Source: an uncultured Gemmatimonadota bacterium (GTDB lineage: Bacteria > SM23-81 > DAOVCL01). Taken from it: a stretch of 13,093 nt of DNA. Below, piece by piece: positions 1 through 13,093 of this stretch. The DNA is taken from positions 1 to 13,093 of the forward strand of contig CAZVGK010000052.1 of NCBI GenBank assembly GCA_964626665.1, written 5' to 3'. Positions within the stretch are counted from its first letter, which is position 1. The number at the start of each line of letters is the position of its first letter. The position numbers and the translations under genes are program-made. The notes beneath the pieces are model-generated. The model saw nothing but the letters and a program-made list of their open reading frames with translations, was not told the origin of the DNA and made no database searches.

Positions 1-300
1 AGTTCCTATCAGTTCCATTTGGTATCTTGCCACTGCCTTAGACCCCGTCGGGTTCTCGTAACCTCGCCACTCTCGGTTAAGAGAATACTGCCTGCTGCCA
101 AATGAAGGGCATCGGCCTCCAAGACGCTGGTTATTTCGGGGCTCAATACATTCACTCTCGTTGCGGCCCGATACCTCCCGCCTCCCAGCTTCACACAGCT
201 CGTTACCTCCCTGTGCGTGGGATTTGGTGCTGGGCTGGTGGCTAACCTTTGCCCAGACCAGACTTGCACTGGTAAGAACTAATAAGCTTCCTCGGCGCAC
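1..300 (-). mobile_element. Group II intron, 5' part (domain I; IIB-like bacterial class), truncated by window edge
   Basis: Minus strand starts at 300 with the consensus 5' boundary GTGCG(CCGAG). It carries domain-I-like motifs (AGTGCAAGTCTGGT, TTGAGCCCCGAAAT, GCCGA-TGCC-loop-GGCA-GCAGGC) and ends in GGAACT at the edge. Loop UCAUUU (105-100) pairs with the last 6 exon nt AGAUGG (306-301), as expected for EBS1/IBS1. RT ORF and domains V/VI are outside the window; subclass is from recall of motifs and is not certain. Confidence 0.88.
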
Positions 301-320
301 CCATCTTTCTTCCCTCCTCC
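301..320 (-). CDS. 5' exon stub of an intron-interrupted, cassette-like gene: RBS plus ATG-G
   Basis: Minus strand reads GGAGGAGGG (320-312)-AAGAAAG-ATG (304-302)-G, then the intron boundary. Product unknown because the 3' exon is outside the window. Confidence 0.6.
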
Positions 321-340
321 ATTTCTCAATAACCAATTTC

Positions 341-453
341 GCCTAACTCGTTTATATCCGCATTGCAGATATTCCTCCAATTTAGGGGTATATACGCAAT
401 GCATATATCCTTCCGATTTGGTGGTATATGCGCACTATTACAGATATACCACC
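341..453 (-). other. Putative attI-like recombination site with GTTRRRY core
   Basis: GTTAGGC at 347-341 (minus). It is preceded by roughly 18-bp periodic TATA/GATAT boxes, a perfect 10-bp inverted repeat GGTGGTATAT/ATATACCACC (420-429/444-453) and an imperfect IR centred on GCATTGC/GCAATGC (360-366/396-402). Lies directly 3' of the integrase stop. Confidence 0.62.
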
Positions 454-466
454 CTATGGATGAGTC

Positions 467-1558
467 TTATTTACCTCTTGGTGCACCACCTCCTTTCTCC
501 TTATTTTGAAATATCTCATCCAATGGGCTTCTTATCGCCATAAGAGCTTTGTTGGTTACATGAGTATAAATTTCTGTAGTCTTGCTGCTCTTGTGTCCTA
601 AAAGTTCCTGAATGTATCTTAAGTCTACCCCATTTTCTAAAAGATGAGTGGCAAAACTATGTCTTAAACTATGTATTCCAACATTCTTTCTTATATCCAC
701 TTTCTGTATGGCTTGCTCAAATATTGCTTGTGCTGTCCTTGTAGAAATGTAACCGCCAAGTTTTGCCCCAGGGAACAACCACCCTTTAGGTTGATACTTC
801 TTGCAATATTCTCTAAGAACCTGAAGAGCTTTCTCTGAAAGTATCGTATATCTGTCTTTTCTTCCCTTTGCTCCTTTGATATGGATCAACTTCCTCTTAC
901 TATCAATATCCTCGAGTTTTAATTTTACCACCTCACTTACTCGCAAGCCCGCAGAATATACCAGCATCAAGATTGCTTTATGTTTGAAGTTATCAACATT
1001 AGACAAGATTCTTGCTACTTCCTCCTTGCTCAACACCACAGGTAATTTCTTATCTTTGCGGGGACGCTTTATCTCATAAGTAAATTTCCTCTTGAGGATA
1101 GTGCTATAATAAAATTTCAAGGCATTAATGGCGGAGTTAAGTGTTGAAACGGCAACTCTCTTCTTTTCCACAAGGTGGAAAAGATAATCCTTAATGTCTC
1201 CTTCTGTAACATCCTCTGGCTTTTTGCCAGTGACATCTATAAAATTCGTGTTGTAATAAATATAGGCTTTGATTGTTCTTGGGCTGTATCTCCTTGATAC
1301 CATTTCTTTTCGTAAGTCCTTAAAGAAAGTCTTATCTCGTCTTAAAGCAGGATCAATCCAAACAGGATCATGCTTGAAAATATCAAGGAGCCTTTTTATT
1401 ATAACCTCAGAATGCGGGAAAATCCAGCACTTTCGTTTGGGATCCCACCTGTATCCCCTTATGCTCTTAACCTTTTCGATATAGATGAGATTATAGGGGA
1501 TAAAAACTGTAATTTTGTCCTCCTGCCCGATGGTTATTTTGATCTCGCTCTTTTTCAT
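467..1558 (-). CDS. Tyrosine recombinase, integron-integrase-like (N-terminal HARP-like extension + SAM-like domain + catalytic domain)
   Basis: Complete catalytic set: GLRVSE, KGRKDR, HSLRHSFATHLLE, LLGH, EIYTHV. Also IntI-like YSPRTIKAY, KLPVVLSKEEV and C-terminal SPLD. Visibly AT-richer than the housekeeping genes. Confidence 0.93.
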   Translation of the reverse strand: MKKSEIKITIGQEDKITVFIPYNLIYIEKVKSIRGYRWDPKRKCWIFPHSEVIIKRLLDIFKHDPVWIDPALRRDKTFFKDLRKEMVSRRYSPRTIKAYIYYNTNFIDVTGKKPEDVTEGDIKDYLFHLVEKKRVAVSTLNSAINALKFYYSTILKRKFTYEIKRPRKDKKLPVVLSKEEVARILSNVDNFKHKAILMLVYSAGLRVSEVVKLKLEDIDSKRKLIHIKGAKGRKDRYTILSEKALQVLREYCKKYQPKGWLFPGAKLGGYISTRTAQAIFEQAIQKVDIRKNVGIHSLRHSFATHLLENGVDLRYIQELLGHKSSKTTEIYTHVTNKALMAIRSPLDEIFQNKEKGGGAPRGK

Positions 1559-1579
1559 CCTAAAGCTTTGCTTCTGCTT

Positions 1580-2140
1580 TTATTTCGCCCTTTCCCCTTT
1601 GTAATACCTATCCTTCTCGCTATAGATGCAGCCGCAATATTGCTGGCGGTAGAGGCCAAGCTCCTTGGAAACCTGTAGCCCCTCCTTCCATCCATTCCTC
1701 CAGTCCTCAAAGAGGAAGGGGACCTCATATTCGGAGGCCAACTGCTTGCCAATGTGACCCAGGGCCTCAAACTCCTGATGGTTGCTCTGCAGAAGGGTGG
1801 TGGTGAAGTAGTCAAACTTGCCCTTTTTAGCCACCTTTGCCGCCTCGGTAAGCCTCATTGCATAGCAGAACTGACACCTGTCGGCCTCCCTATAGACAAC
1901 CCTACGGAGGAACCCCTCCAGATCATAGTCGTTCTTATAGATCATCCGCAGCCCCTTCTTCTCTGAGAAGAGCTTTACCGAGTCAAGCCTTTTTTTGTAT
2001 TCCAGATAGGGGTGAATGTTGGGGTTATACCAGAAGCCGAAAAGATTTGCTCCCGCCTCGGTGAGTAGCTTAAATGGGTAGGCTGCGCAGGGGGCACAGC
2101 AGATGTGTAAGAGGACCTTTTGGGCAGATAGGTCTATCAT
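1580..2140 (-). CDS. queH: Epoxyqueuosine reductase QueH (DUF208)
   Basis: LLHICCAPC, YNPNIHP.EY.KR, RC.FCY.MRL, FTTTL and LYRQ.YCGC motifs. Confidence 0.92.
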   Translation of the reverse strand: MIDLSAQKVLLHICCAPCAAYPFKLLTEAGANLFGFWYNPNIHPYLEYKKRLDSVKLFSEKKGLRMIYKNDYDLEGFLRRVVYREADRCQFCYAMRLTEAAKVAKKGKFDYFTTTLLQSNHQEFEALGHIGKQLASEYEVPFLFEDWRNGWKEGLQVSKELGLYRQQYCGCIYSEKDRYYKGERAK

Positions 2141-2232
2141 TAGGATTGGTAAAACGGCTCAGGGCAGATTCTTTCGGACAAGCCTAAAGGTGGTGATGCT
2201 TGAATTGGACATAATCTTCACTCTCTCCTTGG

Positions 2233-2255
2233 TCCTCCCCCATCAAGGGGGAGGA
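2233..2255. repeat. GC-rich extragenic palindrome
   Basis: TCCTCCCCC-ATCAA-GGGGGAGGA: perfect 9-bp stem, 5-nt loop, between ruvB and queH; no convincing U tract. Confidence 0.6.
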
Positions 2256-2330
2256 AATCGGTTCTGCTGGATGGTCGTGGGGGACGCACCCATCCCAACT
2301 CCTCCCTGGCTGAACAAGATTTCACTTTAA

Positions 2331-3350
2331 CTATAAGAGCCTCCCTTGTATATCACCCTTTCCCTCTAAGCCTAGATGTCTGTAAGCATTTTCGGTGGCC
2401 TCCCTGCCTCGCAGGGTGCGGTTGATAAAGCCCTCCTGGATGAGGTAGGGTTCATAGACCTCTTCAATCGTCTCCCTCTCCTCTCCTACGGCTACGGCCA
2501 AAGAACCTATCCCCACCGGGCCCCCATTGAACTTATTGATAATCACCTCCAGAATCCTCTTGTCCATCTCATCCAAACCCGATTCATCAACCTCCATCAT
2601 CTTTAAAGCCTGATCGGCTATTCGTTGGTCTATCTTCCCATCCCCCTTTATCTGGGCGAAGTCCCGCACCCGCCGCAGGAGGCGATTGGCCACCCGAGGG
2701 GTTCCCCGGGAGCGACGGGCTATCTCCTGGGCACCAGCGGAGTCCACCTCCACCCCAAGGATTTTGGCTGATCTGTTCACGATGTGGAAAAGCTCTCCAG
2801 GCTCATAGTAGTTTAGCCTTCCCACCACCCCAAACCTGGCCCGTAGAGGGGAGGTGAGAAGTCCAGCCCGGGTGGTGGCCCCGATGAGGGTAAAATGTTG
2901 CAGGTTGATCTTCACTGACCTGGCCTGGGGACCTCTGTCAATCATAATGTCCAGGGTATAATCCTCCATTGCCGGGTAGAGATATTCCTCCACCACCCTG
3001 TTTAACCGGTGGATCTCGTCAATGAAGAGGATGTTCCCCTCCTTAAGGTCAGTAAGCAGACCGGCTAAATCCCCTGGCCTCTCTAAGACCGGACCAGAGG
3101 TCGCCCTAATATCGGTTTCCATCTCCCTGGCGATGATGTAAGCCAGGGTTGTCTTCCCCAACCCTGGGGGGCCATAGAAGAGAACATGGTCTAAGGCCTC
3201 GTTTCTCCCTTTGGCTGCCTGGATGAAGACATCCAGGTTTTCCTTAAGCTTCCTCTGGCCGACGAAGTCCGCAAACCTCTTGGGACGCAGGGTCCTGTCG
3301 AACTCCAGGTCATCATCGATAGGCTCAGGGAGGGTAATCCTCTCAGACAT
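2331..3350 (-). CDS. ruvB: Holliday junction branch migration ATPase RuvB
   Basis: LRP..F.DFVGQ, Walker [36 protein letters not shown] motifs. Confidence 0.98.
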
Positions 3351-3927
3351 ACCTTAAAACCTCCCTGATCAGTTCCTCCACCGATAGGTGACCTTTGGCC
3401 TTGGCCAGGACCTTTTTTAGTGCCCTATTGGCTTGGTCTCTCTTGTACCCCAATGACAACAAGGCAAGGATAGCCTCTTCCTCAGGTTCCCCCCCCTTCT
3501 CTAAGGGCCTCTCCCGCCACCCCTCCCCTCCGAATTTCTCCTTTAGCTCTACCACTATCCTCTGGGCGGTTTTCTTCCCTACCCCGGGAATAGCGATCAG
3601 GGAATCCACATCCCCCTGGGCCACATATCTCTGGAAATCACCCACCTCTATCCCGGAGAGTATCCCCTGAGCCAGCCTGGGCCCAATACCGGAGATGCTG
3701 ATCAGGCTTTCGAAGAGTGACCTCTCCTCCTGGGTGAAAAAACCGTAAAGTTGGATGAGATCCTGCCTGAGGTGGAGATAGGTAAGGATCCTTATCCTCT
3801 CCCCTACCTCCCCCAACCTCTCATAGGTGGAAAGGGGAATCCTCACCAACCAGCCCACACCATTGACCTGGAGGACTATCTGGGTAGGGCTCTTGGCCTC
3901 AAGCCTCCCCTCTAAATAGGAGATCAT
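3343..3927 (-). CDS. ruvA: Holliday junction branch migration protein RuvA
   Basis: [20 protein letters not shown] and [17 protein letters not shown] HhH motifs, C-terminal ALLSLGY; overlaps ruvC and ruvB. Confidence 0.97.
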
Positions 3928-4406
3928 CTTCCCCCTGCCTGAAGTGAAAAACTGTGGGTATAACAGATGGCTGCGGCCAGGGCATCGGCAGCGTGGTCTG
4001 GTTGAGGAATTTCCTTTAATCCCAAAAGGTTCTTTACCATAAACTGCACTTGGCTCTTGGAAGCCCCCCCATATCCAACCACAGCCTGTTTGATCTGCCG
4101 CGGGGAATATTCCGTGAGTGGTATCCCCGAAAGGACAGCCGCTAAGCCAATTATCCCCCTGACCTCCCCAATGGAAAGGGTAAATTTCACATTCCTCTGG
4201 AGAAAGACCCCCTCCACAACAAGCTCCTCTGGGGACCTGGCCTCAATCAATCCCCTAATCCCCTCAAAGATCTCCTTTAACCTCAACGGACGGGAGGAAG
4301 GAGAAGGAAGAACCCCAAAGTCAAGGGCCTGCAGCTTGGTCCCATTGGCCTCGATCAGGCCAAAGCCCGTGGCCAATAGCCCTGGATCTATCCCCAAAAT
4401 CCTCAT
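3924..4406 (-). CDS. ruvC: Crossover junction endodeoxyribonuclease RuvC
   Basis: MRILGIDPG, VVE, EYSP.QIK.AV.GYG.ASK.QV, DHAADALA motifs. Confidence 0.97.
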   Translation of the reverse strand: MRILGIDPGLLATGFGLIEANGTKLQALDFGVLPSPSSRPLRLKEIFEGIRGLIEARSPEELVVEGVFLQRNVKFTLSIGEVRGIIGLAAVLSGIPLTEYSPRQIKQAVVGYGGASKSQVQFMVKNLLGLKEIPQPDHAADALAAAICYTHSFSLQAGGR

Positions 4407-4688
4407 AAATTCAAACGCCCCTTTCCGGTAAACCCTTGGGCTATCTTAACAGGATTTACAGGATTTTTGTTATAGTTTTAATGAAGCTACTTCAAATGCT
4501 TAAAGGTTGCCCCCTCTGTTATCGTAACCCGCATTTGAACCATAACACTCAAATCAGTTGCCAGCAAGATATTTAAATTGGGGGAGATGTTTCCAGGTTT
4601 TTTCGCCAGAGCTGTCAGGAGGTAACTCCGGACAGCACCTTAACAACCTGAACCATTCATTAATAATTGCCTTATTTCCCGCTTACTG

Positions 4689-4729
4689 AAGCCTGCGGCT
4701 ACCCATTGGAGGGCTTTTGCAGTTGAGCC
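4689..4729. repeat. Partial (right-end) copy of the miniature element at 12209-12339
   Basis: AAGCCTGCGGCTACC-N11-TTTTGCAG, same sequence and spacing as 12299-12332. Confidence 0.7.
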
Positions 4730-4789
4730 TATGCTCCAATTTGGCGGAATTTTTTGACAAAGTTTTTCAGGTAGGCTTGAGCAGTCAAC

Positions 4790-4878
4790 TTCTACCGCAC
4801 TTTAGTGCGGGTTCAGGGCCTTTAGGCCCAACTTATTGAGGGCTAAAGCCCTCTTACCCCGGCTAAAGCCGGGTAGAA
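4790..4878. repeat. REP/PATE-like cluster of four hairpins with TTTA/TAAA loops
   Basis: CCGCAC-TTTA-GTGCGG (4795-4810), GGGCC-TTTA-GGCCC (4816-4829), GAGGGC-TAAA-GCCCTC (4838-4853), CCCGGC-TAAA-GCCGGG (4858-4873), enclosed by TTCTACC/GGTAGAA. Confidence 0.8.
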
Positions 4879-5068
4879 ACCGCAGACTCACGCAGATTCT
4901 CCCGCACTTCAGGGCAGGGTTAAGGGCCAATGAAGAAATCCTCATGGCGAATGACGAAACGGATCGAGCCCAAACAGTTCCCCGAGTAATGGTCTACTTC
5001 TTAGGGCGACAAGTAACGAGTTACGATCTACGATAGTAGTTTCTAATCAGTGAAATCCCTGGCTGTGG

Positions 5069-5114
5069 TTTATACCCAATTTAGGCCTATGTCTGGGTCC
5101 AAAATGGGTATAAA
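5069..5114. repeat. Inverted repeat just downstream of yebC (terminator-like hairpin or tiny MITE)
   Basis: Perfect 10-bp IR TTTATACCCA/TGGGTATAAA with further imperfect pairing inside. Confidence 0.6.
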
Positions 5115-5125
5115 GGCCATCAAAC

Positions 5126-5872
5126 CTAACTGGTGCTTACCTCCTCCATTATGGAGATATCTATATCGAAGTTGCAGTAAACATTCTGCACATCATCATG
5201 ATCCTCCAGGGCCTCCATTAGCTTAAGGGTTTGCTCGGCTGCCTTACCTTCCAACTTTATGGTAGATTGGGGGATACGGGTGATCTGGGTGGATTGATAC
5301 TCTATCCCCCCCTCTTCCAGCTTCTTTTTAACCGCCTCCAGGTTCTCAATGGATGTGATTATCTCATAGCCGCCATCCTCTGACCTCAGATCCTCTGCCC
5401 CCGCTTCCAGGGCCAGGGCCATCAGATCATCCTCATTGGCCTTCTCCACGGAGATGACTCCTTTCTGATCAAACATCCAGGCCACAGATCCGGTCTCCCC
5501 TAAGTGGCCATTGTGCTTGGAGAGGATGTATCTTATATCGGAGACAGTTCTTTTCTTGTTGTCGGTTAAAGATTCTATAAGCAGGGCCACCCCCTGGGGG
5601 CCGTACCCCTCATAAATCACTTCCTCATAGATGGTCCCGGGAAGCTCCCCTGTTCCCTTCTTTATGGCCCGATCGATGTTGGCCTGAGGCATATTTGAGG
5701 CCTTGGCACTTTGGATTGCCGTTCTCAGCCTGGGATTGGCCTCTGGGTCACCCCCTCCCTGACGGGCAGCCACGGTAATCTCCTTAATCAGCTTGGTAAA
5801 GACCTTTCCCCTCTTAGCATCCTCCTTCTCCTTCTTCCTCTTTATGGTGCTCCATTTGGAGTGTCCAGACAT
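5126..5872 (-). CDS. yebC: YebC/PmpR family protein (248 aa)
   Basis: MSGHSKW start with SD AAAGGAGG; NPRLR, NMP, YEGYGP.G, TDN..RT and DDVQNVY motifs. Start reassigned from 5986 to 5872. Confidence 0.96.
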
Positions 5873-5908
5873 TTCTCCTCCTTTCTGACAGGATTTATAG
5901 GCTCTAAA

Positions 5909-6016
5909 CAGCGACTGAACGGTTAGATCCCCTCCCCTGACCTGGACAGAAGAGGGTTCTGCCGCCTCACCTTTCATCATCCACATCTTCCAGCAGGTTA
6001 GACAAACTCACTGGAA
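5909..6016 (-). ncRNA. Unidentified structured element, copy A
   Basis: Homologous to 12350-12475 (+): 20/26 identical in the 5' block and 47/67 in the 3' block by manual alignment, with conserved stems. Whether it is transcribed is unknown. Confidence 0.5.
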
Positions 6017-6052
6017 GGTTGTGAACAGATCGGGTTGCCTATCTAGATTCCT

Positions 6053-7354
6053 CTATATCTTGGTTACCTTCTCTTTTCCCTCCTCTATTCCGCGAGTGGC
6101 GTTTCTGGTGTCCACCACCAGCCGGGAATGTTTCACTATCCAGTTGTAGTCATAAGAGGAGTGATCGGTAACGATGACCACGCAGTCGGTCCCCTGCAGA
6201 AGTTCCTCATCAAGCTCCTGGGATTGGAGGGAGTAGCCATTGAGGGCCAGCTTGGGAACATAGGGGTCATTGTAGCGCACTTGGGCTCCCTTGGAGATGA
6301 GCAGCTTGAGGACATCTAAGGCCGGTGATTCCCTGATGTCCCCGATGTCCCTCTTATAGGCCACCCCTAAACAGAGGATCTGGGAACCCTTGAGCGACTT
6401 CTCCACCCCATTGAGCACTTCTCCCACCTTTCCCAAAACATAATAAGGCATACTGGAGTTAATATCCCCAGCCAGTTCAATGAAACGGGCATAGTAGTTA
6501 AGGGTTTTTAGCTTCCAGGCGAGGTAATGGGGATCGATGGGGATACAATGGCCTCCCAGTCCCGGACCTGGATAGAAGGGCATATAACCAAAGGGCTTGG
6601 ATGCCGCCGCATCGATTATCTCCCAGACATCTATCCCCAATCGGTCACACATCAGGGCCACCTCATTGACCAGTCCGATGTTCACACTCCTAAAGGTGTT
6701 CTCCAAGAGCTTGACCATCTCCGCAGATTTGCCGGAGGAGACGGGAACAACCTTCTCAATGAACTGTTGATAAAAGAGGGTGGCAACCTCAGTGCATTCC
6801 TGGGTAACCCCACCTACCACTCTTGGAGTGTTCTTCACCTTGTAGACTGGATTTCCCGGGTCTATCCTCTCCGGGGAGAAGGCCAGGAAGAAGTCCCGCC
6901 CCGCCTTCAATCCGGTCTCCTCCAATATGGGGAGGAGAAGCTCCTCTGTCGTTCCCGGATAGGTCGTCGATTCTAAGACCACCAATTGGTCTTGATGGAG
7001 GTATTTCTTTATCTCCTTTACTGCATTGAGGATAAAGGAGACATCGGGGTCCTTGGTCTTGGAGAGGGGAGTGGGAACGCAAATATTGACCACATCGCTC
7101 TCTTTCAGGATGGCAAAGTCTGTTGTCGCCCGCAAGGAACCCGCCTTAACCAGCCCGCCCAACTCCTCCTCCTCCACATCGGCTACATCGGATCTCCCCG
7201 AATTCACTAAGTTTACCTTCTCCTCCTTGATGTCTATCCCCTTCACCATAAATCCTACCTTACTCAGTTCAACGGCCAAGGGAAGGCCCACATAACCCAT
7301 CCCAATTACGGAGACCAAAGCCTTCTTAGAGCCTATCTTATCTTTTAAATTCAC
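6053..7354 (-). CDS. Nucleotide-sugar dehydrogenase (UDP-GlcNAc 6-dehydrogenase, WbpA/WecC/TviB family)
   Basis: GMGYVGLP, ICVPTP, LESTTYPGTT, SPERIDPG, KLLENTFR, GGHCIPIDP, AYK.D..D.RESP motifs. Confidence 0.93.
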   Translation of the reverse strand: MNLKDKIGSKKALVSVIGMGYVGLPLAVELSKVGFMVKGIDIKEEKVNLVNSGRSDVADVEEEELGGLVKAGSLRATTDFAILKESDVVNICVPTPLSKTKDPDVSFILNAVKEIKKYLHQDQLVVLESTTYPGTTEELLLPILEETGLKAGRDFFLAFSPERIDPGNPVYKVKNTPRVVGGVTQECTEVATLFYQQFIEKVVPVSSGKSAEMVKLLENTFRSVNIGLVNEVALMCDRLGIDVWEIIDAAASKPFGYMPFYPGPGLGGHCIPIDPHYLAWKLKTLNYYARFIELAGDINSSMPYYVLGKVGEVLNGVEKSLKGSQILCLGVAYKRDIGDIRESPALDVLKLLISKGAQVRYNDPYVPKLALNGYSLQSQELDEELLQGTDCVVIVTDHSSYDYNWIVKHSRLVVDTRNATRGIEEGKEKVTKI

Positions 7355-8093
7355 TGAATCTCCTTTCTCCTTTGATTGCCTTTTGGGCCGCCAAGAGGTT
7401 AGCCTCTAAGTAGGAGTCAACGGAGGCCCCGGCATCTGCCCACCATCCCTTTAAAAAGTCAACCTCCATTTCCCCTTTCCTGATATACTGGTTGTTCACA
7501 TCGCTGATCTCCAACTCCCCGCGGGAGGATGGCTTCAGCCCTTTAATGATCTCAAACACCTGGGGGTCATATAGGTAGACCCCAGTCACCGCATAATCGG
7601 ATGGTGGCGGAGAGGGCTTCTCCTCCACCCTCACCAACCTCTTCCCCTCCAAGACAGCCACACCATAGTTCTGGGGTTCTTGCACCCTCTTTAAGAGAAT
7701 GCGCGCCCCCTTCTCCTGCCTCTTGAACTTCTCCACGGAGCTAACTATCCCCTTTTGCAGGATGTTGTCCCCTAAGATGACCACAATCTTACCCCCTGCG
7801 GAGAAGTTTTCGGCCAGGCCTATTGCCTGGGCAATGCCCCCCTCCTGCTCCTGATAGGCATAGTTCAGATGACTTAAGCCAAACTCCCGGCCATTCCCCA
7901 AGAGCCGCAGGAAATCCCCCGCGTTGTTTCCCCCGGTAACCACCATTATCTCGGTTATCCCGGCCTCCACCAGGGTTTGGATGGGGTAATAGATCATCGG
8001 ACGGTCGTAGATGGGAAGGAGATGTTTGTTGGTGATCTTGGTAAGTGGATAAAGCCTGCTCCCCTTCCCCCCGGCCAGAACCACTCCCCTCAT
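7338..8093 (-). CDS. Sugar-1-phosphate nucleotidyltransferase (RmlA/SpsI-like, short form)
   Basis: GVVLAGG.GSRL.PLT...NKHLLP.YD.PMIYYP, LGDN, EEKP, AVTG.Y.YD, RGELEISD motifs. Confidence 0.92.
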   Translation of the reverse strand: MRGVVLAGGKGSRLYPLTKITNKHLLPIYDRPMIYYPIQTLVEAGITEIMVVTGGNNAGDFLRLLGNGREFGLSHLNYAYQEQEGGIAQAIGLAENFSAGGKIVVILGDNILQKGIVSSVEKFKRQEKGARILLKRVQEPQNYGVAVLEGKRLVRVEEKPSPPPSDYAVTGVYLYDPQVFEIIKGLKPSSRGELEISDVNNQYIRKGEMEVDFLKGWWADAGASVDSYLEANLLAAQKAIKGERRFSEFKR

Positions 8094-9100
8094 TATTTCC
8101 CTTCCCCTAACCTGATTGTGGCCTCTGCCTGGAGATCAAGGCCATCAGCCTTCCCCCTCTGCAGATAAAATAGACCACAGGCAGCCACCATAGCGCCATT
8201 GTCCGTGCAGAGGAGGGATGGGGGGTAACTGACCTCAAGGCCCCTCCTTTCCCCTTCCACGGTCAACCTTCGCCGCAGAAGGCTGTTAGAGACCACCCCT
8301 CCCGCTAAGACAATCCTTTTGGTGTGGGTGCGGCGGGCTGCCTTCAGGCATCTCTCCGTAAGCACATCGACCACCGCTGCCTGGAAGCTGGCACAGATAT
8401 CCTTTAACCTATCCTCAGTTTCCTGAGGCCCAATCTCCTCCAAGTAATTGAGCACCGCGGTCTTCAGGCCACTGAAGCTGAAGTCAAAACCATCGTCGAG
8501 CCAGGCGCGAGGGAAATGGTGATAGCGGGGGTTACCCTCTGCCGCCAATTGGTCGATCCTCTCCCCCCCGGGGTAACCCAGGCCAAGCATCACCGCCACC
8601 TTGTCAAAGGCCTCCCCGGCGGCATCATCCCTGGTCTGGCCCAAAAGCTGGTATTCCCCGAGCTGGGGGATGAAAAGAAGCTGGGTGTGGCCCCCTGAGG
8701 CTATCAGGCAGACAAACGGCGGGGAGAGTTGCGGGTTTTCGATGAAGTTGGCAAAGATATGACCTTCCAAGTGGTTAACCCCCACAATAGGAACTCCCAG
8801 CGAATAGGCCAACCCTTTGGCCACCCCCAGGCCAACCAAAAGGGAACCAATTAGCCCCGGCCCGCGGGTAACCGCTATCCCCCCCACCCCCTTAAGCCCA
8901 ACCCCTGCTTCCCGGAGGGCTTTCCTGATCACCGGCAGGATGAGTCTTAAGTGGGCGCGGGAGGCCAGCTCGGGGACCACCCCCCCAAACTTCTCGTGCA
9001 TCGGCTGCGAAGAGATGACATTGGAGAGGACCTTATAGCCATCAGTAATTACCGCGGCAGAGGTCTCATCACAGGAAGACTCAATCCCCAGCACTTTCAT
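8093..9100 (-). CDS. tsaD: tRNA N6-adenosine threonylcarbamoyltransferase TsaD
   Basis: LGIESSCDETS, GGVVPELASRAH, HLEGH, SGGHT, DDAAGEAFDK, FSFSGLKT, CTDNGAM motifs. Confidence 0.98.
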   Translation of the reverse strand: MKVLGIESSCDETSAAVITDGYKVLSNVISSQPMHEKFGGVVPELASRAHLRLILPVIRKALREAGVGLKGVGGIAVTRGPGLIGSLLVGLGVAKGLAYSLGVPIVGVNHLEGHIFANFIENPQLSPPFVCLIASGGHTQLLFIPQLGEYQLLGQTRDDAAGEAFDKVAVMLGLGYPGGERIDQLAAEGNPRYHHFPRAWLDDGFDFSFSGLKTAVLNYLEEIGPQETEDRLKDICASFQAAVVDVLTERCLKAARRTHTKRIVLAGGVVSNSLLRRRLTVEGERRGLEVSYPPSLLCTDNGAMVAACGLFYLQRGKADGLDLQAEATIRLGEGK

Positions 9101-10037
9101 CCCTGCTCACCACTTTAAATTTTTCCGGACTCATCTTTATCAGCCTCATGGTTGGGGGAAGAAGGACTTTAGCGGTGAGGTTCTCCTTGCCCTTTATCCA
9201 GATCTGTCTGTAATCAACGGTTGCCTTAATATCTTCCTTCTTTAACCCCTGAATAAATTTCTCCCCCCCCACAACGGTAAGGTCCACCAGGGCCGGCTCC
9301 AACCCCTTGGAAGTGGGGGAGTGGGTTAGCTCTACCGGGACCCCATTTATCTGGCGCGTAACTTCCCTTTGGATATCGGCGAAGATGCTCACCGATGGGG
9401 GGAGAACCTCTAAATTGGGAAGCGGAGAGATAACCTTTACCACCTGGCTAATGGGGGTCTTCACCTCTAAGAGCTCCAGCCTCTCCGTCTCCACGGAGCT
9501 AACCCTCCTCACCTCCTGGGAGGGGCCACTGATCATCACCTGGGAAGGGGTAAGGGTTATCCTCCCAATTTGGATATAGCCCGGGGCTGGTTTGGCCTCC
9601 ACCCGGGAGACCACCCGCACCTTCTTGCTTATATACTTGTCTATCCTCAGCTTAAGGCTACGGGGGGAGACGACCTCCACCACCCCGGAGAGCTCACCAG
9701 AGGAGGCCTGCACATCCTTGGGGGAGAGCTTGTATTCCAGTTTCCCCTGTTTTGCCCCTTCCAGGTCAGCGATTATCCTTAACTTTTTGAAATAAAAGCC
9801 AATGAGGCTTTTCCCCTTAGCCCTTATCTTGATCTTCACCTCTGCCGGCGGAGGTTCCACCAGGGTCAGGTCTGAGGGTAGATGTTCAACTATCAAGGGG
9901 ATCTGATAATCTACTTCATAAACCTTCTCAGTAGCCACATGGAACCAGACAAGCAGGGCTAAGAGGATTGCCCCTACTTTGGTCCCTATATTCTGAAATA
10001 TCTTCCTACTCATTTTTGGTCTCGTGGATGAGGCCAT
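9081..10037 (-). CDS. YbbR/CdaR-like membrane-anchored repeat protein
   Basis: N-terminal TM helix (KVGAILLALLVWFHV) followed by about three beta-rich repeats with P..V.I.G(P) motifs. Alternative start at 10013. Confidence 0.8.
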   Translation of the reverse strand: MASSTRPKMSRKIFQNIGTKVGAILLALLVWFHVATEKVYEVDYQIPLIVEHLPSDLTLVEPPPAEVKIKIRAKGKSLIGFYFKKLRIIADLEGAKQGKLEYKLSPKDVQASSGELSGVVEVVSPRSLKLRIDKYISKKVRVVSRVEAKPAPGYIQIGRITLTPSQVMISGPSQEVRRVSSVETERLELLEVKTPISQVVKVISPLPNLEVLPPSVSIFADIQREVTRQINGVPVELTHSPTSKGLEPALVDLTVVGGEKFIQGLKKEDIKATVDYRQIWIKGKENLTAKVLLPPTMRLIKMSPEKFKVVSRDESAGD

Positions 10038-10044
10038 CTCTCTT

Positions 10045-10236
10045 TTACTTGTAAGATTGTCCTATAGTTTTCCCTAAGCTTATCTCACCATTGTCTATCC
10101 TCACATTGAAACCACAGTCAGGATTGGTACAGACCCAAGCCTTATACTGTATGGATGCGCCATCCCTCCCATAATCGGAGAGAGGCACCAGGACACCTTT
10201 CCCGCATTTTAAACATTCTGGGAATTTAATATCCAT
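10045..10236 (-). CDS. Small Cys4 zinc-ribbon-like hypothetical protein (63 aa)
   Basis: Strong SD (GGAGGAGG), fills the gap between nfi and the YbbR-like gene, CxxC...CxxxxC pattern. Confidence 0.8.
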   Translation of the reverse strand: MDIKFPECLKCGKGVLVPLSDYGRDGASIQYKAWVCTNPDCGFNVRIDNGEISLGKTIGQSYK

Positions 10237-10253
10237 AACACTTCCCCTCCTCC

Positions 10254-10949
10254 CTATTGTTTGGCCTCATCCACGAAATTTTTCCTCAATAGGTTGGCTG
10301 CCCGATGAGCAGCCCTCAATGGCTCAGGCAGCCTATATCCCTTAGCCGCGCCAAGGACTACCTCAATGGCCACCTCTAAGCTCACCTTATACCCGGGGGA
10401 GACCCAGAGGGGCTTCACCCCATCCCTTGTCCTTAGAATAGCTCCGATAGGCTTATCCCCCTGCAAAAGGGGAGAGTACTGACCTCTCCTCCTCGGAGGG
10501 GGTTCCCCCTCCCCCCAAAGCCGTGATTTAGCACAACCAATGGTGGGTAGATCCAGCTCTATCCCCAGTTGGGTAGCCAAACCCACCCCCCGGGGATGGG
10601 CAATCCCTTGGCCATCCAGAAGCATTATGTCCACCCCAGTGGAGAGCTGGTGGTAAGCCTCCTTGATCACCGGCCCCTCCCTGAAGGCCAAAAGGCCAGG
10701 GATATAGGGATAACCTGTTCTCCTCACCGCTCCCACTTCCTCTAACCCCACCAGCTCCGGGTAGCTGAAGACGGCCACAACCCCAAACACCCATCCCTGG
10801 TAATAGGAGACATCGGCTCCGGCTATCCTTTTAATGGCCTTTCCCTCCCAGCGCAGGGAGACATTTTCCCTTAGCTTTTCCTGAATGGCTATAGCCACTT
10901 GAGGGGTGAGCTTCAAATCAACTCCTGGGCCCCTATCCTCTGGCTCCAT
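10254..10949 (-). CDS. nfi: Endonuclease V (deoxyinosine 3' endonuclease)
   Basis: GADVSY, PYIPGLLAFRE wedge, DGQGIAHPR, IGCAKS, RLPEP.R.AH motifs. Exact start uncertain. Confidence 0.95.
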   Translation of the reverse strand: MEPEDRGPGVDLKLTPQVAIAIQEKLRENVSLRWEGKAIKRIAGADVSYYQGWVFGVVAVFSYPELVGLEEVGAVRRTGYPYIPGLLAFREGPVIKEAYHQLSTGVDIMLLDGQGIAHPRGVGLATQLGIELDLPTIGCAKSRLWGEGEPPPRRRGQYSPLLQGDKPIGAILRTRDGVKPLWVSPGYKVSLEVAIEVVLGAAKGYRLPEPLRAAHRAANLLRKNFVDEAKQ

Positions 10950-12085
10950 CTTTTGTAGTCTCGCAGGGTAAAGCTCCTCCGGGTATTCTCTTCCTTCCCC
11001 ATAGCCAGCTCCTTTATCCCACAGATGGGATTCTTACAGGTAAGACAGGCCCCGCTGCATTTTGCCGCCGGCTGGAAAAGCCCATCCCTTTTTACATAGA
11101 TGGGGATATCTATCCCCTCGCAGTTGGTTGAACTCATAAACTCGCGGTTCAGCCCTATCGGTTTCCCCTCCCGCACCTCATATTCCATACAAAGGGCAAA
11201 GGTAACCCCATATTTATCACAGATTTCCCTGAGCTTGCCGAATACAAGCCTGCGATAGCCAATGCGCGCCTGCAAGGAGTTGCCAATCCTCTCCTTATAG
11301 AGCCTCCTCAGATCATACCCGGCCCCCAGGGAGGAAAACTTCTCCCACATCCCCTTGGCCATATTCAGGGGGATATCCAAAATGCTGGCCACTATATGGT
11401 TGGCTCCAGAGCTCACCGCCCGGCGCACCAACTCCTCCAATTCTTTATAACTATCGGTGAGAAAGGGGATGATGGGGTCAATCCTACAGACGGAGTGGAG
11501 CCCGGCCTTGGCCAATCTCGTGAGGTTATCAAAGAGCTCTTCAGTGGTTGCCCCCTCCTCCATCAGGTTTTGCCTCAACCCCTCATTAAGGGTGAGAATG
11601 GACACCTGCCCAAACGAGTGTTTCTGGAGCCTGAGAAGCTCTATGGCCTCCTGGGGTATGGGGGCCTTGGTGATAAACTCAATTGGTATATTTCTCCGCA
11701 CAAACTCCTTGATTATCTTCAAGGAGAGGGAGTAATAGGCCTCAATTCCCTGAAAGGGATCGGTCACCGGAGAGAGGTAACCACAACTGGCTACCCTCAG
11801 GGAATCCAACTGTTTGGCCACCTCCTGATCGAAATCTTGGCAAACGGTGATGATCCCCCTTTCCCGGAAGAGCCTGAAGTATCCGGGCAAGGCATGGGCA
11901 TAACAGAAGAAGCAATTTATGGAACAGCCGTTATATGGATTGACAAGGAGCCTTTCCGATGTGCACTCCCTCTTCCCCTCCCACCAACCATGCAGCTTCT
12001 TCTTGGACTGAATTAGAATATGGGGATAAGGGAGAGGGATAACCTCATAGTTCTCCCTACCCCAAAGGAGAAAAGATTGAGCCAT
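10913..12085 (-). CDS. Radical SAM protein, SplB/COG1533-like, with extra C-terminal Cys cluster
   Basis: NPYNGCSINCFFCYA (CxxxCxxC), TDPFQ, ITK, RIDPIIP motifs; C-terminal CSGACLTCKNPIC. Confidence 0.85.
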   Translation of the reverse strand: MAQSFLLWGRENYEVIPLPYPHILIQSKKKLHGWWEGKRECTSERLLVNPYNGCSINCFFCYAHALPGYFRLFRERGIITVCQDFDQEVAKQLDSLRVASCGYLSPVTDPFQGIEAYYSLSLKIIKEFVRRNIPIEFITKAPIPQEAIELLRLQKHSFGQVSILTLNEGLRQNLMEEGATTEELFDNLTRLAKAGLHSVCRIDPIIPFLTDSYKELEELVRRAVSSGANHIVASILDIPLNMAKGMWEKFSSLGAGYDLRRLYKERIGNSLQARIGYRRLVFGKLREICDKYGVTFALCMEYEVREGKPIGLNREFMSSTNCEGIDIPIYVKRDGLFQPAAKCSGACLTCKNPICGIKELAMGKEENTRRSFTLRDYKRWSQRIGAQELI

Positions 12086-12090
12086 CACTA

Positions 12091-12120
12091 AAAATAACCA
12101 AATAACTGTCCGAATGTCAA
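12091..12120 (-). promoter_or_regulatory. Putative sigma70 promoter, probably giving a leaderless mRNA
   Basis: TTGACA (12120-12115), 18 nt, TATTTT (12096-12091), 5 nt, ATG (12085). No SD upstream of the ATG. Confidence 0.6.
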
Positions 12121-12208
12121 CCCTTTTCTCTATACTTTTTGAACCTCATAGTTTGCGGCGAAAGAAAAGGGGGTAGATGGGGTCGGAGACTTAACCAGAT
12201 CTATTCAT

Positions 12209-12339
12209 GACTGCACAGCAAAAAGGGCGAAAAATAAGGTAGCCGCAACCTTTAGGTTGCGTAAGTGATTGATTTATAATAGCTATTTTCGCAGGCTAAA
12301 GCCTGCGGCTACCGATTCTATAGTTTTTGCAGGGGGACC
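12209..12339. mobile_element. MITE-like element containing an inverted GTAG-type REP doublet
   Basis: GGTAGCCGCAACC-TTTA-GGTTGCG (12238-12261) and CGCAGGC-TAAA-GCCTGCGGCTACC (12290-12313). Imperfect outer IR with GCAAAAA/TTTTTGC. Flanked by direct repeat ATTCAT (12203-12208, 12340-12345). Confidence 0.7.
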
Positions 12340-12349
12340 ATTCATAAGT

Positions 12350-12475
12350 TTCCAATGGCTTTATGTAATCTGCTGTGGCTTTGTGGATTGGGGATAACCC
12401 CAGCCCCAAAAGCGAGGTGGTAGAACCCCCGTTCTGCCCCGGTCAGATCAGGAAAGCTGACCGCCCAGCCATTGG
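12350..12475 (+). ncRNA. Unidentified structured element, copy B
   Basis: Closing stem CCAATGGCT/AGCCATTGG encloses hairpins AATCTGC/GTGGATT, TGGGG/CCCCA, GGTAGAAC/GTTCTGCC and GGTCAG/CTGACC; homologous to 5909-6016. Confidence 0.55.
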
Positions 12476-12529
12476 CAATCTGCAGCTACAGGCAGATTCT
12501 TGTGAACAATTCGGACTAATACCCTTCCT

Positions 12530-12560
12530 AAAAAAACCGCCGTGGGGAACCCCACGGCGG
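12530..12560 (-). terminator. Rho-independent terminator of the secreted-protein gene
   Basis: Palindrome CCGCCGTGGGG/CCCCACGGCGG followed by T7 on the minus strand, about 33 nt after the stop codon. Confidence 0.88.
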
Positions 12561-12593
12561 CGGCGGAAGAGAAAACTTGGTAAGCTGCAAAGT

Positions 12594-13093
12594 TCATCGC
12601 AACAAAATCATCCTCTTGGTTGCCTCTTCCCCTTGGGCCTGGATGCGGCAGAAGTAGATACCTGAGGGAAGTCCTCTCGGCTTCCAGGACAAGGATTTGT
12701 AGCCAGCCCCTTGAAATCCATCGAAAAGCGTAGCCAACCTCTGCCCTAAAACATTGTAAATGGTCAACCTGACCAAGCCGGCCTGAGGCAGAAAATACCT
12801 TATCTTCGTTGACGAGTTAAAGGGATTAGGATAGTTGGGAAAGAGGAGCAATCTTTTAGGGAGATATTGAGAAAAAGTAAAATTCACTTCTATAGTTTCA
12901 CCGTTGAAGAGCTCAACCCAAAGGGTGTCAGAAGAAAAAGTATCTATCTGGGCGATAAGCATATAGGGGCCGGGGATGAGATCATCAAGTTGAAACTGTC
13001 CCTCGGAATTACTGTATGCAGAATACGGTTCAATACCATATACCCCCAGTTCCGGAAAAAAAATTGAAAGATTATGGTATATCAAGTAGTTAC
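12594..13093 (-). CDS. Secreted protein with T9SS type A-like C-terminal sorting domain, 5' partial
   Basis: NYPNPFN..T.I.Y.LP..G.V.L.IYNVLGQ...LPSG.YF......KRMILLR, preceded by a prealbumin/carboxypeptidase-regulatory-like segment (SNSEGQFQLDDLIPGPY). The frame stays open to the window edge. Confidence 0.88.
   Translation of the reverse strand, partial: NYLIYHNLSIFFPELGVYGIEPYSAYSNSEGQFQLDDLIPGPYMLIAQIDTFSSDTLWVELFNGETIEVNFTFSQYLPKRLLLFPNYPNPFNSSTKIRYFLPQAGLVRLTIYNVLGQRLATLFDGFQGAGYKSLSWKPRGLPSGIYFCRIQAQGEEATKRMILLR

Follow-up and report, generated by a model that had tools for sequence, protein, structure and literature searches.

A group II intron clade found at translation start codons, with a putative start site of its own in domain VI

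Intron, repeat and recombinase at the end of the window

The window, the whole stretch of 13,093 bases analysed here, forms the beginning of contig C52 in a 63-contig assembly (genome G000). On its minus strand, from position 300 down to position 1, it holds a group II intron, of which the 5' part is present; the intron lies in sense orientation one base past an ATG (304-302) that is the presumed start codon of the interrupted gene. Since the window consists of the first 13,093 bases of the contig, the intron is truncated by the contig end. Upstream of the intron and on the same strand lie a Shine-Dalgarno-like (SD-like) motif, a repeat element (repeat R) and the gene of a tyrosine recombinase, and then queH, ruvB, ruvA, ruvC, a YebC-family gene and other housekeeping genes. 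The features at this end of the window are as follows:

1..300, minus strand: 5' part of a group II intron (domain I onward), from the RF02005 match and the continuation in contig L126
96..111, minus strand: EBS1 hairpin with stem UGCC/GGCA and loop CUUCAUUU, from the Rfam structure line and covariation
301..304, minus strand: last four bases of the 5' exon, ATG (304-302) plus G (301), IBS1 positions -4 to -1
312..320, minus strand: Shine-Dalgarno-like GGAGGAGGG, 7 nt (AAGAAAG) before the ATG
336..464, minus strand: repeat R, three tandem units of 36-39 nt, imperfect palindromes, ending in GAGTTAGGC
467..1558, minus strand: tyrosine recombinase of 363 aa, Xer/IntI-like, from NF040815, TIGR02249 and an IntI4 alignment

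The intron starts with GTGCG (GUGCG in the RNA) at 300-296, and GTGCGCCGAG runs from position 300. An Rfam search returned a full-length match to RF02005 (group-II-D1D4-6) at 266..33 on the minus strand, with 125 bits against a gathering score of 49 bits and an E-value of 1e-35. Direct reading of the minus strand confirms the arrangement SD-AAGAAAG-ATG-G / GTGCG, in sense orientation, that had been given in a preliminary description of this DNA. The description had also assigned EBS1 to UCAUUU (105-100), which lies within the loop CUUCAUUU (107-100) between the closing strands UGCC (111-108) and GGCA (99-96), and had paired it with AGAUGG, the last six exon bases, through four Watson-Crick and two G-U pairs. 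This assignment is correct, as the hairpin is part of the Rfam structure and covariation is seen in the relatives described below.

Repeat R sits between the recombinase gene and the SD of the exon, and its terminal GAGTTAGGC (349-341) contains a GTT at 347-345, 45 nt upstream of the intron. Further copies are located at C57:57-185, C19:4432-4522, C25:14006-14071, C33:18151-18215 and C41:21399-21475. In general, the element comprises two or three units of about 36 nt and always ends in a GGATATAAAYGAGTTAGGC-like sequence, with a different sequence after each copy. Compensatory differences between the copies suggest that it forms a hairpin. No arrays of the GTTAGGC-bearing element were found in the 63 contigs, where it stands singly at each of six loci. 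The copy on C25 lies directly downstream of a recombinase remnant, and the copy in the window lies beside the intact recombinase gene.

The recombinase scores 238.6 bits on the Xer-type model NF040815 (cut-off 220) and 230.6 bits on the integron integrase model TIGR02249 (cut-off 265). Its best PDB match is IntI4 (2a3v, E 2.4e-44), in which residues 181-247 (67 aa) hold the IntI-specific domain; in the recombinase, this region is replaced by residues 252-276 (25 aa). Short matches to its C-terminal 50-110 residues, 43-64% identical, occur on contigs C2, C25, C59, C47, C5, C24, C4 and C28 and suggest repeated truncated recombinase remnants. Neither the recombinase nor repeat R was found in two same-genus genomes (G001 and G002), which gave only weak partial matches. 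The preliminary description had set the intron within an integron and its gene cassettes, a frame for which we find no support: the recombinase lacks the IntI insert, stays below the TIGR02249 cut-off and passes the Xer-type model, and repeat R is single rather than arrayed in the 63 contigs, so that the locus was not filed as an integron. The recombinase is treated here as a neighbour of the intron rather than as a part of its system.

The intron is continued in L126, a public metagenome contig found by a scan with 27 bases of the window's 5' exon. All 13,093 bases of the window recur in L126 with 100% identity, and the contig supplies 1,468 bases more of the intron. Directly past window position 1 it reads CGGGAG; the preliminary description had predicted CGG or TGG at this point, and the CGGG found there provides the predicted closing of CCGAG by CUCGG. 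The predicted reverse transcriptase (RT) gene is also present downstream, 71-76% identical to the RT of G002, though it is spread over three frames. At each of the two frame changes stands a copy of a 16-nt palindrome (L126 13880-13895 and 14148-14163) that replaces a few RT codons and shifts the frame; the 63 contigs contain no further copy of it. L126 ends within the RT gene, ahead of domain V, and neither RVT_1 nor GIIM matched anything in the binned genome itself.

The 3' exon of the window's own copy is absent from the assembly and from L126. Furthermore, no second contig end with a domain VI tail is present among the 63 contigs of G000, and the 5' exon region has no counterpart in G001 and G002. 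The gene start at the window copy therefore rests on its SD-ATG context and on the rule that emerges from the family. Contigs of run X19 join the intron 5' end (window position 304) to other upstream sequence, which hints at further insertion sites in related populations.

The intron family and its insertion sites

A full-length relative of 1900 nt (L018) is present in the same-genus genome G002, where it follows the 5' exon AAGGAGGTTAAAATGA. Its domain V matches RF00029 with 56 bits, a bulged A is located at -7, and its RT of 439 aa reaches 381 bits on TIGR04416 (cut-off 300 bits), with RVT_1 as the sole match over the Pfam cut-off. RTs of the clade measure about 439 aa and have no endonuclease domain, and whole introns of the family span 1871-2044 nt. 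A scan with the G002 RT, using one genome per species, gave 129 confirmed relatives, and 79 loci were kept. According to the record titles, the hosts include Omnitrophota, Planctomycetota, Aerophobetes, Thermodesulfobacteriota, Dehalococcoidia, Elusimicrobia, WOR-3, Actinomycetota, Methanoperedens, ANME and others. The clade is thus widespread, with hosts in many phyla of bacteria and a derived branch in archaea.

At the six sites that were inspected first (two in G000, one in G002 and three in the unrelated genome G050), the sequence is SD..ATGR / GTGYG throughout, and the three G050 copies all follow SD..ATGA. To describe the target more broadly, we located 63 distinct 5' junctions, each with at least 25 nt of exon. 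Loci with a contig end before the junction were left out, as were those whose best GYGYG candidate agreed with fewer than 7 of 10 consensus positions (L051, L082, L086, L089, L090 and L094); L066 repeats the G002 locus and was counted once. Fifty of the distinct junctions are of the GTGYG type, and 42 of these have ATG at -4 to -2, compared with 1 in 64 by chance, followed at -1 by A (38 junctions) or G (4). Among the eight GTGYG junctions without ATG at these positions, one has GTG. The 13 distinct junctions of the GCGYG type, which are mostly archaeal, include ATG in a single case, the rest having ACACAG- or ACGCGG-like exons. An SD-like 4-mer, counted 4-18 nt upstream of the ATG, is present at 38 of the 42 ATG junctions, against 1103 of 8051 (13.7%) for all ATGR in the same loci.

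On the other side of the intron, the 3' exon opens with A at 58 of 62 junctions, a count made without removal of duplicates. In 31 distinct copies, both junctions, a start codon at -4 to -2 and at least 150 nt of 3' exon were available. In 27 of them, in-silico splicing gave an ATG frame that stayed open for 60 codons or more, or up to the end of the locus, versus 3 and 6 for the other two frames, and only short ORFs resulted in the other four (L035, L062, L069 and L066, the G002 copy, which faces a convergent gene). Many of the spliced products begin like signal peptides. By these sequence criteria, the start-codon sites of the clade are real gene starts. The earlier proposal that the intron may home to translation starts, made there for cassette genes, is supported in a more general form, with homologues strongly enriched at start codons (42 of 50).

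The loop homologous to UCAUUU of the window covaries with the exon across the relatives:

EBS1 UCAUUU with IBS1 AAAUGA, GAAUGA or AGAUGG: several lineages, including the window
EBS1 UCAUAA with IBS1 UUAUGA (three sites) or AUAUGA (two sites): five sites in one genome
EBS1 UCAUGG with IBS1 CCAUGA: eight sites in another genome
EBS1 UCAUGU with IBS1 ACAUGA or AUAUGA: L046 and L027
EBS1 UAAAGA with IBS1 UCUUUA: L056, which has left start codons
EBS1 CUGUGU with IBS1 ACACAG: archaeal branch

More specifically, UCAU, which pairs with AUGA, is constant throughout the start-codon group. The pairing of UCAUNN with NNAUGR makes the start codon itself the core of the target. The presumed EBS2 loop behaves differently, with no covariation with the exon and a mean helix of 4.6 at an intron's own sites versus 4.56 at those of other introns. 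Some lineages have an anti-SD-like sequence in the loop that follows GAGCCCCGAAA (UCUCCA, UUCUCCUU, UCGCC), and the UAACCA loop of the window, its presumed EBS2, has only 3-4 nt of complementarity. Given this result, the SD may be read in another way, or it may reflect the survival of insertions at true starts; the sites would then carry an SD through targeting or through selection after insertion.

An RT tree drawn without support values, with its root at the two most distant members, places the non-ATG members within the ATG-targeting group. Introns of the archaeal branch (Methanoperedens and ANME; L036, L045, L052, L057, L060, L061, L063, L099 and others) start with GCGYG and lie in CACAG- or ACGCGG-type repeats, away from start codons. 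At L044, a further intron 5' end is found a few bases past the 3' end of the first copy.

A second copy, an empty site and the domain VI tail

The source genome G000 contains two copies of the intron. The first 242 intron nucleotides recur, 100% identical, at the end of contig C40, where the 5' exon reads GGAGGAGGAG-A-ATG-A / GTGCG. In independent public run contigs (X1), these common 242 nt have about twice the depth of the unique flank (243.6 versus 121.6). Past intron nucleotide 242, the C40 copy enters another repeat, which also ends contigs C1, C38 and C41. This IS-like element begins CAGGGATTCCACC (C40:23170-23221), and both of its junctions with the intron are found in independent run contigs, at window-equivalent positions 59 and 62 and with a similar inverted end, which identifies it as an IS-like element inserted into domain I of the second intron copy. 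This interruption and the broken RT gene of L126 both come from metagenome assemblies of a population.

The sole intron 3' end in G000 is located at the end of contig C57 (...GGAGGTTGAAAAGATGTCTACTCGAC / AGAGTAGAC...) and includes domains V and VI. The same-genus genome G001 has an orthologue of the C57 gene that lacks the intron and reads ...GCGATGA / AGAGTAGG. The block upstream of it agrees with the exon on C40, so that C57 pairs with C40, and this orthology rules out C57 as the 3' partner of the window copy. The occupied site of G000 reads ...ATGA / intron / AGAGTAGA, and the orthologue confirms the exact empty site ATGA / AGAG. The IS-interrupted copy on C40 and C57 still heads an intact ORF of 865 aa, which encodes a patatin-like protein with a lipoprotein-type leader and which the ORF finder starts at an ATG in domain VI. 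Domains V and VI and in-frame 3' exons, both predicted earlier, are thus seen in the relatives and in this second copy.

A further trace of the intron is found at the following gene:

C31, about 33214 (L109), minus strand: 905-aa gene with the start ATG-ATG-TCT-ACT-CGA-C and no intron

This intact gene starts with ATGA, TGTCTACTCGAC and AAAGG, and the 12 nt in the middle equal the last 12 of the intron. Its orthologue in G002 has the upstream region in common and reads ATGAGAAAAAAGG, without the 12 nt. We regard them as the probable scar of an intron loss that would have been tolerated in frame. A lone group II domain V/VI lies at C5:18860-18931 (L008 1501-1572; RF00029, 50.4 bits). It has neither an RT nor an SD-AUG tail, was not used as part of this intron, and is probably a remnant of another one.

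In bacterial members, domain VI is made up of GUGAGGGGC, a hairpin with AGGAGG, and AAAAG-AUG-UCU-ACU-CGA-C, after which the splice site follows. A phase-independent search of the final 30 nt at 51 distinct 3' junctions of the bacterial type found an ATG near the 3' splice site in 46 of them, at a distance of 13 nt (43), 16 nt (2) or 19 nt (1); the longer tails carry whole extra codons. The five junctions without it are L056, L087, L089, L090 and L094. An SD-like motif lies ahead of this ATG in 36 of the 51 junctions and is missing from the 3' tails examined in a Planctomycetia genome. From the domain VI AUG, three (rarely four or five) codons and one base lead to the 3' splice site. Between ATG and splice site the exon has one base, and between AUG and splice site the tail has 3n+1, so that the reading frame of the host gene is identical for either start. 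In genome G061, each of the 11 copies heads an ORF that begins at the domain VI ATG, with lengths from 98 to >500 aa.

The predicted fold places the SD in an apical hairpin and the AUG in the basal stem, with a branch-point-like bulged A 7 nt from the 3' end. The conservation of the base-paired AUG could therefore be partly structural, and ribosome binding would be expected to compete with helix formation. The archaeal branch keeps the in-phase domain VI AUG, but only 6 of 16 3' exons are open from it. From the tail as a whole, together with the IS-interrupted copy, the probable scar on C31 and the split RT gene of L126, we infer that the domain VI AUG may be used for translation and that expression of the host gene is probably independent of splicing. 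The preliminary description had held that the interrupted gene would depend on splicing for its expression. With an SD and AUG of its own in domain VI, in phase with the exon, and an IS-interrupted copy that heads an intact 865-aa ORF, such dependence is unsupported and probably wrong.

Interpretation and comparison with known group II introns

We consider it likely that the window carries a member of an intron clade that targets start codons and has an in-phase SD and AUG in domain VI, which would leave the host gene translatable from spliced and unspliced RNA. The anatomy of the intron, its target pattern, the covariation, the frame relation, the exact empty site and the probable scar are demonstrated. 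On this basis, the intron would use translation starts as a safe harbour. From spliced RNA, the host gene would be translated with its native N-terminus, and on unspliced RNA the domain VI start would serve directly and add MSTR/MSTH-like residues to the protein.

Alternatively, the clade could consist of ordinary splicing-dependent introns in which the domain VI AUG is merely part of the branch-point helix. The AUG does pair with the 5' strand of domain VI in the predicted fold, its in-phase position is conserved in archaea even though few of the exons there are open, and splicing is plausible in the relatives, where domain V and the bulged A are intact. A purely structural role, however, sits poorly with tails whose length variants (13, 16 and 19 nt) differ by whole codons, and with an SD-like motif at start-site distance in most of them (the Planctomycetia tails excepted). 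It also does not fit the IS-interrupted copy, which heads its intact ORF from the domain VI AUG, or the 12-nt scar kept in frame in the intact 905-aa gene, and we judge splicing dependence to be unlikely.

The locus can also be read as an integron-associated intron, with the recombinase as integrase, the GTTAGGC element as attI or attC, and the interrupted gene as the first cassette. The IntI4 match, the shared orientation of the recombinase, the GAGTTAGGC-ending site and the gene, and the different sequences that follow the five other element copies agree with it. They are set against a recombinase that has 25 residues in place of the 67 of IntI4 at the IntI-specific domain and passes the Xer-type rather than the integrase model, an element that occurs once per locus on six contigs without arrays, and two same-genus genomes with only weak partial matches to either component. 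The intron relatives, moreover, occupy ordinary gene starts in many genomes, and an integron association is very improbable. A different possibility is that the SD and ATG are carried by the mobile unit, which would then begin upstream of GTGCG and whose sites would not be host starts. BLAST similarity between the two G000 copies does reach 24 nt upstream of GTGCG. However, the upstream sequences differ among sites, save for purine-rich SD-like runs, and the intron-less orthologues in G001 and G002 already have SD..ATGA together with the same upstream promoter-like block. We give a carried SD-ATG almost no credence.

The usual picture is that bacterial group II introns persist by keeping out of genes or by sheltering behind terminators, in attC sites or in other mobile DNA. 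If the start-codon reading is true, landing on the start codons of many genes with a replacement start would be a distinct route to harmlessness for a retroelement, and a natural case of a branch-point helix that doubles as a translation-initiation region. For annotation, gene callers would start such genes at the AUG of the intron, as the ORF finder did here, and scars would add MSTR-type N-termini. For gene targeting, an EBS1 that reads AUG would offer a ready-made handle on gene starts.

Neither generic targeting of SD-ATG nor a domain VI start turned up in the open-access literature; subscription papers or supplements may hold a description. The excerpts of Gomes et al. 2025 (PMC12584367), citing Michel et al. 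2007, describe a proteobacterial lineage of subgroup IIB1 at start and stop codons, which includes Avi.groEL and EcKTE56.groEL and is defined by a subdomain Ia of 300-700 nt at the base of domain I. The members studied there lie in the stop codon of groEL, which the first base of the intron rebuilds; with a length of 3228 nt, EcKTE56.groEL encodes an RT of CL1 type and is found in a single conserved proteobacterial gene (PMC12584367). The clade described here resembles this lineage, as far as those excerpts go, in its tie to codons, with 42 of 50 junctions one base past ATG, and in its frame-preserving insertion. In contrast, it has no subdomain Ia, with about 27 nt between GUGCGCCGAG and the first domain I helix AAGUCUGG. 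Its introns are shorter than EcKTE56.groEL (1871-2044 nt), with a 439-aa RT in which RVT_1 is the sole Pfam match, they occupy up to 11 different genes per genome, and their hosts span many phyla.

RmInt1 homes to one site in an insertion sequence (PMC1802570). With RmInt1-type endonuclease-less introns of class IIB, the present clade shares an RT without D and En domains and, presumably, EBS-IBS-guided retrohoming. The start-codon target and the domain VI start set it apart, neither being reported for RmInt1 in the excerpts of PMC1802570.

Three target specificities, namely homing sites, terminators and attC sites, are listed in the excerpts of Zimmerly and Semper 2015 (PMC4424553), and IIC introns insert downstream of terminator hairpins or at attC sites (PMC4424553; PMC12584367). 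No array of sites that would fit an insertion of the IIC-attC type was found in the 63 contigs, and the relatives lie at ordinary gene starts. Tentatively, and as a possibility to which we lean somewhat less than halfway, the clade may represent a fourth strategy, in which endonuclease-less introns take the initiation region (SD-AUG-R) as a generic safe harbour and bring a portable start in domain VI, with translation and splicing coupled. If so, genes would stay translatable from unspliced or dead copies, and intron loss would leave 12-nt 'STR' scars at N-termini. Relative to IIC and IIC-attC introns, as they appear in these excerpts, the clade is alike in using a generic recurring signal as a harmless landing place and in its short EBS-IBS pairings, and it differs in lying inside the transcription unit, in sense orientation at SD-AUG-R, with a domain I that matches RF02005.

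Follow-up and report, generated by a model that had tools for sequence, protein, structure and literature searches.

Integron integrases are defined operationally, in IntegronFinder and the profile TIGR02249, by possession of the IntI patch, which is also the accepted structural explanation for how folded, single-stranded attC sites are recombined. In canonical integrons (classes 1 to 5 and the Vibrio superintegrons), attC sites are hairpins of the form RYYYAAC...GTTRRRY, crossover falls at G|TTRRRY, and the cassettes are short, promoter-less and co-oriented, with toxin-antitoxin, restriction-modification and acetyltransferase genes as cargo. The patch, with its I2 helix, has been reported necessary for recombination of single-stranded attC by IntI1 and VchIntIA (Messier and Roy 2001, cited in PMC9668308; eLife 2020), and Cury et al. 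(2016) report that patch-less recombinases near attC sites were judged not to be IntI (PMC4889954). Four recombinases "intermediate between IntI and Xer" and integrons with an inverted integrase are reported in the same paper, and attI immediately downstream of intI has been reported in Archaea (Ghaly et al. 2022; PMC9668308). These Treponema and archaeal integrons are described as having intI transcribed toward the cassettes and attI just downstream of it, and their integrases as carrying the IntI additional domain (PMC4889954, PMC9668308).

The DNA analyzed here (the window, 13,093 nucleotides of contig C52 of an uncultured Gemmatimonadota bacterium) carries a locus that shares the crossover motif and recombinase superclade of canonical integrons; cassettes and attC sites of the canonical type follow related modules at other loci. 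It differs from them in that the integrase lacks the patch of about 41 residues, has an extra N-terminal HARP-like domain and falls under the TIGR02249 cut-off, and in that integrase and cassettes point the same way, with an attI-like site built of tandem palindromic units past the integrase stop codon. Like the Treponema and archaeal integrons it points the integrase at the cassettes; unlike them, as they are reported, it has an integrase without the additional domain. Read in the direction of transcription, the features are as follows.

1580 to 2140, minus strand: queH, the last core gene (PF02677, E 6.2e-63).
467 to 1558, minus strand: integrase gene, 363 amino acids, a tyrosine recombinase of the IntI superclade without the IntI patch (open reading frame list, Pfam, profile scores).
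1343 to 1558, minus strand: N-terminal HARP-like domain, about residues 1 to 72 (weak Pfam HARP match, structural matches).
1085 to 1324, minus strand: SAM-like core-binding domain, residues 79 to 158 (PF13495, Phage_int_SAM_4, E 7.6e-21).
551 to 1036, minus strand: catalytic domain, residues 175 to 336 (PF00589, Phage_integrase, E 1.1e-43).
425 to 460, minus strand: putative attI unit 1, the one closest to the end of the integrase gene, palindrome GGTGGTATAT...ATATACCACC with 10-nt arms that are 100% complementary; kept in 11 aligned modules.
389 to 424, minus strand: putative attI unit 2 (direct repeat family, module alignment).
353 to 388, minus strand: putative attI unit 3, AATATCTGCA/TGCGGATAT then AAACGAG, next to the crossover (inverted repeat, module alignment).
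341 to 347, minus strand: GTTAGGC core, with the putative crossover G|TT between 347 and 346 (sequence).
301 to 346, minus strand: 5′ end of the first cassette, with a leader, a ribosome-binding site GGAGGAGG at 320 to 313 and an ATG at 304 to 302 (sequence).
1 to 300, minus strand: group II intron, 5′ portion (Rfam RF02005, 33 to 266, 125 bits).

The integrase gene starts 21 nt past the queH stop codon, and its product has R206, R299, H322 and the tyrosine of an IYTH motif. In a 34-sequence alignment of homologues with a mean column identity of 54%, R299 and H322 are invariant and R206 nearly so. The original prediction had called the recombinase IntI-like from a SAM-like domain, an LPVVLS.EEV motif and an SPLD tail, and each was recovered, as PF13495, KLPVVLSKEEV and RSPLD, respectively. 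The best solved relative is Vibrio cholerae IntI4 (155 bits), followed by XerA (141 bits). The XerA-type profile NF040815 scored 238.6 bits, above its cut-off of 220, and the integron integrase profile TIGR02249 scored 230.6 bits, below its curated cut-off of 265; the IntI-specific profile therefore misses the integrase, as had been anticipated.

The N-terminal domain is kept across the patch-less family in the 34-sequence alignment, and canonical IntI has no such domain. Its Pfam match to HARP is weak (E 0.0099, residues 17 to 48, below the family cut-off). Comparison with a structure atlas gave TM scores of 0.75 to 0.79 to SNF2/SMARCAL1 clusters, in one of which 66% of the members carry PF07443 (HARP). 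We call the domain HARP-like, a weak assignment that draws on these profile and structural similarities.

The integrase was compared with canonical IntI in several ways. TIGR02249 matched only at model positions 2 to 179 and 237 to 314, leaving 180 to 236 unmatched. Against IntI4 (2a3v), residues 78 to 251 and 277 to 347 aligned to 5 to 180 and 248 to 318, which leaves 25 residues in place of the 67 of IntI4. Alignment with a canonical same-phylum IntI opened 48 gap columns, nearly all between residues 251 and 265. Moreover, KDR and HxLRHS are 69 residues apart in the window integrase versus 110 in nine of nine canonical IntI proteins, and the spacing was 68 to 69 residues in all 24 patch-less-clade proteins measured, 11 of which come from attC-linked or module-linked loci. 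We conclude that the integrase lacks the IntI-specific patch of about 41 residues in the I2 helix region, which confirms the predicted absence of the insertion.

Downstream of the integrase stop codon and on the same strand lie three tandem 36-nt units, each with an inverted repeat. The module ends, on the minus strand, in AAACGAG|TTAGGC, followed by the ribosome-binding site and ATG; palindromes, GTTAGGC and a promoter-less start were thus found as described in the original prediction. No sigma-70-like promoter or terminator was found on the minus strand between 250 and 1700, a search to be read with the caveat that sigma-70 may not be the host's type. Homology among modules ends a few bases past GTTAGGCnAAAT, which is the R′ side of attC sites, and the predicted G|TTRRRY insertion point adjoins the integrase, as an attI requires. 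The intron that had also been noted is real: its 5′ GTGCG begins at 300, 4 nt past the ATG, it runs off the contig, and a second copy, 97% identical, lies at the end of contig C40. No attC site was seen in the window, where the contig ends inside the intron 346 nt past the crossover. Assembled sequence from four salt-marsh runs was available as Logan contigs, short pieces whose gaps in coverage prove nothing. In two of the runs (X19 and X20) such contigs span 271 to 433 without differences, and a second variant of the module, with seven differences, continues elsewhere and fits the copy on contig C57. No joint indicating cassette excision, exchange or turnover was seen in these short contigs.

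A module of 130 nt occurs at six loci of the genome, the window and five others, one of them at 93% identity, and because of this recurrence it is not a chance arrangement. At all six loci the order on one strand is an upstream gene, palindromes, GTTAGGC and an accessory gene that differs from locus to locus; unit 2 is an extra unit, seen only in the window and C57 copies. Five of the six modules have no intact integrase and head or adjoin cassettes. On contig C25, open reading frames separated by three attC sites lie downstream of an integrase remnant and module, and on contig C33 the module stands at the head of an array that exceeds 13 kb and contains several attC sites. These sites are of the RYYYAAC...GTTRRRY type, and their bottom strands fold into an R-box, a bulge and a stem of 11 to 12 bp (z −2.6 to −3.8). 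The genes carried (PIN, restriction-modification, GNAT and DUF3795) are of the kinds usual in cassettes. Since the attC sites are ordinary, the "different site architecture" of the original prediction holds for attI and the enzyme and fails for the cassettes.

Two tools for finding attC sites genome-wide were discarded. A first heuristic (RYYYAAC/GTTRRRY plus duplex energy) was unspecific, returning 873 collapsed hits over all contigs while missing true sites, and a covariance model built from six short attC sites was too narrow for counting, with 10 genome hits that comprised its training sites and a few more but omitted known sites on C25, C33 and C13.

A profile-based tool would class the five orphan modules, and the window's own array, as CALINs. 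They differ from CALINs in having a conserved attI-like module and, at the window locus, an intact related integrase, and it follows that at least some "CALINs" may be platforms of a second type that are, or once were, complete.

Homologous loci in other genomes repeat the arrangement. Relatives of the integrase in other phyla (38 to 74% identity) are all patch-less and are followed by palindromes, G|TT and cassettes, and the sequence of the palindromes changes from one integrase relative to the next. Integrase, module, open reading frame and attC stand in this order in the WOR-3 genome UBA3073 (71% identity), a palindrome takes the place of the module in a second genome (G008, 57% identity), and integrase and module are present in a Thermodesulfobacteriota metagenome-assembled genome (59% identity). 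At one metagenome locus (L045), integrase and module are followed by two open reading frames and an attC with a degenerate R′; attC sites adjoin this locus, two others (L042 and L011) and ten further metagenome loci. In a same-genus genome (G002), a QueH protein 93% identical to that of the window is followed by an integrase remnant, the module and a different first gene. Gene content past the GTT, expected to vary, differed at every homologous locus, this one included, and the recurring att-like sites sought downstream were found at paralogous and homologous loci (C25, C33 and other genomes). The claim of a gene-capture platform is therefore supported: the module heads attC arrays on C25 and C33 and lies beside patch-less integrases in other genomes.

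The association was also measured across 82 loci. A palindrome 2 to 11 nt before GTT[AG] and within 200 nt of the integrase stop was present at 32 of 66 usable loci, versus 14 of 66 on the reverse strand, 10 of 66 inside the gene, 3 of 59 upstream and 8.4% of shuffles. This test replaced a generic one (8-bp palindrome plus GTT) whose background was too high (16% of shuffles; 24 of 74 on the reverse strand). Downstream on the same strand there were 22 attC-like sites in 150,788 nt, a 5- to 7-fold enrichment over three control sets (3 in 150,788 nt, 4 in 204,706 nt and 6 in 204,706 nt), but of the 47 non-IS91 loci that had 600 nt or more of downstream sequence, only 12 gave a convincing attC by the heuristic. 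Among 301 species genomes, 19 matched the integrase family at E ≤ 1e-70; 18 of these loci were read, giving 7 with a clear module, 4 linked to IS91, and 7 that were unclear, negative or without a readable downstream region. At least 8000 candidate homologues were obtained at E ≤ 0.001 (8000 of 8000 scored).

We conclude that region 301 to 1558 is probably the platform of a non-canonical chromosomal integron. An alternative is that a canonical, patch-bearing IntI inserted the cassettes in trans at a chance GTT in the module, with the patch-less recombinase serving some other role at the array, such as its resolution, inversion or stabilization. Canonical IntI could have acted in trans: six contigs (C5, C4, C28, C47, C59 and C2) carry canonical IntI pseudogenes that have attI-like sites of their own, a same-genus genome (G001) has a fragment and a same-phylum genome (G004) a full copy, and attC sites are reported to be shared among integrases (PMC2095811). 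Against this, the canonical remnants adjoin another type of attI, TTATACGGAAACCATATAA...TAG|TTAGGC, and attI sites are reported to be recognized only by the cognate integrase (PMC2095811). The order integrase, module, cassette recurs beside patch-less integrases in several phyla, moreover, and the palindromes vary with the integrase relative. None of the 22 matches to TIGR02249 in this genome, which is 99.65% complete, exceeded the cut-off, and the window integrase is the only intact member of the superclade in it. We consider insertion in trans unlikely.

On contig C2, a C-terminal integrase fragment lies upstream of an N-terminal one, an observation that prompted an SSV-type model in which an integrase is split by its own att site. 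The model was rejected for the many C-terminal fragments in the genome, because they come from integrases of different types and have attI-like sites and cassettes after them.

A second alternative is that integrase and module form a small mobile unit, either Xer/dif-like or a helper of IS91 type, that landed beside arrays, and that the palindromes are its own att or resolution site and unrelated to cassette capture. The integrase does resemble archaeal XerA/dif and bacterial XerC/D systems in its patch-less SAM-like and catalytic domains, in ATAT-rich inverted-repeat sites and in passing NF040815. No intact orthologue was found in two same-genus genomes, where the best hits are Xer-like (36 to 39% identity) and G002 holds only the remnant, and the best 120 homologues, at 52 to 74% identity, carry both bacterial and archaeal labels, which suggests mobility. 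Relatives at 38 to 50% identity lie directly upstream of IS91-family transposases at eight loci flagged by motif, and all four of those scanned had Y2_Tnp and Zn_Tnp_IS91. However, the site differs from that of Xer systems in being multi-copy and at cassette junctions, and the gene in having the extra N-terminal domain and not being conserved in the genus. Six copies of the module, five without an integrase, mean that it is not a single dif; the modules sit always exactly at the first-cassette junction, which reads as the R′ side of attC, and the dif/Xer reading was rejected on copy number and position.

Phylogenetic analysis also bears on this alternative. Quick maximum-likelihood trees, which had XerC/D-like proteins as outgroup and contained no XerA sequence, gave one superclade (SH-aLRT 100) made up of the window clade, a second patch-less clade, the IS91-linked integrases and canonical IntI, with no resolved order among these four branches, and the window integrase grouped with IntI rather than with the outgroup. 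The IS91/ISCR-associated recombinases ("xerD"/TnpF by ISCR2/ISVsa3) are patch-less members with the 69-residue spacing in seven of seven, but they form their own clade (SH-aLRT 98), lack the N-terminal domain in eight of eight and are followed by an IS91-family transposase. The window has no IS91 transposase; module, cassette start and intron follow its integrase instead. We regard the mobile unit as quite unlikely. A third alternative, that a canonical IntI lost its patch by deletion and survives here as an inactive gene in decay, is very improbable: the genome has many integrase remnants and the first cassette is broken by the intron, but the reading frame is intact, patch-less proteins make up a large conserved family that keeps its catalytic residues and uniform spacing, and the extra domain at the N terminus is conserved.

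The patch-less family also includes the truncated "xerD" that precedes the plasmid-borne tet(X3) gene, and tet(X3) occupies the first-cassette position. This copy is truncated at its 5′ end and followed by a module of palindrome and G|TT and then the resistance gene, and it is not of the IS91-linked kind. No description of tet(X3) as a cassette was found in the literature searched, and one report (10.1101/2021.08.02.454847) contains no mention of attC or integron.

How might the non-canonical platform work? The attI would lie directly 3′ of the integrase on the same strand and consist of two or three tandem palindromic units, the 7 nt AAACGAG and the crossover G|TT. Integrase dimers would load onto the palindromic units of double-stranded attI, which would then recombine at G|TT with the folded attC of a circular cassette; that the enzyme acts on attC is predicted from sequence. 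Promoter-less cassettes would thereby be placed behind the integrase and might be expressed by read-through from queH and the integrase gene. Structure-specific DNA recognition, for which canonical IntI has its patch, may here be the task of the HARP-like domain, and the integrase could act in trans on the five orphan modules. Co-orientation of integrase and att site is real in the window, as predicted, but is not new, having been reported for Treponema and archaeal integrons (Cury et al. 2016, PMC4889954; Ghaly et al. 2022, PMC9668308). What is new is the patch-less, HARP-bearing integrase. Descriptions of a patch-less family of integron integrases, or of a tyrosine recombinase that bears a HARP-like domain, were not found in the literature searched (subscription journals and supplements lay outside the search).

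We tentatively propose, as a possibility somewhat short of even, that integron capture can proceed without the IntI patch. A second widespread lineage, patch-less, with attI co-oriented and under both bacterial and archaeal labels, would use an N-terminal HARP-like, DNA-structure-binding domain instead. Under this proposal, many arrays classed as CALINs would count as complete integrons of the second kind, patch-bearing IntI would be one branch of an older cassette-recombining superclade, and the lineage would be the source platform of plasmid-borne tet(X3). Standard integron detectors would miss this large, widespread family. If patch-less integrases truly head attC arrays, detection criteria would need revision, and some of the CALINs that make up their puzzling surplus would move to another class. 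The family would also be a natural test of whether another domain can take over structure-specific recognition, would bear on the origin of integron recombination from Xer-like ancestors, and would suggest where the xerD-tet(X3) unit, which is now spreading on plasmids of Acinetobacter, came from.

The window is an entire contig (G000:C52, 13,093 nt) of a genome that is 99.65% complete, and most of its minus strand is occupied by ordinary core genes, the names of which were read off translations, with Pfam confirmation for QueH only. The integrase gene starts 21 bases past the queH stop codon and is followed on the same strand by a palindromic site, the start of a first cassette, and a group II intron that continues off the contig.

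12,088 to 1,580, minus strand: core genes (among them a radical-SAM gene, endonuclease V, YbbR-like, tsaD, sugar-nucleotide genes, yebC, ruvC, ruvA, ruvB, queH)
1558 to 467, minus strand: integrase open reading frame (ORF), 363 aa
460 to 425, 424 to 389 and 388 to 353, minus strand: three tandem 36-nt units, each containing a TATATCCGCA-like half-site as an inverted repeat
347 to 341, minus strand: GTTAGGC of the AAACGAG/TTAGGC that follows unit three
320 to 313, minus strand: leader with GGAGGAGG
304 to 302, minus strand: ATG of the first cassette
from 300, minus strand: group II intron, beginning GTGCG 4 bases past the ATG (Rfam RF02005, 33 to 266, 125 bits)

A second copy of the intron (G000:C40:22909-23169, 97% identical to window 1-300) has a similar GGAGGAGG...ATG context before it and gives way after ~270 nt to sequence resembling an inverted-repeat element of C24. 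The 3′ end of the intron was not found, the sole RF00029 match being at C5:18860-18931, within another array. Elsewhere in the window, a 45-nt REP-like palindromic element (CTCCCCCATCAAGGGGGAGG core; 2213-2258) lies between queH and ruvB, has 45 more BLAST matches in the genome, and reaches a summed word depth of 340-670 in three of four sequencing runs. The right contig end (13039-13093) falls in a gene for a T9SS-type C-terminal-domain protein and recurs at the ends of four other contigs (C38, C32, C18, and C55) and, in a same-genus genome, at the beginning of G002:C22; the assembly breaks there because the sequence is multicopy.

The original prediction was of an integrase without the IntI-specific patch, the segment of ~41 residues used to define integron integrases, that IntI-specific profiles would miss, and both points were borne out. 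Pfam assigned Phage_int_SAM_4 to residues 79-158 and Phage_integrase to residues 175-336, and the top NCBIfam match was NF040815, "site-specific tyrosine recombinase/integron integrase" (238.6 bits; cut-off, 220). The integron integrase model TIGR02249 came second at 230.6 bits, below its cut-off of 265, and matched in two stretches covering only model positions 2-179 and 237-314; XerD (198.7) and XerC (194) scored lower. The best solved relative, Vibrio cholerae IntI4 (2a3v; 155 bits), likewise aligned in two stretches, with 25 query residues versus 67 IntI4 residues between them, and XerA (5hxy; 141 bits) aligned in a single stretch. Alignment to P0121, a canonical IntI of the same phylum that has LLPDALRRKYP, gave 32% identity and 48 gap columns, nearly all in the query at residues 251-265. 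In a joint alignment, the distance from KDR to HxLRHS was 110 residues in 9/9 canonical IntI proteins, 68-69 in 24/24 proteins of the two patch-less clades (the window protein, 12 database homologues, and 11 locus translations), 69 in 7/7 IS91-linked relatives, and 70-78 in 5/5 XerC/D-like proteins.

Residues 1-72 form a domain that is absent from canonical IntI and conserved in the integrase family (FPYNP..VEK.K.I.GHRWHPEEKYWSFP). Its match to Pfam HARP was weak and under the cut-off (E 0.0099). ESM Atlas searches indicated structural matches to the N termini of other recombinases and to SNF2 helicase clusters (TM 0.75-0.79), in one of which 66% of the members carry PF07443 HARP.

The 130-nt palindromic module recurs at C57:57-185 (93% identity) and on C19, C25, C33, and C41, and these loci and the window are the only clusters of at least three half-sites genome-wide. 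Read in integrase orientation, all six begin with a gene's 3′ end and CATAG, continue through palindromic units to AAAYGAG/TTAGGCnAAAT, and lead into a same-strand gene that differs from locus to locus. The upstream gene is the intact integrase in the window, an integrase remnant on C25, and, as read from translations, ftsK, V-ATPase subunit B, BatA-like, and aconitase-like genes at the other four. The first gene past the module encodes an N6_N4 DNA methylase on C41, an interrupted SNF2-type helicase followed by an IS1634-like transposase ORF on C19 (C19:1502-4280), a DUF3795 protein on C25, and a 338-aa product on C33; on C57, its start is cut by the contig end. Eleven aligned modules from at least seven sources (the six G000 loci, G002, WOR-3 UBA3073, a Thermodesulfobacteriota MAG, and two metagenome contigs) share the plan (GTATATCCGAAGT ACTTCGGATATAC)-CACCAAATTGGA-(GGATATCCGCA n TGCGGATAT)AAACGAG/TTAGGC, with one extra unit in the window and C57 modules.

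Recurring att-like sites, which the original prediction required, were found 3′ of the paralogous modules of C25 and C33, which head attC arrays. The C25 array, headed by the integrase remnant and its module, carries the DUF3795 gene and two PIN genes, with sites such as GCCTAAC-ACAGCATAAAAG...CTTTTATGCTG-GGAAC-GTTATCT between them. On C33, the module heads >13 kb of co-oriented genes with several C25-like attC sites in between, the cargo including an MmeI-like restriction-modification enzyme, a radical-SAM protein, a methylase-SNase fusion, MjaI endonuclease, a GNAT acetyltransferase, and a peptidase. Bottom-strand folds of four such sites (z, −2.6 to −3.8) contained an R box of 4-6 bp, a stem of 11-12 bp, and a bulge of 4 nt on one side. 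The sequence right after each module's G/TT, TTAGGCGAAAT, is identical to the R′ side of the attC sites, as expected where attI has recombined with attC. An arm, 5-7 nt, and G/TT make up a geometry common to the proximal attI unit and the attC L′-R′ side; where attI-like sites follow canonical IntI pseudogenes in the genome, the arm is ~7-10 nt from G/TT.

Six integron-integrase remnants (C5:14167-14650, C4:42326-42502, C28:42374-42508, C47:3254-3463, C59:361-591, and C2:187319-187528) are all C-terminal pieces, the first of which spans the patch region (TIGR02249 positions 158-271), and downstream of every one lie an attI-like site of another type than the module (TTATACGGAAACCATATAA...TAG/TTAGGC) and cassettes. 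One possibility for the regular retention of integrase-gene 3′ ends is that part of attI or a cassette promoter is held there. Longer inverted-repeat sites (GATAAGCTAAAYG...CGTTGTTTAGCTTATC) lie between some cassettes (C33:16795-16634, C33:5115-4900, and C19:4380-4430) and could represent either another type of attC or some other mobile element. The attC heuristic also returned a different repeat class, ~57-nt TAAC...GTTTGAA hairpins (C5:12929, C14:46432, C21:18 and 46305, C46:11629, C57:2716, C8:92423, and C1:17839).

Gene content 3′ of homologous integrases varies, one of the points on which the original prediction had rested its refutation: in G002, the gene for a 93% identical QueH is followed by a 5′-truncated integrase remnant interrupted by a stop codon, then by a module of two units, and the first gene after that is not the one of the window. 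No intact orthologue was found in either same-genus genome, and the integrase gene is therefore accessory. The family itself is very large, with at least 8000 relatives (8000/8000 scored candidates at E≤0.001); the best 120 of these are 52-74% identical to the window integrase and bear source names including Acidobacteriota, Nitrospira, Thermodesulfobacteriota, Euryarchaeota, Micrarchaeota, and Thermoplasmatota. In WOR-3 UBA3073 (71%), the integrase gene precedes a two-unit module ending AAACGAG/TTAGCC, a 285-aa ORF, an attC, and core genes; in the Thermodesulfobacteriota MAG (59%), a module and an antitoxin-like ORF; in genome G008 (57%), a palindrome, ACAAG/TTGTGTG, an ORF, and an attC; and in G034 (52%), a palindrome and AAACG/TTGTGTG.

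A metagenome scan gave 598 pattern matches, 593 of which encoded relatives, and 80 loci were retained; addition of L041 and L042 made 82, and removal of 8 with short downstream sequence and 8 IS91-linked loci left 66. A 10-bp palindrome (≤2 mismatches) ending 2-11 nt before GTT[AG] and ≤200 nt from the stop codon was present at 32/66 loci. The control figures were 14/66 for the reverse strand, 10/66 within the gene, 3/59 upstream of it, 6/47 and 4/36 at greater distances downstream, and 8.4% for shuffled sequences; the test overlooks some palindromes that can be recognized by eye, among them those of L048, L050, and L041. Downstream on the strand of the integrase, 22 sites resembling attC (AAC...GTT, 11-nt L stem with ≥9 pairs in the right register) were counted in 150,788 nt, compared with 3/150,788, 4/204,706, and 6/204,706 in three control sets. 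On reading, attC loci were convincing at 12 of the 47 non-IS91 loci with ≥600 nt downstream; one more attC, at L045, has a degenerate R′, the platform of L049 is empty, and the first ORF of L050 extends to the contig end. Among 301 species genomes, 19, G000 included, had a family match at E≤1e-70, and 18 loci that were read comprised 7 with a clear module, 4 with IS91-type genes, 4 with a GTT-junction-like motif only, 2 with no module or junction motif, and 1 in which the contig ends before any stop codon.

Quick maximum-likelihood trees were built from 49 and 45 rows, the smaller leaving out the frameshifted L042 translation and L079, L118, and C23 (long-branched or stop containing). With a XerC/D-like outgroup, one superclade (SH-aLRT 100) contained four well-supported branches as a polytomy: the window clade (96), a second patch-less attC-linked clade (98), IS91-linked integrases (98), and canonical IntI (100; stem length, 2.0). 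As the canonical sample was narrow (all ≥69% identical to one query), XerA was not in the tree, and the search was quick, the tree does not give the order of events and shows only that, among the sequences sampled, none lies closer to IntI than the window-type integrases. The IS91-linked relatives have Y2_Tnp and Zn_Tnp_IS91 genes next downstream (4/4 scanned), and their reading frame is open for ≤39 codons before the SAM-like domain (8/8); most non-IS91 relatives aligned from the N terminus or had ≥90 open codons there.

We conclude that the anatomy of the platform, its recurrence, its link to cassettes, its variable cargo, and the absence of the patch are established. We propose that the integrase would bind the palindromic units of double-stranded attI and, in the manner of canonical integrons, recombine at G/TT with attC sites in folded form. 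The sole intact copy, that of the window, would act in trans on the orphan modules, and none of 22 TIGR02249 matches in the genome exceeded the cut-off for a canonical IntI. A scan of the minus strand from 1700 to 250 indicated no sigma-70-like promoter and no terminator, and cassettes may be expressed by read-through. HARP domains of SMARCAL1 bind fork-like DNA, and the HARP-like domain may stand in for the patch in DNA-structure recognition. The chief difficulty is that the patch/I2 helix is an established requirement in IntI1 and VchIntIA (Messier & Roy 2001, as cited in PMC9668308; eLife 2020). In Cury et al. 2016 (PMC4889954), which covers complete genomes of 2016, 50 of 18,808 non-patch recombinases lay near attC sites, 4 of them "intermediate between IntI and Xer," and the authors concluded that these recombinases are not IntI. 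The patch-less family is found mostly in uncultured lineages.

Parts of the architecture are known. Published work describes inverted integrons, with co-oriented integrases and attI downstream of intI (PMC4889954, PMC9668308), an arrangement the window platform shares, as well as a Treponema case (PMC3607928) and group II introns in integrons (PMC7923331). A literature search, with supplements and any overlapping cases in them outside its scope, found no description of a patch-less integron integrase family, of a HARP-like domain on a tyrosine recombinase, or of the attI architecture of the window module.

A plasmid protein search returned 742 records (E≤1e-30), including a cultured-organism example. 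Chryseobacterium plasmid NZ_CP041688.1 (6965-10214) encodes a full-length member (43% identity) with the N-terminal domain, annotated "site-specific tyrosine recombinase/integron integrase," and downstream of it lie a module (CATATAAACAAG/TTGGG), an attC-like site that has no ORF, and small co-oriented genes; a group II intron reverse transcriptase is encoded further on. Many Acinetobacter plasmids encode a 221-aa, 5′-truncated member (57.5% identity to residues 117-347), the gene published as xerD or delta-tnpF in the "ISCR2-xerD-tet(X3)-res-ISCR2" unit (10.1101/2021.08.02.454847); that paper mentions neither attC nor integrons. On Acinetobacter indicus plasmid NZ_CP041297.1 (4043-6150), xerD lies upstream of tet(X3); next after xerD comes a palindrome (TATACGCCA-tt-TGGCGTATA), then 7 nt and G/TTATGTGCCATTTT. 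Translation of tet(X3) would start 18 nt past the G/TT of this module (palindrome plus G/TTATGTGCC), and the junction sequence is also present after other family members. An imperfect attC-like inverted repeat, the R′ side of which is not a clean GTT, lies past tet(X3). The sequence of the unit fits a history in which tet(X3) would once have been the first cassette of a patch-less-integrase platform, before ISCR2 took up the segment.

Follow-up and report, generated by a model that had tools for sequence, protein, structure and literature searches.

A multi-stem element in an uncultured Gemmatimonadota genome is very probably the interior of a MITE with IS1380-type ends and an embedded REP-like hairpin doublet

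The question raised by this locus is whether a multi-stem element, seen twice in one contig of an uncultured Gemmatimonadota bacterium (13,093 nt, analysed as a whole and called the window below), is a structured RNA or a piece of mobile DNA that resembles one. The preliminary description placed the element at 12350-12475 of the + strand (copy B), aligned it with a diverged copy on the - strand (copy A), observed compensatory substitutions in a closing stem, and proposed a dispersed family of non-coding RNAs, of ribozymes, or of elements mobilised through RNA or single-stranded DNA. Our analysis indicates that the multi-stem element is very probably the interior of a non-coding MITE of about 185 nt, which has IS1380-type ends and carries a REP-like hairpin doublet. 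The dispersed family, including its mobile-DNA option, was thus correctly foreseen, while its RNA and ribozyme options found no support in the Rfam, covariation, G-U and orientation results given below.

The likeness between the two copies could be reproduced. The 26-mer of copy A lies at 5991-6016 (- strand), had no match in 200 shuffles, and is identical to that of copy B at 20 of 26 positions; the 3' blocks agree in 46 of 66 columns, where 47 of 67 had been counted before. This is far above chance, and the HMM of the family finds copy A with E=1e-16. The closing stem of B is perfectly paired, and in that of A (CAGTGAGT/AGTCGCTG) 7 of 8 pairs persist; two pairs have changed on both sides, one has become G-U and one is mismatched. 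The conserved hairpins GGYAGAA/TTCTGYC and GGTCAG/CTRACC are also real. However, two copies was an undercount and the coordinates were too narrow: a search of the window's own genome for more homologues found many of them, dispersed, with about nine long copies and the hairpin core at 277 places, and the unit that contains copy B is longer on both sides and bounded by terminal inverted repeats (Table 1). The sole ORF over B is a mechanical one of 96 aa (12375-12665) that runs across the repeat boundaries.

Table 1. Coordinates of MITE-B, of copy A and of neighbouring features in the window
Feature	Position	Strand	Basis or remark
MITE-B, whole unit	12195-12515	+	321 nt with nested insert
Left flank TTAA, candidate 4-bp target-site duplication	12191-12194	+	3 of 4 positions match right flank CTAA
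5' terminal inverted repeat of MITE-B, outer part, CCAGATCTATTCATGA	12195-12210	+	TIR scan; pairs with 12500-12515
Family Y repeat, nested inside the 5' terminal inverted repeat	12211-12339	+	blastn, aligned copies
MITE-B body, enclosing the 12350-12475 element and the inner remainder of the terminal repeat	12340-12499	+	Long-copy alignments, folds, pair counts
Sub-terminal inverted repeat CCAATGGCT / AGCCATTGG (closing stem)	12352-12360 / 12467-12475	+	Within MITE-B body
Middle hairpin TTGGGG-ATAA-CCCCAG	12388-12403	+	Within MITE-B body
Embedded REP-like hairpin doublet, begins GAGGT	12414-12466	+	Core of the family of 304 matches at 277 places
Doublet hairpin 1, GGTAGAA-CCCCCG-TTCTGCC	12419-12438	+	Motif counts
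Doublet hairpin 2, GGTCAGATC-AGGAAAGC-TGACC	12441-12462	+	Motif counts
3' hairpin AATCTGC / GCAGATT	12477-12483 / 12492-12498	+	Within MITE-B body
3' terminal inverted repeat TTGTGAACAATTCGGA, 16 nt	12500-12515	+	TIR scan
Right flank CTAA, candidate target-site duplication	12516-12519	+	Flank statistics of the family
Terminator-like hairpin of the - strand gene 12594-13085	12536-12561	-	Context
Promoter-like site of the radical-SAM gene (10913-12088)	12120-12091	-	Context
Copy A, decayed MITE-B member	6034 to about 5886	-	Profile E=7.7e-15, model positions 3-147
5' terminal inverted repeat of copy A, CCCGATCTGTTCACAA	6034-6019	-	Retained
Sub-terminal repeat arms of copy A	6014-6006, 5916-5909	-	Retained, as is the hairpin doublet

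The limits of the unit were given by the long copies, which remain conserved past 12350-12475 in two segments (..CCCGATCTATTCATAAA on the 5' side, TTTGTGAATAATTCGGG.. on the 3' side) that are inverted repeats of each other. Both ends carry a terminal inverted repeat (TIR) of 16-20 nt with the consensus CCCGAwyTATTCAyAAA. In the genome, which comprises 3.17 Mb in 63 contigs and is 99.65% complete, this motif has 139 matches at up to two mismatches, and with up to three mismatches allowed it forms 47 inward-facing pairs whose members lie 42-434 nt apart. The 4 bp that flank these pairs are identical in 15 of the 47, whereas 2000 permutations gave 3.19 on average and never more than 9; among the same pairs, identical flanks of 2, 3, 5, 6 or 8 bp were not in excess. 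The commonest flanks are TTAG, CTAA, TTAA and CTAG, and non-palindromic examples such as CAAG/CAAG, CAAA/CAAA and ATTA/ATTA are also present. The flanks represent a target-site duplication of 4 bp, preferentially at YTAR-like sequences. A perfect duplication is confined to the 15 pairs mentioned, and the flanks of B itself match imperfectly (Table 1).

When the 47 pairs were compared all against all by blastn, they fell into clusters of 23, 4, 3, 2 and 2 members plus 13 singletons. The cluster of four is the B subfamily, whose members measure 182-185 nt, apart from B itself with its insert. A profile of 192 positions built from four intact B-type copies is spanned over most of its length by seven copies (C41, C52-B, C24, C53, C45, C2 and C17), and it also recovers two diverged or truncated copies (C52-A, which is copy A of the window, and C12) as well as several copies of the 3' half. 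Copy A is an older, truncated member, in which the middle hairpin and the 3' TIR are absent. In these terms, the closing stem of the preliminary description is the sub-terminal inverted repeat of a MITE, and the conserved hairpins are REP modules.

The 5' end of B seems degenerate at about 12331-12348 because another small repeat, family Y, was inserted there. The inserted segment is bordered by ATTCATGA (12203-12210) and ATTCATAA (12340-12347), a duplicated 8-mer of the TIR that it splits. Family Y has a pair of hairpins (GCCGCAACC..GGTTGCG and GCAGGC..GCCTGC) and inverted ends of its own (CTGCAxxGCAAAAAGG ... TTTTTGCAG). By blastn it gave 21 rows, 20 excluding the query, of which 11 copies were aligned with their flanks, and there are many further copies in congeners. 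In the MITE-B copy on C2, it is the 3' terminal repeat that contains a Y element.

Concerning its distribution, the B family was found in both of the two same-genus genomes searched and in none of four other genomes of the phylum. Of 24 more distant genomes, one gave a single weak match (E=0.0056), and the other 23 gave none. The two congeners have 46 and 71 matches to the TIR pattern and none to the reversed-pattern control. Insertion polymorphism could be observed in both directions. In genome G001, the genes on either side of B are neighbours on a single contig, separated by about 159 nt as compared with 467 nt in the window's genome (G000), and the block of 321 nt is absent. Conversely, G001 has a B-family copy on contig C152, with CTAC/CTAG flanks and without hairpin 1, and the orthologous spacer on contig C35 of G000 is empty. 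It should be noted that both "empty" sites are without a clean footprint, their surrounding spacers being diverged. In G002, the left and right flanks of B are on separate contigs. The 24 sequencing runs listed for the stretch are all DNA contigs of environmental metagenomes, with no RNA run among them. In four of these 24 no contig bridging the B flanks without the element was found; contigs break inside the repeats, which makes this result uninformative either way.

MITE-B has the general features of bacterial MITEs, of which Correia, ERIC, RUP and Nezha are examples: it is small, non-coding, multi-copy and intergenic, it has TIRs and a target duplication of fixed length, it forms hairpins, and its copies are dispersed with insertion polymorphism. 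The difference is that here many subfamilies with unlike interiors share one TIR. The MaeMITEs of Microcystis are tabulated as bacterial MITEs in the pertinent part of PMC2779907.

The nature of the ends was indicated by other genomes. In a scan with one genome per species, the exact 18-mer of the TIR, GCCCGAATTATTCATAAA, was present in at least 118 stretches. In one of them, a contig of a Phycisphaeraceae MAG (L164), two 18-mers lie in inverted orientation 1.64 kb apart, with the flanks cTTAG / CTAGt, around an ORF of 444 aa that matches PF13701 with E=1.9e-164 and NF033539, "IS1380 family transposase", with 413.7 bits (cut-off 180). By tblastn, 19 of the 118 loci, among the matches listed, have an IS1380-like ORF whose start lies about 80-100 nt in from the motif; these include a full-length copy of 47% identity in a complete Marinobacter genome and, in one Sedimenticola MAG, many copies at contig ends. 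Since exact ends of this kind surround IS1380 transposase ORFs, the ends of the MITE are IS1380-family ends. An autonomous IS1380 partner would be expected to have CCCGAATTATTCATAAA at its ends. Target duplications of the IS1380 family are listed in ISfinder as 4-5 bp, and the 4 bp observed here fit. The 1.66-kb element in L164 and a full-length relative (L221) share with the MITE an identical TIR, and in L164 also the YTAR-like flanks. In contrast to these insertion sequences, the MITE measures about 185 nt and has no transposase gene, and its interior is unrelated repeat DNA rather than a deleted transposase.

No match to PF13701 was found in the window's genome or in G001, both of them draft assemblies, and G002 gave a sub-threshold match of 15.1 bits. 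The three assemblies searched consist of 63 to about 220 contigs, and insertion sequences often fail to assemble in such drafts. As no IS1380 transposase was found in this genome, the mobilising enzyme is inferred from other phyla. The PF13358 (IS630-type) and PF13359 profiles had zero matches in the genome. Other transposase genes were considered as partners and discarded: the PF01609 (DDE_Tnp_1) loci on C8, C14, C19 and C31 have different ends, which in C8 and C31 are CTCTGTACAGGACAAAAAT, and two DUF772/IS5-like copies end in GAGGCTGTTTAAAAAT, unlike the MITE. An origin from the IS5 group, which the 4-bp YTAR flanks had suggested, was dropped after the IS1380 match. In the titles and abstracts searched, MITEs and IS1380 never appear together, and no literature linking them was found; passages of two papers, one of them PMC2779907, list both kinds of element separately and unlinked.

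The second layer of the element is the hairpin doublet. A DNA search of the own genome gave 41 matches, and iterated nhmmer went from 43 to 256 and then to 304 matches at 277 places. Coverage of the model is uneven: 8-14 matches reach its 5' third, and 261-294 span positions 76-101. It is the two short palindromic hairpins that account for the abundance; they make up a unit of about 60-75 nt with the consensus cGAGGT-GGCAGAA-ccccga-TTCTGCC-ACC, then 3-17 nt, then CCGTCAGA..TCTGACGG-CTCrG. Its ends are sharp (cGAGGT...GGCTCrG) and only imperfectly inverted. Motif counts gave 151 sites for hairpin 1 (54 of them the exact 20-mer) and 102 for hairpin 2. The variants of hairpin 2, which depart from one another in the inner part of the stem, are still perfect palindromes, namely GTCAGATG..CATCTGAC in 22 copies, GTCAGATC..GATCTGAC in 15 and GTCAGAA..TTCTGAC in 20, and since all these forms are palindromic, some force keeps the hairpin potential, whether on DNA or on RNA, a point that weighs against the MITE reading. 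The unit is extragenic: 264 of 278 doublet places fall outside the gene calls, and 3971 of 5000 random points (79%) are genic on the same rough, ORF-based map, whose coding fraction is 0.80. Between co-directional genes, 90 doublets have the orientation of the genes and 107 are antisense, that is, without bias. An inward-facing TIR is present within 260 nt of only 43 of the 278 doublets, and 9 of the 47 TIR pairs contain a doublet; therefore, the doublet is a repeat in its own right, which travels as cargo in the B subfamily.

The doublet resembles the REP sequences and REPINs associated with RAYTs (Bertels & Rainey 2011, PMC3116915; Di Nocera et al. 2013, PMC3733652): the units are palindromes of 20-26 nt at hundreds of extragenic sites, mostly doublets, with variants that remain palindromic. 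It differs in that its two hairpins are usually not exact inverted copies: hairpin 2 comes close to the reverse complement of hairpin 1 in one of its forms, whereas stem and loop are different in the commoner ones. REP dimers within longer palindromic elements are among the arrangements reported in the relevant part of Di Nocera et al. (PMC3733652), and MITE-B has the same arrangement. The tagged REP super-families are defined there by unpaired GTAG or CGTC tags (PMC3733652). Identity with a GTAG- or CGTC-tagged REP was considered and rejected, as these tetranucleotides are paired here, within GGTAGAA..TTCTGCC and CCGTCAGA..TCTGACGG.

The compensatory pattern was evaluated on eight related long copies with 53 pairs in six helices (the terminal repeat, the closing stem, the middle hairpin, the two REP hairpins and the 3' hairpin), a sample that gives the test limited power. 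Across the family the pattern does not hold. Pairing amounted to 83.3%, compared with 82.8% after shuffling (129 of 500 shuffles as high), double-changed pairs were 6 compared with 4.7 (146 of 500), and the covariation score was 0.131 compared with 0.122 (106 of 500). The three double changes of the closing stem are single cells of the alignment, mostly in copy A. The preference of G-U pairs for one strand (B+/A-), also claimed previously, proved weak in these eight copies, where 34 G-U cells stand against 21 A-C cells and the excess is driven by few inherited positions; across the 278-place doublet family it is absent, with 63 against 67 (35/31 and 28/36).

How the element spread, and whether its fold matters, admits several readings. 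The one with the most in its favour after the IS1380-type MITE is that the hairpin core represents a REPIN, mobilised in single-stranded form by an HUH (Y1) transposase of the RAYT type, and that the long element spreads or has spread likewise, and not via its IS1380-type ends. The genome has eight matches to Y1_Tnp (PF01797), and several of these have other families of palindromic repeats on either side, as RAYTs do. Hairpin 2 in its commonest "AA" form, GTCAGAATCGGGGTTCTGAC (20 exact copies), is almost the reverse complement of hairpin 1, GGCAGAACCCCGATTCTGCC (54 exact copies), so that the two yield an inverted doublet. Sharp ends, extragenic position and high copy number point in the same direction. 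However, the doublet stands on both sides of none of the eight Y1_Tnp loci. The Y1 gene at C2:106944 has a single doublet about 100 nt upstream and, on both sides, a palindrome of the family Y type. Unpaired GTAG/CGTC tags are absent, CGTC and G(T/C)AG sitting within stems, and the long element has TIRs and 4-bp duplications of its own that account for its spread. We therefore regard this reading as possible but on the doubtful side; of the earlier proposal of a route through HUH enzymes and single-stranded DNA, the part that concerns the long element is not sustained, and such a route may apply to the embedded doublet only. The long element does not look mobilised by RNA or reverse transcriptase; it bears the marks of a derivative of a cut-and-paste DDE transposon (TIRs, 4-bp duplications and IS1380-type ends). 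A related reading takes MITE-B for a hybrid of two mobility systems, in which an IS1380-type double-stranded shell encloses a REP-like doublet that either moves on its own account or serves as a binding site for a host or HUH protein. We consider it highly improbable. If it were true, each layer could hitch-hike on the other, and the doublet, with about 277 copies, would be a REP class without a dedicated flanking transposase; in a rarer variant of the same reading, the doublet would be transcribed and serve as an RNA module.

A structured RNA (an sRNA, a ribozyme or a riboswitch-like family) with a fold under selection, whose flanking inverted repeats would merely extend the closing helix, appears extremely unlikely. 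It could be argued for from the + strand of B, which folds at -54.1 kcal/mol (z=-3.85, with 0 of 200 shuffles as good), from the two double changes that separate A and B in the closing stem, and from the slight G-U excess in the eight copies. Nevertheless, the opposite strand of B folds well too (z=-2.67), and copy A is unremarkable on both strands (z=-1.26 and -1.45). RNAalifold gave an unfavourable covariation term of +1.72 and did not recover the closing stem; all five covariation measures lay inside the 500 shuffles, 106 to 399 of which reached the observed value. The closing stem is broken in other copies, helix 2 is 81% paired, and in the G001 copy the 5' arm of the closing stem is altered without compensation in the 3' arm. 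Among the doublets, either orientation relative to genes is seen, and target-site duplications and IS1380-type ends are foreign to RNA genes. Rfam 15 has no match to B at the gathering score or at E<=5; at copy A there is just a chance-level match to sR36 (5953-5984, - strand, E=4.1, 15.7 bits compared with a gathering score of 55), one of two chance-level matches at E<=5 in the whole window besides a group II intron. That intron (domains D1-D4, 33-266, - strand) is the sole Rfam family match in the window, in which ARAGORN detected no tRNA or tmRNA. Taken together, the results fit palindromic repeat DNA and lend no support to a strand-specific RNA, as far as the sequence can indicate. Improbable as well is that the copies might have been co-opted in cis, with A serving yebC as a structured 5' leader or promoter and B acting before the radical-SAM promoter as an insulator or antisense element. 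Copy A does end 14 nt ahead of the yebC start codon (5872), by the ribosome-binding site and in the sense orientation, with its 3' TIR replaced or lost there, and YebC domains were detected in the product of that gene; B, in turn, sits between the terminator-like hairpin and the promoter-like site listed in Table 1. Against this, copy A is not conserved with its gene, as in a relative whose YebC is 88% identical its place is taken by a spacer of about 130 nt that could not be convincingly aligned, and the ortholog of the B locus in G001 does without B. Moreover, A and B are oppositely oriented relative to their neighbour genes, and the argument that had been drawn from this against a shared cis role holds.

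The reading as a MITE with IS1380-type ends would most likely involve an IS1380-type DDE transposase acting in trans, which would have moved the element as double-stranded DNA, by cut-and-paste or copy-paste. The doublet may have been captured by the progenitor of the MITE, or may have been inserted before the subfamily was amplified, and copy B would later have been struck by the third small repeat, family Y, in its 5' inverted repeat. The hairpins would be kept as palindromic repeat DNA and not through selection on an RNA fold.

What looked like a covarying RNA is thus nested selfish DNA, a MITE/REP mosaic that belongs to a genus-restricted superfamily, and it is not an RNA gene. When two copies of such mosaics are compared, the outcome can mimic a multi-stem pattern with compensatory changes. 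Mosaic clusters of intergenic repeats are known in other bacteria, such as the BIMEs of E. coli and the intergenic mosaic elements of Neisseria, and the likeness lies in small modules interleaved or nested within the same intergenic regions; the difference is that genuine transposon ends and target duplications mark one of the layers here. The elements of Neisseria are mentioned in the relevant part of PMC3733652.

Furthermore, the sequence of one IS1380-type end is base for base the same in several phyla; in the present assembly it bounds many MITE subfamilies, and no autonomous copy was found. Among the Y1 loci of the genome, no mobilising enzyme was found for the doublet of 277 places. In this uncultured lineage small repeats are unusually plentiful, and a single spacer of 320 nt contains at least three nested layers of them. 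These repeats explain breaks between contigs, and their masking is advisable in searches for RNA motifs in this genus.

It is noteworthy that several of the Y1_Tnp (HUH) genes in G000, the genome of 3.17 Mb to which the window belongs, are bracketed by multi-copy palindromes, each gene having its own (for example, AATAGGGACACTTCCTATT, TGTGGATGATAACATCCACA and GTCAGGAGGTAACTCCTGAC). Since every one of these genes has its own palindromes, the arrangement suggests that this 3.2-Mb genome contains several REP/RAYT-like systems.

Family Y, a second small repeat, which in the window is nested in the 5' terminal repeat of MITE-B (the non-coding element with IS1380-type terminal inverted repeats), has a unit of about 125 nt with its own inverted ends and two internal hairpins, and AT-rich duplications of about 8 bp border its copies. 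In two copies of MITE-B, on contigs C52 (that of the window) and C2, family Y interrupts a terminal repeat. The Y1 transposase gene at C2:106944-107249 has a family Y hairpin pair on either side.

The cargo of MITE-B is variable within the subfamily, because the copy at G001:C152:2079-2239 (L132), in a congener, has kept hairpin 2 of the REP-like doublet and is missing hairpin 1. Regarding the IS1380-type ends, a 42-bp element of G000 (C4:119545-119586, flanked by CTAA and TTTA) consists of little beyond two back-to-back terminal repeats. The exact 18-mer end GCCCGAATTATTCATAAA was present at 118 or more loci (L148-L265) across many phyla, in MAGs and isolates, the hosts including Planctomycetota, Gammaproteobacteria, Clostridia and Entotheonella, among others. 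An IS1380-like ORF was found beside it at only 19 of 118 loci among the matches listed; at the loci that have no such adjoining ORF, the 18-mer may belong to a MITE, stand as a solo end or match by chance.

Features of the window and of G000
Feature	Location	Strand	Score
Por_Secre_tail gene (terminal domain), upstream of MITE-B	window 12594-13085	-	
Group II intron D1-D4 domain (RF02005)	window 33-266	-	125 bits, E=1e-35
Family Y copies	window 12211-12339; C7:98193-98320; C1:207714-207852; C3:47279-47408; others		
Palindrome-bracketed Y1_Tnp genes	C21:26114-26443; C21:29154-29483; C2:27927-28121; C5:112879-113106; C2:91655-91981		
IS4-like element, ends CTCTGTACAGGACAAAAAT	C8:~10400-11700; C31:1-500		
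DUF772/IS5-like element, ends GAGGCTGTTTAAAAAT	C8:59470-59661; C12:56837-57028		

Other insertion sequences were also observed in G000: an IS4-like element, one copy of which is cut by a contig end, and a DUF772/IS5-like element whose two copies are 96% identical. In the gene upstream of MITE-B, the Por_Secre_tail domain (type IX secretion sorting) hints at an FCB-group lineage for the genome. The group II intron domain sits at the left edge of the window; the remainder of the intron would be expected close to the start of the window or past it, as would a reverse transcriptase, should there be one.
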